This document shows positions 1 to 64,000 of a stretch of DNA of 64,000 nucleotides, piece after piece. The position numbers were made by a program, and so were the translations under genes. This stretch comes from Alphaproteobacteria bacterium (GTDB lineage: Bacteria > Pseudomonadota > Alphaproteobacteria > MPNO01 > UBA830): assembly GCA_964291215.2 (NCBI GenBank), contig OZ219790.1:2496001-2560000 (forward strand), in the 5' to 3' direction. The notes under the pieces are model-generated. The model did not search any database. It was not told the origin of the DNA and worked only from the letters and a program-made list of their open reading frames with translations. The first letter of the stretch is position 1. The number at the start of each line of letters is the position of its first letter.

Positions 1-313
1 ACGACTATCTCGGGTTTCGCTGTCTGGCGGGGCTGCGCCATGTTGCGTCCTTCAGGGGGCAGTGGTCTGGCCGGGGCCTTCAAGTGCCGCGGCCGGTGGC
101 TGGAAGCCGGAGCAGCAGGGCTTGATCTGACAACACGCGACTGCTTGCGGCGCCGCGAACGTTTCCGAACCTTGCCTCCTTCTTTCGTAACTACCCAGGT
201 ACCCTGCCAAGTGTGAGAGCTTGCTGATTTTGTTCGCCGTGTCGCTGCTCTCGGCCTTGACTGCATAGGCGCGCGCGCCTATGGGTTGCCCTCTCGCATG
301 GGAGGAGCGGCTG

Positions 314-973
314 GTGGGGTATTTCGGATCGAAGGCGACGACGGGTCTGAGCCAGGCGCTGATTGCGCTGATGCCGCCGCACTCTGTCTATATCGAGAGT
401 CACCTGGGGGGCGGTGCGCTGATGAAGCGCAAGCCTGCTGCCGTGCGCTCGATCGGGATCGACCTCGATGAGCGGGCGCTTGAGGCCTTTGGCTGCGACT
501 ACCCGGTGGAGTTGGTGCATGGCTGCGCCCACTCCTTTCTGGCGTCGTTTGCGTTTCTGGGCCCGGAGCTGGTCTACAGCGATCCGCCCTATCTGCACGC
601 GACCCGGCGTTCGTCGCAGCGCTACCGCTTCGAGTATGCGGAGGCCGACCACGTCGCGCTGCTTGAGCTGCTCAAGGGTCTGCCCTGCCAGGTGATGGTC
701 TCGGGCCACCCGTCTGCGCTCTATGACGACCTGCTGTCGGGCTGGCGCCGGCTGGCGCTGCAGGTGACGACCCAGGCCCGGGTGCGGACCGAGGTGGTGT
801 GGTTCAACTTCGCGCCCGACCGGGTGCACTGGGCGCGCTTCGCCGGCCGGAACTTCACCGACCGCCAGCGCATCAAGCGCAAGGCGGCCAACTGGGGCCG
901 GCTCTACGAGGCCATGCCGGCGGGCGAACGCCTGGCGGTGCTGGCCGCGATCATGGCCGGCGAGGTCCCGTGA
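314..973 (+). CDS. DNA adenine methyltransferase (Dam/D12-like, alpha class), compact
   Basis: Motifs YFGSK, ESHLGGGA (SAM-binding motif I), IGIDLD, SDPPY (motif IV), VMVSG, EVVWFNF. GGAGG SD at 301 before GTG 314; the ORF track extends it to ATG 281. Confidence 0.88.
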   Translation: MGYFGSKATTGLSQALIALMPPHSVYIESHLGGGALMKRKPAAVRSIGIDLDERALEAFGCDYPVELVHGCAHSFLASFAFLGPELVYSDPPYLHATRRSSQRYRFEYAEADHVALLELLKGLPCQVMVSGHPSALYDDLLSGWRRLALQVTTQARVRTEVVWFNFAPDRVHWARFAGRNFTDRQRIKRKAANWGRLYEAMPAGERLAVLAAIMAGEVP

Positions 974-1051
974 CGGTGGCGCGAGGACCTCGCCGGCCAC
1001 GACGAGGCTTTTGCGTGCCTGCAGGACCTTTTCACCCCACAATGCCTGGCG

Positions 1052-2447
1052 ATGACGGTCATCAAAGCCATCCGGGCCAGGGGCTGCTGCGCCTGAGCGC
1101 GGCGCTGGTCAGGGAGAACGACGCGCTGGAGCGGGAGAACGCCCACTTGCGCGAGCGGATTGCCGAACTCGAGCGCAGTGCCGCGCTCGACAGCACCACC
1201 AGCTCCCGGTCGCCGGCCAGCGACGGTCTGAAGAAGAAGAGCGGACCCCAGCGCACCCGGAGCGGCACGTCCGACAGGCGGCGGCCAGCCACAAGGGAAC
1301 CACTCTGGAGCGGACCGCGACGCCCGACCACGTCGTCGATCATGATCCCTGCGCCTGTGCGGGCTGCGGCGCGCCGCTGTCGGCCGCTGAGCGTCACCGA
1401 GCCCCCGTCTGCCGGCAGGTCTTCGATGTGCCGCAGCCCCTTGAGGTCACCGAGCACCGCTGCCTCTGTGCCGCCTGCGGCACCGTGACGACAGCCGTCT
1501 TCCCGAACGGCGCCCCGGTCCAGTACGGGCCGCGTATCACCGCGTGGGGGACCTACCTGCTGCACGCGCAGTTCATTCCGGAGAAGCGCGTCGCCGAAGT
1601 CATGAGCGACCTCTTCGCGGTCAGGCTCTCAACCGCCACCATCGCCGCCATGGGCAGACGCACCGCCCGGCGCTTCGAGGGCTTCCTCGACCGTGTCGGC
1701 GAGATCATCCGCACCGCGGCCCCGGTCAAACACCTCGACGAGACCGGCATCCGCATCGCCGCCCGGACCCAATGGCTCCACGTACTGTGCACCCCGTTGC
1801 TGACCATCCTGCGCATCGCCGCCGGGCGCAGCCACATCGACGAGAAGCTCAACGGCATCGTCATCCATGACGACTACGCCACCTACTTCGCTCTCCAAGG
1901 CGTGCGCCACGGGGCCTGCAATGCCCATCACCTGCGCGAACTCCAAGCCCTGATCGAGATCGAGAACTGGGCAGCCACCACGCACCCGCTCCTCAGCCGT
2001 GCCAACAGAGCCGCCCGCTTCGCCCGCAAGAATGACCGCGACCTGCCCGCTTCACTGGTGGCCCGCATCTCCCGAGCCTGGGACCGCATCCTTGAGCAGG
2101 CCATCGCCTCTCACGAAGAGATGGCGCCCCTCCAGAGCGGAAAGCACGGACGACAAAAGCGCCGCATCGGTCACAACCTCGCCCTCCGGCTCCAGAAATA
2201 CAAGGAGGGCTGCCTGCGCTTCCTCACCGACCCGAGAACCCCCTTCTCGAACAACCAGGCCGAGCGCGACCTCCGCATGGGCAAGCTGCGCCAGAAAATC
2301 TCGGGCGGCTTCCGATCAATGCAAGGCGCCCGCGACTTCGCCAGCCTGCGTTCCGTCATCGCAACAGCCCGAAAGCAACGCTGGAATGTCCTCGAAACCC
2401 TGGCGCATCCCGATCCCATGCAGCTGATCCCGAGACTGCGCCTCTGA
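1052..2447 (+). pseudogene. IS66 family transposase, frameshifted near 1260-1430; main ORF 1428-2447
   Basis: N-terminal coiled coil plus SSRSPASDG in one frame. Zn ribbon, HLDETG, HDDY, CNAHHLREL and PFSNNQAERDLRMGKLRQKISGGFRS in ORF 1428-2447. Confidence 0.9.
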
Positions 2448-3926
2448 AATCCCCCGCCGCTCGCCTCCGCGTCCGCGGCAGCAGACCGGAAGCTTCAGTC
2501 CATAACCCGTGGCTGATCGCCGGAAGCAGACCTGGGCAGTTACCTTCTTTCTTGCGACGCGGCGGCTGGCCGACGATTGGGCCTACGGCCACCAGGTGGC
2601 GGAGACGTTCTGCGATCCGGCGCGTTTTGCGGGCACAAGGCGGCGGGCTGGCGTGCACTGAGCCGGACCAAGGGGTTTGCCCGCGGGCGCTACACCGACC
2701 CCCATGGCAAGGAGATTTTCGTTGTGCGGCGCGACGGCTGCTGTCGCAGGCGCTGCGGTAGCGCCGCCTGCCTCCTCGCTCCCCGGGGTTCCGAGGTAAT
2801 GCGTTCGCTGCACGAAGAGTTGACGGCGATCGAGGACTTCCGCCGCGCAGGAAGCACACGGTGTGCTCACGTTCTCGCCGAGCTTGCGAACATGAAAGGC
2901 AGCTGCGCAGTTTGCGCGGTCGCTGTCTCAGGACGAACTCGAGGCCATCGGCGGAACCCGAGGACGGAGCTGCGCGAGCCGCCCTCCAAGGCGACCCTCC
3001 ACAGGGCAGTCGATCGACCCCGAGGCGCTCGAGGATGTGCTCGGCCGCGGGCTCGCCCGGGCGCTTGCCGCCGACGGCAAGCGCATCCGCGGCGCCAACC
3101 GCAACGGCCACCACGAGACCGTGGCTCTCACGCCTCCGGCGCACCCTTCGCGCTGTTGAATTTCGACGACGGTGAGCTGGCGGCCACCTCCTCGAGCGCA
3201 CCGATGTCCGCGGCAAGGTGATCACCCGCACGACGCCGGCAGCGCTGATCACCCGGCGCTGCGGCGCAGACTATGTCTTCTCGGTCAAAGGCAATGCGTC
3301 CGAAACCTTCGACATCCTCGACGGCATCGACTGGGAGCCAGCGGCCGCTTCAAGGAAGAGTAAGGCCCGCCTCGAGCAGCGCGTGCCGCTCAAGGGCTTG
3401 ATCAACCACCCCGGCCAGATCGCCCGCATCAAGCGCTGCCGCGAACCGCTGGGAAAGAGCGCCAGCGGCGCAGCGAGCGGCAACGACTGTACATCATCAC
3501 CTCGCTCGATGCGCAACACGCGTCGCCAGAGGAACTGCTGCGGCCGCGGGCCGTGGAAAACATGAACCACCGAGACTGCGTCTTCGGCGAAGACGCCTGC
3601 CTGACCCGCAAACCGCGCCAGCCTCAACAACATCGCGCTCGCGGTGATCTTCGCCAACCGACGCGAGAGCCTCGCCGAAACACGGCTGCAGCTCGACCGC
3701 CGAGAAGCCGTCGCAGCTCTGATTCGGCCCTGAGCGCCAATGGCGTCCGGCCGATTTTCGGATGCCGCCCACAACCCGCCTACATCTCGAAAACAACCCG
3801 CCCACGCGCCGGCAACGCCGCCGGCGACGACCGCGGACGGCCCCGAAGCCAGAAAACCCGGCAGGTTGTACAACCTGCCTCCATCAGCAGTCGACAAGAT
3901 CGAATGCAGCGTGAGAAAGTCCTGAG

Positions 3927-4337
3927 ATGACGGGCGGGCCGGTTGCGGGGAGCGCGTTCGAGCGTCATATTGTGCGCTACATTGCCGAGCGCATGAACCT
4001 GACGCCGCCGTTGCTGGAGGCGTCGCTGCGCCGGACGAAGCCGGATCGCTGGGAGGCGCTGATGGGCACAGTCGCACAAGCCTGGATCGAACAGGGAAAA
4101 GCCGAAGGAATCGAGACGGGAAGAGCCGAAGGAATCGAGAAGGGAATCGAACGGGGCCGAATACAGACCTTGGCGGAACTTCTTCTTCGTTAACTGGCGT
4201 TGCGCTTCGGTGATGTGCCGGATGCGGTTCGCGAGCGGGTTCGCAACGCGTCGGCCGCCGAACTGGAGGCCTGGGTGGAGGCGGTGCTGGTGGCGGCGAG
4301 CCTTGATGAGGTGCTGACCGCCGGACCCGGGCGCTGA
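3927..4337 (+). pseudogene. Rpn-family (PD-(D/E)XK) nuclease / DUF4351 C-terminal fragment
   Basis: MGTVAQAWIEQGKAEGIETGRAEGIEKG then L(stop)LALRFGDVP..ELEAW..SLDEVL. In-frame TAA at 4191; 5' part removed at the ISAs1 end. Confidence 0.75.
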
Positions 4338-4595
4338 ACCGGCGCGGCCGACACACACACTTGCGTGGCGCGCGCGACATGACCATTGACTTTGGCGTCC
4401 TGAACAGCGCGGTCAGCGCAGGCTGCTGGCATGTTGCTCCGGTTGCGGGTCGGCTTCGAATACCGGCCTCGATTCCCTGACAAGCGCTGAGCCCGGTTTC
4501 GTTTGGAGCTGGGGATTTTCGGGTCAAGAGATACCGGGACGGTTTCGCGCGTGGAAGGAACCTGTGGGCTACGGCGGCAGACAGGTTATTCGGGC

Positions 4596-4850
4596 TTCAG
4601 ATCCCGGCGCTCCTGCGCCGAAAGGGTCACCCGGTAGAGCTTCCTGCCCTGAGAGTTGGCCATATGCGCCGCTCCTGTCATTGCGCCGAAGACCTGCGAG
4701 CATGCCCGTTGTCCGGACCTGCGCATGGGGCCGCTGCTGCCTGCCCGTTCGGCATCTTGCCCGTGTGGATATCGGCACTGCCCGGATTCCAACGAACGCC
4801 GACACGGAAATACTACCCACAAAAACCATCAATACAATGTCGGTGAACTA
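4596..4850 (-). mobile_element. IS630-family left-end fragment
   Basis: Highly similar to 20270-20526; encodes MANSQGRKLYRVTLSAQERRDLK. Confidence 0.75.
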
Positions 4851-4874
4851 CTGGGATGGGGAGATGCCGGACTG

Positions 4875-4975
4875 GAATCGCGGTATAGACCCGCGACGTC
4901 AGACCCAGCGAGTTGAGAGTTGTTCCGCGCCTCCGGCCAGACCATAGCGGTTGAACAAATCGGCGATCGTCCGGC
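4875..4975 (-). pseudogene. Short relic of an AbiEi-type antitoxin gene
   Basis: Translates RTIADLFNRYGLAGGAEQ..NSLGLTSRV, matching RTIADLFDRYDLAGGAEELFNSLDLVARV in 24246-25055. Confidence 0.65.
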
Positions 4976-5232
4976 GTCAAGCGTCGTGTTGGCTTCGTCG
5001 ATCGCGATTTGAATCTGAGAAACTCCAATTCTGACCAGTATTTCTTGAAGGGGATACGAGGGTCTAGCGTGGACCGTGCCGGGGTCTTGGCGTGCGGGTG
5101 CTGTTCTGGTTGTCTTGCTGGCTGAGTCCGCAAAACCGCAAGTTTCGGGTTGGCTACGTTCCCATGGTGGCCCATGATCCGGTCCTGTCGGCGGTCATCG
5201 TGGCCGGACGGCGAAAGCGAAGGAAAGTCGAC

Positions 5233-6210
5233 ATGTGTCAGGACATCGAACAGGTGGAATCCAGATACGGCCGCCATTGGCCGGATGGCGATGAAGCGCC
5301 GCCGGAGCGGTCTTCGGACCGCGCGGCTTTCGATTATGCGCGAATTGAACGTGCGTTGCGGTTCGTAATCGAGAATGTCGAGGCGCAGCCGCGCCTTGAG
5401 GATATAGCGGACGCGGCGGCGCTGAGTCCATTCCATTTTCAGCGCCTGTTCACCCGCTGGGCGGGCGTCAGCCCGAAACGGTTTCTCGGCTACCTGACTC
5501 TCGAACATGCCAAGCTCGCACTCGAGCGGGGCGCCGGCGTGCTTGAGGCTTCCGTGGAGGCCGGACTCTCGGCCCCGTCGCGCCTGCATGATCTGTTCGT
5601 GACCTTCGAGGCGATCACGCCCGGCGAGCACCGGACAGGGTGCGACGGTCTCGAGATATTCTATGGCGTGCATACCGGACCGTTCGGGGATTTCGTCGTC
5701 GGGGCGACCGATCGCGGCATATGTGCGCTGGAATTCCTCGATAGCGGCGGGCCCGAAGCCGCGATCGCGGCCATCTCGCGACGGTACCCCGGTGCGGAAC
5801 TGAAATATGGATCGCAACGCACCGGGGTGCTGTGCCGCGCGCTGTTCGATAGCCGGGGCGGCGGATCGCGCCGTTCTCCACAATTGTGGTGCCGCGGCAC
5901 CAATTTCCAGGTCAGGGTGTGGGCTGCGCTCCTCTCGATCCCGTCGGGCGCGCTTGCTACCTACAGCGATGTCGCACACGCTATCGGTGCACCGTCCGCC
6001 GCGCGCGCCGTCGGCAACGCGGTGGCCGCGAACCCGATTGCCGTCCTCATCCCCTGCCATCGCGTGATCCGGGCGACGGGGCTGTTCGGCACCGGCTACA
6101 GGTGGGGAACGGAACGCAAGCTGGCGCTGATCGGACACGAGCAGGCCCGGTCGGCGGCGCCTCCGGGCGCCGGCGGTCAGTCGATGCCGAGCACATCGAG
6201 CATGGTGTAG
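5233..6210 (+). CDS. ada: AraC-type HTH / methylated-DNA--protein-cysteine methyltransferase (Ada-like, no N-terminal Zn domain)
   Basis: LSPFHFQRLFTRWAGVSPKRF AraC HTH; GTNFQVRVW, ARAVGNAVAANPIAVLIPCHRV active-site motif. Confidence 0.9.
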   Translation: MCQDIEQVESRYGRHWPDGDEAPPERSSDRAAFDYARIERALRFVIENVEAQPRLEDIADAAALSPFHFQRLFTRWAGVSPKRFLGYLTLEHAKLALERGAGVLEASVEAGLSAPSRLHDLFVTFEAITPGEHRTGCDGLEIFYGVHTGPFGDFVVGATDRGICALEFLDSGGPEAAIAAISRRYPGAELKYGSQRTGVLCRALFDSRGGGSRRSPQLWCRGTNFQVRVWAALLSIPSGALATYSDVAHAIGAPSAARAVGNAVAANPIAVLIPCHRVIRATGLFGTGYRWGTERKLALIGHEQARSAAPPGAGGQSMPSTSSMV

Positions 6211-6986
6211 TAGCCCGGCGGCCGGTCCTTCGACCAGAGCGCAGCGTGCACGGCGCCGCGCGCGAATATCTGCCGCGACTGTGCCTTGTGGGTCAGTTCC
6301 AGGCGTTCGTCCTCCGCGGCAAACACCACCGTGTGTTCGCCGACCACGTTGCCGCCGCGGAGCACGGCAAAGCCGATATCTCCGCGCCCGCGTTCACCGG
6401 TCTGCCCGTGGCGGGTCCAGGCCGCGGCGTCCTCAAGGCCGATGCCGCGGCCCGTTGCGGCGGCCTCTCCCAGCCCGACCGCGGTGCCGGAGGGCGCGTC
6501 CACCTTGTGGCGATGGTGCATCTCGACGATCTCGATGTCGAAGGTATCGTCGAGCGCGCCGGCAACCTGACGGGTCAGGGCGAAGAGGAGATTGACAGCG
6601 AGGCTCATGTTCGGAGCGTGCATGACGACCGTCTTCTCGCCTGCCTGTCTCAGGATGCGGCTCTGGGCCGCATCGAGCCCGGTCGTGCCGATGATGTGGG
6701 GCACGCCGCTCTCGGCGGCGAGCGCCGCATGTCGGGCCGTCGGCTCGGGAAGGGTGAACTCGATGACCGCGTCTGCGTCCGCGAACACCGCTTCGGCGCT
6801 GTCGGAGATCTCGATTCCTGCCGGATCGATCCCGGCCACGGCGCCCGCGTCGTGGCCGATGGCGTCCGATTCGGGCGCGTCGCAGGCCGCGCCGATCCCG
6901 CATCCTTCGGTAAGCGCGATCTGGCGGATGATCGCGTGACCCATCCGGCCGCCCGCGCCGATGAGTCCGATTCTCATGTCGGTCAT
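6177..6986 (-). CDS. dapB: 4-hydroxy-tetrahydrodipicolinate reductase
   Basis: GAGGRMG NAD-binding motif, IGTTG, EMHHRHKVDAPSGTA signature. Confidence 0.96.
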   Translation of the reverse strand: MTDMRIGLIGAGGRMGHAIIRQIALTEGCGIGAACDAPESDAIGHDAGAVAGIDPAGIEISDSAEAVFADADAVIEFTLPEPTARHAALAAESGVPHIIGTTGLDAAQSRILRQAGEKTVVMHAPNMSLAVNLLFALTRQVAGALDDTFDIEIVEMHHRHKVDAPSGTAVGLGEAAATGRGIGLEDAAAWTRHGQTGERGRGDIGFAVLRGGNVVGEHTVVFAAEDERLELTHKAQSRQIFARGAVHAALWSKDRPPGYYTMLDVLGID

Positions 6987-7068
6987 ATATACGCTCCTCC
7001 CCGCCGGTTGCAGCCACGCCGGCAGGTTCTAGCACATCCGGGCGATTCCGGTCGCGCAACGCCCGCCT

Positions 7069-8190
7069 TCACGGGTCACTGTCCGCATTGTCCGCGCCGA
7101 GCGCCGGCGCCCGGCGCGGGTCCGCGCCGCCAGCTCGCAGTTCCGCCACGATCGGGACCGGCAGCGCCGGAATTATCTCCCCGTCCGCGTTGATCAGCTC
7201 GGCCCTGAACAGGCCGCGTACCTGGAAATGCGGATCGTCGAGGGCCTCGCGGACCGTCCGGACAACGGTTGCGCAGCAATCCGCATCCGCAAGCACCCCC
7301 TCCCAGTGCGACGCCGGGCGTGCCGCAATGATCTCCGCGACCCGCGCCGCCGTTATCTCCGGTGCGCTGCAGTCGTCGCGCAGCTCCTCGTCGAGCTCGA
7401 TCGCCTCGGCGAACGATGCCCAGAATCTGTCTTCGAGCGGCGCCGCGGCGACCAGGCGTCCGTCTGCGGTCGGGTAGAGGCGGTAGCGCGGCGAGCCGCC
7501 GGTGACGAGTTCGCCACCCGGAGTCGGCCAGGTGCCGCTGCCGAAGGCATTACCGAGCGCCCAGTATATCAGCGGGAACAGGTTGTCGGTCATCGCGATG
7601 TCGAGCCGCGTGCCGGTCCCGCTCTGCTCGCGCTCGCGGAGCGCGAGCAGGATGTTCATTACTGCGGGATAGGCGCCTCCGGCGATGTCGGCGATCAGCA
7701 CCGGCGGAACCACGGGCGCCTCCGCGTCCCCCGGGCTCAGGGACAGGAGCCCGGTGTCGCCGATATAGTTGAGGTCGTGCCCGGCCACATCCCGCTTCGG
7801 CCCGTGCTGGCCGTAGCCGGTGATCGAACAGTAGATCAGCCCCGGATTGACCGCCCGAACCGTATCGTAGTCGAGACTGAGCCGCGCCATGACGCCGGGG
7901 CGGAACTGCTCGATCAGGACATCGGCGCGCGCGATCAGCGGCTCGAGGCGCTTGCGGCCAGCCTCGTCCTTCAGGTCGAGTACGAGGCTCTTCTTGCCGC
8001 GGTTGAGGAGTGCGAAATTGACGCTCTCCGCCCCCCAGTGCGGCGCGTAGCCGCGCATCTCGTCGCCGCTCCCGGGACGTTCGATCTTGACCACCTCGGC
8101 GCCGGCCTCGGCAAGCAGGAGACTCGCCATCGGCCCCGGAAGGAGGGTCGAAAAATCCACCACGAGGACGCCTTCGAGCGGTCCTGTCAT
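7069..8190 (-). CDS. CaiB/BaiF family CoA transferase
   Basis: PLEGVLVVDFS..LPGP, GAEVVKIE, NRGKKS, FRPGVMARL, GHDLNY, ADIAGG. Confidence 0.93.
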   Translation of the reverse strand: MTGPLEGVLVVDFSTLLPGPMASLLLAEAGAEVVKIERPGSGDEMRGYAPHWGAESVNFALLNRGKKSLVLDLKDEAGRKRLEPLIARADVLIEQFRPGVMARLSLDYDTVRAVNPGLIYCSITGYGQHGPKRDVAGHDLNYIGDTGLLSLSPGDAEAPVVPPVLIADIAGGAYPAVMNILLALREREQSGTGTRLDIAMTDNLFPLIYWALGNAFGSGTWPTPGGELVTGGSPRYRLYPTADGRLVAAAPLEDRFWASFAEAIELDEELRDDCSAPEITAARVAEIIAARPASHWEGVLADADCCATVVRTVREALDDPHFQVRGLFRAELINADGEIIPALPVPIVAELRAGGADPRRAPALGADNADSDP

Positions 8191-8271
8191 TGTCGCATCT
8201 CCTCTCTCTGCCGATGGCTGCAATTCCCGCCTGCGCGCTTCGCGAGAAGGCGAGCCGGCCACCGCGTGCTA

Positions 8272-9438
8272 CTATCTCGCGACGAAGCTGCGGCCGATGA
8301 ACTGGCGATGGATCTGGTTGGTACCCTCCCAGATCTGAGTGATCTTCGCATCGCGCATCAGCCGTTCGACCCGATAGTCCGCGCAGTAGCCGTAGCCGCC
8401 ATGCATCTGCACCGCTTCCGTTGTCATGCGCATGGCGAGGTCCGAGGCCCGCATCTTGGCGATCGAGGCGGCGACGCCGATATCCTCGGTACCGGAATCG
8501 ACCAGCGCACCCACATGGTCGAGCCATGTCTCGAGCCCGGCAAGCTCGGCGGCGAGGTCGGCGATCATGAACTGATTTCCCTGGAACTCGATGATCCGGC
8601 GGCCCGACTGGCTGCGCTCGTTCATGTAGGCGACCATGTCGGCGAAGGCGGCCCGGGCGATGCCCCGCGCATGGGCGGCTACGCTCGGCCGCGACTTGTT
8701 AAGCGACGCCAGCAGCAGACGGAGCCCGTCTCCAGGGCCGCCAAGCAGGTTGGCTCGCGGAATGCGGCAGCCCGAGAACGACAGCTCGGTCGCCGACGAG
8801 GCGCGGTGGCCCATCTTGCGCTCGTTGCGGATGGCTGCGAACCCGGGAGTATCGGTCTCGAGGACGACCGCGGAAATCGCGGCTCGGTCGTCGTTGATCT
8901 CCGACCACTTGCCGAACAGCAGGATCAGGTTGGCAACATCGCCGCTGGTGATGAACGTCTTGCCGCCGTCGATCACGATTTCGTCGGCATCGGGCGTGAA
9001 GCGCGTTCGCATCGCCGTTGCGTCCGATCCCGCTGACGGTTCGGTGATGGCGAGCGATGCAATCCCGCCTTCGGCGATGCGCGGCAGCAGGCGCGTCTTC
9101 TGTTCTTCGCTGCCGTGGTCCACGACCGGTCCCATGGCGTGGTAGTTGGTGGCGTAGATGATTCCGGTCGAGGCGCAGGCCTCCGAAATCACACTGACGC
9201 ATTCGAGATAGAGGCGGTAGCTCATGGGCGAGCCGCCATAGGCCTCGGGGATGAATATCGCGTTGAGTGCCAGTTCGTTGAGCGCGTCGACGCTGGTCCG
9301 CGGGAACGTCGCGGTCTCGTCGAAGCCTCCGGCGTTCGGAGCGACGACCTCGTCGGCGACGCGTCGCACCTGGTCGAGAACCAACGTTTCGGCCTCTGTC
9401 CAGTGGCGCTGGCGCGCGATCTGTTCGAATACCTTCAT
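8272..9438 (-). CDS. Acyl-CoA dehydrogenase
   Basis: ITEPSAGSDA, GKTFITSG, AVQMHGGYGY, MRDAKITQIWEGTNQI. Confidence 0.95.
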   Translation of the reverse strand: MKVFEQIARQRHWTEAETLVLDQVRRVADEVVAPNAGGFDETATFPRTSVDALNELALNAIFIPEAYGGSPMSYRLYLECVSVISEACASTGIIYATNYHAMGPVVDHGSEEQKTRLLPRIAEGGIASLAITEPSAGSDATAMRTRFTPDADEIVIDGGKTFITSGDVANLILLFGKWSEINDDRAAISAVVLETDTPGFAAIRNERKMGHRASSATELSFSGCRIPRANLLGGPGDGLRLLLASLNKSRPSVAAHARGIARAAFADMVAYMNERSQSGRRIIEFQGNQFMIADLAAELAGLETWLDHVGALVDSGTEDIGVAASIAKMRASDLAMRMTTEAVQMHGGYGYCADYRVERLMRDAKITQIWEGTNQIHRQFIGRSFVAR

Positions 9439-9480
9439 GGTCGGTTCCTGTGCTGCGTCCGGGTCTGCCGCCAGGCGCGG

Positions 9481-10197
9481 TCAGTGGTGCATGCCGTGAC
9501 CGCCGTCGACATAGATCGTCTCGCCGGTGAGGTAGGGAATGGCGTTGGTCATCAGGCCGGCGACGAGCGTGGCGACATCCTCGGGCGTGCCGGGCCCGCC
9601 GGTCGGTATGCGCCCCTCGAGCCAGCTGCGCACCTTGGGGCGCGACAGGTAGTCGCGGTTCAGGTCGGTCGTCACGTAGCCAGGGGCTACGTTGAGGACG
9701 CGGATGCCGTCTCCGGCCCATTCGACGGCGAGGCACCGGGTGATCGCGCCCACGGCGGCCTTCGAGGCGCAGTAGGACAGCGCGTGTGGCACCCCCATCT
9801 TGTCGAAGAACGATCCGATATTGACGATGGTGCCGCGGGTCGCCCGGAGATGGGGATAGGCCTCGCGCGAGGCCAGCATCACCGCTGTGGCATTCAGCCG
9901 CATCACCTTCTCGAAATCTTCAAGCGCCAGGTCGGCGCTCGCCCCGCCGATATGGTGCCCGGCGTTGTTGACAAGGCCGGCCACTGGCCCGTCTTCGGCG
10001 ACCGAGGCGATGGCCGTAGCGAGCGCGGCCTCGTCGGTGAGATCGCAGGCGATGGCGCGCCCCGCCTCCGCGGTTCCTGATCGTGAGATCGAGACCACGC
10101 CGAAGCCGGCGCCGTCGAGCGCGCGCACGATTGTGGCCCCGATGCCGCGGCTGCCTCCCGTCACAATGACCTGCCCCGATCCGCGATCGTTGCGCAT
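9481..10197 (-). CDS. SDR family oxidoreductase
   Basis: TGGSRGIG, NNAG, YCASK catalytic motif. Confidence 0.93.
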   Translation of the reverse strand: MRNDRGSGQVIVTGGSRGIGATIVRALDGAGFGVVSISRSGTAEAGRAIACDLTDEAALATAIASVAEDGPVAGLVNNAGHHIGGASADLALEDFEKVMRLNATAVMLASREAYPHLRATRGTIVNIGSFFDKMGVPHALSYCASKAAVGAITRCLAVEWAGDGIRVLNVAPGYVTTDLNRDYLSRPKVRSWLEGRIPTGGPGTPEDVATLVAGLMTNAIPYLTGETIYVDGGHGMHH

Positions 10198-10234
10198 GTC
10201 CAGCCTCCCTCTGTCACGATGCCGCCGTCGCTCG

Positions 10235-11836
10235 CTACCGGGCGACCGGCACGGGTTCGATTTCGCCACGGCGGTGCATCTCGATGATCTTGCGCTTGAG
10301 GATCTTGCCGCTCGCGGTCAGCGGGAAGTTCTCCATCCTCAGGAAGAATTCGGGCATGTCGTAGCGCGACAGGCCTTCGGCCTGGAGATGGCGGAGCATT
10401 TCGTACATGCTGATTGTACCGATGACCGCGAGGCAGGCCCGCTCGCCTAGGCGCTCGTCGGGTATCGGAAACGCCGCCGCCTTCTCGACCGCGGGGCTGC
10501 GCAGCGCCAGCGCCTCAATGTGGGCGGGGTAGATGTTGTGGCCGCCGCGGATGATGAGATCCTTGAGCCGCCCGGTGACGTAGAGATTACCGTCCGCGTC
10601 GACACGGCCGAGATCGCCGGAGAGGAAAAGGCCGTCGCGGTTGAAGCAGTTCTGGGTCTCTTCCTGGTTGCCGAAATACCCCAGAGTGAGCGCCGCCCCG
10701 CGGCCGGCGATCTGGCCCACGGCGCCGGGCTCCGCCGGCTGGTCCGGATCCTCGCGGTCGACGATCGTGACCTCGTAGGCGGGGCCGCCGCGACCGCAGC
10801 TGTGGATCCAGAGTTCGGGGTCGTCGTCGGGGTGGGTGTACTGGTGCGAGGAGTTCTCGGTCATGCCGTAGACGTTCTGGGGTTTGATCCCCTGTGCAAT
10901 GAGGGCCTCGCAGACTACCGGCGGGATCGCCGCGCCGGCCATGTAGAAGATCCGTACGTCGCCGAGTCGCGCGAGCCCGGCAGCGGCCTGTTCGGCGAGC
11001 ATGTCCATCGCGTGGGTGGGGACGCCGAGCACGTAGGTCGCGCCGGTCTCGACGATCCATTCGAGCCGGCTCATTCCCGGCGGCGGCGCGTCGATGATCA
11101 GCTCGCCGCCGCAGACCAGCCACTCCGCCGCTGCCACCCAGGCAATATGGTGCGACAGCGGGCTCAAGGTGAGGATGCGGGTACCGCTGTCGAGGCCCCA
11201 GTCGCGCACCATGTCGCGGGCGTTGGCGAGCAGCGTGTTGGCGGAATGCATTACGCATTTGGGCGGTCCGGTAGTTCCCGAGGTGAAGGCGAGATAGGTA
11301 ACCCGGTCGGGATCGGTCTCTGCCGGCTGCTTGGGCGGCGCCCCGGCCGTCGGGAAGGAGTCGGGGGTGAGGACCTTACGGAGCGTCGGCAGCGATGCGA
11401 GCTCGGCCTCGATATCGCCGTTGCGGCGGTCCGACCCCCAGCCGGGCTCGGTCAGCAGTACCGCCGCGTCGATGCGGCGCAACAGCTCGCCGATCTCGGC
11501 GCAGGCGTGGGTGCGGTGGAGCGACGGGTTGACGGCATAGCCGCCGCGCGAGCAGGTGAGGAAGGCGAGCACCGGTTCAACGCGGTTTGACATCCAGATC
11601 GACACCCGGTCTCCCGGCACGAGGCCGAGCTCGAGCAGCGCCCCCGCGAAGATGTCGACTTGCTCCTTGATCTCGCGCCAGGTCAGCGCGAGCGCGCCGT
11701 CGCGGTAGGCAGGGTCTTCGGGGCGCGCGGCGGCGTGCGTCGCCAGCAGGCTGTAGACGGTGTCGTCCGTCCACAGGCCGCGACGGTAATAGTCCCGGGC
11801 GTGGCCGGGCTGATGCAGCGTGAGGAACGGGCGCAT
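10235..11836 (-). CDS. AMP-forming acyl-CoA synthetase (cyclohexanecarboxylate-CoA ligase-like)
   Basis: FTSGTTGPPK, YGMTE, SGDLG, GRLKDLIIRGG, TASGKI. Confidence 0.92.
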   Translation of the reverse strand: MRPFLTLHQPGHARDYYRRGLWTDDTVYSLLATHAAARPEDPAYRDGALALTWREIKEQVDIFAGALLELGLVPGDRVSIWMSNRVEPVLAFLTCSRGGYAVNPSLHRTHACAEIGELLRRIDAAVLLTEPGWGSDRRNGDIEAELASLPTLRKVLTPDSFPTAGAPPKQPAETDPDRVTYLAFTSGTTGPPKCVMHSANTLLANARDMVRDWGLDSGTRILTLSPLSHHIAWVAAAEWLVCGGELIIDAPPPGMSRLEWIVETGATYVLGVPTHAMDMLAEQAAAGLARLGDVRIFYMAGAAIPPVVCEALIAQGIKPQNVYGMTENSSHQYTHPDDDPELWIHSCGRGGPAYEVTIVDREDPDQPAEPGAVGQIAGRGAALTLGYFGNQEETQNCFNRDGLFLSGDLGRVDADGNLYVTGRLKDLIIRGGHNIYPAHIEALALRSPAVEKAAAFPIPDERLGERACLAVIGTISMYEMLRHLQAEGLSRYDMPEFFLRMENFPLTASGKILKRKIIEMHRRGEIEPVPVAR

Positions 11837-11966
11837 GGTGAAATCCGGAAGGCTCGGTGGGCGGCTCTGCGGCGTGGTGTCGGGTCAGACGCGGTTATAT
11901 ACCAGCCGCGGCGGCGCGGCACCTGCCGGGTGGTCTCCGTTGTCCCGCGGAGCGGGGTCGCGGATC

Positions 11967-12480
11967 TTACAGCGATGCGAGGAAACCGCTGAGCGTGTCC
12001 TCGAAGGCGTGGGGGGGGGGGGGGGGGGGGCGATGTTGCAGATATGCCCGGCGCCGGGGCAGCGAGACTTGGCGGCCGTCCTGTACCGATCGCGCCAGCT
12101 CGTCCATGACGGTCGGCGGCCCGCAGACGGCATCGAGCCCACCCGAGACGAACAGCGCCGGCATCGCAAGCTCGCAGAGGTGGTCGCCGAAACCGACGGT
12201 GAGAAGCGCCCGGATACAGCCGTGATAGCCGTCGAGCGAGGTGCGCAGGATCATTTCGCGGATGCCCTTTATGCGCTCCGGGTTTGCGTCGCGCCAAGCC
12301 TCCGGAAATCAGCGCCCGGCAGTGATGTCGGCGATCGCGGCGATGCCCCCCGGCGGTCGATTTTTCGATCATCGCGGCCCAGATGCCGGAATATTTCGGA
12401 ACTAGCTCGACCCGGCAGGCGGCGGGCACGAGGGCGCTGACGCGTTCGGGATGGGCAGGCGCGGTGGCGACCGCGGTCAT
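11967..12480 (-). pseudogene. Alpha/beta hydrolase (PcaD-like) remnant with a G20 tract
   Basis: Nucleophile-elbow-like SVGLGGM, ILRTSLDGYHGCIRAL..PALFVSGGLD, GHICNI. Several frameshifts; G20 at 12011-12030. Confidence 0.55.
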
Positions 12481-12942
12481 GCCCCCGAGGCCGACGGAGT
12501 GTGAACGTCTGATGCTGAACGCGTCTTAGGAGTTTGCGCCGTAAGGCGCCATGAGGATAAGCGAATCCTCCAGAGTCTCAACAACCGCATTTTTTGCGCG
12601 GGCGCTGTTGGCCTTTGGGTCGCGGGACGGCTCGGCTCAAGAAGGCTCGAATCGACCCTTGATCCACCCGTGGCCGCGCGGAATCCTAGTCATGCGGCTG
12701 CCAAACAGCCGCACATCCTCTTGATGTTCAATGCCAGACGCACCAGCACGCCTTGTCAAGGCCGCGTACGCCGAATCGTTGAAATCCCAGCGCCTGCTTG
12801 CCGATCGGCGCAAGCCACTTGCGCTCGGCGTATCGCGCGTGGCCCGACTCCGTCGCCAGCTTCGCCGCCATGCGCGCCCTCGCCGGATACTTGCGCGCAT
12901 CCGCTGGAGTCTTGCGACGGCCCTCCCGACCCAACACCACAT

Positions 12943-13448
12943 GGGTGCAGTTCTCGTATGGCGCATACAAGTCATTGATTTAACACGGTTGTGCGGTCGC
13001 GAGACAGCGGCGAAAACGGGTTTTCGTGGCAATCGCCCGTTTCAGGACAGGATTTTGTCACGACCCCCGCGGCATCGACAGGGGGATCCAGGCGCTGCGC
13101 CACCTTCGCGGCGCCAACGGGCCGACAGGGAACTGTCCTTCTTCCGCAAGCATCGCCACCGCATGCGCTACCACGCGCTGAAGCAACCGGCTCGGGAATT
13201 GTCGAGGCGGCAAACAAGACCCTTGTCACACAGCGCATGAAACGCTCCGGCATGCGCTGGCGCATCGTCGGCGGACAATCACCTTCCGCGCCCTGCTCGA
13301 CCGCTTCGAGAGCGCATGGACGGCCATGATCGGTGCAGACGACGCACCAGCCAACGACAACATCAGCCCAAATCACACCCCGGCACTGGCCGCATGAGAT
13401 GAACAAATGGTACTGAGCCTGCAACCGTGCCATACGAGACTCTCACCC
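12943..13448 (+). mobile_element. Non-autonomous ISKra4-family derivative (506-bp MITE-like)
   Basis: IRs GGGTGCAGTTCTCGTATGGC and GCCATACGAGACTCTCACCC; 8-bp TSD CACCACAT; internal remnant GSGIVEAANKTLVTQRMKRSGMRW. Confidence 0.85.
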
Positions 13449-13670
13449 CACCACATGGCCGCCTACCCCGAACGCCCCCCGAGCTCATTGCAGCACCCCG
13501 CGTCCGCCAACACCGGACGCTTCCCATGGATCGCTTGCAACTTATGCAACGGCTTCACCAACTGTCCCTGGTCGCTGGCGTTCGAAGATACCCGCGTCGA
13601 GACGGTCACCACCGCCAACTGCGCATTGTAGCACTGCTGATACCCTTCCGCAGAGGCCTTCCGGCGGATC

Positions 13671-13845
13671 CCAGGACCATTCTGTTGTCGCGATCGGCGG
13701 CGGACAACCGTGTCAGAGTGGCCGTTCTTGAAGTTGGTGGCATCGTCTCAAGGCCGGAACCGGCATATCGACAACGAAATCCGCTCCCGAATGGACCTCC
13801 AGATCTGCCTACAACGTCCCCTCGTCGGACGAAACCGGACAAAAG
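13671..13845 (+). repeat. Approximately 170-bp dispersed repeat (probable IS end), copy 1
   Basis: Begins CCAGGACCATTCTGTTGTCGCGATCGG; similar copy at 19061-19235. Confidence 0.7.
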
Positions 13846-14292
13846 AAGAGCCCTGCGGCGGATCCGTGAAATTGTCCTGCGCCTTCTCCTCGGGTTCCCC
13901 ATACGCCCGCTTGTAGCGCTGCCCGCCTTTCGGATTGCGCTCTTCGCCGGGGCCCCGGGCGTCGCCCGCCTCGCGCGCACGCGCCTTGATGCGGCCGCAT
14001 GAATCGCCGTCAACCGATCCTCCCGGCGACGCAACTCCCTCGGCAACTCGTCGCCCCGATACGCCTTCCCAAAGCGCTCGTCCTCCGATTCGTCTTCCGC
14101 CCGCGCGCGATTCAGCAACGAAATCCTTTCCAAGCTGTATTCGATCTTGCCGACTGCTGATGGAGGGAGGTACACAGGCCCAACTCTGCCGGTTTTTTGG
14201 CTGCGGGGCCGTCCACGGGTCGCCACAGTCGGAAAACCCGGCAAGAATGCGGAAATTTGTGACCCGTTCAGCGGTTATTTAAAACATCAACC

Positions 14293-17200
14293 GTAACTGC
14301 TCACCCCCTGGTTCCGGCTTGATGTCGGGGTAGAGCAACGAACGGGTTTTCGTGGAGATTTGACACTGCATGCCGATTCGCTTAGTGGTGGTCATCGAGA
14401 ACGACGGGGACCCCCAGTGGGCTACTTTGGATCGAAGGCGACGAGCGGGCTGTGCCAGCTGATTCCGGGGCTCCGCATGATCTGTATGTGGAAACGCATT
14501 TCGGAGGCGGCGCGCTGATGAAGCGCAAGGCCGGGTGATGGCGACGGGCGGCGCGCGAGGAGTTCGAAGCGGCCAAGGCGCTGCGTGCGGCCGGCAAGGT
14601 GGCGGAAGAGGCCGTGATCCGCGTCTTCGTCATCCTGCTCGACATCCTCATCGTCGTCCTTCTGGAGAAGACCACGCACGAGCCGGAACTCCGGTCTGCC
14701 GCCGTCACAGACGGACAAGAGCGTGCCGGGAGCAAGGGCCCGAAGCCGAACCGGCAGATGGGCGACAACCTGCGCAAGATCATCGTCGAGGAGACGGTCG
14801 CGGCCTGCGACGCCTGCGGCGCTGACATCGACGGCCCCGTCGATCGGAAGCGCCGCACGACATCGTGTTCGAGGTCGTCGAGCGCCGCGCCGAGATCAAG
14901 GAATGCCCGAAGTGCAAGGCCCGGGGCCGGTTCCCCGAAAACATCCCGTGCAGTACGGCATCGGCATCCAAGCCCTCGTCATCAACCTGCTGGTCGCCCA
15001 GATGCTGTCCCTGCGCCGTCGCGCTCGTGCAGGCGATCTCCGGCATCAAGCTCTCCGAGGCCTCGGCTATGCTTTCACGATGCGTCATGGGAGGAGGCCG
15101 CCGTGGCGCACCTCCTGCAACGCCCGATGTCGATGATTTCGGATCAACAGCGAGTGGCTCCATGTCATCACTGACGGGACCCTGACGTGCAAGTTCCCGC
15201 ACCGCAAGCGCGGGCAAGAGATCGGCATCATCCCGTGCTACAAGGGCGTCCTGGGCCTCGTACATGGGCCAGTGTAGCCACCAGCTGTGCGGTAGCCACC
15301 TGCTGCGCGAACTGACCTTTGTCGTCGAGGCTACCGCGCGACTGATGAAGAGCCTGCTCCGCGAGGTCTGCCACAAGATCAACAAGAGCGCATCCAAGAC
15401 CCTGAACGACGCCGGGCGCAAGCGCTACCGCACCATCAGGGCGCCAGGGAACTGCCCGACATCCCGCCGAAAGGAAAACGTGGACGCAAGTCCGACGCGC
15501 ACAACCTGCACGAACGTCTCGTGAAACACGAAAACCTGCACTTCATAGACGACCATCGCGGTAGGGAACCGGGTTACCCCGGTCCCCCCGCACAGAACCG
15601 GACGTGCGCTGTTCGCATCCGGCTCCTCCCCTGACGACAAGGCGCTGGTTTGGCCACGGATGCTGGCTCAGTGGGCAGCGGTGAGGGTGTCTACGTCCCC
15701 GGTGAAGTCCTTTTGGGAGCGTCGCCGAAGGGCACGCATGAGCAGCTGTTTGCATTGGTGTATGAACTTCTGCAGGCTGCTTCCTGGAACGGCGTAGTAG
15801 CAGCCGTTGATAACTCACCACTTGGCCGTTTCGTGCCGGTTATCGTGCCACCGCCTGCGCAAGGCCTCCTTGATCCGCCGCAGGGTGCCCGTTTGCGAGA
15901 TGGACCGACCCTGAACCTGCCTTTCCTCGTCTGTTCGCAGAAGTGCGTCATGCCGAGGAAGTCGAACGTCTTGCCCTGCTTCCGGCGGTTTGCTCTGGCA
16001 AACCGACCGAACTCGATGATTTTCCGGGTGCAGTTCAAGTGGGCCAGTCTCTCCCCAAGGTCTCAGCGCCGCGCGTCGCCCAGATGCTGAAAGCCGCACA
16101 CGAAGTCATCCGCATAGCGGACAATGATCGTGTCGCCTCCAGCCATCCGCTTGCGCCAGTGGTTCTGGAACCAGTCATCGAGCACGTAGTGCAGGTAGAC
16201 GTTCGCAAGGCATGGCGATACAATCGCCCCTTGCGGTGTTCCCTTGCCCGTATCCGACCAGTCGGTCCCTTCCATGACGCCGGCGTTCAGCCACTTGATG
16301 ATCAGACCCCCCGATCCGTTTCCCGAGCATCGCGACCAGATGGTCGCGGTCGAGATTGTCGAAGAACCCACGGGCGTCAACGATCCAGTTGACCTTCCGC
16401 CGTTCCACCGTGACGGCATCGAGCGCATGATGCGTCCCGCGCCCTGGCCGGAAGCCGTAACTAAACCCGAGGAACTCCGTCTCGCGGCACCAGAATCACA
16501 CCGCCCGCTGAAGAATCTTGTCCGAGGCAATGCCAAGCGGTCGTTGCCCTCCATCCTCCTTGGGTATGTAAACCCCGGAGGCGCCCGGTACGCACCCCTG
16601 TGCACACGGGCGTGCAGGTCAACCAGTTCCACACCCTCCGCATACGCTTGCCACACAACGCCCCGCCGCCGCGTCCTTCCTCAAGGAATGGAACGCATCG
16701 TGCAGAGCGTCGACCGTCACGTAGTGGAGTAGCGCCACAAGACGCTCTTCCGGGTTCCTCTTCGCTACCTGCGTTCAGCCGCCTGTGACCCCCGCTTCTG
16801 CGCGCGGCGCGGGCCAACCGCATTGCCCTTGGCCTTCCCTCCAGCAACTCCGCAGGCTCCGAAGAACCCTTGTTCGCCGCCTTCAACGGTACTATGGCCG
16901 AATCTGACTTCTCGTTCATCATCGGTTTACGGATTAGTTCCTTTCCTCTGCGGCCCCTCCACGACAGAGGGGCAAGACCTCCCAGGTCCCTGCTTCGGCC
17001 ATGGTTCTCGGACCCCGCGGAGTTCCCCTCACCAACGCGGCTCGTTGCCTTCGGCCACGACCTCGGCACTCCGGTTTCAAAGCATCTCGTGGCTCAATAG
17101 CCTGCCGCTCCCCAACGCTTCGCCTGGCGACGCATGGTTCACGGAGAAAGTGGTGGTTAGCCTCTCTCGGGACTTGCACCCGGCCACATTCCACCAGTTT

Positions 17201-17451
17201 GCCTGGCGCACCCGACGTCAGCTTCACCAACAATGCCGGAGAACAGAAAATCAGGATGGCAAAGGTCAAGGTGTCTGGATGCTTCCGCTCCACGCAAAAG
17301 CATGGTGCCGGGGCTCAAGCTACCTCACCTCCATGGCCGCACTTGGCTACAATCATCACGTCGCCACCCAGATCGCCCTCGACGGAAAAGCCGCAGACAT
17401 CATCAACGAGCACTATGGCCAATCAGAACCCAACAAGGGGTGAGTAGATAC
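14293..17451 (+). mobile_element. IS66-family element type B, copy 1: degenerate, methyltransferase remnant, contains group II intron
   Basis: IRs GTAACTGCTCACCCC and GGGGTGAGTAGATAC; perfect 8-bp TSD CATCAACC; remnants VGYFGSKATSGLCQ..ETHFGGGALMKRK, CGSHLLREL, FTNNAGEQKIRMAKVK. Confidence 0.9.
15555..17211 (-). mobile_element. Group II intron with decayed RT/maturase, inserted antisense in the IS66 transposase
   Basis: 5' GTGCG at 17211. Domain V/VI GAGCCGGATGCG..CACGTCCGGTTCTGTGCGGGGGG..CCTACCGCGAT ending at 15555. RT motifs GTPQGAIVSP, RYADDF, FDFLG. Removing it restores the empty-site sequence seen in other copies. Confidence 0.92.
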
Positions 17452-17578
17452 CATCAACCACAGCGTGGGAAAGTCCTGCCTTCCCGCGCGTCGTCGATTG
17501 TACCGTCGCCGAAAACCCTTTAATTTTGGGGGCGTGGCGCGATCGCACCTTCTGAGCGTACAGGGGTTCAATCAGGCA

Positions 17579-18121
17579 ATGACGGCATCAGGCGACGGCG
17601 GGCATAGCTCTGTCCGATGGTCAGAGGACATCTTCTCGGCACTCAAGGACTGCGAAATCAGTCAAGTGAGCTTCGTGCCCGACGCCGGGCACGCACGGCT
17701 GATCGATTGCTGCCTCGACGACAACATGATCAAGACGACGCGGCTCACAACGGAGCAAGAGGGTGTCGCGCTGGCGCTTGGCGCCTGGCTCGGCGGCGAG
17801 CGCAGCACACTCCTGATGCAGTCCTCGGGCGTCGGCAACTGCATCAACATGCTGTCGATCCTCCACGAGACGCGATCGCCGTTCCTCATGGTGGTTACCA
17901 TGCGGGGCGAATGGGGCGAATTCAACCCGTGGCAGGTTCCCATGGGCCAGAGCACGGCCGCGGTTCTCCGGGAGACCGGCGCGATCGTCTATGAGGTGGA
18001 CGAAGAAGGCAAGATCGGCGAGACCGTCGAGGCGGCGGCACGGATCGCGTTCGGATCGAGCCGCGTCGTCGCCGTCCTGATCGGTCAGCGTGTGGTTGGC
18101 TACAAGAACTGGCGCAAGTGA
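17579..18121 (+). CDS. Sulfopyruvate/phosphonopyruvate decarboxylase alpha subunit (ComD-like)
   Basis: FVPDAGH, TTEQEGVALALGAWLGG, LLMQSSGVGNCIN, MRGEWGEFNPWQVPMG. Confidence 0.88.
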   Translation: MTASGDGGHSSVRWSEDIFSALKDCEISQVSFVPDAGHARLIDCCLDDNMIKTTRLTTEQEGVALALGAWLGGERSTLLMQSSGVGNCINMLSILHETRSPFLMVVTMRGEWGEFNPWQVPMGQSTAAVLRETGAIVYEVDEEGKIGETVEAAARIAFGSSRVVAVLIGQRVVGYKNWRK

Positions 18122-18217
18122 TGGCGGTCGGGGACAGCCGGCGCCGGCTGGGCCGCGGACCGGGGACGGGCGCCGTCGTGTGGAGGGTGTCCCGTGGTGG
18201 GTGAGCCGGGCGCCGCC

Positions 18218-18799
18218 ATGCTCGGGCGTCGCGACGTGGTGGCGCGCATCCTCAGGGACCGCGGGGACACGCTTCTCGTGACCGGCCTCGGTTCGACGAC
18301 ATGGGACGCTGCTGCGGCCGGCGATCATCCCGGCAACTTCTATCTCTGGGGCGGCATGGGCGGCGCTGCCATGACCGGTCTCGGCCTTGCCCGGGCGCAG
18401 CCGGGACGGCGCGTCCTGGTGATCACCGGCGACGGCGAGATGCTAATGGGGCTCGGCAGCCTGGCGACGATCGCGGTGGCGGCGCCCTCTAATCTCGCGA
18501 TCTGCGTGATCGACAACCAGCATTACGGTGAGACCGGCATGCAGGAAACTCATACTGGCCACGGCGCCGATCTCGCCGGCATGGCCGCGGCCGCCGGTAT
18601 CGCTGCCTGTGCGACGGTGTGGATCGCGGACGAGCTGGAGGCGGCGGTGCCGCTGCTGCATGCCGAGCCTGGGCCGGTGTTCGTCGCGGTCAAGGTCACC
18701 ACCGACCCGGTGCCGATGGTGCTGCCCGAGCGTGACGGCACTGCGATCCGGGTGCGCTTCCGCGAAGCTCTGCTCAGCGTCGCGGCGGCGGACGGGTAG
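18218..18799 (+). CDS. Sulfopyruvate/phosphonopyruvate decarboxylase beta subunit (ComE-like, ThDP-binding)
   Basis: FYLWGGMG, TGDGEMLMGLGSL, DNQHYGETGMQ. Confidence 0.88.
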   Translation: MLGRRDVVARILRDRGDTLLVTGLGSTTWDAAAAGDHPGNFYLWGGMGGAAMTGLGLARAQPGRRVLVITGDGEMLMGLGSLATIAVAAPSNLAICVIDNQHYGETGMQETHTGHGADLAGMAAAAGIAACATVWIADELEAAVPLLHAEPGPVFVAVKVTTDPVPMVLPERDGTAIRVRFREALLSVAAADG

Positions 18800-18860
18800 G
18801 GCCGCGCCCGGCGCCGGTTTGCCGGCGCGGTGCGGCAGGACAGGATACGGGAGGCAGGAG

Positions 18861-19062
18861 ATGGAAGGCAGTGCCGGAGCACTCGCCCGCTACCGCATGT
18901 TCATCGGCGGCGAATGGGCCGATGCCGCTCCGGCCTGGATGTTCGAATCCTTCAACCTCTACACGGCGCGGCCGTGGGCGGAAGTGCCGGAAGGTGGCGT
19001 CGACCATCTCGCGGAGATCGAGGTCCGCGACAACGGCAAGCTGATCGCCGAGATGAGTGCCC
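18861..19062 (+). pseudogene. Aldehyde dehydrogenase N-terminal fragment
   Basis: YRMFIGGEW..FESFN..LAEIEVRDNGKLIAEM; truncated by the repeat at 19061. Confidence 0.75.
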
Positions 19063-19235
19063 AGGACCATTCTGTTGTCGCGATCGGTGGCGGCCAACCG
19101 CGGCAGAGTGGCCGTTCTTGAAGTTGGTGGCATCTTCTCAAGGTCGGAACCGACATATCGATAACGAAATCCGCTCTCGAATGGACCTCTAGATCTGCCT
19201 ACAACGCCCCTCGTCGGACGAAACACGACAAAACA
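19061..19235 (+). repeat. Approximately 170-bp dispersed repeat (probable IS end), copy 2
   Basis: Similar to 13671-13845. Confidence 0.7.
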
Positions 19236-19286
19236 CCGCTCATGCATGGGCAAAATCGTCTTCACGGCCTGTGAAGTTCCGGCCAG

Positions 19287-20526
19287 TAGTCTTACATTAT
19301 TGGATTGACGGATATAGAGACTTCAGTTTCGTCCGGGCATCCTTCGTCGTGAAACGCCAGTCGACAGTGACATCGGCCGCATTGCGCCGTTCCACCCACG
19401 CCGCCGTCTCCCGCAGCATGGTGTCGCGGTCGGGAATGCGTCGCCGAAGGCATTGCCGCGACAGCGCACCGATCTCGATTTCAGCCATGTTGAGCCAGCT
19501 TCCGTGCTTCGGCGTGTAGCGAAACTCGAACCGCTTTCGTACCCGCCTCCTCGGGCTCGAAGGCTTCATACAGCGACTGTGCGTGTTAAGATTATCCAGC
19601 ACGATCTTTCTGTCGGGGAAATGGTCGTCGGCAAGCTCCCGGATGAAGTGTGCCCAGTCCCGCGGCGGTCGGTGACTTTCACCGTGCGCCAGTTCTCGTT
19701 GGGCGCAAAGGCCATGAAGAGGTTGGCCGTACCGTTGCGCTCATATTCATAGTCGACCACCTCCGGCTGACCGGGGGATGCGGGTTTCCTTCGTCTGCTG
19801 CCGGCTGGTCTCAGCACCTCGTCTCTGGCAAAGTCCCGCTGATAAATGTCAAGCATGTCCTCCATCGCCGCTACGAACTGTGCGCTCCGGTGCGGTGGAA
19901 TGCACCAGTACTGCTTCAGCCACGGCTTGATCTCTTTTTTTTAGCGTCTTCCTGACCGTCTCTTCCGAAATGCGCTCGACAATCTCCATCTCCACCAGAC
20001 GGCCGGCGAGCAGCTTCAGCGGGCACAGCCCTCGGGCGGGGACGAACAGGGCGATCAGCTTCGCCTCCATCGCCCCCGTTTCGGCCGGCGGTTCACCTGC
20101 TCCTTGCGGCTGAGGGCGGCGTCCAGCCCCTCCAGGACGCAGCGCTTGCGCAAGCGCTCAATCGTCGCCGTGCCGATGCCCAGCGCAATGTCGGCATCGA
20201 CAAGCGCCCCCTCAGCATCAGGACCTGTGCCCGGCGCCAGGCGGCCCCGGTGCCGTCGACGATCGCCTTCAAATCCTGGCGCTCCTGCGTTGAAAGGGTC
20301 ACGCGGTAGAGCTTCCTGCCCCGAGAGTTGGCCATATGCGCCGCTCCTGTCATTGCGCCGAAGACCTGCGGGCATGCCCGTTGTCCGGACCTGCACATGG
20401 GGCTGCGACTGCCTGCCTGTTCGGCATCTTGCCCGTGTGGATATCGACACTGTCCGGATTCCAACGGATGCCGACACAGGAATACTACCCACCAAAAACC
20501 ATCAATACAATGCCGGTGTAATACTA
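19287..20526 (-). mobile_element. IS630-family element, frameshifted
   Basis: TA-flanked short IRs (TAGTCTTACA / TGTAATACTA); DYEYERNGTANLF, LDNLNTH, YTPKHGSWLNMAEIEI. Confidence 0.88.
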
Positions 20527-21170
20527 GGCGACGAAGACGAAGTCGTCAATGGTCAGGGTGCCCACGCTCGTGCCGAGCAGCGTGATGGTGTCTCCCGCAT
20601 CGCCGTAGCCGATGACGGTATCGCGGCCGTCCTGGCGGATTTTTAGCGACTCGAAAGCGGCTTCGTCCGAGGTGTCGTCCGCAACGTTGAGGCGAAGCTG
20701 GATGACTTTTCTTCCCGAAGGCTCGAAACTGTTTGTGACGCTGTTGTAGGAAAGGAAGGTGAGGCCGAAATCCTCGATCGTGTCCTGCCCGTCGCCCTCG
20801 TGGAACACGAAGGTATCGGCCCCGAGTTGCCAGCCATGGTGTCGTTGCCCTTGTCGCCAACCATAGTGTTGTCGCCCCAGCTACCTTCCAGAGTATCGTT
20901 GCCGTCATCGCTGTAGAGTTTGCTGTTTCCCCCCGAGTTGGCATCCAGGGTGTCGTCGCCGGCCCCGCCATGGAGTTCGTCGTTTCCGCGGCCACCTTGC
21001 AGGTAGTCGTTGCCGGCTCCGCCGTGCGCAGCGGGTGCAGCGTGTCGCCTTCGACGCCGTAATCGAGCATGTCGCCGTACAGCCTGTCGTCGTCAGCCTC
21101 GCTGTGCAACGTGTTGTCGCCATCACCGCCGGTCAGCGTGTTCGCGTCCTTGCCGCTCTTCAGTACCTCC
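20524..21170 (-). pseudogene. RTX / hemolysin-type Ca-binding repeat protein, C-terminal fragment
   Basis: GGxGxD-like nonapeptide remnants, FHEGDGQDTIEDF, C-terminal TITLLG..LTIDDFVF type I secretion-like tail; frameshifted. Confidence 0.75.
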
Positions 21171-21179
21171 CCGCCAGCA

Positions 21180-21660
21180 GGCCCGCCGCTCGAGGCGTCG
21201 CCGGACGTGCCCTCCGGCGGCGCGGGTCAAGCGCGCGCGAGTTCCTGCGTCCGGTCGAGACCGGCGATCCAGCGGATGCTGTTCTTGCCCTCAGCTCGGC
21301 GGAAGTCCGCCTCAAACATCCCGAGCGGTCGGCGTTCACCGTCATGCCGACCGGATACCCGAGGCGCCCTTGCCGCCGATGTCGTCAAGGTCCGACGTTG
21401 CCGACAGGTCGTCGTAGTTCAGCGTGTCCTGCCAGCCGCGCGGCACAGCTCCACCGTCTGCTCGATGTGCGAATCCAGTATGTGCTCCATCCTCACCGCC
21501 TCGTTGGATAGCAACCGATAGGCCGCCGTTTGTTCCGCCACCCCGGGAAGATCGCCGGCAGGCGCTCGCTGAGGCGCCTCGCCCATCTGCATGACCCGGT
21601 GCCTGATCCTGCCGTGCGTGCTGCGGCCACACTCTCTCATCGCTCAATCCCCCTCACTGT
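21180..21660 (-). pseudogene. IS4-family (IS50-like) transposase 5' fragment
   Basis: AAYRLLSNEAVRMEHILDSHIEQT, QDTLNY. Confidence 0.7.
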
Positions 21661-21699
21661 ACAGCGACCCGGACCAGCCGAGAACTCGTTCCGGCTCGC

Positions 21700-23219
21700 G
21701 TAACTGCTCACCCCCTAGTTCCGGCTTGATGTCGGAGTAGAGCAACGAACGGGTTTTCGTGGAGATTTGACACTGCAGGCCGATTCGTTTAGTGGTGGTC
21801 ATCGAGAACGATGGGGACCGCCAGTGGGCTACTTTGGATCGAAGGCGACGAGCGGGCTGTGCCAGCTGCTTCCGGGGCTTCAGCCCCCGCATGATCTGTA
21901 TGTGGAAACGCATCTCGGAGGCGGTGCGCTGATGAAGCGCAAGGCGGAGTACCGGAAGATGCCGCCGGGCGAGCGCCAGGCGATGCTCGCGGCGAGGCCG
22001 GGTGATGGCGACGGGCGGCGCGCGAGGAGTTCGAAGCGGCCAGGACCGCGGCGCTGCCGGCAAGGTGTCGGAAGAGGCCGTGATCCGCGTCCTCGACATC
22101 CTCATCGTCGTCCTTCTGGAGAAGACCACGCACGAGCCGGAACTCCGGTCTGCCGCCGTCACAGACGGACAAGAGCGTGCCGGGAGCAACGGCCCGAAGC
22201 CGAACCAGCAGATGGGCGACAACCTGCCATCGTCGAGGAAACGGTCGCGGCCTGCGACGCCTGCGGCGCCGACATCGACGGCGTCGATCGGGAGCGCCGC
22301 ACGACATCGTGTTCGAGGTCGTGCCGCGTCGACGCCGAGGAATGCCCGAAGTGCAAAGGCCCGAACCAAGGGCCGGTTCCCCGACAACATCCCGTGCAGT
22401 ACGGCATCCAGGCCCTCGTCATCAACCTGCTGGTCGCCCAGATGCTGTCCCTGCGCCGTGCCGCTCGTGCAGGCGATCTCCGGCATCAAGCTCTCCGAGG
22501 CCTCGGCTATGCTTTCACGATGCGTCATGGGAGGAGGCCACCGTGGCGCACCTCCTGCAACGCCCGATGTCGACGATTTCGGATCAACAGCAAGTGGCTC
22601 CATGTCGTGGGACCCTGACGTGCAAGTTCCCGCACCGCAAGCGCGGGCAAGAGATCGACCCGTGCTACAAGGGCGTCCTGGGCCTCGTACATGGGCCAGT
22701 GTAGCCACCAGCGGCAGCCACCTGCTGCGCGAACTGACCTTTGTCGTCGAGGCTACCGCGCGACTGATGAAGAGCCTGCTCCGCGAGGTCTGCCACAAGG
22801 TCAACAAGAGCGCATCCAAAACCCTGAACGACGCCGGGCGCAAGCGCTACCGCACCATCAGGGCGCCAGGGAACTGCCCGACATCCCGCCGCCGCCGAAA
22901 GGAAAACGTGGACGCAAGTCCGACGCGCACAACCTGTACGAACGTCTCGTGAAACACGAAAACCTGCGCTTCACAGACGACCCCAACGTCAGCTTCACCA
23001 ACAATGCCGGAGAACAGAAGATCAGGATGGCAAAGGTCAAGGTGTCTGGATGCTTCCGCTCCACGCAAAAGCATGGTGCCGGAGCTCAAGCTACCTCACC
23101 TCCATGGCCGCACTCGGCTACAACCCACTCGTCGCCACCCAGACCACCCTCGACGGAAAAGCCGCAGACATCATCAACGAGCACTATGAATCAGAACCCA
23201 ACAAGGGGTGAGTAGATAC
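21700..23219 (+). mobile_element. IS66-family element type B, copy 2 (degenerate)
   Basis: Same IRs as copy 1; no matching TSD; keeps the methyltransferase N-terminus and C-terminal EYRKMPPGERQAMLAA. Confidence 0.9.
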
Positions 23220-23267
23220 CTTAATCTTTGCCATGCCGCAATTTGTCTCTCATCTTTGCTACAATCC

Positions 23268-24245
23268 TTAGCCTTCTAACTGATAGTGCGCGCACACATT
23301 CTGACATTTCCAAGCGAGCATCGGCATTGTGGCGATCCGCGTTCGGATTTCCGGCGAAACATCAAGCAGATCAGCGTTGGCCTCGCCGCGATCCAAAACG
23401 CTGTCCAAGAATTCCTGCTCTGCCGTCGTCAGGTCAAACAGAAGCGCGAATCGCTCGCGACACAGCGCGATCGTCTCCTCGATCCATGCGTCGATCGCCC
23501 CCTTGCCGCCGAAATAGTCCCGCGGCAAACAGATTGTGAGCTTCTGACGAAGCTCCCGCGGGTCGCCCTTGATCGCGTCGATGGAAACGGTTCGCCAATC
23601 ACGGCGCGCGCAGGCGCCGAACGCCAGAAACGCGCCTTTGATGTTCTTCCAGTCGAGCCCCTCGATCGACAGGATACGCCGCGCGTCGAAGAGGTCGCGC
23701 GCGGCGTGGCGATCAAAAAGCGCAACGAGCTTGCCGGCGATAACCTCCTGAAGATTGATTACCAGCACGTCCCTCGCATGCATGTCCCCGAGCGGGACCG
23801 ACGACATACGAGCGGCGCCAAACAAAGGTTGACGCGCCATGTAGTTCACGTCGAGCTCCAATGTCGCATTTCCACCGAGCGCCGAGGCAAAGCGCATGAT
23901 CCACTTGCCGCCGGCATGCTCATCCGGCTTTCGGCGAATATCGTATCCTTGGGAGGCAAGGAGCCGGTTGAGAGCGGCCTCGACATCTGGCCGCTCAGTC
24001 TCCATGGCCGCACGGTCGAGCGCACCGACATAGTTGAGGTCGATGTCGACCGATAAACGATCGAGGCCGAGATGAAAGACATTGAGCGCCGTGCCGCCCT
24101 TGAGCACGAGTCGCTCACTCAGAACTCGGTCACTCGCGATTTCCTGAAGAATGTCGAGGAGGCGCATCACCTTTTCGAGGGAGCCTGCCTGATAGCCGGT
24201 CTCGCCGACGATGCGCTGTAGGGTCTGGATCGAGGGCGCCGCCAT
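23268..24245 (-). CDS. AbiEii-family nucleotidyltransferase toxin (type IV TA)
   Basis: LEKVMRLL, LVLKGGTALN, RLSVDIDL, IAGKLVAL..RHAARDLFD. Confidence 0.92.
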   Translation of the reverse strand: MAAPSIQTLQRIVGETGYQAGSLEKVMRLLDILQEIASDRVLSERLVLKGGTALNVFHLGLDRLSVDIDLNYVGALDRAAMETERPDVEAALNRLLASQGYDIRRKPDEHAGGKWIMRFASALGGNATLELDVNYMARQPLFGAARMSSVPLGDMHARDVLVINLQEVIAGKLVALFDRHAARDLFDARRILSIEGLDWKNIKGAFLAFGACARRDWRTVSIDAIKGDPRELRQKLTICLPRDYFGGKGAIDAWIEETIALCRERFALLFDLTTAEQEFLDSVLDRGEANADLLDVSPEIRTRIATMPMLAWKCQNVCAHYQLEG

Positions 24246-25055
24246 TTATACGCCCTCGAACTGAGGTTCTATGACCTCGACAGGCAGGATGACATTCCAG
24301 CCCGCAGCCGTCCGCCCTTCCCCCGGTTTGGCGGCTAGGGCGTATCGCGCCTGTCGCGGGGCGAGCGCGTGCAGCTTTTTGAGCGCGGTGCTTTCTACAC
24401 CGAGCCGACCCTGTTCGCGCTCCAGCCAGTATCCCAAGGCGCCGGCCGCCGTCGCATTGCCGAGCGCGCGCGCGTGCCGGACCAAGGCAGTGGCATCGAC
24501 TCGCGCGACGAGATCGAGCGAATTGAAAAGCTCCTCCGCGCCGCCCGCGAGATCATAGCGATCGAAGAGATCGGCGATCGTCCGCTCGATCGTCGTCACG
24601 CGAACGCCGAGGCCCATACGGTCAACGACCATGACGCCGTCCGCCAGGCTGCCGTTTTTCTGAGCAAAGCCCCGCGGCGGTTTCACGAACCGGCACGAGA
24701 ACTCGGATGTCTCGACGACGCCCGGCTCGCCGGGCGCAATGACCTGCGCCTCATGGCCTTCCGTATAGGCGCAGCCGTGAAGCTCAAGGGCCGAGTGATA
24801 GGCGATGACGCCGCCGCGCCGCAGGCGCGACGCCGCCAGGAAACGGTCGCCCAACCATTTGGCGGAATCGGCATGCTTGGGGACTGACGCGAAGACACCC
24901 CGTGCGATGCGCTTGATATTGCCGGCCCGAAGGTGCTGGGCGAGCATCGCCGTGACCACCTTGTCATCGGGGCGACGGCCAACCGCGGCGGCATACTCGG
25001 CCCGGTCGAAGACCGGCCTGGCGCTGAAAAACGGGGCTGAAACGAGCCGAGACAT
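24246..25055 (-). CDS. AbiEi-family antitoxin / transcriptional regulator
   Basis: N-terminal wHTH (IKRIARGVF), IAYHSALELHG, VTTIERTIAD; directly abuts abiEii. Confidence 0.88.
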   Translation of the reverse strand: MSRLVSAPFFSARPVFDRAEYAAAVGRRPDDKVVTAMLAQHLRAGNIKRIARGVFASVPKHADSAKWLGDRFLAASRLRRGGVIAYHSALELHGCAYTEGHEAQVIAPGEPGVVETSEFSCRFVKPPRGFAQKNGSLADGVMVVDRMGLGVRVTTIERTIADLFDRYDLAGGAEELFNSLDLVARVDATALVRHARALGNATAAGALGYWLEREQGRLGVESTALKKLHALAPRQARYALAAKPGEGRTAAGWNVILPVEVIEPQFEGV

Positions 25056-25084
25056 GATAATACTTCCTTAGAATCGGAGAGGGT

Positions 25085-25105
25085 AATATATCATATATGG
25101 TTTTG
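25085..25105. promoter_or_regulatory. Putative AbiEi operator half; partner half at about 26713-26733
   Basis: ATATATCATATATGGTTTTG is an imperfect inverted repeat of CCAAACCATATATGCGATATAG on the far side of IS66-B copy 3. Confidence 0.5.
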
Positions 25106-25133
25106 CCATCAATGAAAGAAGTATGCCTGCGAC

Positions 25134-26680
25134 GTATCTACTCACCCCTTGTTGGGTTCTGATTCATAGTGCTCGTTGATGATGTCTGCGGCTTTTCCGT
25201 CGAGGGCGATCTGGGTTGCGACGAGTGGGTTGTAGCCGAGTGCGGCCATGGAGGTGAGGTAGCTTGGCACCATGCTTTTGCGTGGAGCGGAAGCATCCGG
25301 ACACCTTGACCTTTGCCATCCTGATTTTCTGTTCTCCGGCATTGTTGGTGAAGCTGACGTTGGGGTCGTCTGTGAAGCGCAGGTTTTCGTGTTTCACGAG
25401 ACGTTCGTGCAGGTTGTGCGCGTCGGACTTGCGTCCACGTTTTCCTTTCGTCGGCGGCGGGATGTCGGGTAGTTCCTTGGCGCCCTGAGTGAGGATAGTG
25501 CGGTAGCGCTTGCGCCCGGCGTCGTTCAGGGTCTTGGATGCGCTCTTGTTGACCTTGTGGCAGACCTCGCGGAGCAGGCTCTTCATCAGTCGCGCGGTAG
25601 CCTCGACAACAAAGGTCAGTTCGCGCAGCAGGTGGCTGCCGCACAACTGGTGGCTACACTGCCATGTACGAGGCCCAGGACGCCCTTGTAGCACGGGATG
25701 ATGCCGATCTCTTGCCTCCCGGCCGCGCTTGCGGTGTGGGAACTTGCACGTCAGGGTCCCACGACATGGAGCCACTTGCCGTTGATCCGAAATCGTCGAC
25801 ATCGGGCGTTGCAGGAGGTGCGCCACGGCGGCCTCCTCCCATGACACGAGCGCATCGTGAAAGCATAGCTGAGGCAGGTTGCCTCGGAGAGCTTGATGCC
25901 GGAGATCGCCTGCACGAACGCGACGGCACGGCGCAGGGACAGCATTTGGGCAACCAGCAGGTTGATGACGAGGGCCTGAATGCCGATGCCGTACTGCACG
26001 GGATGTTGTCGGAGAACCGGCCCCGGGCCTTGCACTTCGGGCATTCCTTGATCTCGGCGCGGCGCTCGACGACCTCGAACACGATGTCATAGAGGACGCG
26101 GCGCTCCCGATCGACGGGGCCGTCGATGTCGGCACCGCAGGCGTCGCAGGCCGCGACCGTTTCCTCGACGATAGTCTTGCGCAGGTTGTCGCCCATCTGC
26201 CGGTTCGGCTTCGGGCCCTTGCCGTTGCTTCCGGCACGCTCTCGTCCTTGTCCGTCTGTGACGGCGGCAGACCGGAGTTCCGGCTCGTGCGTGGTCTTCT
26301 CCAGAAGGACGACGATGAGGATGTCGAGCAGGATGACGAAGACGCGGATCACGGCCTCTTCCGCCACCTTGCCGGCCGCACGCAGCGCCTTGGCCGCTTC
26401 GAACTCCTCGCGCGCCGCCCGTCGCCATCACCCGGCCTTGCGCTTCATCAGCGCGCCGCCTCCGAGATGCGTTTCCACATACAGATCATGCGGAGGCTGG
26501 AGCCCCGGAAGCAGCTGGCACAGCCCGCTCGTCGCCTTCGATCCAAAGTAGCCCACTGGCGGTCCCCATCGTTCTCGATGACCACCACTAAGCGAATCGG
26601 CATGCAGTGTCAAATCTCCACGAAACCCCGTTTGTTGCTCTACCCCGACATCAAGCCGGAACCAGGGGGTGAGCAGTTAC
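25134..26680 (-). mobile_element. IS66-family element type B, copy 3 (degenerate)
   Basis: Same IRs; perfect 8-bp TSD CCTGCGAC. Confidence 0.92.
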
Positions 26681-26904
26681 CCTGCGACGACCTATACTTT
26701 GTTAAATTCGTCCCAAACCATATATGCGATATAGCTTTCCCCAGCGTAAGGGAAGACAGAAGATACTCGAATTCTAGGCCGACAGGCCAAATTCAGGCCG
26801 TCTGGAACCGGAGCCGCTGGAAAGGCGTGTAACAAAAACCTCCAACCTTACGGCTATCTTTCGAGGTCTTGTTACATCACCGAACACCCTGGATCGGCCC
26901 CCTT

Positions 26905-27213
26905 CTAACCCTCCCGCCGGTTCCAGACGAGCCAGGCCGCACCGTCCTCTTCGAACAAGGCCGCCCGGATGGGCTCGGGGAAGCTCGGGTCGTCGAGCTG
27001 GACGCTCAGCTAGTCGCGGGGCGCCTCACCATTGGTCTTGGCTTTCTAGGCCGCGCCGAGTTCGGCGCGGCCAGCATAGACGCGGAAGTCCGGTGCGCCC
27101 TCGCTCTTTTTCGCATCATTGGTGACGATCCTGGCCTTGATGTTGACCGTCAGGGTCCGGATCGTTCTGACATAGCCGTCCTTGCCGGCGGTGAAACTGC
27201 CAATAGTCGCCAT
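26905..27213 (-). pseudogene. DUF736 family protein (ICE-associated) with two in-frame TAG codons
   Basis: MATIGSFT..IRTLTVN..APDFRV..ELGAA(stop)..LSVQLDDPSFPEPIRAAL..LVWNR. Confidence 0.8.
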
Positions 27214-27216
27214 CTC

Positions 27217-27468
27217 TCAGGTCTCCTTCGCTTGGGTTGACGATGGACGCGCGTCGGCTAAGGCTTTGTGCGCCCTCTTGAAGCCGGGATCAGCGCTCAT
27301 GAACGCCTCCAGCATGAAGGAAATAAGATCGGCGACGCCTTCCTCGTGGCCGTAGGTGCGCCAGTAGATTTCGGCGTAATCGGTCAAGGCGGTCTTGAGC
27401 TCCGGGCTCGCGGTGAAGGTGATCTTCACCGCCTCGCGGTCTGGGAGCTTATCGAGCCTGAGGGTCAT
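27217..27468 (-). CDS. DUF2274 family protein (typically follows trbI in conjugative elements)
   Basis: MTLRLDKLPDREAVKITFT..LTDYAEIY..LISFMLEAFMSADPGF; preceded by a ..PYRG-stop tail resembling the end of trbI. Confidence 0.82.
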   Translation of the reverse strand: MTLRLDKLPDREAVKITFTASPELKTALTDYAEIYWRTYGHEEGVADLISFMLEAFMSADPGFKRAHKALADARPSSTQAKET

Positions 27469-27494
27469 ACGCGTCTCCTCATCCGCGGTAAGGC

Positions 27495-27648
27495 GTCGCG
27501 GTAGGAATGCGCATTGCTGCGCCCCCCCCCCCCCCCCCCCCCCCCGCACAGATCCGGACCTGGACGCAGTCCATCCGGCCTCGGGTGCTTGACGGTAAAC
27601 CGCTGGTCCGGCCATGAGTAACGGATGGGCGGCCAAGAAAGTTCGGTC
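27495..27648 (-). mobile_element. 3' remnant (RT tail plus domains V/VI) of a second group II intron, truncated by IS66
   Basis: WPDQRFTVKHPR tail, GTCCGGATCTGTGCG-G24-CGCAGCAATGCGCATTCCTACCGCGAC. Confidence 0.72.
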
Positions 27649-30600
27649 GTATCTACTCACCCCTAGTTGGGTTCTGATTGGTCGTAGTGCTCGTTGATGA
27701 TGTCTGCGGCTTTTCCGTCGAGGGCGATCTGGGTTGCGACGTGATGATTGTAGCCGAGTGCGGCCATGGAGGTGAGGTAGCTTGGCACCATGCTTTTGCG
27801 TGGAGCGGAAGCATCCGGACACCTTGACCTTTGCCATCCTGATCTTCTGTTCTCCGGCATTGTTGGTGAAGCTGACATCGGGTGCGCCAGGCAAACTGGT
27901 GGAATGTGGCCGGGTGCAAGTCCCGAGAGAGGCTAATTTCTCCGTGAACCATGCGTCGCCAGGCGAAGCGTTGGGGAGCGGCAGGCTATTGAGCCACGAG
28001 ATGCTTTGAAACCGGAGTGCCGAGGTCGTGGCTGAAGGCAACGAGCCGCGTTGGTGAGGGGGGCTCCGCGGGGTCCGAGAACCATGGCCGAAGCAGGGAC
28101 CTGGGAGGTCTTGCCCCTCTGTCGTGGAGGGGCCGCAGAGGAAATTCCGTAAGCCGATGATGAACGAGAAGTCAGATTCGGCCATAGTACCGCTGAAGGC
28201 GGCGAACAAGGGCTCTCCGGAGCCTGCGGAGTTGCTGGAGGGAAGGGCAATGCGGTTGGCCCGCGCCGCGCGCAGAAGCGGGGGTCACAGGCGGCTGAAC
28301 GCAGGTAGCGAAGAGGAACCCGGAAGAGCGTCTTTACTCCACCACGTGACGGTCGATGTTCTGCACGATGCGTTCCATTCCTTGAGGAAGGATGCGGCGG
28401 CGGGCGTAGACGGCGTTGTGTGGCAAACGTACGCGGAAGGGGTGGAACTGGTTGACCTGCACGCCCGTGTGCACAGGGGTGCGTACCGGGCGCCTCCGGG
28501 GTCTACATTCCCAAGGAGGATGGAGGGCAACGACCGCTTGCCTCGGACAAGATTCTTCAGCGGGCGGTGTGATTCTGGTGCCGCGAAACGGAGTTCCTCG
28601 GATTCAGCTACGGCTTCCGGCCGGGGCGCATCATGCGCCGTCACGGTGGAACGGCGGAAGGTCAACTGGATCGTTGACGCCCCTTCGACAACCGCGACCA
28701 TCTGGTTGCGATGCTCGGGAAACGGATCGGGGGGTCTGATCATCAAGTGACGCCGGCGTCATGGAAGGGACCGACTGGCAAGGGAACACCGCAAGGGGCG
28801 GCGCCTTGCGAACCTGCACTACGTGCGACTGGTTCCAGAACCACTGGCGCAAGCGGGACACGATCATTATGCGGACGACTTCGTGTGCGGCTTTCAGCAT
28901 CTGGGCGGCGCTGGGACCTTGGGGAGAGACTGGCCCACTTGAACTGCACCCGGAAAATCATCGAGTTCGGTCGGTTTGCCAGAGCGAACCGCCGGAAACG
29001 TGGGCAAGACGTTCGACTTCCTCGGCATGACGCACTTCTGCGAACAGACGAGGAAAGGCAGGTTCAGGGTCGGTCGCAAACGGGCACCCTGCGGCGGATC
29101 AAGGAGGCCTTGCGCAAGCGGTGGCACGATAACCGGCACGAAACGGCCAAGTGGTGAGTTATCAACGGCTGCTACTACGCCGTTCCAGGAAGCAGCCTGC
29201 AGAAGTTCATACACCAATGCAAACAGCTGCGTGCCCTTCGGCGACGCTCCCAAAAGGACTTCACCGGGGACACAGACACCCTCAACGCTGCCCACTGAGC
29301 CAGCATCCGTGGCCAAACCAGCGCCTTGTCGTCAGGGGAGGAGCGAACAGCGCACGTCCGGTTCTGTGCGGGGGGTAACCCGGTTCCCTACCGCGATGGT
29401 TGTCTATGAAGCGCAGGTTTTCGTGTGTCACGAGACGCAGGTTGTGCGCGTTTGCTATGCGTTTTCCTTTCGTCGGGATGTCGGGCAGTTCCCTGGCGCC
29501 CTGATGGTGCGGTAGCGCCCGGCCTCGTTCAGGGTTTTTGGATGCGCTCTTGTTGACCTTGTGGCAGGGAGCAGGCTCTTCATCAGTCGCGCGGTAGCCT
29601 CGACGACGAAGGTCAGTTCGCGCAGCAGGTGGCTGCCGCTGGTGGCTACACTGGCTCATGTACGAGGCCCAGCAGTCAGGACGCCCTTGTAGCACGGGAT
29701 GATGCCGATCTCTTGCCCGCGCTTGCGGTGCGGGAACTTGCACGTCAGGGTCCCACGACATGGAGCCACTTGCCGTTGATCCGAAATCGTCGACATCGGA
29801 CGTTGCAGGAGGTGCGCCACGGTGGCCTCCTCCCATGACGCATCGTGAAAGCATAGCCGAGGCAGGTTGCCTCGGAGAGCTTGATGCCGGAGATCGCCTG
29901 CACGAACGCGACGGCACGGCGCAGGGACAGCATCTGGGCGACCAGCAGGTTGATGACGAGGGCTTGGATGCCGATGCCGTACTGCACGGGATGTTGTCGG
30001 GGAACCGGCCCTTAGTTCGGGCCTTGCACTTCGGGCATTCCTTGATCTCGGCGCGGCGCTCGACGACCTCGAACACGATGTCGTGCGGCGCTCCCGATCG
30101 ACGGGGCCGTCGGCGCCGCAGGCGTCGCAGGCCGCGACCGTCTCCTCGACGATAGTCTTGCGCAGGTTGTCGCCCATCTGCCGGTTTGGCTTCGGGCCCT
30201 TGCCGTTGCTCCCGGCACGCTCTTGTCCGTCTGTGACGGCGGCAGACCGGAGTTCCGGCTCGTGCGTGGTCTTCTCCAGAAGGACGACGATGAGGATGTC
30301 GAGCAGGATGACGAAGACGCGGATCACGGCCTCTTTCGGCACCTTGCCGGCCGCACGCAGCGCCTTGGCCGCTTCGAACTCCTCGCGCGCCGCCCGTCGC
30401 CATCACCCGGCCTTGCGCTTCATCAGCGCGCCGCTTCCGAGATGCGTTTTCACATACAGATCATGCGGGGGCCGGAGCTTCGGAAGCAGCTGGCACAGCC
30501 CACTCGTCGCCTTCGATCCAAAGTAGCCCACTGGCGGTCCCCGTCGTTCTCGATTACCACCACTAAACGAATCGGCCTGCAGTGTCAAATCTCCACGAAA

Positions 30601-30655
30601 ACCCGTTCGTTGCTCTACCCCGACATCAAGCCGGAACCAGGGGGTGAGCAGTTAC
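27649..30655 (-). mobile_element. IS66-family element type B, copy 4 (degenerate, contains group II intron)
   Basis: Same IRs; no matching TSD. Confidence 0.9.
27882..29397 (+). mobile_element. Group II intron, second copy, decayed RT
   Basis: 5' GTGCG at 27882, 3' CCTACCGCGAT at 29397; homologous to 15555-17211 and at the same insertion site. Confidence 0.9.
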
Positions 30656-30742
30656 GGCCAAACTAAGTACGGGGAGACAGGCAGATTTCGATTCTCAGAA
30701 TTTTCCGTTTCCCATCAAAGTGGTATATTTTACGAACGAGAA

Positions 30743-31170
30743 CGGGCGTGAATCTCGTATGGCGATGATGGCGCTGGGCTGAGGGTCAGGGTTCATGCGG
30801 CGCGGCTGTGTTGGTTTCCGGTGCGTTTGTTTTCGTTTGCGGGGGTATCGGCATCGCTCATGAGGGCATTCCATGCGCGGTCGAAGCGTCCGGATTTGAT
30901 GAGGGCGCGTACGGTGAGTACGGCCTGGCCGCCGGCGATGCGCCATCGCATGCCGGAGCGCTTCATTCTCTGTGTGACGAGGGTTTTGTTTGCGGCCTCG
31001 ACGACGCCCGAGCCGATGGCGACGCCGCGGTCGCTGAGGTTGCGGTATCGCATGCGCTTGCGGTGTTTGCGGAAGAAGGCGAGTTTGCGTTCGACGGCGT
31101 TGCGCGCGGCGCGGTTGCTGCCTGCCTTGTCGCGCAGGTAGCGCAGCGCCCGGATCACCCTGGCGACTTC
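30743..31170 (-). pseudogene. ISKra4-family transposase 3' fragment with right IR
   Basis: FFRKHRKRMRY..IGSGVVEAANKTLVTQRMKRSGMRW; IR GGGCGTGAATCTCGTATGGC. Confidence 0.8.
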
Positions 31171-31186
31171 TGACCTTTCCAGCCTG

Positions 31187-32179
31187 TCAACACGGTTGCA
31201 AAGAAGTCACGGCATGTTCAAGGGCTCCCGGCAGCCGCGGATCCAGGGTGATCGTCTCCTGCTCAAGCCACAGTCCCCGGCGCTGCAGGTCCTGCACGAG
31301 GCTGGGCACCCCAGAGAGATCAAGGTCATCGGGCCACGGCTTGCGTTGTGCCCGGTCCGGCAGCCATTCCCGCCAGAAATCCGGCACCGTCCATTGAAGC
31401 CGGGGGTAGCGCTGCCGGAGGGACCCCACGATCCGGGTTCCCTCGGGATCCAGATCGCCGAAATGAACTATGGGAACGCCCTCAAGCTGGTCCAGAATCC
31501 GCACGGCCGCGGCGGTGTTCCATCCCGGGACGTGAACGACCATCCAGTCCGGCGGCGCCGGGACGTCCATATAGGGGCCAAGGTTCTCAACGGTCAGAAC
31601 CGCACGCGGGCGGTCCCCGGCGAGTCGGGTGCCGTCCCGGAGCGCCCTTTCGTTCAGCGCCACCTCGCCCGCGACTCCAACGAGCAGGGACGCTGCCACC
31701 CGACAGGAGGTGGTCTCGAGAACCAAGCCCCGGTTCGGACGAAGCCGCGCGATGCCGTCATTCGTGATATCGATGCCCTCGAGGGCCGAGCGGCGCTCGC
31801 CGGTGAACCCGGCCTTCGAGTGCGGCCCGACCAGGGCGGCGGCCGTCTTGGTGTTCAAGCGTCCCGGCAGTGCCCCGGCCTGGGAGGCCCGATCCCGGTC
31901 CCGGAGGCGCTTCCATCCCTCGTGTGTCACCGGCAGGCCGGCCTGGACCAGCCGCTCCCGGGCGACGCGCCATTCGGGCCAGCGCCCGTCGAGCATGTCC
32001 TCGGCGTCGGCCCGGAACGAAGGGACGAACTCGAGTTCGTTGCGCCGTCCCGTCGTCCTGGTCCAGGGAAGACCGGCGGCGAACTCCCAGGCGGCTCTCT
32101 GTCCCTCCCGGAGGCCCAGACGTCCCTCGTGGACCAGCTCGACCAGCGCAAGCCTGTTCTCGTCCCGGTCCCACATCAC
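31187..32179 (-). CDS. Toprim-domain putative nuclease, Wadjet JetD/MksG-like (DUF2399-like C-terminus)
   Basis: VLTVENLGPY (conserved Toprim Glu), HVPGWNT, HFGDLDPEG (DxD), WLEQE; GTGA overlap with the mukB stop. Confidence 0.82.
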   Translation of the reverse strand: MMWDRDENRLALVELVHEGRLGLREGQRAAWEFAAGLPWTRTTGRRNELEFVPSFRADAEDMLDGRWPEWRVARERLVQAGLPVTHEGWKRLRDRDRASQAGALPGRLNTKTAAALVGPHSKAGFTGERRSALEGIDITNDGIARLRPNRGLVLETTSCRVAASLLVGVAGEVALNERALRDGTRLAGDRPRAVLTVENLGPYMDVPAPPDWMVVHVPGWNTAAAVRILDQLEGVPIVHFGDLDPEGTRIVGSLRQRYPRLQWTVPDFWREWLPDRAQRKPWPDDLDLSGVPSLVQDLQRRGLWLEQETITLDPRLPGALEHAVTSLQPC

Positions 32180-35100
32180 GCGGCCTCGGCCTCGGCCCGA
32201 ATGGCGCGCCGGCCGGTGACCCGGACCTCTTCGCCGCCTTCGCCGTCGGCCACGCGCACCAGGTGGTAGGTCGTATTGCCTTCCGCCCGCCCGACCTCAG
32301 GGGCCGCTACCAGCAGCTGGAGGTCGAGACTGGCGCAGAGGTCGAAGAGCATCCCCAGATTGTCGCGGTCGAGCCGGTTCGCCTCGTCGAGAAGAAGGAG
32401 CCTGAGCGTGCTGTCGGCGCTCCGGGCCTTGAACAGGCGGGCGTCATGCTCCCATGCCGTGAGCACCACCATCATGAGAGCCGCCCCGATCCCGATGCTC
32501 TCTCCGGTCGAGAGGTGGGTGGGGTTCGCGGCTTCCCAGCCGGTCCCGGAATTTCGCCAGACCTCGACGCGCGGGTCGACATACTCCCGATAATCGAGCA
32601 GCCGCTCTCCCTGCGCCCGCCCGCCCGCATATTTCCGGAGCAGGTCGTTCAGGGCCTCTTCCAGGGGACGGTCGGCAGCGAACAGGCCGCCCTGGTCGTC
32701 TCTGTCCCGGAGGGCGTCCAGGATGTTCGTCATCTCCGACACGCGGCCCAGCCTCAGCCTGACCCCGGCAATGCTGCCGAACCGGACCCCGTCGAGGTCC
32801 GTGTTGAGCTTGGCGATTTCCCGGTCCGCCCGGCGGATATGCACCCCGATGGCGTTGGCCACGTCCGTCGTCTTGCCCTGGAGTTCGGTCTCTTGGCGCA
32901 CGAGACGCTCCTGGAGGGCACCAAGCTGGCTGCGGAGCCTCGTGAGCGCCTCCAGAGGGTCGTCCATCTGGGCGATCTGGGCGGGGATGCGGCGCTGCAT
33001 CCAGACGCGCACCTCGCGCCAGGCGTGCAAGTAAGCCTCACCCGGCCGGGCTCCCTCCTCAAGACGGAAAAGCCCATTGACCACATTGGCGGCTTCGCAG
33101 CCTGGCTCGGCACGGGCGAGACGCTCGTGAAGCCTCCCGGCATAGGTGCGCGCGTCGCCATACAGGGCGGCGCTGGCGGTGCGACCGTCCGGGCCAGACA
33201 GGCCGGCAAGCAGGCCGTCGGCTTCGGCGTCGGCGCGCAGGCGCTTCCAGCGCTGGTGCGCGGGCTCTGCGGCCGCACGGCGCTCATTCAGGGCCTGACG
33301 GGCCCGGGTGCGCGCCTGGCGCTGTTGGTCAAGGCGGTACTGAAGCACCGCTCGCCGGCCGTGCAGCTCGCGCGACAGCCTGTCGGCTTCCCCGTGGCTG
33401 CGCTGACATTTGTCGAGGTGCTCGCGGCCGCTTGCCAGGGCGGCCTCGCCTGCATCCTCGATGCCGAGTCCGGCAAGTGTGGTGCGGGCGACGGCGATAT
33501 CGGCCAGCTTCCTCTGGAGATTGTCGATGGCGCCGAGTGCGCGGTCGATCCCGCGGCTCCGGTCCCTCACCGCCCGGATGTCGGCGCCGGTCCGGGCCAA
33601 CTCCTCTTCGAGGTCCCGGATCAGGGTCTCGCGGGCCCGGCGACCCAGCACAGGCCGGTCCGGGACCCGGCTCACCCTCATCACGTCCGGGCTGCTCCGG
33701 ACGATCACGGAATCGCCGGCAGGGCTGCTTTGGGAGGCTTCTCCTGCCAGGCCGCCGTCCAGGGCCTCGGGGCGGGCGAGCCAGACCGTGTCCGGTCGGT
33801 CTTTGATGTCGGCCACCGTCCGGGCGGCAGCCTCCAGGTCGTCCACGAGGACCGCTTCGACCAACGGGCCCAGCCGGGCCTGCCGGGCCCCGGCCTCCGC
33901 GATCCCGATATCCTCGAACTTCTCCGCGGCCGTCGGCGCGCCCAGGCGGGTGGCGATGGCCCGGAGGACGGCCGGCAGGCTGCCGCCGGCCTCCCGGAGG
34001 GAGCGCAGCCCGGCCTCGGTCTTCTTGCGCGTCTCTTCCAGCCGGGCGGCTTCGTCGCGGGCTTCGTCGCGCTGGGCGAACAGCGCCTGGCGGCGGTCGT
34101 CGACATAGCCTTCGGCATGGACGTCGCCGTCCCAGCCATGGGTCCGGCAAAGTGCCGCGACCTCCATGCCGACCCGCTCCTGGACCTCCTGTTGGGCGCG
34201 GCCGGACTCCAGCCGCTGATAGTGGTCCTCGGCCTGCTTCAGGGCGGACGCGAGGGTCTTCAAGCGCTCGCCGAGCACCTCGGCCTCCTTCACGACCCCG
34301 TCGAGTTCCGTCGCGGCGGCGGTGACGTCGTGCTCCGCGCGGCCCAACGCCTCCTCGGCCTCGGCGATGCCGCCGGCCGCTTCGCTGGCGGCCTGTTCGG
34401 TGGCCTGGGCAGCGGCCCGGAACATGTTCTGGCCAGCCTCGAAGACGTCGGATATCTCGGTTTCGAGCCTGCGGGCGTCATCGACCTCGCCGCGTGTGCG
34501 CCGGCAGGCGTCGATATTGGAGCGCATCCGCTTCAGAGTGGCGGCGAGACCGCCTTCCTCCTTCAGCAGGAAGGCGCGCAGCCCGGTGGTCAGAACCTGC
34601 GACATCCCGCCTGTCATGCTAGTGCGCAGCATCTCTGCGACTTTCCGGCGCTCGCCTTCGCGCTCGAGGCGCAGCGGGGACACACCGCGCTCGAACAGGG
34701 CACTGAAATACTCCTTCGCCGTTGCACAGACATGGAAGTTCGCCCCGTGGCGGCCGGCCTGCACCCGGAGTTCTTCTATCTCCGGGACAGCGTCCTTGTC
34801 GGTCCCGCGCAGGAGCAGGAGATTCTGGAGCCGCGCGCCATGCGGAAAGTCGGTGATGAAGAACGAGGTTAGTTCCACGACCGGCTCGGCGCGCCGCTCC
34901 AGGCGTACGCCGGCGAGGAAGCGCTCGCCGTTCGCGAGGGTAAAGTCGAGCACGGCGTAGGCCGGCCGTCCCGCCTCGCCGAGACGGCCCCAGATGCCTC
35001 GGTCTCCACTGGAGCCAGCCGCAGCGAACCGCAGATGGTTCATATCGGGGAGCAAGGCGACGAACGCGGCGATGAGGACCGTCGTCTTGCCGGCCCCGTT

Positions 35101-35214
35101 CGCCCCTTCCAGAGCAGTGACGGTATGGCTCAGTTCATAGCGCTCGTAGAACACGCCGCGCCAGTTGACGAGGGCGAGCTGGGCCGCCCTGGCTCGTTTG
35201 GTGGCCGGTTTCAT
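32176..35214 (-). CDS. mukB: SMC-family ATPase MukB (1012 aa, shortened arms)
   Basis: LALVNWRG..Walker A GANGAGKTT..AFVALLPD; MukB hinge (FEDIGIAEAG..LGPLVEAVLVDDL..RPDTVWL); LLDYREY, signature LSTGESIG, Walker B LLLLDEANRLD, QLLVAAPE..TTYHLVR. Confidence 0.93.
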   Translation of the reverse strand: MKPATKRARAAQLALVNWRGVFYERYELSHTVTALEGANGAGKTTVLIAAFVALLPDMNHLRFAAAGSSGDRGIWGRLGEAGRPAYAVLDFTLANGERFLAGVRLERRAEPVVELTSFFITDFPHGARLQNLLLLRGTDKDAVPEIEELRVQAGRHGANFHVCATAKEYFSALFERGVSPLRLEREGERRKVAEMLRTSMTGGMSQVLTTGLRAFLLKEEGGLAATLKRMRSNIDACRRTRGEVDDARRLETEISDVFEAGQNMFRAAAQATEQAASEAAGGIAEAEEALGRAEHDVTAAATELDGVVKEAEVLGERLKTLASALKQAEDHYQRLESGRAQQEVQERVGMEVAALCRTHGWDGDVHAEGYVDDRRQALFAQRDEARDEAARLEETRKKTEAGLRSLREAGGSLPAVLRAIATRLGAPTAAEKFEDIGIAEAGARQARLGPLVEAVLVDDLEAAARTVADIKDRPDTVWLARPEALDGGLAGEASQSSPAGDSVIVRSSPDVMRVSRVPDRPVLGRRARETLIRDLEEELARTGADIRAVRDRSRGIDRALGAIDNLQRKLADIAVARTTLAGLGIEDAGEAALASGREHLDKCQRSHGEADRLSRELHGRRAVLQYRLDQQRQARTRARQALNERRAAAEPAHQRWKRLRADAEADGLLAGLSGPDGRTASAALYGDARTYAGRLHERLARAEPGCEAANVVNGLFRLEEGARPGEAYLHAWREVRVWMQRRIPAQIAQMDDPLEALTRLRSQLGALQERLVRQETELQGKTTDVANAIGVHIRRADREIAKLNTDLDGVRFGSIAGVRLRLGRVSEMTNILDALRDRDDQGGLFAADRPLEEALNDLLRKYAGGRAQGERLLDYREYVDPRVEVWRNSGTGWEAANPTHLSTGESIGIGAALMMVVLTAWEHDARLFKARSADSTLRLLLLDEANRLDRDNLGMLFDLCASLDLQLLVAAPEVGRAEGNTTYHLVRVADGEGGEEVRVTGRRAIRAEAEAA

Positions 35215-35882
35215 GGCTCCTCCTCCGCGAGGCCGGCGTCGTCATCGGTGGTGTCGGCGGTCTCGACCGAGCCCTCGGCGACCAGCCGTTCCAAGGCCCG
35301 GGACCGGTCCTCAAGCGACCGGACCGGCTCCGCAAACCGGAGCAGGGCCGAATACAGCCGGATCTCCCGCTCGTCCGCCGAATAAGCCACGAACCCGAGG
35401 TCGTCCAGGCTGCGCAGGGCGCGCGTGACCGCTTTGCGTACGCCTTCCTCATCGACCCTCTCCGCGCTGCGTTTCTGGTGTCCGCCCCGGAGTTCGGAGA
35501 TCAGCCGTCCCCTGCCGACCAGGGCTTCAAGTCTGCGGACCAGCTCTTCGTCCTTCAGAATGCCGCCGTCGCTGACGGTCCGGGGATCGAGGTAAAACAG
35601 GGCGAGCGTCTGGCCGACGAGCATCTCGGCCCCGGACAGCCGGGCGCGGCCGAGCCGGTCTCCGCGCGGGACCAAATGGAAATAGCCGTCCGCGGCATGG
35701 CGCAGGTCGCAATCGTACCGGCCATAAAAGTCCTCCAGCCAGGCCTGCGCATCGCGCAGAAACCCGTACTGTTCCCCATCATGGGCGTTGATGTGCCGGC
35801 CCCGGCGCAGGCCGATATCGACCTCGGCGAAGAGAGGGGCGGTGACGACATCTTCCAGGCGCCGGAACCTCTCTTCGCTCAT
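35211..35882 (-). CDS. mukE: KITE subunit MukE
   Basis: PLFAEVDIGLRRGRHI..LEDFYGRYDCDLRHAADGYFHLVPR..LSGAEMLVGQTLALFYLDP..LLRFAEPVR; ATGA overlaps with mukF and mukB. Confidence 0.9.
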   Translation of the reverse strand: MSEERFRRLEDVVTAPLFAEVDIGLRRGRHINAHDGEQYGFLRDAQAWLEDFYGRYDCDLRHAADGYFHLVPRGDRLGRARLSGAEMLVGQTLALFYLDPRTVSDGGILKDEELVRRLEALVGRGRLISELRGGHQKRSAERVDEEGVRKAVTRALRSLDDLGFVAYSADEREIRLYSALLRFAEPVRSLEDRSRALERLVAEGSVETADTTDDDAGLAEEEP

Positions 35883-37186
35883 TTCCCGGACTCCCGACGC
35901 AGTGGCCAGTCCTCGATCTCGTATCCGCCGGGGAGCGTCACCCACGGGCGGTCCTTGCCGGGCGGCAGCGCCGCACGCTCCGCGACCAGGGCTGCGACCT
36001 CTCCGATCGCCGGGTAGCGCCGGTCCTCGTCGAGCCCCGCCAGGACCTCGCGCACCACGCTTGCGAGCGTGTCCGGTGATCGGGCAAGGGCGTCGGTGGC
36101 CCGTTGCACGATTTCGGCAGGGTCCGGGCCGTCCGGCATGTCGTCGAGCTCGGCCTCGCGGTCCTTGCTCGGGCGGACGACCGGCGGCCGCTCGATACGG
36201 GTCTCCATATCGCGCAGGACCCGCATGGGCCGCGGCTGCGGGATGACCAGAAAGAACCGGTTGCCGGGCCAGCCGGCAAGCTGGTCGCGCAGGCGTTCGC
36301 TGAGGGCCCGGTCCGGGTCCAGGCGCACGACATCGCGCAGATAGCCATGAATGTACTCGTAATAGTCGGACCAGGACTTCTGGCGGGCATTGCCCCAGGC
36401 CGCGATACGGTCGAGATGGTCGGCGACCTTCCGGGCCTCCTGGGCGGCTCTAGGGAGCTCCCAGTCTTCGGCCGCCTGTTCGATGTCCTGGAGAAGGCCC
36501 TGCATCTGGTGGACCCGGCTGAGCAGCACCGTCTTCAGTTCGGCGAGGGTTCTGGCGGAATCCGAGAGCAGGTCCTCGCATTCGTCGATGGCCGCGAACC
36601 AGTCCTTGGCCAGCAGGTCGGAAATGCGGGCCTTGAGGGCCTCCTGCTGGCGTTCCAGGCCACGCTGGCGGCGGTCGATGCCTGTCACCAGGTCCCTGAC
36701 GGTCACCCGGAGCGGCCCGACGACGGCATCGGCGCGCTCCAGGCCGGTCCTCGCTTGGCGGGCGGCGCCCAGGACTTCGGTGAGGGCGGCTATGACCTGG
36801 CCGGTGAGAAGGTCGAGGGATTCCCTGTCGAGAATGTCGCGGCTGTCGGCAATGAAGAACTCGACGATGCCGGTGGACAGAAGCGTCAGGCTGTAATCGC
36901 CGGGCCGGGCGAGGCCGTCGCCGTCGATGCGGGCGAGGAGACCCTGTTCGCGCAGGCGCTGGATGGCGAGCGTAGCCCGTCTGCGCGGGTTTTCGGCGCC
37001 GGGCTCGACGAGATCGCAGACCTGCTCGAACACGGCGACCATGTCTTCGTCTTCCAGGGCGCTGAGGCCCTGCTCGTGGCCCCGGGCGTACAGGGCGGCG
37101 AGGAAGCAGAGATCGATGGTCTTGATATCGAGCGCGGCCCCGAGATGGTGCAGCGAAGCGACAAGCCGTGATGAATCCACTGACAC
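35879..37186 (-). CDS. mukF: Kleisin subunit MukF
   Basis: DLCFLAAL..AIQRLREQGLLAR..YSLTLL..PLRVTVRDLVTGIDRRQRGL..ISDLLAKDWFAAIDECEDLLSDSARTLAEL..LDRIAAWG..YYEYIHGYLRDVVRLDPDRALSERLR; 435 aa. Confidence 0.9.
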   Translation of the reverse strand: MSVDSSRLVASLHHLGAALDIKTIDLCFLAALYARGHEQGLSALEDEDMVAVFEQVCDLVEPGAENPRRRATLAIQRLREQGLLARIDGDGLARPGDYSLTLLSTGIVEFFIADSRDILDRESLDLLTGQVIAALTEVLGAARQARTGLERADAVVGPLRVTVRDLVTGIDRRQRGLERQQEALKARISDLLAKDWFAAIDECEDLLSDSARTLAELKTVLLSRVHQMQGLLQDIEQAAEDWELPRAAQEARKVADHLDRIAAWGNARQKSWSDYYEYIHGYLRDVVRLDPDRALSERLRDQLAGWPGNRFFLVIPQPRPMRVLRDMETRIERPPVVRPSKDREAELDDMPDGPDPAEIVQRATDALARSPDTLASVVREVLAGLDEDRRYPAIGEVAALVAERAALPPGKDRPWVTLPGGYEIEDWPLRRESGK

Positions 37187-37199
37187 GTTCTTTCTTTCG

Positions 37200-37410
37200 T
37201 CGATATGCCCCGTTGCCGATGCTTGAGGCCTCGTGGCGGCGCAACCCGCAGCCGAACATCAGCGCGAGCGCCGCCGCGTCGCGCGCCCCGGACACCGTTC
37301 CGTCGGCGCACGCCCGGAACAGCGCCGCGCACTCGCCCTCCTCCAGAGCCCGGCCGGGCGGCTTCCGGCTCCCCTTCACCGGCTTGACCCTCGCTTCCCG
37401 TATAAGGCTG
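37200..37410 (-). pseudogene. Tyrosine recombinase fragment
   Basis: GRALEEGECAALFRAC..GARDAAALALMFGCGLRRHE (box I Arg). Confidence 0.72.
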
Positions 37411-37956
37411 GCACCGGCTCCGAAAAAGTGCGCACGCTGCGGGCGAAATCGGCAATATTGCCTTTGTAGATGAGATCACCTCGCAGGTGCGCGATGGACA
37501 CGGTAATTCCCCGGCCGCCCCAAGTCGAGATGGACTTCACCGACGCGCGGCTGACCGGCTTCGGGGGCTGGTCGGTGCTGGGCCAGATGGCGGCGCGTCC
37601 GGACCTGCCGCGGGCGCTGTCGGCGGTTTCCGTCAAGCAGCGGGCTCGGGGCGCGAGCGATGCGGAGACGCTGTGGAGCCTGATCGCATCGCTGGCGGCT
37701 GGCAACGGGGCGTTGTCGGATCTGGACGCGCTGCGCGAGGACCGGGTCGGACAACAGCTGTTGGGTCTTGGCCGGGTGCCCTCGGGTCGGCGTCCTGGCG
37801 AGTATCTGGCGCGCATCGACGAGGCGCAGGTCGAGACGCTGCTGGCGGTGGCGCGCGGGCTGGCGGCACAGGTGGCGCCGGCCGTGGTGGAACACGAAGC
37901 GGCGGTACGCGGCTACGTCCCGGTGTTCGTCGACGGCACCGCGATCGAGGTCGACG
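37411..37956 (+). pseudogene. IS1380-family transposase 5' fragment
   Basis: DFTDARLTGFGG..LSDLDALRED..VPS..VFVDGTAIEV; cut at the ISAs1 end. Confidence 0.78.
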
Positions 37957-39966
37957 CAAGGAGATCCCATGCTTGTTGCTGTGATGCGATCGGAGTCTTG
38001 ATCGCGGCGCGGGTCGACGCGTTCGAGTCTGCGATTTGAGATGTGCGGACATCTGCGGCCCGGTGGCGGCGCGGATCGGGGCGCGAGGGGTCCGTTTCGG
38101 CGGATCCGGGGCGAGCGAGAGGCCTGCCGGGTTGGGTGGCCAGGCTCGGATACTTGCGGTTTCGGTCGGGTTGTGAGCGCAGTCAGCCGGGTCTTGTGAC
38201 GGCGTGCAGGACCTGCTTGCGTTTGTCGGCATAGTGGTGACGGGCGTCGGCGAAGCTGTGGAAGGGCTGGGGCAGCTTCCGCTGGTTGTGGATGATGACC
38301 GCAATGGCGAGGGTGTTGATGATCGCGTTGTTTGCGGGCGCGTTCGGAGCTTGGAGTCGTCTTCGCGGAAGGTGGCGTCGCGGATGTGATGATGGCTTTC
38401 GACCACCCAGTGACCGCGGTTCCATGCGAGTAGCTGTTGCGGCGAGGCGCGTTCGGCCGCGACCGAGGTCATGGCGTGCTCGGTGGTCCGTTTTCCGGAT
38501 TTCCTGCATTCGACGCGCCGGGTGACACGAAAGATCTGTTTGACTAGTTGATCATCTTCGCGGGCGGGGTGAAGACTTCGATGCTGCGCTGTTCGATGCG
38601 GCCGTGCGTGGGCGTTTCGCGGTAGCGTCCCGTGCTCTCCCAATGGATGCTCTCGAACGTCTCGAAGGTCTTGGGAGCGTTGCCCTTGACTGTCATCATC
38701 CAGTCAGCGCCATGGGTCTCGACGATCAGCCGTGCCGTCTCGCGGGTGGTGTGAAGCGCATCGAGCGTGAGCAGACGGCCGGCCACCGGCGCCGTCGCGG
38801 CGTGGACGGCGGCGATTTCCCCGTCGTGATAGTTGAGGATCGAATGCCGGTCCCGTGCCAGCGAGACCGTCTCGTAATGATCCTTGCCGGTGCGGCCGCG
38901 CTTGCCGTCGACCGCGTGGCCGACCCGCAGGCGCGGCTGCGCGCCGCAGCGCCTCCTCGATCCACGCCGGGTCGGTGTTCTGCAGCACCCGGTGCACGGT
39001 CGATTTGGATACCGGTTCATACCGGCCGGTGTCCGGGTTCTTCCACGCTGCGCCAGATCCTTCTGTGTCATCGCCTTCGCGTAGCGTGCCGCGGCCACCG
39101 CGCCGTGCCAATTCGCCAGCCGCGCCAGCAAGATCACGCACAGCACCGAAGCGATGCCGTGCTTGCGCCCCTGCGCACGCCGGAAAGCGCCGCAAAATGC
39201 TGGTACATGGAGCGCAACTCCCGCGCCGCGCTCTGCGTCGCCCGCAACTCCCACGCCGCAGGAAGTGGCGCACGATCCCGCAACCGACGTCGCGACGCAG
39301 CGGAACCACGTACAGATCCTTCGCCTCCCCGTGCGGATCAGTATAGCGCCCGCGCGCATAGCCCTTGCTCTTGCCCACGCACGTCCAGTTCGCTGCTTTG
39401 TACATGGTGCCGCGGAACTTCGTCGGTGAGACAAACGACTCCGCCACCAGCAACGGATTGCCGTACGCAGCCTCCCAGTCGTCGCTGAGACGCCGCTGCA
39501 TCCGCGACAACGCAAACGAGGCAAGACCTCGAAATGTCCGGCGGCCACCCAGAATCACAAACCTCGTGTTATTTCCGATCAGGTGCAACCGCGCAAACTG
39601 TTCCTCGCGGCGCCAGCCAATCCAACGGTCCCGCGGCGCACAGATGAAGGCACCCGTCTGCCAGCCCGCAGCGCCAATCCACCGCCCGCGCCACGTGAAT
39701 ACGTAGCGCAGACCTCGACCCGCAAATTGCTTGAAACCAAGATACGGTCCACCACACGGTTCCAGCGACACACCTCATCCGGCCGCGCAAGGCGCACCAC
39801 CACATCCCGGAGCGCAAAACCCTCCGGAGTCGTTTCGAAAACATCCGCGGCGCGCTCCATGACAACCACGGATACCACACCGCTTCACAAAAAGCCAGCA
39901 CCAATCCGAATCCTCCGGAACCCGCGGAACCCAGCCTTCCAACCAACCTAGCGTGGGATGGCCGTG
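37957..39966 (-). mobile_element. Degenerate ISAs1-family element with DUF4338 gene (divergent second element)
   Basis: Imperfect IRs CAAGGAGATCCCATGC and GCGTGGGATGGCCGTG. DUF4338 motifs YLGF..LRY..RDRWIGW..NNTRF..RRLSDDW..ESFV..GTMYKAANW. ISAs1 motifs TLDALHT, TVKGN, HGRIEQR, RGHWVVESHHHIRDATFRED. Confidence 0.82.
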
Positions 39967-40258
39967 GCCCTACTACGACCGCACCGCCGACTACGACGCT
40001 CTGATGGTCAAACGCAACGCCCCGCGCTGGATCCGAATGCTCCGACGATACGGCTACATCGCACCCGTCAACGCGGCAGAACTCAACCCCGCCTGAGCCT
40101 CCTGAAACACGCCAGCCGGCAACGCGGGACTGCTACGGGCCACATCGGGGAAGTCCAACGCTCGTCCCTGCCGCGCCGATCCCGGCCACCGACCCCAACT
40201 CCGCAACACGGCGTTGGAACCCTTCGCGCGCCCCTCGACCGAATCTGTTTCACGGCAA
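39967..40258 (+). pseudogene. IS110-family transposase C-terminal fragment and right end
   Basis: PYYDRTADYDALMVKRNAPRWIRMLRRYGYI resembles an IS110 C-terminus (recognised from memory); ends TTTCACGGCAA. Confidence 0.55.
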
Positions 40259-40261
40259 CAG

Positions 40262-40499
40262 AACGCAAAAAAATCAGCTCGCCGATCAGGGTCCGTGGAG
40301 GCATACGATCCCCCGGAACCCGAACGGATACCTACAAGGACAATCTCACCGGCCGCCGATAATCCCAAGCCACTACAAATGCATGCTGAACCGACGCCTT
40401 ATACCACCGGTCGTTGATTGGAACCGATAGCAGAGCCTCCCTACGTAGCCCGCCCCCTGAGCCGAGGCCTCGTACTGCAAGACCCAACTTCAACAGTGA
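40262..40499 (-). ncRNA. Candidate IS110 non-coding end (possible bridge RNA)
   Basis: No convincing ORF; hairpin-forming segment (GGGTCCG..CGGAACCC) adjacent to the IS110 remnant; resemblance to IS110 left ends is from memory only. Confidence 0.35.
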
Positions 40500-40639
40500 C
40501 GATTAAAAATAGGTAACTACCCAGGTACCCTGCCAAGTGTGAGAGCTTGCTGATTTTGTTCGCCGTGTCGCTGCTCTCGGCCTTGACTGCATAGGCGCGC
40601 GCGCCTATGGGTTGCCCTCTCGCATGGGAGGAGCGGCTG

Positions 40640-41244
40640 GTGGGGTATTTCGGATCGAAGGCGACGACGGGTCTGAGCCAGGCGCTGATTGCGCTGATGC
40701 CGCCGCACTCTGTCTATATCGAGAGTCACCTGGGGGGCGGTGCGCTGATGAAGCGCAAGCCTGCTGCCGTGCGCTCGATCGGGATCGACCTCGATGAGCG
40801 GGCGCTTGAGGCCTTTGGCTGCGACTACCCGGTGGAGTTGGTGCATGGCTGCGCCCACTCCTTTCTGGCGTCGTTTGCGTTTCTGGGCCCGGAGCTGGTC
40901 TACAGCGATCCGCCCTATCTGCACGCGACCCGGCGTTCGTCGCAGCGCTACCGCTTCGAGTATGCGGAGGCCGACCACGTCGCGCTGCTTGCTATGACGA
41001 CCTGCTGTCGGGCTGGCGCCGGCTGGCGCTGCAGGTGACGACCCAGGCCCGGGTGCGGACCGAGGTGGTGTGGTTCAACTTCGCGCCCGACCGGGTGCAC
41101 TGGGCGCGCTTCGCCGGCCGGAACTTCACCGACCGCCAGCGCATCAAGCGCAAGGCGGCCAACTGGGGCCGGCTCTACGAGGCCATGCCGGCGGGCGAAC
41201 GCCTGGCGGTGCTGGCCGCGATCATGGCCGGCGAGGTCCCGTGA
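40640..41244 (+). pseudogene. DNA adenine methyltransferase, frameshifted by a 55-bp deletion
   Basis: Identical to 314-973 except for the deletion at about 40991. Confidence 0.9.
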
Positions 41245-41322
41245 CGGTGGCGCGAGGACCTCGCCGGCCACGACGAGGCTTTTGCGTGCCTGCAGGACCT
41301 TTTCACCCCACAATGCCTGGCG

Positions 41323-42718
41323 ATGACGGTCATCAAAGCCATCCGGGCCAGGGGCTGCTGCGCCTGAGCGCGGCGCTGGTCAGGGAGAACGACGCGCTGG
41401 AGCGGGAGAACGCCCACTTGCGCGAGCGGATTGCCGAACTCGAGCGCAGTGCCGCGCTCGACAGCACCACCAGCTCCCGGTCGCCGGCCAGCGACGGTCT
41501 GAAGAAGAAGAGCGGACCCCAGCGCACCCGGAGCGGCACGTCCGACAGGCGGCGGCCAGCCACAAGGGAACCACTCTGGAGCGGACCGCGACGCCCGACC
41601 ACGTCGTCGATCATGATCCCTGCGCCTGTGCGGGCTGCGGCGCGCCGCTGTCGGCCGCTGAGCGTCACGGAGCCCCCGTCTGCCGGCAGGTCTTCGATGT
41701 GCCGCAGCCCCTTGAGGTCACCGAGCACCGCTGCCTCTGTGCCGCCTGCGGCACCGTGACGACAGCCGTCTTCCCGAACGGCGCCCCGGTCCAGTACGGG
41801 CCGCGTATCACCGCGTGGGGGACCTACCTGCTGCACGCGCAGTTCATTCCGGAGAAGCGCGTCGCCGAAGTCATGAGCGACCTCTTCGCGGTCAGGCTCT
41901 CAACCGCCACCATCGCCGCCATGGGCAGACGCACCGCCCGGCGCTTCGAGGGCTTCCTCGACCGTGTCGGCGAGATCATCCGCACCGCGGCCCCGGTCAA
42001 ACACCTCGATGAGACCGGCATCCGCATCGCCGCCCGGACCCAATGGCTCCACGTACTGTGCACCCCGTTGCTGACCATCCTGCGCATCGCCGCCGGGCGC
42101 AGCCACATCGACGAGAAGCTCAACGGCATCGTCATCCATGACGACTACGCCACCTACTTCGCTCTCCAAGGCGTGCGCCACGGGGCCTGCAATGCCCATC
42201 ACCTGCGCGAACTCCAAGCCCTGATCGAGATCGAGAACTGGGCAGCCACCACGCACCCGCTCCTCAGCCGTGCCAACAGAGCCGCCCGCTTCGCCCGCAA
42301 GAATGACCGCGACCTGCCCGCTTCACTGGTGGCCCGCATCTCCCGAGCCTGGGACCGCATCCTTGAGCAGGCCATCGCCTCTCACGAAGAGATGGCGCCC
42401 CTCCAGAGCGGAAAGCACGGACGACAAAAGCGCCGCATCGGTCACAACCTCGCCCTCCGGCTCCAGAAATACAAGGAGGGCTGCCTGCGCTTCCTCACCG
42501 ACCCGAGAACCCCCTTCTCGAACAACCAGGCCGAGCGCGACCTCCGCATGGGCAAGCTGCGCCAGAAAATCTCGGGCGGCTTCCGATCAATGCAAGGCGC
42601 CCGCGACTTCGCCAGCCTGCGTTCCGTCATCGCAACAGCCCGAAAGCAACGCTGGAATGTCCTCGAAACCCTGGCGCATCCCGATCCCATGCAGCTGATC
42701 CCGAGACTGCGCCTCTGA
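41323..42718 (+). pseudogene. IS66 family transposase with the same frameshifts as copy 1; main ORF 41699-42718
   Basis: Same 339-aa ORF as 1428-2447. Confidence 0.9.
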
Positions 42719-42821
42719 AATCCCCCGCCGCTCGCCTCCGCGTCCGCGGCAGCAGACCGGAAGCTTCAGTCCATAACCCGTGGCTGATCGCCGGAAGCAG
42801 ACCTGGGCAGTTACAAAAATA

Positions 42822-44322
42822 GTAACTGCTCACCCCCTGGTTCCGGCTTGATGTCGGGGTAGAGTAACGAACGGGTTTTCGTGGAGATTTGACACTGCAT
42901 GCCGATTCGCTTAGTGGTGGTCATCGAGAACGACGGGGACCGCCAGTGGGCTACTTTGGATCGAAGGCGACGAGCGGGCTGTGCCAGCTGCTTCCGGGGC
43001 TCCAGCCTCCGCATGATCCGTATGTGGAAACGCATTTCGGAGGCGGCGCGCTGATGAAGCGCAAGGCCGGGTGATGGCGACGGGCGGCGCGCGAGGAGTT
43101 CGAAGCGGCCAAGGCGCTGCGTGCGGCCGGCAAGGTGGCGGAAGAGGCCGTGATCCGCGTCTTCGTCATCCTGCTCGACATCCTCATCGTCGTCCTTCTG
43201 GAGAAGACCACGCACGAGCCGGAACTCCGGTCTGCCGCCGTCACAGACGGACAAGAGCGTGCCGGGAGCAACGGCCCGAAGCCGAACCGGCAGATGGGCG
43301 ACAACCTGCCATCGTCGAGGAGACGGTCGCGGCCTGCGACGCCTGCGGCGCCGACGGCCCCGTCGATCGGGAGCGCCGCGTCCTCTATGACATCGTGTTC
43401 GAGGTCGTCGAGCGCCGCGCCGAGATCAAGGAATGCCCGAAGTGCAAGGCCCGGGGCCGGTTCCCCGACAACATCCCGTGCAGTACGGCATCGGCATTCA
43501 GGCCCTCGTCATCAACCTGCTGGTTGCCCAAATGCTGTCCCTGCGCCGTGCCGTCGCGTTCGTGCAGGTGATCTCCGGCATCAAGCTCTCCGAGGCAACC
43601 TGCCTCAGCTATGCTTTCACGATGCGTCATGGGAGGAGGCCGCCGTGGCGCACCTCCTGCAACGCCCGATGTCGACGATTTCGGATCAACAGTAAGTGGC
43701 TTCATGTCGTGGGACCCTGACGTGCAAGTTCCCGCACCGCAAGCGCGGGCAAGAGATCGGCCCGTGCTACAAGGGCGTCCTGGGCCTCGTACATGGGCCA
43801 GTGTAGCCACCAGCTGTGCGGCAGCCACCTGCTGCGCGAACTGACCTTCGTCGTCGAGGCTACCGCGCGACTGATGAAGAGCCTGCTCCCTGCCACAAGG
43901 TCAACAAGAGCGCATCCAAGACCCTGAACGACGCCGGGCGCAAGCGCTACCGCACCATCAGGGCGCCAGGGAACTGCCCGATATCCCGCCGCCGCCGAAA
44001 GGAAAACGTGGACGCAAGTCCGACGCGCACAACCTGCACGAACGTCTCGTGAAACACGAAAACCTGCGCTTCACAGACGACCCCAACGTCAGATTCACCA
44101 ACAATGCCGGAGAACAGAAGATCAGGATGGCAAAGGTCAAGGTGTCCGGATGCTTCCGCTCCACGCAAAAGCATGGTGCCGGAGCTCAAGCTACCTCACC
44201 TCCATGGCCGCACTCGGCTACAACCCACTCGTCGCCACCCAGATCGCCCTCGACGGAAAAGCCGCAGACATCATCAACGAGCACTACGACCAATCAGAAC
44301 CCAACAAGGGGTGAGTAGATAC
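42822..44322 (+). mobile_element. IS66-family element type B, copy 5 (degenerate)
   Basis: IRs GTAACTGCTCACCCC and GGGGTGAGTAGATAC; methyltransferase and transposase remnants. Confidence 0.9.
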
Positions 44323-44339
44323 AAATATTCGATATCGCG

Positions 44340-44800
44340 ACGAGTTACACCGGCACGGCCGAGTGTACCCACTACATTTCGTTGATTTTGGAGGGGATCA
44401 GGCTTTGTGTTTGCGCCAGTTCGGCGGGAGGGCGATGCCGAGGGCCTGGAAGACCTTTCCGACCTGGCCCTCGACATGTGTGCGGGTGGTGATGCGCTTG
44501 CCGTCCTTCTCGATGGTGGCCTCTTGCAGGCGGTCGAGGTCGCGGATCAGGTCGTCCCATTCGACGGCGGCGCCGGCGGCGGCGCAGCGGTCGGCCAGTT
44601 CCTTCTGGAGGACCAGCGCGAGGAAGGAGCAGAAGACGTGGCCGCGGATCGCGGCGTCGCAGGAGTGGTAGATCGGTCGGGTGCGCAACTGGGCCTTCGC
44701 CCGGCGGAACAGGTCTTCCACCGTGAGCAGCTCCCGGTAGCGGAGCACGGCGTTGAGCGGCGTCATGCCGACGGCGGTGCACCGGCCCATCTGGGGATAT
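44340..44800 (-). pseudogene. IS1634-family transposase 3' fragment
   Basis: YRELLTVEDLFRRAKAQLRTRPIYH..IRGHVFCSFLALVL. Confidence 0.82.
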
Positions 44801-44889
44801 ACCGGTGCGAGCCTCGCAAGGCGACGATGCAAAGTTCCATCGGGCCGTGGCTGCGGGAGACCGGGCGGCGGATGGCGTCGTGGCCGTGA

Positions 44890-45284
44890 GCCTCCCGCTC
44901 ACCGGCGGCCTTGTCCGGCGCCGGCCAGCACGCCGTCGACCCGGGCGCGAGAGGCGGAACTCCCGCGCGATCGCCGCCGGCCTGAGGCCGGTCTCGAAGG
45001 CGGCGAGGATACCCCTGCGTCACCGGCGCGGGCCTGGCGTGCGCCCTTCCTCCAGCCGTCTTGCCGGCCTGCCGCCCGCGTCTGCGGGCCTCGGCTGCCG
45101 CCGCTTCGACCGGCCGGTCGAGGTCCGTGTCGTCGAGATGGCGGAGCGAGCGATCGAGGTCGGCGGGCAGGGCGAGCGTGCCCGACCGGCTCCCGCCGCG
45201 CTTTCCCGTCCCGCCACCCGGGCGCGCCGTCCTTCCTGCGCGTTGTCCCGTTTTCGTGGTCCTTCCTGTCACCGGTGAGCGCAT
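44890..45284 (-). pseudogene. Small hypothetical protein with C-terminal HTH-like segment, frameshifted
   Basis: LPADLDRSLRHLDD..EARRRG then LAAFETGLRPAAIAREFRLSR in a second frame. Confidence 0.45.
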
Positions 45285-45509
45285 CGCGTGTGCGCTGGTC
45301 GATTACAGCCCGAACGTGCCGGTGTGGCCATGGCCGGGGTGCTCTCCAGCTACCGGTCACCCGTGCCGCCGGCCCGCCGTCGGGAACACCGCCTCCCCCG
45401 CTCCGCGCCGACAGGAGGGAAGGTCTGGCCGTGAGCGGGGCGGCGGTCGGCGCACCGGAGGGCGGGGCGCTGCCGCCGGGTTCCACCACGGCACGATGGA
45501 GACGGCAGC

Positions 45510-45839
45510 ATGACGGCAGCAAGGATGGCGATGCCCGGCAATACGGCGAGCACGTTCCTGGTCCACTATTTCGGCGGCCTCGACGGCGACGACCGCTTCG
45601 TGGTCGAGCGGTTCCGCGCCCTGGCCTGCGGCGACATTCGTCCGGTCCGGGACGGCGAGGAGAACGCGAAGGGGCGTCGCAAGGTCAGGCGCACCGTGGT
45701 CTCGCGCAAGGAAGCCGAGGCGATGCGCCCGGAGCGCACCGAGATCATCGTGTGCACCGGCCTTCGCACCCGCGGCGGGAAACAGGCCTGGGGTTCGGTT
45801 GCGGCGGGCCTCCTGTGCGACCGCAAGCAGCGCGGCTGA
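45510..45839 (+). CDS. Hypothetical protein
   Basis: 109-aa ORF with protein-like composition, GGAG upstream, co-oriented with the downstream cluster. Confidence 0.5.
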   Translation: MTAARMAMPGNTASTFLVHYFGGLDGDDRFVVERFRALACGDIRPVRDGEENAKGRRKVRRTVVSRKEAEAMRPERTEIIVCTGLRTRGGKQAWGSVAAGLLCDRKQRG

Positions 45840-45909
45840 GCGCTTTCCCGAGGGACGTCCCGGCCGGGCGTCCCTCTTCCGTTTCCCCCACGGCAAGGAG
45901 AACGCTCCC

Positions 45910-46863
45910 ATGTGCGAGCAGCGGAACATCGAGGCCCGGCGCGCGCGCGGCAAGCGCGAACCCGAGCCCGCGCGGACCCTGTGCGCGCCCTGCGGCGAGA
46001 AGCGGAACCGGGCGAGCCGGGCCAGGGACGCAAGGCTGCGCACCGCCGGCCTCCCCCGGAGAGACCCCGACAAGGCCCGCGCCCAGGAGCGCGACCGGTC
46101 CCGCCGCGAGGCTGAAATGCGCCGCGACGCCGGGCTCTGCATCCGGTGCGGCAAGCAGCCGGCCGCCGATGGCCGCGCGTCCTGCGAGCCGTGCCTGGAG
46201 AAGCGCCGGGCAGCGGACCGCGCGAAATACGCCGCCGGGAAAGCCGCCGGCCTCAAGTATGGCGGGGCCGATGCCGAGGCCAAAAGGCGCGCCGCCCGGG
46301 CGAAGAGCAAGCGCCGCCAGAAAGCCCGGATCGAGGCGGGACTCTGTATCCGCTGCGGCAAGCGTCCCCCCGTCGAGTGCGGAACCACCTGCCAGCCCTG
46401 CCGGGACAGGAGGCAGGCGGCGGAACGGCGGCAATATGACGAACGCAGGGCCGGGGGCCGTTGCACACGCTGCGGGCAGCCGGCCGGCCTCTCGCGCTGC
46501 GGCCCCTGCGCCGCCATCGAAAAGGCCAGCCATAACCCGGAGCGCAAGAACGCACGCTCGCGGCAGTTGTACGCCCGACGCCGGGCCGCCAGCCTGTGCA
46601 CGGCCTGCGGGGCGCCGTCACAGGGGGCGGCGCGCTGTGCGCCCTGTGCCGAGAGGTCGTATCAAGGCTCGGCGCATTTCAGGGGCATCCCGGTCCACGA
46701 GCCGGTCTGGACCGTGATCGAACTGGAGACCGGCCGCGAGCACGGTCCGTTCGACGATCCGGCCGATGTCGCCCTCTGCCTCGCCTTCGGGAAGCTCGAC
46801 CGCAACCGCGTCGAGATCGTCGCCGACGCCCCCGTCACCGCCTCCTTCACCGCCTGGACCTGA
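45910..46863 (+). CDS. Basic tandem C4 zinc-ribbon repeat protein
   Basis: Nine CxxC motifs, including four G(L/R)CxxCG-x(6-10)-CxPC-type units separated by Arg/Lys-rich helices; AAGGAG SD. Confidence 0.8.
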   Translation: MCEQRNIEARRARGKREPEPARTLCAPCGEKRNRASRARDARLRTAGLPRRDPDKARAQERDRSRREAEMRRDAGLCIRCGKQPAADGRASCEPCLEKRRAADRAKYAAGKAAGLKYGGADAEAKRRAARAKSKRRQKARIEAGLCIRCGKRPPVECGTTCQPCRDRRQAAERRQYDERRAGGRCTRCGQPAGLSRCGPCAAIEKASHNPERKNARSRQLYARRRAASLCTACGAPSQGAARCAPCAERSYQGSAHFRGIPVHEPVWTVIELETGREHGPFDDPADVALCLAFGKLDRNRVEIVADAPVTASFTAWT

Positions 46864-47357
46864 CATCCTGTCCCGGGCGGCGATGACGGCGCTCGCCTGG
46901 CCGCGATTCGCCGCGCCGTCCCTGTGTCGTGGAGAGGAGTGAAGCGCCTGCCGGGCGAGTGTCCGGCAGGACGGAGGAGAGGACTCCCCGCCGATGCCGG
47001 ATCGATGTCCGGCACAGGTCGCCGGGCAGGGCAACGGCAAAGGAGACCCCCCCATGTTCCATCCCGATACACCCCTCGACCTTCCGCTCGGCTGCGACCT
47101 GCTCGCCGAACTCGGCGTCGCACCGTCCGCGAGATCGCCGAGGACGAGCGCGCCATCCGCTGCCCCGACAGGGGCGCGGCCTGTCCGGTGCACGGCTTCG
47201 CAAGCCTCTTCCCGGAACCGGCGTCGTCGTTCTCTCCGGGCGGTCAGGGGTAGAGGAGGGCCTGAAGAGATTGAACGGGCGGGGGTTCGGGGGAGTGACC
47301 CCGGCCCCGTCCGTTCGCAACCCATCGTCATCAACGCGAACCTGAAGGAGTATCGCA

Positions 47358-47800
47358 ATGAGCTTCGGACTGAACAAGGCGCAGATCATCGGCCGCCTCG
47401 GTGCGGACGTCACCATCAACCACCTGCAGAACGGCGGCCGCGTCGCCAATCTGAGCGTTGCCACCGACGAGAGCTACATCGACCGGAACGGCAGCGGCGA
47501 GCGGATCGACAGGACCGAGTGGCACCGGGTCGTGACCTTCCAGGACGGGCTGATCGACATGCTCGCCAGGCACGCCACGAAAGGCCGGCTGGTCTACATC
47601 GATGGCAAGCTCCAGACCCGGCGCTGGGCGAGGACGGCGACCGCTTCTCGACCGAGATCCTGCTCGTGCCCGGCGGGCGCGTCCAGTTCCTCGACAAGGC
47701 GAACGGCAATGCTGCGCAGCCCGGTCCGGACGCGACGAGCGACGCCGGCCCCGTGCCGGCCGGCGGCGACCCGATGGATGGGGACCATATCCCGTTCTAG
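47358..47800 (+). pseudogene. ssb: Single-stranded DNA-binding protein, frameshifted near 47627
   Basis: LNKAQIIGRLGAD..VANLSVAT..TEWHRVV..KGRLVYIDGKLQTRRW; acidic tail DGDHIPF in another frame. Confidence 0.9.
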
Positions 47801-47981
47801 AGCTTCCCGTTCTTCCTTCCCCACAGGGTCGGCGCCTCGTGCGTCGGCCCTTTTCTCATGCGGGCAGGTTCGAGTCTCGCCGCGGCGCATACGGAGTGGG
47901 AGCGAGGCTGGAAAGCGGGTGAACCGCGCGAGGAGGAGAGGGAGTCCGCTCGCGCACCCGTCACGCTACCCGGAGAACCCG

Positions 47982-48209
47982 ATGAGCACCATCTCCTTCC
48001 GCCGCATCGCCCCCGACGAATCCCGCACCTACCGGGACGGCGACCATGTCGGAGACGTCCACGCCTTCGACGACAGCATCCGGCCGGGGCGCAGGGTGTT
48101 CGCCATACATCTCGACGAGGACCCGCGCGGGCCGATGTATCTCCACGACCGCACCCGCATCCGCGAGACCGCCCGGCAGCGGGTCGACTCCCATCCCCTG
48201 TGGAACTGA
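47982..48209 (+). CDS. Hypothetical protein (75 aa)
   Basis: GGAG SD, ATG 47982, protein-like composition. Confidence 0.6.
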   Translation: MSTISFRRIAPDESRTYRDGDHVGDVHAFDDSIRPGRRVFAIHLDEDPRGPMYLHDRTRIRETARQRVDSHPLWN

Positions 48210-48623
48210 CGCAAAGACGGCAGGGCCGGAAATCCTTCCCGGCGCCATGCCGGCCGAACCGCCGATGGGGTCCGTGCAGGGCCAGAGAAATACGCCACCC
48301 CGCTGTGCTGTCCCATTGTGCCACACGTGCTCTCTCCAGCAACCCCTTCGGGGTCCTCCGGTCGCTGCGCTCCCTGCGGCCCGGGCAAGAAGCTCTAGGG
48401 GCGGACCGTGAAAGCCGGCGACCGTGAAGATCGCGTGTCAGAGGCCGAGCACGCCTGGCATCGGCGGTGCGAACGCGATCTTCCGCACCACTCGCCGACT
48501 TTCCGCACCACTCCGCCCCAAGAGCTTCTAAGCCCAGGTGCTTCCGTTGCGCGCGCGTGACCCAACAGGACATCACGTCGGGGATCGGCCCCGAACGTGC
48601 AACCCGATCGCAAGGAGATCGTC

Positions 48624-49508
48624 ATGACCTTCGATACCGACACCCGAGAGACCGCCGGACAGTCCGCAACCGTCTGCAAACACGCCGCCCTCTACGGCGC
48701 CACCCCCGAGCGCGACGAGCTCGACCCCCGCGAGGTCTGGGACGAGGACGATGCGCTGACCGCAATCGGCGAGGCCTTCCGCATCCTCGCCGAAGGCGCC
48801 TGCCCCGACGGCACCCAGCTCGCCGACGAACGCGAGAGCCTGCTGTGGGGCTTCGTCAACATGCTCCACGCCCAGAGCCGCCGCCTCGACCGCAGCGTCG
48901 ACCGGCTCAGCCCGGACCTGCGCGACCTCCAGCGCGAGCAGGACGGCACCGAGATCAGGTCCCGCGACCTGGAGCTCGTCACCGACCGCGCGCAGAACCT
49001 CGGAGACCGGCACGACGCCTTCGAGAAGATGCGCAACACCGCCGCGCACGCCTACCGCGAAGAGACCGGCGACATGTGGCGGCCCCGGCACGGCAGCCAG
49101 ACCGGCACGCTCACCAGCGCCGCCATCGACGCCCGCGACTTCGTCCGTGCCCGCAAGGACCGCGCGACCATGGCGCACCTGCCGCAGGGCACCCTCGTCG
49201 CCATCGCAGGCGGCAAGGACGTCGCCGACCAGGCCCGCGCCAAGTATGCCAACCTCGTCCTCGTCCACGGCGGCGGCCCCGGCGTCGAGAAGATCGCCGC
49301 CAGCTGGGCCGAGCGCAACGGCGTCCACCAGGTCGTCTGCAAGCCCGACTGGGACCGCCACGGTCGCGCCGCACCCTTCCGCCGCAACGACGAACTGCTC
49401 AACCTCCTGCCGAAGGGCGTCATCGCCTTCCCCGGCTCCGGCATCACCGAAAACCTCGTCGACAAGGCCCGCAGCCTCGGCATCCCGGTGATGAAGGTCG
49501 CAGCCTGA
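48624..49508 (+). CDS. DUF2493 / YspA-related SLOG-family protein
   Basis: LVAIAGGKD..LVHGGGPGVEKIAASWAERNGV..KPDWDRHGRAAPFRRND..IAFPGSGITENLVDKA. Confidence 0.85.
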   Translation: MTFDTDTRETAGQSATVCKHAALYGATPERDELDPREVWDEDDALTAIGEAFRILAEGACPDGTQLADERESLLWGFVNMLHAQSRRLDRSVDRLSPDLRDLQREQDGTEIRSRDLELVTDRAQNLGDRHDAFEKMRNTAAHAYREETGDMWRPRHGSQTGTLTSAAIDARDFVRARKDRATMAHLPQGTLVAIAGGKDVADQARAKYANLVLVHGGGPGVEKIAASWAERNGVHQVVCKPDWDRHGRAAPFRRNDELLNLLPKGVIAFPGSGITENLVDKARSLGIPVMKVAA

Positions 49509-49627
49509 CCGCAACGCATCGCGGGCCGTGTCGTCGCTCCGGCGGCGGCACGGTCCGTTTCCTCTTTCGCACATCGATGACGCGGCAACGCCAACCTCGC
49601 GCGCTTCGCGCCGCACTCGTGCAGAGC

Positions 49628-49701
49628 CTGCCCCGGACTGCGGTCCGGGGTCTCGCTGTCGCTCGCCGTTGCGGCGCCTGCCCCGGACTGCGATCCGGGG
49701 C
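49628..49701. repeat. Two REP-like hairpins CTGCCCCGGACTGCG(G/A)TCCGGGG
   Basis: Direct copies at about 49628 and 49678, each with a CCCCGGA/TCCGGGG stem. Confidence 0.6.
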
Positions 49702-50347
49702 TGCCGCATCACGCGCCGCTGCACCATGCTTCGCATGGGTGCATCGCGGGCCGCGCCGAACCCGGCGCAGGGCCGCCGGCACTGCTGACCCGCCCACTGC
49801 CGGCGCTGCTGCCGGACCGGCACGACACCGTGCTTCGCACCGCTGCCCGCAGTCCTGCAGGCGCCCCGTCGGCGCCTCCGATCGCAACGGCTATCGCAAC
49901 CGTCACCGCACCCGCGCGGCCGACGCCGCGGTAACGGGTGCGCCATCCCCGTCTGCGTCTGCGGTAATGTGTGAGCAGCACGCGATCACCCTGAACAGCC
50001 CCGCTTTCGTCCAGCACGCCTGTATCGCGGTAACATGTGCGCGGCGTCCTTCGGCTCCGCGGAACATGTGCGGCGGCGCCCGTGTCGCCGAGGTAACGCC
50101 GCCGGCTCCGGTGCGCCATGTGTGAAGACTGCCCTCCGCCGTTTGCACGCCGCGCCGCGTTCTGTTACCTCTGCGACCGGACGACAACGCGGAACGCGCT
50201 CGAAGATCGCGGACCGGTCGTCTCGCTCAATCGCCGCGACGGCTCCCGTCCCTTGTGACGCCGGCGTTTCAGGCGATGGTGGTGTGCAGGGCAACCTCGC
50301 CCGATCTCGACTCCGTTCGGAGTTTTACCGTCACACCCGACGCACCG

Positions 50348-50785
50348 TTACCCACCGGCATCCCGTTCAAGGAGGCGCCTGATCTCCAGGATCTCCCTCT
50401 CGTGCCCGTCCTTCAACCCCTGCCACCACGCATCATCCATGCCGACCTGACGCCACGCAAGCAGGGACACGACACAGCCGTGCGGATCGCCGTCGACGAA
50501 CCGGCCCGGAATGATGCGGATCATGATGCGCGGGACAAGCGCAGAACGGTCGGGTCCCAGATGGTAGTGGATGGCGTGATGATCCGGATCCACCGCTATG
50601 CGCGCCCAGATCGGCTGCCCCGTGCCGGGAAAGACGCCCTCGACAACGCCATCGCCGTGAATCGTCGTCTCGCCCATTCCGACCGCCCAGGACGCAAGCA
50701 CTTCTGGCGCCGACAGAAACGCGAGCGCGGCATCGGCGGAGCATCCGACAGACACTGAACAGACATGAGCAAAGCCGTCATCCAT
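50348..50785 (-). CDS. Hypothetical protein, SRPBCC-like
   Basis: 145-aa ORF coupled to the upstream regulator; ALAFLSAPEVLASW pattern. Confidence 0.65.
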   Translation of the reverse strand: MDDGFAHVCSVSVGCSADAALAFLSAPEVLASWAVGMGETTIHGDGVVEGVFPGTGQPIWARIAVDPDHHAIHYHLGPDRSALVPRIMIRIIPGRFVDGDPHGCVVSLLAWRQVGMDDAWWQGLKDGHEREILEIRRLLERDAGG

Positions 50786-50787
50786 GG

Positions 50788-51393
50788 CTACATGTCGACG
50801 GCGGTGACAACGAGAATCTCTGCGGCACCGTCGCCGGTGGCAACATAGGCGTGCGCAGTCATGCTGTCGAAGTACATGCTGTCGCCGACAACCAGCGTTG
50901 CCGGCGCGTAGATGTCGGTGTGGATCGTGACCTCGCCGGACAGCACGAAGACGAACTCCTCACCCTCGTGGGCGCGCAGCCCGCCTGCATCCTCGAGAGA
51001 ACGCACGGCGACTCGGTTGAGGCTTGGAATCATCCGCTTGGCCGTCAGCTCGGCGCACAGGAGCTCGAGATCGTAGCGCCGCGTCACCTCGCGCTCGCCC
51101 TGGCCCCGTTTCGTGATCGCGCGTTTTCCCTTTGCGAAGGTCTCGGTGTCGGAGCGGAAGAATGACACCACGTCGACCCCCAGGACCTTCGCGAGGATGT
51201 AAAGATTGTGGGCGTTGAGCGGCGATATCCCGTTCTCGGCACGCGACAGCATGGACTCCGAGATCGCGGTCAACTCGCTCAGCTCGGCAAGGGTAAATCC
51301 CTTCGCCTTTCTGAAGCGCGCTACGCGCGCGCCGATGCGAAGATTCCTTGCCTCCTCGGCAAGGTCGACAGACTGTTCCAGGGTATCCACCAT
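50788..51393 (-). CDS. XRE-family HTH regulator with cupin domain
   Basis: IGARVARFRKAKGFTLAELSE..LSRAENG; HEGEEFVFVLSG..GDSMYFDSMTAH. Confidence 0.92.
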   Translation of the reverse strand: MVDTLEQSVDLAEEARNLRIGARVARFRKAKGFTLAELSELTAISESMLSRAENGISPLNAHNLYILAKVLGVDVVSFFRSDTETFAKGKRAITKRGQGEREVTRRYDLELLCAELTAKRMIPSLNRVAVRSLEDAGGLRAHEGEEFVFVLSGEVTIHTDIYAPATLVVGDSMYFDSMTAHAYVATGDGAAEILVVTAVDM

Positions 51394-51406
51394 CAGTTCC
51401 CCATCA

Positions 51407-52699
51407 TCAGAATCCCATCAGGCGCGGCAGCCACAGGCTCAATCCCGGGATATAGGTAACGAACATCAGCGCTGCCAGGCTGACGACGAGAAACGGCCAG
51501 GATTCGCGCAAGAGCGCCGCGAGCCCGCAGCCGGCAATGCGCTCGGCGGCGAACAGGCAGACGCCGAGGGGCGGCGTAAGGAGGCCGATGTTCAGGTTTA
51601 GTATCGCGATGGCCCCGAAATGCACCGGGTCGACCCCGGCCGCCTGCGCCATCGCCGCGAGTATCGGGATGAACAGGATGATCGCCGCCGTCGGATCGAC
51701 GAACATGCCGAGCACCAGCATGAAAACGTTGAGCACGAGCAGCAGCAGTACCGGATGAAAGCCGAGGTCCCGCACCGTCCGCTCCACGAGCGACGGCACG
51801 TTCTCCATGCCCATGACCCAAGTGAAGACGGCGCCACACCCGACGATGATCAGGAGCTGCGCCGAAAACACGGCCGACTGGTCGAGGCACGACAGGAACT
51901 CGCGAAGCCCCATCGACCGGTAGAGAAGAATCGCGATGAGCAGTGCATAGAATGCCGCGAGGCCGCCGGCCTCGGTGGGAGTCATGATCCCGCCGAGGAT
52001 GCCGGCGAGGATGATCACCGGGATCAGCAGCGGCGGCACGGCATGGCGCGCCGACCGGCCGATAGCAGGCAGCGACCTGTCGACGGCGATGCCGCGGTAG
52101 CCCCTGCGGCGCGCCTGAACCCACACCAGGCACATCTGGCAGGCCCCGATCAGAAGGCCCGGGACGATGCAGGCGGCAAACAGGGCACCGATGGAGACCC
52201 CGGTTATCGAGCCGTAGATCACGACGATCAGCGACGGCGGCACCATGGGTCCGATGATCGAGGACGAGGCGGTGACGGCGGCCGCATACGCCGCCGGATA
52301 GCCGTTCCGCGTCATTGACGGGATGAACACCCTGCCGAGCGCCGCAATGTCGCCGAGGGCGACGCCGGTTATCCCGGAAAACAGGATCGACGCGCCAATG
52401 TTCACCTGCGCGAGCCCGCCCGTCATCCAGCCGAACAGGACGTTGGCGAACGATATCAGCCGGTCGGTGATGCGGCCGCGGTTTATGATCTCGCCGGCAA
52501 GAATGAACAGCGGGATGGCCATGAGGACAAAGACATCCAGGCCCTGGAAGATGCGCTCGGGGAGCACCGGCAGAAAAGCCATCTGGCCGCTTGCCGCCAA
52601 CCACACGATGGATGACGCCACCATCGCCCAGGCCACAGGCAACCCCGCGAACAGCAACACCAGGAACGCGCCCGCGAACAGGCAGAGCGACAGGCTCAC
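51407..52699 (-). CDS. TRAP transporter large permease DctM
   Basis: MAIPLFILAG, GGLAQVN, IGPMVPPS, GIMTPTEA, IGLLTPPLG; GTG start overlapping the dctQ stop. Confidence 0.93.
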   Translation of the reverse strand: MSLSLCLFAGAFLVLLFAGLPVAWAMVASSIVWLAASGQMAFLPVLPERIFQGLDVFVLMAIPLFILAGEIINRGRITDRLISFANVLFGWMTGGLAQVNIGASILFSGITGVALGDIAALGRVFIPSMTRNGYPAAYAAAVTASSSIIGPMVPPSLIVVIYGSITGVSIGALFAACIVPGLLIGACQMCLVWVQARRRGYRGIAVDRSLPAIGRSARHAVPPLLIPVIILAGILGGIMTPTEAGGLAAFYALLIAILLYRSMGLREFLSCLDQSAVFSAQLLIIVGCGAVFTWVMGMENVPSLVERTVRDLGFHPVLLLLVLNVFMLVLGMFVDPTAAIILFIPILAAMAQAAGVDPVHFGAIAILNLNIGLLTPPLGVCLFAAERIAGCGLAALLRESWPFLVVSLAALMFVTYIPGLSLWLPRLMGF

Positions 52700-53181
52700 A
52701 CCGAATCCCTTCCCTTCCGTGCCGACCAGGCGCGGCCGAGGCGGATGGCGAGGAACACGAACGCGATGCCGAAGGCGACGGGGAGCGCCGCGTAGGGGTA
52801 TTGCAGCGAGATCTGGAGCCCGTCGCTGGTCTGGCCTTCGGCGAAGCCGAAGGAGCGGACGGCGGCCACGGCCAGAATCGCGAGCAGCGCCAGCGTGATC
52901 AGGTCGAGCCCCAGCATCCAGCGCCGGTGCCATTCCGGGCGCATCAGGTCCGGTACGAAGGCGACGCGAATGTGGGCGTCGATCAGGACCGACACCGCGG
53001 CGCCGGCGAGCACCGACCACACGAGCGCGTAGCGCGCGACCTCCTCGGTAAAGAACGGCGTGAAGCCGAGGCCGTACCTCATGCCAACCTGTGCGAGGAC
53101 CAGCGCGAACAGCGCGAGAAGCGCTGCCGCGCCGATCACCCGCAGAGCGCGTTCCAGCCAGCCGGTCATCGCCGGACCCAT
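52696..53181 (-). CDS. TRAP transporter small permease DctQ
   Basis: QVGMRY..TEEVARY..HIRV; four hydrophobic segments. Confidence 0.9.
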   Translation of the reverse strand: MGPAMTGWLERALRVIGAAALLALFALVLAQVGMRYGLGFTPFFTEEVARYALVWSVLAGAAVSVLIDAHIRVAFVPDLMRPEWHRRWMLGLDLITLALLAILAVAAVRSFGFAEGQTSDGLQISLQYPYAALPVAFGIAFVFLAIRLGRAWSARKGRDSV

Positions 53182-53192
53182 TGGCCGCCGCG

Positions 53193-54209
53193 CTATTTCG
53201 AGAGCCGCGCGACCTCGGCGATGACCTCGTCAACCAGGGCCGGCGTGTCAACGTTTTCCTTCAACCACTTCACCGCGGCCGGTCTGACGCGGTCCGCGAA
53301 TGCCTTCTTCATTTCTCTGGTGAAGGGGATGACGGTGACGCCCTTCTCCTTCGCCATGACGATGTTCTTGGCCTCCGCCGCCCGCGACGCCTTCCGGTTG
53401 TAGGCGACCGCGGCCTTGCCCGCCTCGAGCACCATCGCCTGGAGATCCTTCGACAGGCCGCCGAACCACTCGTCGTTGATGCCGAGCGGCCCGAAGGAAT
53501 AGATGTGGCCGTCGAGCATGAGGTATTTCTGGACCTCATGGAGCTTGATCAGGTTGAACACCCAGACCGCATTGTCCTGGCCGTCAACGACGCCGGTCTT
53601 GAGCGACGTGTAGAGCTCGGGAAACGAGATCGGCGTCGCCGAACCGCCCAGCGTCAGCACCGGTATCCCGAATATCGGCGCCATCACCCGCATCTTCTGC
53701 CCCTTCATGTCGTCGGGCTCGCGGATGGCGTGGTTCGAGCTGTAGTGCTTGAAGCCGCCGGATTCCCACCATCCGAGGACGCGGATTCCGGTCTTCTTTC
53801 GGATGTCTTCGGCCATGCGCGTACCGATCGGCCCGTCGAGCAGCTTCCAGGCCGTCTGCTCATCAGGAAACAGATAGGGCATGGAGAGCACCTGGATGTC
53901 CTTGTAGATCGAGGCGTAGTTGCCTTCGGAGGCATCGGACATCTGGATGATGCCGCGGCGCACCTGGTTGAGCCGCTCGTTGGGCTTGCCGAGCGCGCCG
54001 CCATAGACGATCTCCATCTTGAGCTTGCCGCCGGAACCCTTCTCGACCTCCGACTTGAACAGTTCGTACATGCCGTTGACCGGCTCGGCGCCCGGAAACC
54101 CCTTCTTGAGCATCAGGCCTGCCTTGAGATCCTGCGCCGACGCGGCATGCGAAATACCGGCGGCAACGATGGCGGCCGCGATCGCGGCCGTCTTGAGTAT
54201 CGTTTTCAT
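53193..54209 (-). CDS. TRAP transporter substrate-binding protein DctP
   Basis: Signal peptide; MPYLF, DMKGQKMRV, ELYTSLKTGVVDGQDN. Confidence 0.93.
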   Translation of the reverse strand: MKTILKTAAIAAAIVAAGISHAASAQDLKAGLMLKKGFPGAEPVNGMYELFKSEVEKGSGGKLKMEIVYGGALGKPNERLNQVRRGIIQMSDASEGNYASIYKDIQVLSMPYLFPDEQTAWKLLDGPIGTRMAEDIRKKTGIRVLGWWESGGFKHYSSNHAIREPDDMKGQKMRVMAPIFGIPVLTLGGSATPISFPELYTSLKTGVVDGQDNAVWVFNLIKLHEVQKYLMLDGHIYSFGPLGINDEWFGGLSKDLQAMVLEAGKAAVAYNRKASRAAEAKNIVMAKEKGVTVIPFTREMKKAFADRVRPAAVKWLKENVDTPALVDEVIAEVARLSK

Positions 54210-55933
54210 TGGTCTTCTCCTTGTGGATGTCCTGTCTGACTGTTCACTGTACCCGTCTGGGGCACAACACGCTCGAAACCGTACTCATTCCTCGCCCCGT
54301 CTTCCGTGATGTATCCGGCGTCGAGATCGGCCTCGACCAACTCGGCGCCCCGCTCGCGCGGGTCTCCGAGTCCGCCACCGCCCGGAAGCTCGACAACCAG
54401 GTGCTCGCCCCCGGGAATCTCGTGGACGGCCTTTCCGGCGAGCACGCGCCCGCCGGAAAGGCGCGCCGCGCCCGCGGCCCCGGGACGCCCGCCCTCGCGA
54501 CCGCGCGCAGGATTTTGCGTGCGATCGAAGGTGGCAGCCGACACGGTGAAGGGATGCTCCTCGGCGCTGCCGACCTCGATGACCTGGCCGAGGCCGCCGC
54601 GGAACGCGCCCGGACCTCCGGAATCGGGCAGGAACTCCTTGCGCCAGAACACGAGCGGCGCTTCCGATTCCGTCACCTCGACCGGTATCGCGCCGACGCC
54701 GCTCGGAAAGGCGGTGACCGAGAGGCCGTCCCTGCCCGGGCGCGCGCCGACGCCGCCCATGCCGACATTCATGACGTTGAACCGAGACGCGTTGCCCGGC
54801 GCGCCGCCAGCGTCAGCAAAGGGCAGCACCCAGATGCTGCCCGCGCTCTCGGCGGGCACGCGGCCGGGAAGCGCCTGGGCGAGGCAGCCGAAGGCGATGT
54901 CTGGCAGCATCTGGCCGATGACATGGCGCGCGGTAACCGGGCTCGGATGGACGGGATGGACGACGGAGCCGCGCTCGGCGACGATCCGGAGCACGCTCAG
55001 CGAGCCGTGGTTGTTGGGCACGGCGGGAGCGACGATGCACTTGATGCCGAAGCAGGTATAGGCCTCGGTGTAGCAGAGTGGCGAGTTGATACCGTAGGCC
55101 GACGCCGCCGAGGTGCCGCCGTAATCGACGACGATGCCGTCGTCGGAGACCGTCATTTCCGCCCTGATGCTGACCGGGGCGTCGTAACCATCGAGCTCCA
55201 TCTCGGTGCGGTAGCAGCCGTTTGGGACGGCGCGCACCGCCTCGGCCATCGCCGAGCGCGAACTCTCGATGATGTAGTCCGCGAGCGGAGCGATCTCATC
55301 GAGGCCAAACTCGGTCATCATCTCGTCGAGCCGCGCCCGCCCGGTATCGTTGCACGCCACGAGCGACAGGATGTCACCCTTCATCTCGACCGGATTCCGG
55401 CTGTTGGCGCAGAGGATGGCAAAGAGCTCGTCATTGAGCGCGTCGCCGCTCCTGAGCCGCGTGTGCGGAATCAGGATTCCCTCCTCGTAGATCGATCGCG
55501 CCTCCGCGGTGAAGCCGCGCCCGCCGACATCGATGACGTGGCAGGTCGAGGCGAACAGGGCGACCGGCTTTTCGTCGCGCCAGGCCGGCGTCACGACCAC
55601 GAAATCGAAGAGGTGGCCGGTGCCGAGCCAAGGGTCGTTGGTAACGAACACATCACCCGGGGCCATCACCGCGAGCGGGAAGCGCCCGAGAAAATGCTCG
55701 ACCGCCCGCGCCATGGTGTTGACGTGGCCGGGCGTGCCGGTGACCGCCTGCGCGATCATGCGGCCGCGGAGGTCGTAGATCCCGGCCGAGAGGTCGCCAG
55801 CCTCGCGGACCACCGAGCCGAACGCGGTCCTGAGGATGGTCTGCGCCTGCTCCTCGACCACCGCGACGAGGCGGTTCCACATCACCTGGCGGTGGATGGC
55901 GTTGAGGGCGGACGCGTCCGACGCCGGCTTCAT
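54206..55933 (-). CDS. Hydantoinase B / oxoprolinase family protein
   Basis: VREAGDLSAG, GDVFVTNDPW.GTGHLFD, DSGGPGAFRGGLG, PGGGGLGDP. Confidence 0.93.
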   Translation of the reverse strand: MKPASDASALNAIHRQVMWNRLVAVVEEQAQTILRTAFGSVVREAGDLSAGIYDLRGRMIAQAVTGTPGHVNTMARAVEHFLGRFPLAVMAPGDVFVTNDPWLGTGHLFDFVVVTPAWRDEKPVALFASTCHVIDVGGRGFTAEARSIYEEGILIPHTRLRSGDALNDELFAILCANSRNPVEMKGDILSLVACNDTGRARLDEMMTEFGLDEIAPLADYIIESSRSAMAEAVRAVPNGCYRTEMELDGYDAPVSIRAEMTVSDDGIVVDYGGTSAASAYGINSPLCYTEAYTCFGIKCIVAPAVPNNHGSLSVLRIVAERGSVVHPVHPSPVTARHVIGQMLPDIAFGCLAQALPGRVPAESAGSIWVLPFADAGGAPGNASRFNVMNVGMGGVGARPGRDGLSVTAFPSGVGAIPVEVTESEAPLVFWRKEFLPDSGGPGAFRGGLGQVIEVGSAEEHPFTVSAATFDRTQNPARGREGGRPGAAGAARLSGGRVLAGKAVHEIPGGEHLVVELPGGGGLGDPRERGAELVEADLDAGYITEDGARNEYGFERVVPQTGTVNSQTGHPQGEDQ

Positions 55934-58038
55934 GGCGCGGCCTCCCGCCCCGACGACAGGTCTTCCATGACGATATTGTCGCGCATGTCGATCGAGGCCA
56001 TGAAGTCAGCCGGAACGATGGTCGAGGTCTGGTCCTCCGCAATGACCGCGGGCCCGGCAATGTCCATCCCCCTCTCAAGCCCGCCGCGCCAGTAGACGGG
56101 ACAATCCACCATCCCGCCGAGCCCGGCGTCGTAGAGCCTGCGGGCGCCGCCGTTCGCCACGGAAGGTTGCGGCGGCGATGGCGGCAGTGCGCCGGCGGCC
56201 TGCGGTGCCTCGGCCGACACGGTCACCGACCACGACGTGCTCTCGACATCGAGCTCGGCGATGGTGAGCCCATAGATCTCGCCGTAGAGCGTCTCGAACC
56301 GTTCCCTCAGGAGAGCGGCGCCGCCGGCACCCAGCGGCGCGTCGTCGAGCGCGAGGCGCAGGTCATGGCCCTGTCCCGCATAGCGCAGCTCGACGGTGCG
56401 GCCGGCCGCGAGCGGGGCGCCGTCCGGCACACCCGGTGCGACGATCGCGGTCGCCTCCGCCACCATGCCCCGGAGCATGGCGTCGACGCGGGCACCGTCG
56501 AAATCCGACAGCATGACGCGGAGCGAGCGGACGACCGTGTAGCTGACCGGCGCCAGCAGGAAGCCGATCGCCGAGCCGACGCCAGCGCCTTTCGGGATCA
56601 CCACCCGGCGGATGCCGAGCTTCCGGGCGAGACGCCCAGCGTGGAGAGGTGCGCCGCCGCCGAAGGCGATCATGGTGTGCCGGGCGATGTCCTTTCCCCG
56701 TTCGACCGCGTGGACCCGGGCCGCGTTCGACATGTTCTCTTCCACCATCTCGGCAACGCCGACGGCCGGCCAGTGGTCGGCGAGACCGAGAGGCTCGCCG
56801 ACATCCCGCGCGAGCGCGAGAGAGGACCGGTCGGCCTCGAGCGCGATCCGGCCGCCAGCGAAGCGGTCGGGATCGAGCTTCCCCAGCACGAGGTTGGCGT
56901 CAGTGACCGTCGCGTTCCGCCCGCCGAGACCGTAGCAGGCAGGGCCCGGCTCGGAGCCGGCGCTCGACGGTCCAACCCGGATCTGTCCCATCTCGTCGAC
57001 GCGGGCGATAGAACCCCCGCCGGCGCCGATCTCGACCATCTCGATCACCGGCACGCGGACCGGCAGGCCGCTGCCCTTGAGGTCGCGGTATTTGCGCGCG
57101 ACCTCGAACGTCCGCGACCGCTCGGGCTCGCCGTTCTCGATCAGGCAGATCTTGGCCGTCGTCCCGCCCATGTCGAGCGAAAGCGCGTCGGCGAGCCCGC
57201 AATCCCCAGCGACATGGCCGGCCAGCATGACGCCGCCGGCAGGGCCGGACTCGACGAGTCGCACGGGAAACCTCGCCGCGTTCTCCAGCGTCGTCAGCCC
57301 GCCGCCCGACATCATCATGAAGAACGGGCACGTCAACCCACGTGCACCGAGGCTGCCGCGAAGCCTGTGGAGATAGCCCGACATCAGCGGCCGAACATAG
57401 GCGTTGGCGCAGGTCGTCGAAAAGCGCTCGTATTCGCGCATCTCGGGGCAAACCTCGCTCGAGAGGCACACCGTCGCGCCGTCGAGCTCGTCCTCGAGGA
57501 TGCGTCCGATCTCGCGCTCGTGCCCGGGATAGGCGTAGGCGTGTATCAGGCCGACGGCGACGGCCTCGACCTCCTCGTCCCTGAGCCGGGCGGCCACGGC
57601 GCGGATCTGGCCGGCGTCGAGCGTCGCGAGGACCCGCCCGGCCGCCGAGACGCGCTCGCGGACGGGGATGCGGAGCGACCGGGGAACCAGCGGAGCCGGA
57701 CGGTCCATGAACACGTCATACTGCTCGAACCGCTTCTCGAAGCCCATCTCGAGGATGTCCCGGAAGCCCTCCGTGGTCAGGAACGCCGTCTTCGCGCCCT
57801 TGCGCTCGATCAGAGCGTTGGTGGCGAGCGTCGTTCCGTGAACGAAGATGTCGATGTCGCGGGGCGCGATGCCAGCGCGGTCGAGGATGCGCGCGACGCC
57901 CTCGACGACGCCCTCCTCCGGCGCGCGCGGCGTCGTCAGGACCTTGGCCGTCCAGCGGCCGGCCGGCGCGTCGAGGACGATGTCGGTGAAGGTGCCCCCG
58001 ATATCGGCCGCCAGCCTTGTCTGCCGCGAGCCCGTCAT
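55930..58038 (-). CDS. Hydantoinase A / oxoprolinase family protein
   Basis: DIGGTFTD, HGTTLATNAL, ESGPAGG, DMGGTT, GAGGGS, SAGSEPGPACYG. Confidence 0.93.
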   Translation of the reverse strand: MTGSRQTRLAADIGGTFTDIVLDAPAGRWTAKVLTTPRAPEEGVVEGVARILDRAGIAPRDIDIFVHGTTLATNALIERKGAKTAFLTTEGFRDILEMGFEKRFEQYDVFMDRPAPLVPRSLRIPVRERVSAAGRVLATLDAGQIRAVAARLRDEEVEAVAVGLIHAYAYPGHEREIGRILEDELDGATVCLSSEVCPEMREYERFSTTCANAYVRPLMSGYLHRLRGSLGARGLTCPFFMMMSGGGLTTLENAARFPVRLVESGPAGGVMLAGHVAGDCGLADALSLDMGGTTAKICLIENGEPERSRTFEVARKYRDLKGSGLPVRVPVIEMVEIGAGGGSIARVDEMGQIRVGPSSAGSEPGPACYGLGGRNATVTDANLVLGKLDPDRFAGGRIALEADRSSLALARDVGEPLGLADHWPAVGVAEMVEENMSNAARVHAVERGKDIARHTMIAFGGGAPLHAGRLARKLGIRRVVIPKGAGVGSAIGFLLAPVSYTVVRSLRVMLSDFDGARVDAMLRGMVAEATAIVAPGVPDGAPLAAGRTVELRYAGQGHDLRLALDDAPLGAGGAALLRERFETLYGEIYGLTIAELDVESTSWSVTVSAEAPQAAGALPPSPPQPSVANGGARRLYDAGLGGMVDCPVYWRGGLERGMDIAGPAVIAEDQTSTIVPADFMASIDMRDNIVMEDLSSGREAAP

Positions 58039-58104
58039 GTGCCGGATGCTCTCATCTCCTGCAGCCACCGATAGCATGGTACGGTAGATGCAACCAGTGT
58101 TGCA

Positions 58105-58130
58105 AATTTATTGCAAATTTGCAATAAATT
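58105..58130. promoter_or_regulatory. Perfect 26-bp palindrome in a divergent promoter (putative operator)
   Basis: AATTTATTGCAAATTTGCAATAAATT equals its own reverse complement. Confidence 0.7.
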
Positions 58131-58154
58131 GCGCTCCGAAACGGCATCCGGCCC

Positions 58155-59414
58155 ATGGAGAGTTACGCCCCCTGCACACTGGAAGACTGCCACGCTCTCG
58201 ACGGGCGCGATCCCCTCGCTGGGCTGCGCGCGAAGTTCGCCCTGCCGGAGACCGGCCGCCTTCATCTCGACGCCAATTCCATCGGCGCGATGCCGGCCGA
58301 CGCGCCCGGCCGGGTCGCGCGCCTGCTTGCGGGAAGCTGGCGCGACAAGGGCCGGCGCTCGTGGTCCACCGAGGACTGGCTGGAGAAGCCGCGGGAGCTC
58401 GGCGCCGCGATCTCGCACATGGTCGGCGCCGCTCCCGGCGATGTGGTCGTGTGCGACAGCACCACGGTCAACCTGTTCAAGCTGCTCTGCCATGCGTGGA
58501 TACTGCGCGCCGGCGGCAACGTGATCCTCACCGAGAGCCACAACTTTCCGACCGATGTCCATGTCGCCCAGGGCTTCGTGCGGCTGCTCGCCGATCTCGG
58601 GGTGGAGGCAGAAGTCCGAATGGCGGAGAGCCGCAACCGGCTCGCCGACATGCTGGATCGCGACGTGGCGGTCCTCTACCTTACCCAGACGGACTACCGA
58701 TCGAGCGAGCGCTGGGACATGGCCGAGATCAACCGGCTTGCGAGGTCGGCGGATGCGCTCACCCTGTGGGACCTTTCCCATTCCGCGGGCGCGCTCGATA
58801 TTGACCTCGCCGGGGACGGAACGGACTTCGCGGTCGGGTGCGGCTACAAGTATCTGTGCGGCGGCCCGGGCGGCCCGGCGTTCCTCTTCGTCAACCCCGC
58901 GCACCAGGGCGCCGCCTGGCCGGCCATCGCCGGATGGATGGGGCACGCGCAGTGGGACAGGTTCCTTGCCGACTACGAGCCCGCCGCAGGCGTTTCGAGC
59001 CACCTCACAGGCACGCCCCCGGTCGTGGCCAACGAGATCTTCGGCGCGGCGGCGGATATCTGGCGCACGGCAAGCCGCCGCGAAGTGGCGGCGAAACACG
59101 AATCGCTCACCGGGACGCTGATCGCGCTCCTCGACCAGGAATGCGGCGCCCTCGGCGCCCGGGTGACTTCGCCCAGGGAGTACGGGCGGCGGGGCGGCCA
59201 TGTCTCGTTCGCCCATGCCGGCGCGGGACCGGTCACGGAAGCCCTCGCCGACCACGGGCTGGTCGGCTCGTTCCGCCATCCCGATTCGATCCGGTTCGGG
59301 CTGAGCCCGCTCTATCACAGCCATGAAGACGTCTGGAATGCGGTCGCGATCGTCAAGGACGTGCTGCAGCGCGAGGCGTGGCGAGACCCCAGATACGCGA
59401 CGGTCGCGATTTAG
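58155..59414 (+). CDS. kynU: Kynureninase-like PLP enzyme
   Basis: LDANSIG, DSTTVNLFK, NFPTD, WDLSHSAG, GCGYKYLCGGPG, RGGHVSF, IRFGLSPLY. Confidence 0.85.
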   Translation: MESYAPCTLEDCHALDGRDPLAGLRAKFALPETGRLHLDANSIGAMPADAPGRVARLLAGSWRDKGRRSWSTEDWLEKPRELGAAISHMVGAAPGDVVVCDSTTVNLFKLLCHAWILRAGGNVILTESHNFPTDVHVAQGFVRLLADLGVEAEVRMAESRNRLADMLDRDVAVLYLTQTDYRSSERWDMAEINRLARSADALTLWDLSHSAGALDIDLAGDGTDFAVGCGYKYLCGGPGGPAFLFVNPAHQGAAWPAIAGWMGHAQWDRFLADYEPAAGVSSHLTGTPPVVANEIFGAAADIWRTASRREVAAKHESLTGTLIALLDQECGALGARVTSPREYGRRGGHVSFAHAGAGPVTEALADHGLVGSFRHPDSIRFGLSPLYHSHEDVWNAVAIVKDVLQREAWRDPRYATVAI

Positions 59415-59432
59415 CGCAGAGGAACGACGGCA

Positions 59433-60506
59433 ATGACGGCACCGGACGGCAACAAACCCCAAATCGCGCGCCTCAAGGCCTATTACACGGAACTCGAAGC
59501 CGACCGCACCTATGTGTGGTGCAGTTGCGGCCGGAGCGCAGCGCAGCCGTTCTGCGACGGAAGCCATGCCGACACCGGCCTTCGGCCGGTGTGCTACCGG
59601 GCCGCGGCGGACGGAGAAGAGGTGCTGTTCTGCGGCTGCAAGCACACCGGCACGCCGCCGTTCTGCGACGGCGCGCATAACGGACTCGTCGATACCTATC
59701 CCGACGACGACCCTGACAGCGAACGAAACCGCGCGATCCCGTTCGCCGACATCCCGGACGGCCCGCGGGTGGCGCTCAATGGCGGCTGCTACGTGTTCTC
59801 GGCCGACCGCGCGCCGAAGGCCGAACGGGGCCCGGTCAGGTACTGCACGGTAATCGGGCCCGAGCACGGCTCGATCCACCAGTCGCAGTTCTGTTTCGAG
59901 GTCGGCGCCGGGGACGCGCCGGCAATGACGTTCGGCGACCGCCATGTCGTGCTGTTCATCTCCGAAGGAGATGCCGAGGTCACGATATCAGGGCGGAGCT
60001 TCGCCGCCGAGACCCATTCGGGCGTCTATGTCCGGCCGGGCGAGGCGTTCGCCGTGACCGGAAGGACGGGAGGGTCGACCAGGTTCCTCGCCTCGGTGTG
60101 CCCGCGCGCAAAGGCGCCAGAATGGGTCGACGACATGCCGGACGGTTTCGACGAAGCGTATCCGGTTCGGGTGGTGTCGCTCGATCCGGCGCAGCGCCAT
60201 GGAATGGCCAACCGCTCTTTCCAGATGCTCGTGGACAAGGGGGTCGGATCGAATGTGGTCGCCCAGTTCATCGGCCACATTCCGCTCTCGAAGGCGGCGC
60301 CGCATCGCCACCTCTACGAGGAAGCGCTCCTCATACTCTCGGGACAGGGCTGCATGTGGACGGATAATCTCAAGGCTCCGGTGCGGGCCGGCGACGTGAT
60401 CTTCCTGCCGTGCAAGCAGATCCACTCGGTCGAGGCAACCAACGACAAGGGCATGCTCGTCGTCGGGACCATCTGCCCCGGCGACAATCCCGCGATCAAT
60501 TACTGA
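59433..60506 (+). CDS. Tandem CDGSH iron-sulfur domains fused to cupin domain(s)
   Basis: WCSCGRSAAQPFCDGSH and FCGCKHTGTPPFCDGAH; C-terminal PHRHLYEE..G.G..GDVIFLP..H cupin metal motif. Confidence 0.85.
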   Translation: MTAPDGNKPQIARLKAYYTELEADRTYVWCSCGRSAAQPFCDGSHADTGLRPVCYRAAADGEEVLFCGCKHTGTPPFCDGAHNGLVDTYPDDDPDSERNRAIPFADIPDGPRVALNGGCYVFSADRAPKAERGPVRYCTVIGPEHGSIHQSQFCFEVGAGDAPAMTFGDRHVVLFISEGDAEVTISGRSFAAETHSGVYVRPGEAFAVTGRTGGSTRFLASVCPRAKAPEWVDDMPDGFDEAYPVRVVSLDPAQRHGMANRSFQMLVDKGVGSNVVAQFIGHIPLSKAAPHRHLYEEALLILSGQGCMWTDNLKAPVRAGDVIFLPCKQIHSVEATNDKGMLVVGTICPGDNPAINY

Positions 60507-60596
60507 ACTGCCGAGGCGACCGGCAACGCCTGCCTTGGCAGTTCACCCAAAACGGGAACCGCAGTCCCGCTCGGGAGCGTCGGCGCTATCAATAAC

Positions 60597-60822
60597 TTGT
60601 GCGCGCACACATTCTGACATTTCCAAGCGAGCATCGGCATTGCGGCGATCCGCGTTCGGATTTCTGGCGAAACATCGAGCAGATCAGCGTTGGCCTCGCC
60701 ACGATCCAAAACGCTGTCCAAGAATTCCTGTTCTGCCGTCATCAGGTCAAACAGCAACGCAAATCGCTCGCGACACAGCGCGATCGTCTCCTCGATCCAT
60801 GCGTCGATCGCCCCCTTGCCGG
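60597..60822 (-). pseudogene. AbiEii toxin 3'-end duplicate
   Basis: Near-identical to about 23286-23508 (GAIDAWIEETIALCRERF..MPMLAWKCQNVCAH). Confidence 0.85.
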
Positions 60823-60853
60823 TTTTTTTGCCGGGTACTGTAACTTGATGTCT

Positions 60854-61249
60854 CCCCCGTTCCATAGTGAAGTGCAACACATGATGGGCTGTAGCCATGT
60901 GTTTTTAGACGCATGATGTTGCGGAGCGGTAGCGGCGAGAGTTCCTGTACAAGATGAAGGGAGCTTGTTCATGTCCAAAGACTACCGTCACCTACGAAGA
61001 GCGATGTCAGATTGAGGCAGAAAAGCGGTCTTTCACAAGGTGCGATTGCTCGGCAGCTGGGCCGATCAACAATTTTCCGGGAGATCAAGCGCAACACCGG
61101 GGGACGGGGTTACCGTCACAAGCAGGCGCAAAGGATGGCAGAAACGCAGGGCCGCCTCGTCTGTTTCTTGGCGGTTGACGCCTCGGGCTGAAGCTCAGAA
61201 AAAGCTGCGGGAGGGCCCCGAGCAGATCGGTCAGATCGGCAGCCAGATC
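60854..61249 (+). pseudogene. IS30-family 5' fragment, preceded by a 20-bp IS256 end at 60834
   Basis: MSKDYRH..TYEERCQI..TISREIKRNTGGRGYRHKQAQ. Confidence 0.7.
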
Positions 61250-62443
61250 GGTACTGTAACTTGATGTCTGGAAATTTGTCTGAGGTTTGCGCTTTGAGGC
61301 GTTTCACTGGGGGGCTAGCCCCCCAGTGAAACGCGGCGCCATCGTGCTATCCCATGGAGCTGTAAAACCTTCATGGAGGAAGCGAATGGACCTGCGACAC
61401 ACTACGACGATCGGGACTGTTTTGGAACATCTGATCGCAAACGGAGCAACGGATCCGGGGCGGGTCTTTGGCCAGCTCTTCGAGCTTGCGATGCAAATCG
61501 AGCGCGAGCAGCACTTGAAAGCGGGCCACCGGAGCGACAGGGCCAACGGCTACAAGCGGATCGACACCCCCACTGTTACCGCTCAGGTGCCAAACGGTCA
61601 CGGGGACGACCCGTCCCCAGTCGCTTGAACGCGGCCAGCGATCTTCTCGCGCCGTAGCCGAGATGTACATCAAGGGTGTTTCCACGCGGCAAGATGTAAT
61701 GCGCGAGTTCGGGAGCCTGTCCTCTTCTCAGGGGCCACCAGGTTGCTCGATGAAGAACTCGCCGCGCAACCGGCCCCTGATGAAATACCTGGATGCGCGC
61801 TACGAAAAAGCCCGCCATGACGGCGTTGTGCGCGATGTTGCAGTGCTCTCGGCCATCGGAACAGGGGCTGCAGGCACGTTCCGGGGCTCTCTGTGGCGCT
61901 CTCCGAGGCCGAGGTCCATTGAAGAGCCTTCCTGGAAAGCTTGCTAGCCCTGCATGGTACGACCTTCATCGTCTCGGATGCCGGGCTGAAAGCGGCACGG
62001 TGCTGGGCGCGGCGATGTGGCAGCGCTGCCAGTTCCACCTGGCGCAAAACGCCGTGCACCGAACAACGACATCAGGAAACGTATCGGAAAACAGCTCGGA
62101 GCCACGCCTCCTCACTCCAAACCGCCGAGGTTGAACTGGGCGCCCTCGTGGCCAGCGACAAGCATCCAGGCTTCCTGGCTGGAAAAGAATGCGGGGCTCG
62201 CTGTCTTCACCTTGCCCGATGCTCACCGCAAGCGTATGCGAACCTCGAACGGCATCGAGCGACCGATCCAGCAAGAGCTCAAGCGGCGCACCTCCAAAGT
62301 CAGGGTCTTTCCGAACCTCGCCTCGTTGGAGCGCCTCTCAACCGCAGTCCTCATCGACGAAAAATGGAAAACCGAAACCAAGATCAAATGGGAACAGCTC
62401 GATCAGCTTCACGACAATTTCCAGACATCAGGTTGCGTAATCC
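61250..62443 (+). mobile_element. IS256-family element, degenerate
   Basis: IRs GGTACTGTAACTTGATGTCTGGAAAT and ATTTCCAGACATCAGGTTGCGTAATCC; EMYIKGVSTR, YLDARYEK, WQRCQFH, RTSNGIER..ELKRRT. Confidence 0.85.
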
Positions 62444-62714
62444 ACAGACAAAAACGCCAACGCAAACAACATGGATTCGATTATTTGGTGACAGACCCTA
62501 AGGAGGGTGATCTCGAAATAGCATAGCAATCGACGAGCTTCCCGCTTTCCTTCCAGCCCGGCCTTGTCGGCGGCGATCTGTGCTCGAATTTGGATGGAAC
62601 GAACTGTCGCCAGGATTTCGAAGAGAAGCTCGGCCGGCCCTGCCTTGACGCCGGAGCGCGCTTGGGCATGATTTTCCGGGGCCGATGACGCGGCTGGAAC
62701 CTGGGGGCACAGCG

Positions 62715-64000
62715 ATGTATGACGGCACGGAACCAGATTTCGGGAAACTGATCGAACCGGGACGGGTTCACCGCAGCGTCTATACCGATCCCGCCATCTT
62801 CGAGATCGAGATGGAACGCGTCTTCGGGAGAGCGTGGGTCTTCGTTGGACACGACAGCCAGATTCCGGAGACCGGGAACTACATTACCACGAAGATCGGC
62901 CGCCAGCCCGTCATCCTGATCCGCCACGGCGACGGCAACCCGTATGTACTCCTGAACCGTTGTGCCCATCGTGGCGCCAAGGTCTGCAATGAGGCTTGCG
63001 GCAACGCGAAGCGCTTGGTCTGTCTCTATCATGGCTGGAGCTACGACACCGACGGAACGCTTCTCGGCGTGACCATGCCGGAGGGCAGCGCGCGGGACTT
63101 CGACGCTGCTGAGTTCGGGCTCGCCCGCGCGCCGCGCATGGCGGCCTACCGGGGCTTCATCTTCGCCAGCCTGTCGGCTGAAGGAGCCGGGTTCGACGAG
63201 TTCCTCGGCCCGATGAAGGCGAACATCGACGATCTCGTAGATCGCGCGCCCGATGGCGAGATCCTGCTCGATGCTGGCCGCCACCGCTACAGCTACCGTG
63301 GCAATTGGAAGCTCCAGATCGAGAACGTGCTCGACTCCTATCATGTGCCGTTCAGCCACGCCTCGACGGTCAACGAGAAGGGCGAACAGTTCTCGCGGCG
63401 CGAGGGCGATGAGAAGGGCGCCAAGGTCGTCGAGGGCAGCGGCAGGAAGAACTCCAAGACTTCGGATGCCTGGAAGGGGCGGCGCTCCTATGTCGTGGAT
63501 TTCGGGCATGGCTGGACGAGCAAGACGGACCTTAATGACAAGGGGCGCACGAGCCCGGCTTGGGACGCATACAGGAAGGCGCTGGCGGCCAAGGTCGGCG
63601 AGGACCGGATGGAGGAGATCCTGACGCCGCAGTTCCACAACTCGCTGCTCTATCCGAACTGTTCCGTCATGGGACTCAACATCCATGTCCGTGTCGTCCA
63701 TCCCGCCGCCGTCGACCGCACCGAGGTCGTCGTCTACCCGATCCGCCTCAAGGGCGCGCCCGACGAGATGAACTTCCGCAATATCCGTCTGCTCAATGTC
63801 ACCCACTCGGGGGCGTCGTTCGTGCAGACCGACGACCTCGAATCCTTCCGCCGCACCCAGGAGGGGCTGCACAGTCTGCAGTCGGACTGGGTCGACATCT
63901 CGCGCGGGCTCGGCGAGGAAGAAGCCGACCGGCGCTACAACGCGACATCGGAATCCGCGATGCACGAGATGGCAGTGCGTGCCCAGTACAAGGCCTGGCT
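62715..64000 (+). CDS. Rieske aromatic ring-hydroxylating oxygenase alpha subunit (3' end beyond window)
   Basis: RVHRSVYTDP, Rieske CAHRG..CLYHGW, mononuclear Fe site ENVLDSYHVPFSH, DDLE. Absent from the ORF track because no stop codon lies inside the window. Confidence 0.93.
   Translation, partial: MYDGTEPDFGKLIEPGRVHRSVYTDPAIFEIEMERVFGRAWVFVGHDSQIPETGNYITTKIGRQPVILIRHGDGNPYVLLNRCAHRGAKVCNEACGNAKRLVCLYHGWSYDTDGTLLGVTMPEGSARDFDAAEFGLARAPRMAAYRGFIFASLSAEGAGFDEFLGPMKANIDDLVDRAPDGEILLDAGRHRYSYRGNWKLQIENVLDSYHVPFSHASTVNEKGEQFSRREGDEKGAKVVEGSGRKNSKTSDAWKGRRSYVVDFGHGWTSKTDLNDKGRTSPAWDAYRKALAAKVGEDRMEEILTPQFHNSLLYPNCSVMGLNIHVRVVHPAAVDRTEVVVYPIRLKGAPDEMNFRNIRLLNVTHSGASFVQTDDLESFRRTQEGLHSLQSDWVDISRGLGEEEADRRYNATSESAMHEMAVRAQYKAW

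Follow-up and report, generated by a model that had tools for sequence, protein, structure and literature searches.

Wadjet types I and II encode a kleisin, a KITE subunit, an SMC ATPase and a Toprim nuclease in this order, and type III Wadjet has jetD as the first gene of its operon. Type II is described as having a tandem KITE in the accessible part of 10.1101/2025.03.10.642339. Likewise in its accessible part, Bürmann et al. 2025 (PMC7617805) puts MukBEF in the Wadjet group and maps nuclease loss on a tree, and the portions available to us of 10.1101/2022.10.04.510915, PMC10586767 and 10.1101/2025.03.10.642339 treat the descent of MukBEF from a plasmid-defence complex as an open hypothesis. 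Data S1 of PMC7617805, as far as it was available, lists "FEBG" operons from Sorangium cellulosum So ce56 and So0157-2, and a P. aeruginosa FEBG operon whose genes match in size, a likeness of size only; the available text neither names nor tests the Sorangium FEBG clade. MukBEF in Deltaproteobacteria is mentioned in the accessible part of PMC4255302.

We interrogated an operon of this kind in the window, the whole 64,000-nucleotide stretch of alphaproteobacterial contig OZ219790.1 that was analysed. Four genes lie on the minus strand in the order mukF-mukE-mukB-jetD. They encode a MukF-type kleisin of 435 aa (35879..37186; Pfam MukF_M 1.3e-21, KicB 1.1e-8), a MukE-type subunit with a single KITE, of 223 aa (35211..35882; MukE 7e-34), a short-arm MukB-type SMC ATPase of 1012 aa (32176..35214; MukB 3e-60, MukB_hinge 2e-27), and a JetD/MksG-type Toprim nuclease of a Muk-linked subfamily, of 329-330 aa (31187..32179; JetD_C 1.7e-10). 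In the whole-window sequence all four reading frames are open, intact and overlapping, with junctions ATGA, ATGA and GTGATG, as a sequence-only reading of this DNA had described them. The mukE start was placed at the ATG that agrees with its relatives in the alignment and with the ATGA overlap; the ORF list begins 63 nt earlier. The conserved cassette extends over 31168..37221 on the same strand, as defined by nucleotide identity to the related locus L006 and by metagenome contig ends: the 89% identity to L006 is limited to about 31218-37221, a single contig of metagenome run X3 covers 31168-37221, and contigs of runs X4 and X10 likewise end at 37221. Against L006, dN/dS is 0.21 for mukF, 0.38 for mukB and 0.32 for jetD (the last over 200 codons), indicating purifying selection on the operon genes. 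The RNA run X10 yields contigs over parts of mukF, mukE and mukB at a depth of 4-12, weak support in which DNA carry-over is possible.

The motor subunits resemble MukBEF of E. coli and Photorhabdus, with which they share the MukF_M, KicB, MukE, MukB and MukB_hinge domains. The ATPase has seven sequence matches in the PDB, each of them to MukB, and it retains the Walker A lysine, the signature serine and the Walker B DE pair. However, none of the three proteins reaches its NCBIfam equivalog cut-off (277 of 407 bits for MukF, NF003615; 117 of 250 for MukE; 658 of 699 for MukB), and their identity to the E. coli proteins is 27% for MukF, 33% for MukE and 26-36% for MukB, so that the motor is a divergent member of the Muk family and not a canonical orthologue. 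These scores, a clade separate from gammaproteobacterial MukB and shortened arms led us to abandon the earlier description of a "true MukBEF" motor. The operon further differs from E. coli and Photorhabdus MukBEF in carrying a nuclease and in coexisting with Smc-ScpAB in a host without a MatP match; housekeeping MukBEF would be expected as the sole condensin, with MatP and without nuclease. A missing cmoM, previously regarded as diagnostic, is not: two canonical mukFEB loci likewise lack cmoM between elyC and mukF.

With Wadjet types I-III (E. coli GF4-3, C. glutamicum, N. vireti) the locus shares a co-directional kleisin-KITE-SMC operon, an adjacent nuclease with the Toprim E/DxD residues and the MksG/JetD fold, and a patchy spread beside a housekeeping SMC; with types I and II it also shares the gene order. 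It differs from all three in its Muk-specific kleisin, KITE and hinge. PADLOC profiles find no JetA in the window and weak matches to JetB1 (1e-3), JetC1 (1e-20) and JetD1 (1e-8), in agreement with the earlier placement outside types I-III. Type I does not fit: JetA is unmatched, the ATPase matches JetC1 at 1e-20 against 3e-197 for MukB, and by profile the N-terminal part of JetD does not match that of type I JetD. Nor does type II, given the single 223-aa KITE, a JetC2 match of 3e-9 and 17.5 of 196 bits for TIGR02679. Type III does not fit the position of the nuclease, which is last in the window operon; one JetC3 model was unmatched in the host genome (a search without positive control), and JetC3 is absent among the best 25 of 33 PADLOC matches. 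The Sorangium FEBG operons, in the available part of Data S1, have the same gene order, and the MksG AGP36472.1 (our P0092) is 51% identical to the window nuclease, whereas their MksB measures 1473-1474 aa against 1012 aa, without elbow, in the window. With these two operons already listed there, the family cannot be called undescribed, as it had been. The operon belongs to a branch of the Wadjet group with a Muk-type motor, which in the literature searched has been catalogued without a name; the long-armed form is already known, and we found no description of the short-arm variant, which may be among the 869 operons of PMC7617805, a source partly covered. Because PADLOC Wadjet scores are weak and annotators label the family "chromosome partition protein MukB", defence inventories likely miss it.

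The nuclease was modelled with AlphaFold at a pLDDT of 95.5, and the best Foldseek matches of the model are C. glutamicum MksG (8b7f, 5e-8) and P. aeruginosa JetD (7til, 3e-6). Toprim residues E198, D242 and D244 are invariant in 93 of 93 aligned JetD homologues, which come from the best 120 of 400. By analogy with Wadjet, the elbow-less motor of the MukBEF family and the JetD-type nuclease probably act together as a Wadjet-like barrier, which would extrude and cut plasmids and other small DNA circles and spare the chromosome; an anti-plasmid function is the most likely one for the operon. Following the mechanism models for types I and II in the accessible parts of 10.1101/2022.10.04.510915, PMC10586767 and 10.1101/2025.03.10.642339, two motors would be joined through MukF in a dimer-of-motors assembly and would extrude DNA loops, and a JetD dimer would be triggered once a small circle had been fully extruded. 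The complex would be a nuclease-bearing sister of housekeeping MukBEF, whose line would have lost the nuclease stepwise. It is also conceivable, but in our view unlikely, that the operon serves as an accessory chromosome-maintenance system, in which the motor folds the chromosome and a Topo VI-like Toprim protein resolves tangles or acts as a structural partner instead of an immune effector. Topo VI-A is indeed among the fold matches of the nuclease model, yet MksG and JetD rank best.

Smc is found in the host (809 bits), as are ScpA and ScpB, all elsewhere in the genome; a single MukB match and a single JetD_C match both fall at this operon, and MatP has no match in the host genome. The operon is therefore not the only SMC system of the host. 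Smc matches were also present in 48 of 50 other carrier genomes (37 over the cut-off), and the cassette ATPase is absent from all 60 relatives searched, four of them congeners. These results uphold the view of the cassette as mobile and accessory to Smc-ScpAB and, together with its mobile, defence-island context, argue against a role in maintaining the chromosome.

Pfam searches of 90 chosen ORFs detected IS66, DDE, reverse-transcriptase and DUF2274 relics in the flanks, confirming the decayed IS/ICE surroundings, and mobile relics border the promoter region of the operon. An ORF that abuts the cassette (37222..37379, minus strand) carries a recombinase-like motif by eye, possibly that of a tyrosine recombinase. 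It has no Pfam match at E<=0.001, so that of the recombinase fragment reported beside the operon the motif stands without profile support. Near-identical cassettes occur in sponge metagenomes (five runs from four studies with a share of at least 0.2; X3 and X4 cover the cassette); six runs with a share below 0.2 were left out of this habitat reading. The cassette might instead serve a mobile element, an ICE or megaplasmid, by excluding smaller circles or phage replication intermediates, with the same biochemistry and a different beneficiary. The DUF2274 ICE relic and the recombinase-like fragment nearby fit this proposal, as does a family copy on an 880-kb plasmid. We regard it as quite unlikely, however, because that is one true plasmid record with the family among 72,556, and because L006 similarity ends at the cassette limits, with no common element backbone. 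A further record, L114 (NZ_AP026896.1, 4.9 Mb), is a "plasmid" in PLSDB, but with pfkA, tpiA and cmoM-mukFEB on it this is evidently a chromosome.

Several other features of the window were recorded. An intact-looking AbiEi/AbiEii pair of the type IV toxin-antitoxin/abortive infection kind (23268-25055, minus strand; Pfam 1e-4 and 1e-27) lies 6 kb from the operon. A Pfam DruA match (9e-19; 38704-39771, minus strand) sits amid transposase relics and may belong to an IS-associated homologue instead of to Druantia. Two IS66 copies (799-2447 and 41070-42718, plus strand) have the same Pfam scores and lengths, which suggests recent transposition among older decayed copies.

Compared with E. coli MukB (~1475 aa), the window MukB lacks ~460 residues, a feature absent from the sequence-only reading. 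Among the best 120 of 856 MukB homologues, 96 measure 1430-1500 aa, the window protein and 20 others 1010-1020 aa, and three have other lengths. The long relatives align colinearly with E. coli MukB; two long-arm members, P0204 and P0207, come from named Pseudomonas isolates. All 22 aligned short proteins have lost the same two segments, 253 residues from one arm and 209-212 from the other, which correspond in the alignment to residues ~363-614 and ~826-1032 of E. coli MukB, with edges that can slide in coiled coil. The occurrence of 22 short proteins, together with the metagenome contigs, rules out an assembly artefact. According to the accessible part of 10.1101/464701, substitutions at Y416 and L960 in the E. 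coli MukB elbow produce a mukB-null phenotype; the equivalents of both residues lie inside the two deletions, and the elbow of MukBEF is missing from the short proteins. With a head-to-hinge separation of ~170 residues, the short arm would be near 250 Å long, compared with 580 Å for MukB, 295 Å for E. coli JetC and 286 Å from head to elbow in MukB (10.1101/2025.03.10.642339, accessible part), and the hinge would now sit at about the former elbow position.

A crippled MukB in an operon heading to decay would be compatible with the null effect of elbow mutations in E. coli (10.1101/464701, as available), with the decayed surroundings, and with frameshifts in mukE/jetD of the L006 copy and of one variant in run X2. 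This seems highly improbable, since all 22 short proteins share the in-frame deletions at 51-82% identity and dN/dS is 0.21-0.38. In a head-only tree they form a single clade (SH-aLRT 98) nested within the long ones, indicating that arm loss occurred once and was then kept. E. coli MukB does not work without its elbow, so the argument that the short form is active comes from this conservation. With the elbow-less clade, nature offers a way to ask if loop extrusion requires the arm to fold and if the length of the arm determines how large a DNA is restricted.

A survey of neighbourhoods supports the proposed Muk-JetD linkage: of 50 loci collected, four are cut by contig ends and 46 are informative; 35 of the latter have the nuclease directly behind mukB, and 11 lack it, a nuclease-less call requiring at least 1 kb downstream. 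Loci with nuclease span Planctomycetota, Myxococcota, Acidobacteriota, Alpha-, Beta- and Gammaproteobacteria and others, and the Toprim E and DxD are retained in all 33 linked nucleases that reach the motifs. Ten of the 11 nuclease-less loci (L019, L024, L025, L034, L035, L038, L044, L047, L049, L051 and L054) are titled Myxococcota, and they fall on more than one tree branch, possibly as independent domestications. No nuclease was found elsewhere in 5 of 5 such genomes searched, in a search without positive control, which together with the 11 loci suggests that the motor can persist alone; such persistence in Myxococcota would suit a chromosomal role. The Burkholderia megaplasmid copy adjoins nucleotidyltransferase, ThiF, JAB, SAVED and WYL genes, which we read as CBASS-type genes and a WYL regulator. 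At 1e-10, PADLOC matched 22 of 125 flank ORFs by nuclease-bearing loci and 3 of 41 by nuclease-less ones (ORFs chosen by a crude codon filter, with one of 126 dropped for size); many of these matches are generic ATPases, so the support from defence context is modest.

To place the family, an SMC-head tree of 363 columns was set against seven JetC matches and one Smc (shortened search; one type II and no type III JetC). The window clade received a UFBoot of 98, canonical MukB 93, and both together 93. Head identity of the window protein is 17-27% to the JetC matches and 34-38% to gammaproteobacterial MukB. In an AU test, from which one long-branch row was dropped, rooting with Muk monophyly was best by 10-19 log units, with p of 0.15 and 0.24 for the alternatives; an earlier quick, suboptimal run had slightly favoured an alternative. 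On the best tree, with other rootings not rejected, the window family appears to be the sister of housekeeping MukBEF. Against six type I JetDs, the JetD tree gives SH-aLRT values of 99 for the window type, 95 for gamma-linked copies and 94 for both together, and a profile of the N-terminal part of JetD finds the gamma-linked copies (E 4e-13 to 6e-4) and not type I JetD (E at least 0.64). Since the JetD tree mirrors the SMC tree and the profile separates the groups cleanly, motor and nuclease look co-inherited from a four-gene ancestor. A Muk-type motor with a conserved JetD, and these two trees, strengthen the suggested link between Wadjet and housekeeping MukBEF. JetC2 was not found in 201 genomes of the phylum, nor JetC3 in 301; one JetC2 came from another search.

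The same nuclease subfamily is present beside canonical MukBEF. In Aeromonas caviae KAM479, a plasmid-collection search revealed a JetD homologue that lies 7.2 kb beyond cmoM-mukFEB on the downstream side, and its relatives bear names from throughout Aeromonas; no paper on JetD with MukBEF in Aeromonas was found in the literature searched. In the order of genome G203, a joint profile matched 20 of 301 genomes (6 of 6 in family f113, 13 of 18 in f115, one weak match elsewhere) and none in four families with canonical MukB (0/20, 0/19, 0/19 and 0/18); 49 of 81 f115 genomes match the JetD profile. In 13 gammaproteobacterial genomes jetD starts at most 44 nt from the canonical mukB stop or overlaps it (f113, 2 of 6; genus g288, 8 of 10 examined; g294, 3 of 11). 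One of these coupled genes is intact, in G616, which has Smc; the other 12 are degenerate, with E and/or the second D lost, and Smc over the cut-off is absent in 7 of 7 such genomes tested (one 65% complete). Sixteen genomes were examined in genus g259, for which the name "Aeromonas-like" was inferred: in 10 of them an intact jetD lies co-directionally 2.4-10.2 kb after mukB, and of the other six, four had at most 7 kb of upstream sequence. A second, degenerate copy lies elsewhere in the genome, and Smc is present in 3 of 3 tested. No jetD was found downstream of mukB at 11 other canonical regions (~3 kb) or in E. coli (1 kb).

The genomes with jetD are kin and not independent events. The jetD series beside canonical mukB is a graded record of MukBEF domestication, and from its decay we infer a direction from defence to housekeeping. 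Four f113 genomes without Smc run counter to a neat rule, as they retain an intact jetD unlinked from mukB. Their nuclease, the JetD-family genes that all 28 of the Aeromonas-like genomes retain and the 12 degenerate copies beside canonical mukB would suit chromosome maintenance. Returning to the Wadjet-like barrier, a joint reading can be offered tentatively, as possible rather than probable: a fourth, MukBEF-type Wadjet class would be the nuclease-armed sister of the E. coli condensin, its sponge-associated subclade, having lost the elbow and half of each arm, would still extrude and cut DNA, and Aeromonadaceae and a neighbouring family would preserve every step to a sole condensin; in some of their genomes an intact nuclease may still be armed by housekeeping MukBEF. 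If true, elbow folding would be dispensable for a MukB motor. With the window family and the graded series of jetD genes, natural proteins are available to test the hypothesis of a defence origin.

Further JetD loci were noted in these groups. In genus g251 (L144-L147), an intact JetD lies far from mukB (545 kb in G567), with MukBEF present and Smc unmatched. The degenerate g259 paralogue (L148-L154) precedes an aspC-like gene at the three loci read, and this gene is also the neighbour of the mukB-coupled copy in G738; being widely kept, the degenerate JetD may have a non-nuclease role. Finally, G616 carries, besides canonical mukFEB-jetD and Smc, another FEBG operon, Muk-like and very divergent (L160, G616:C5:2575642-2581090), whose MukB is ~22% identical to that of E. 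coli and which adjoins canonical MukB in both trees.
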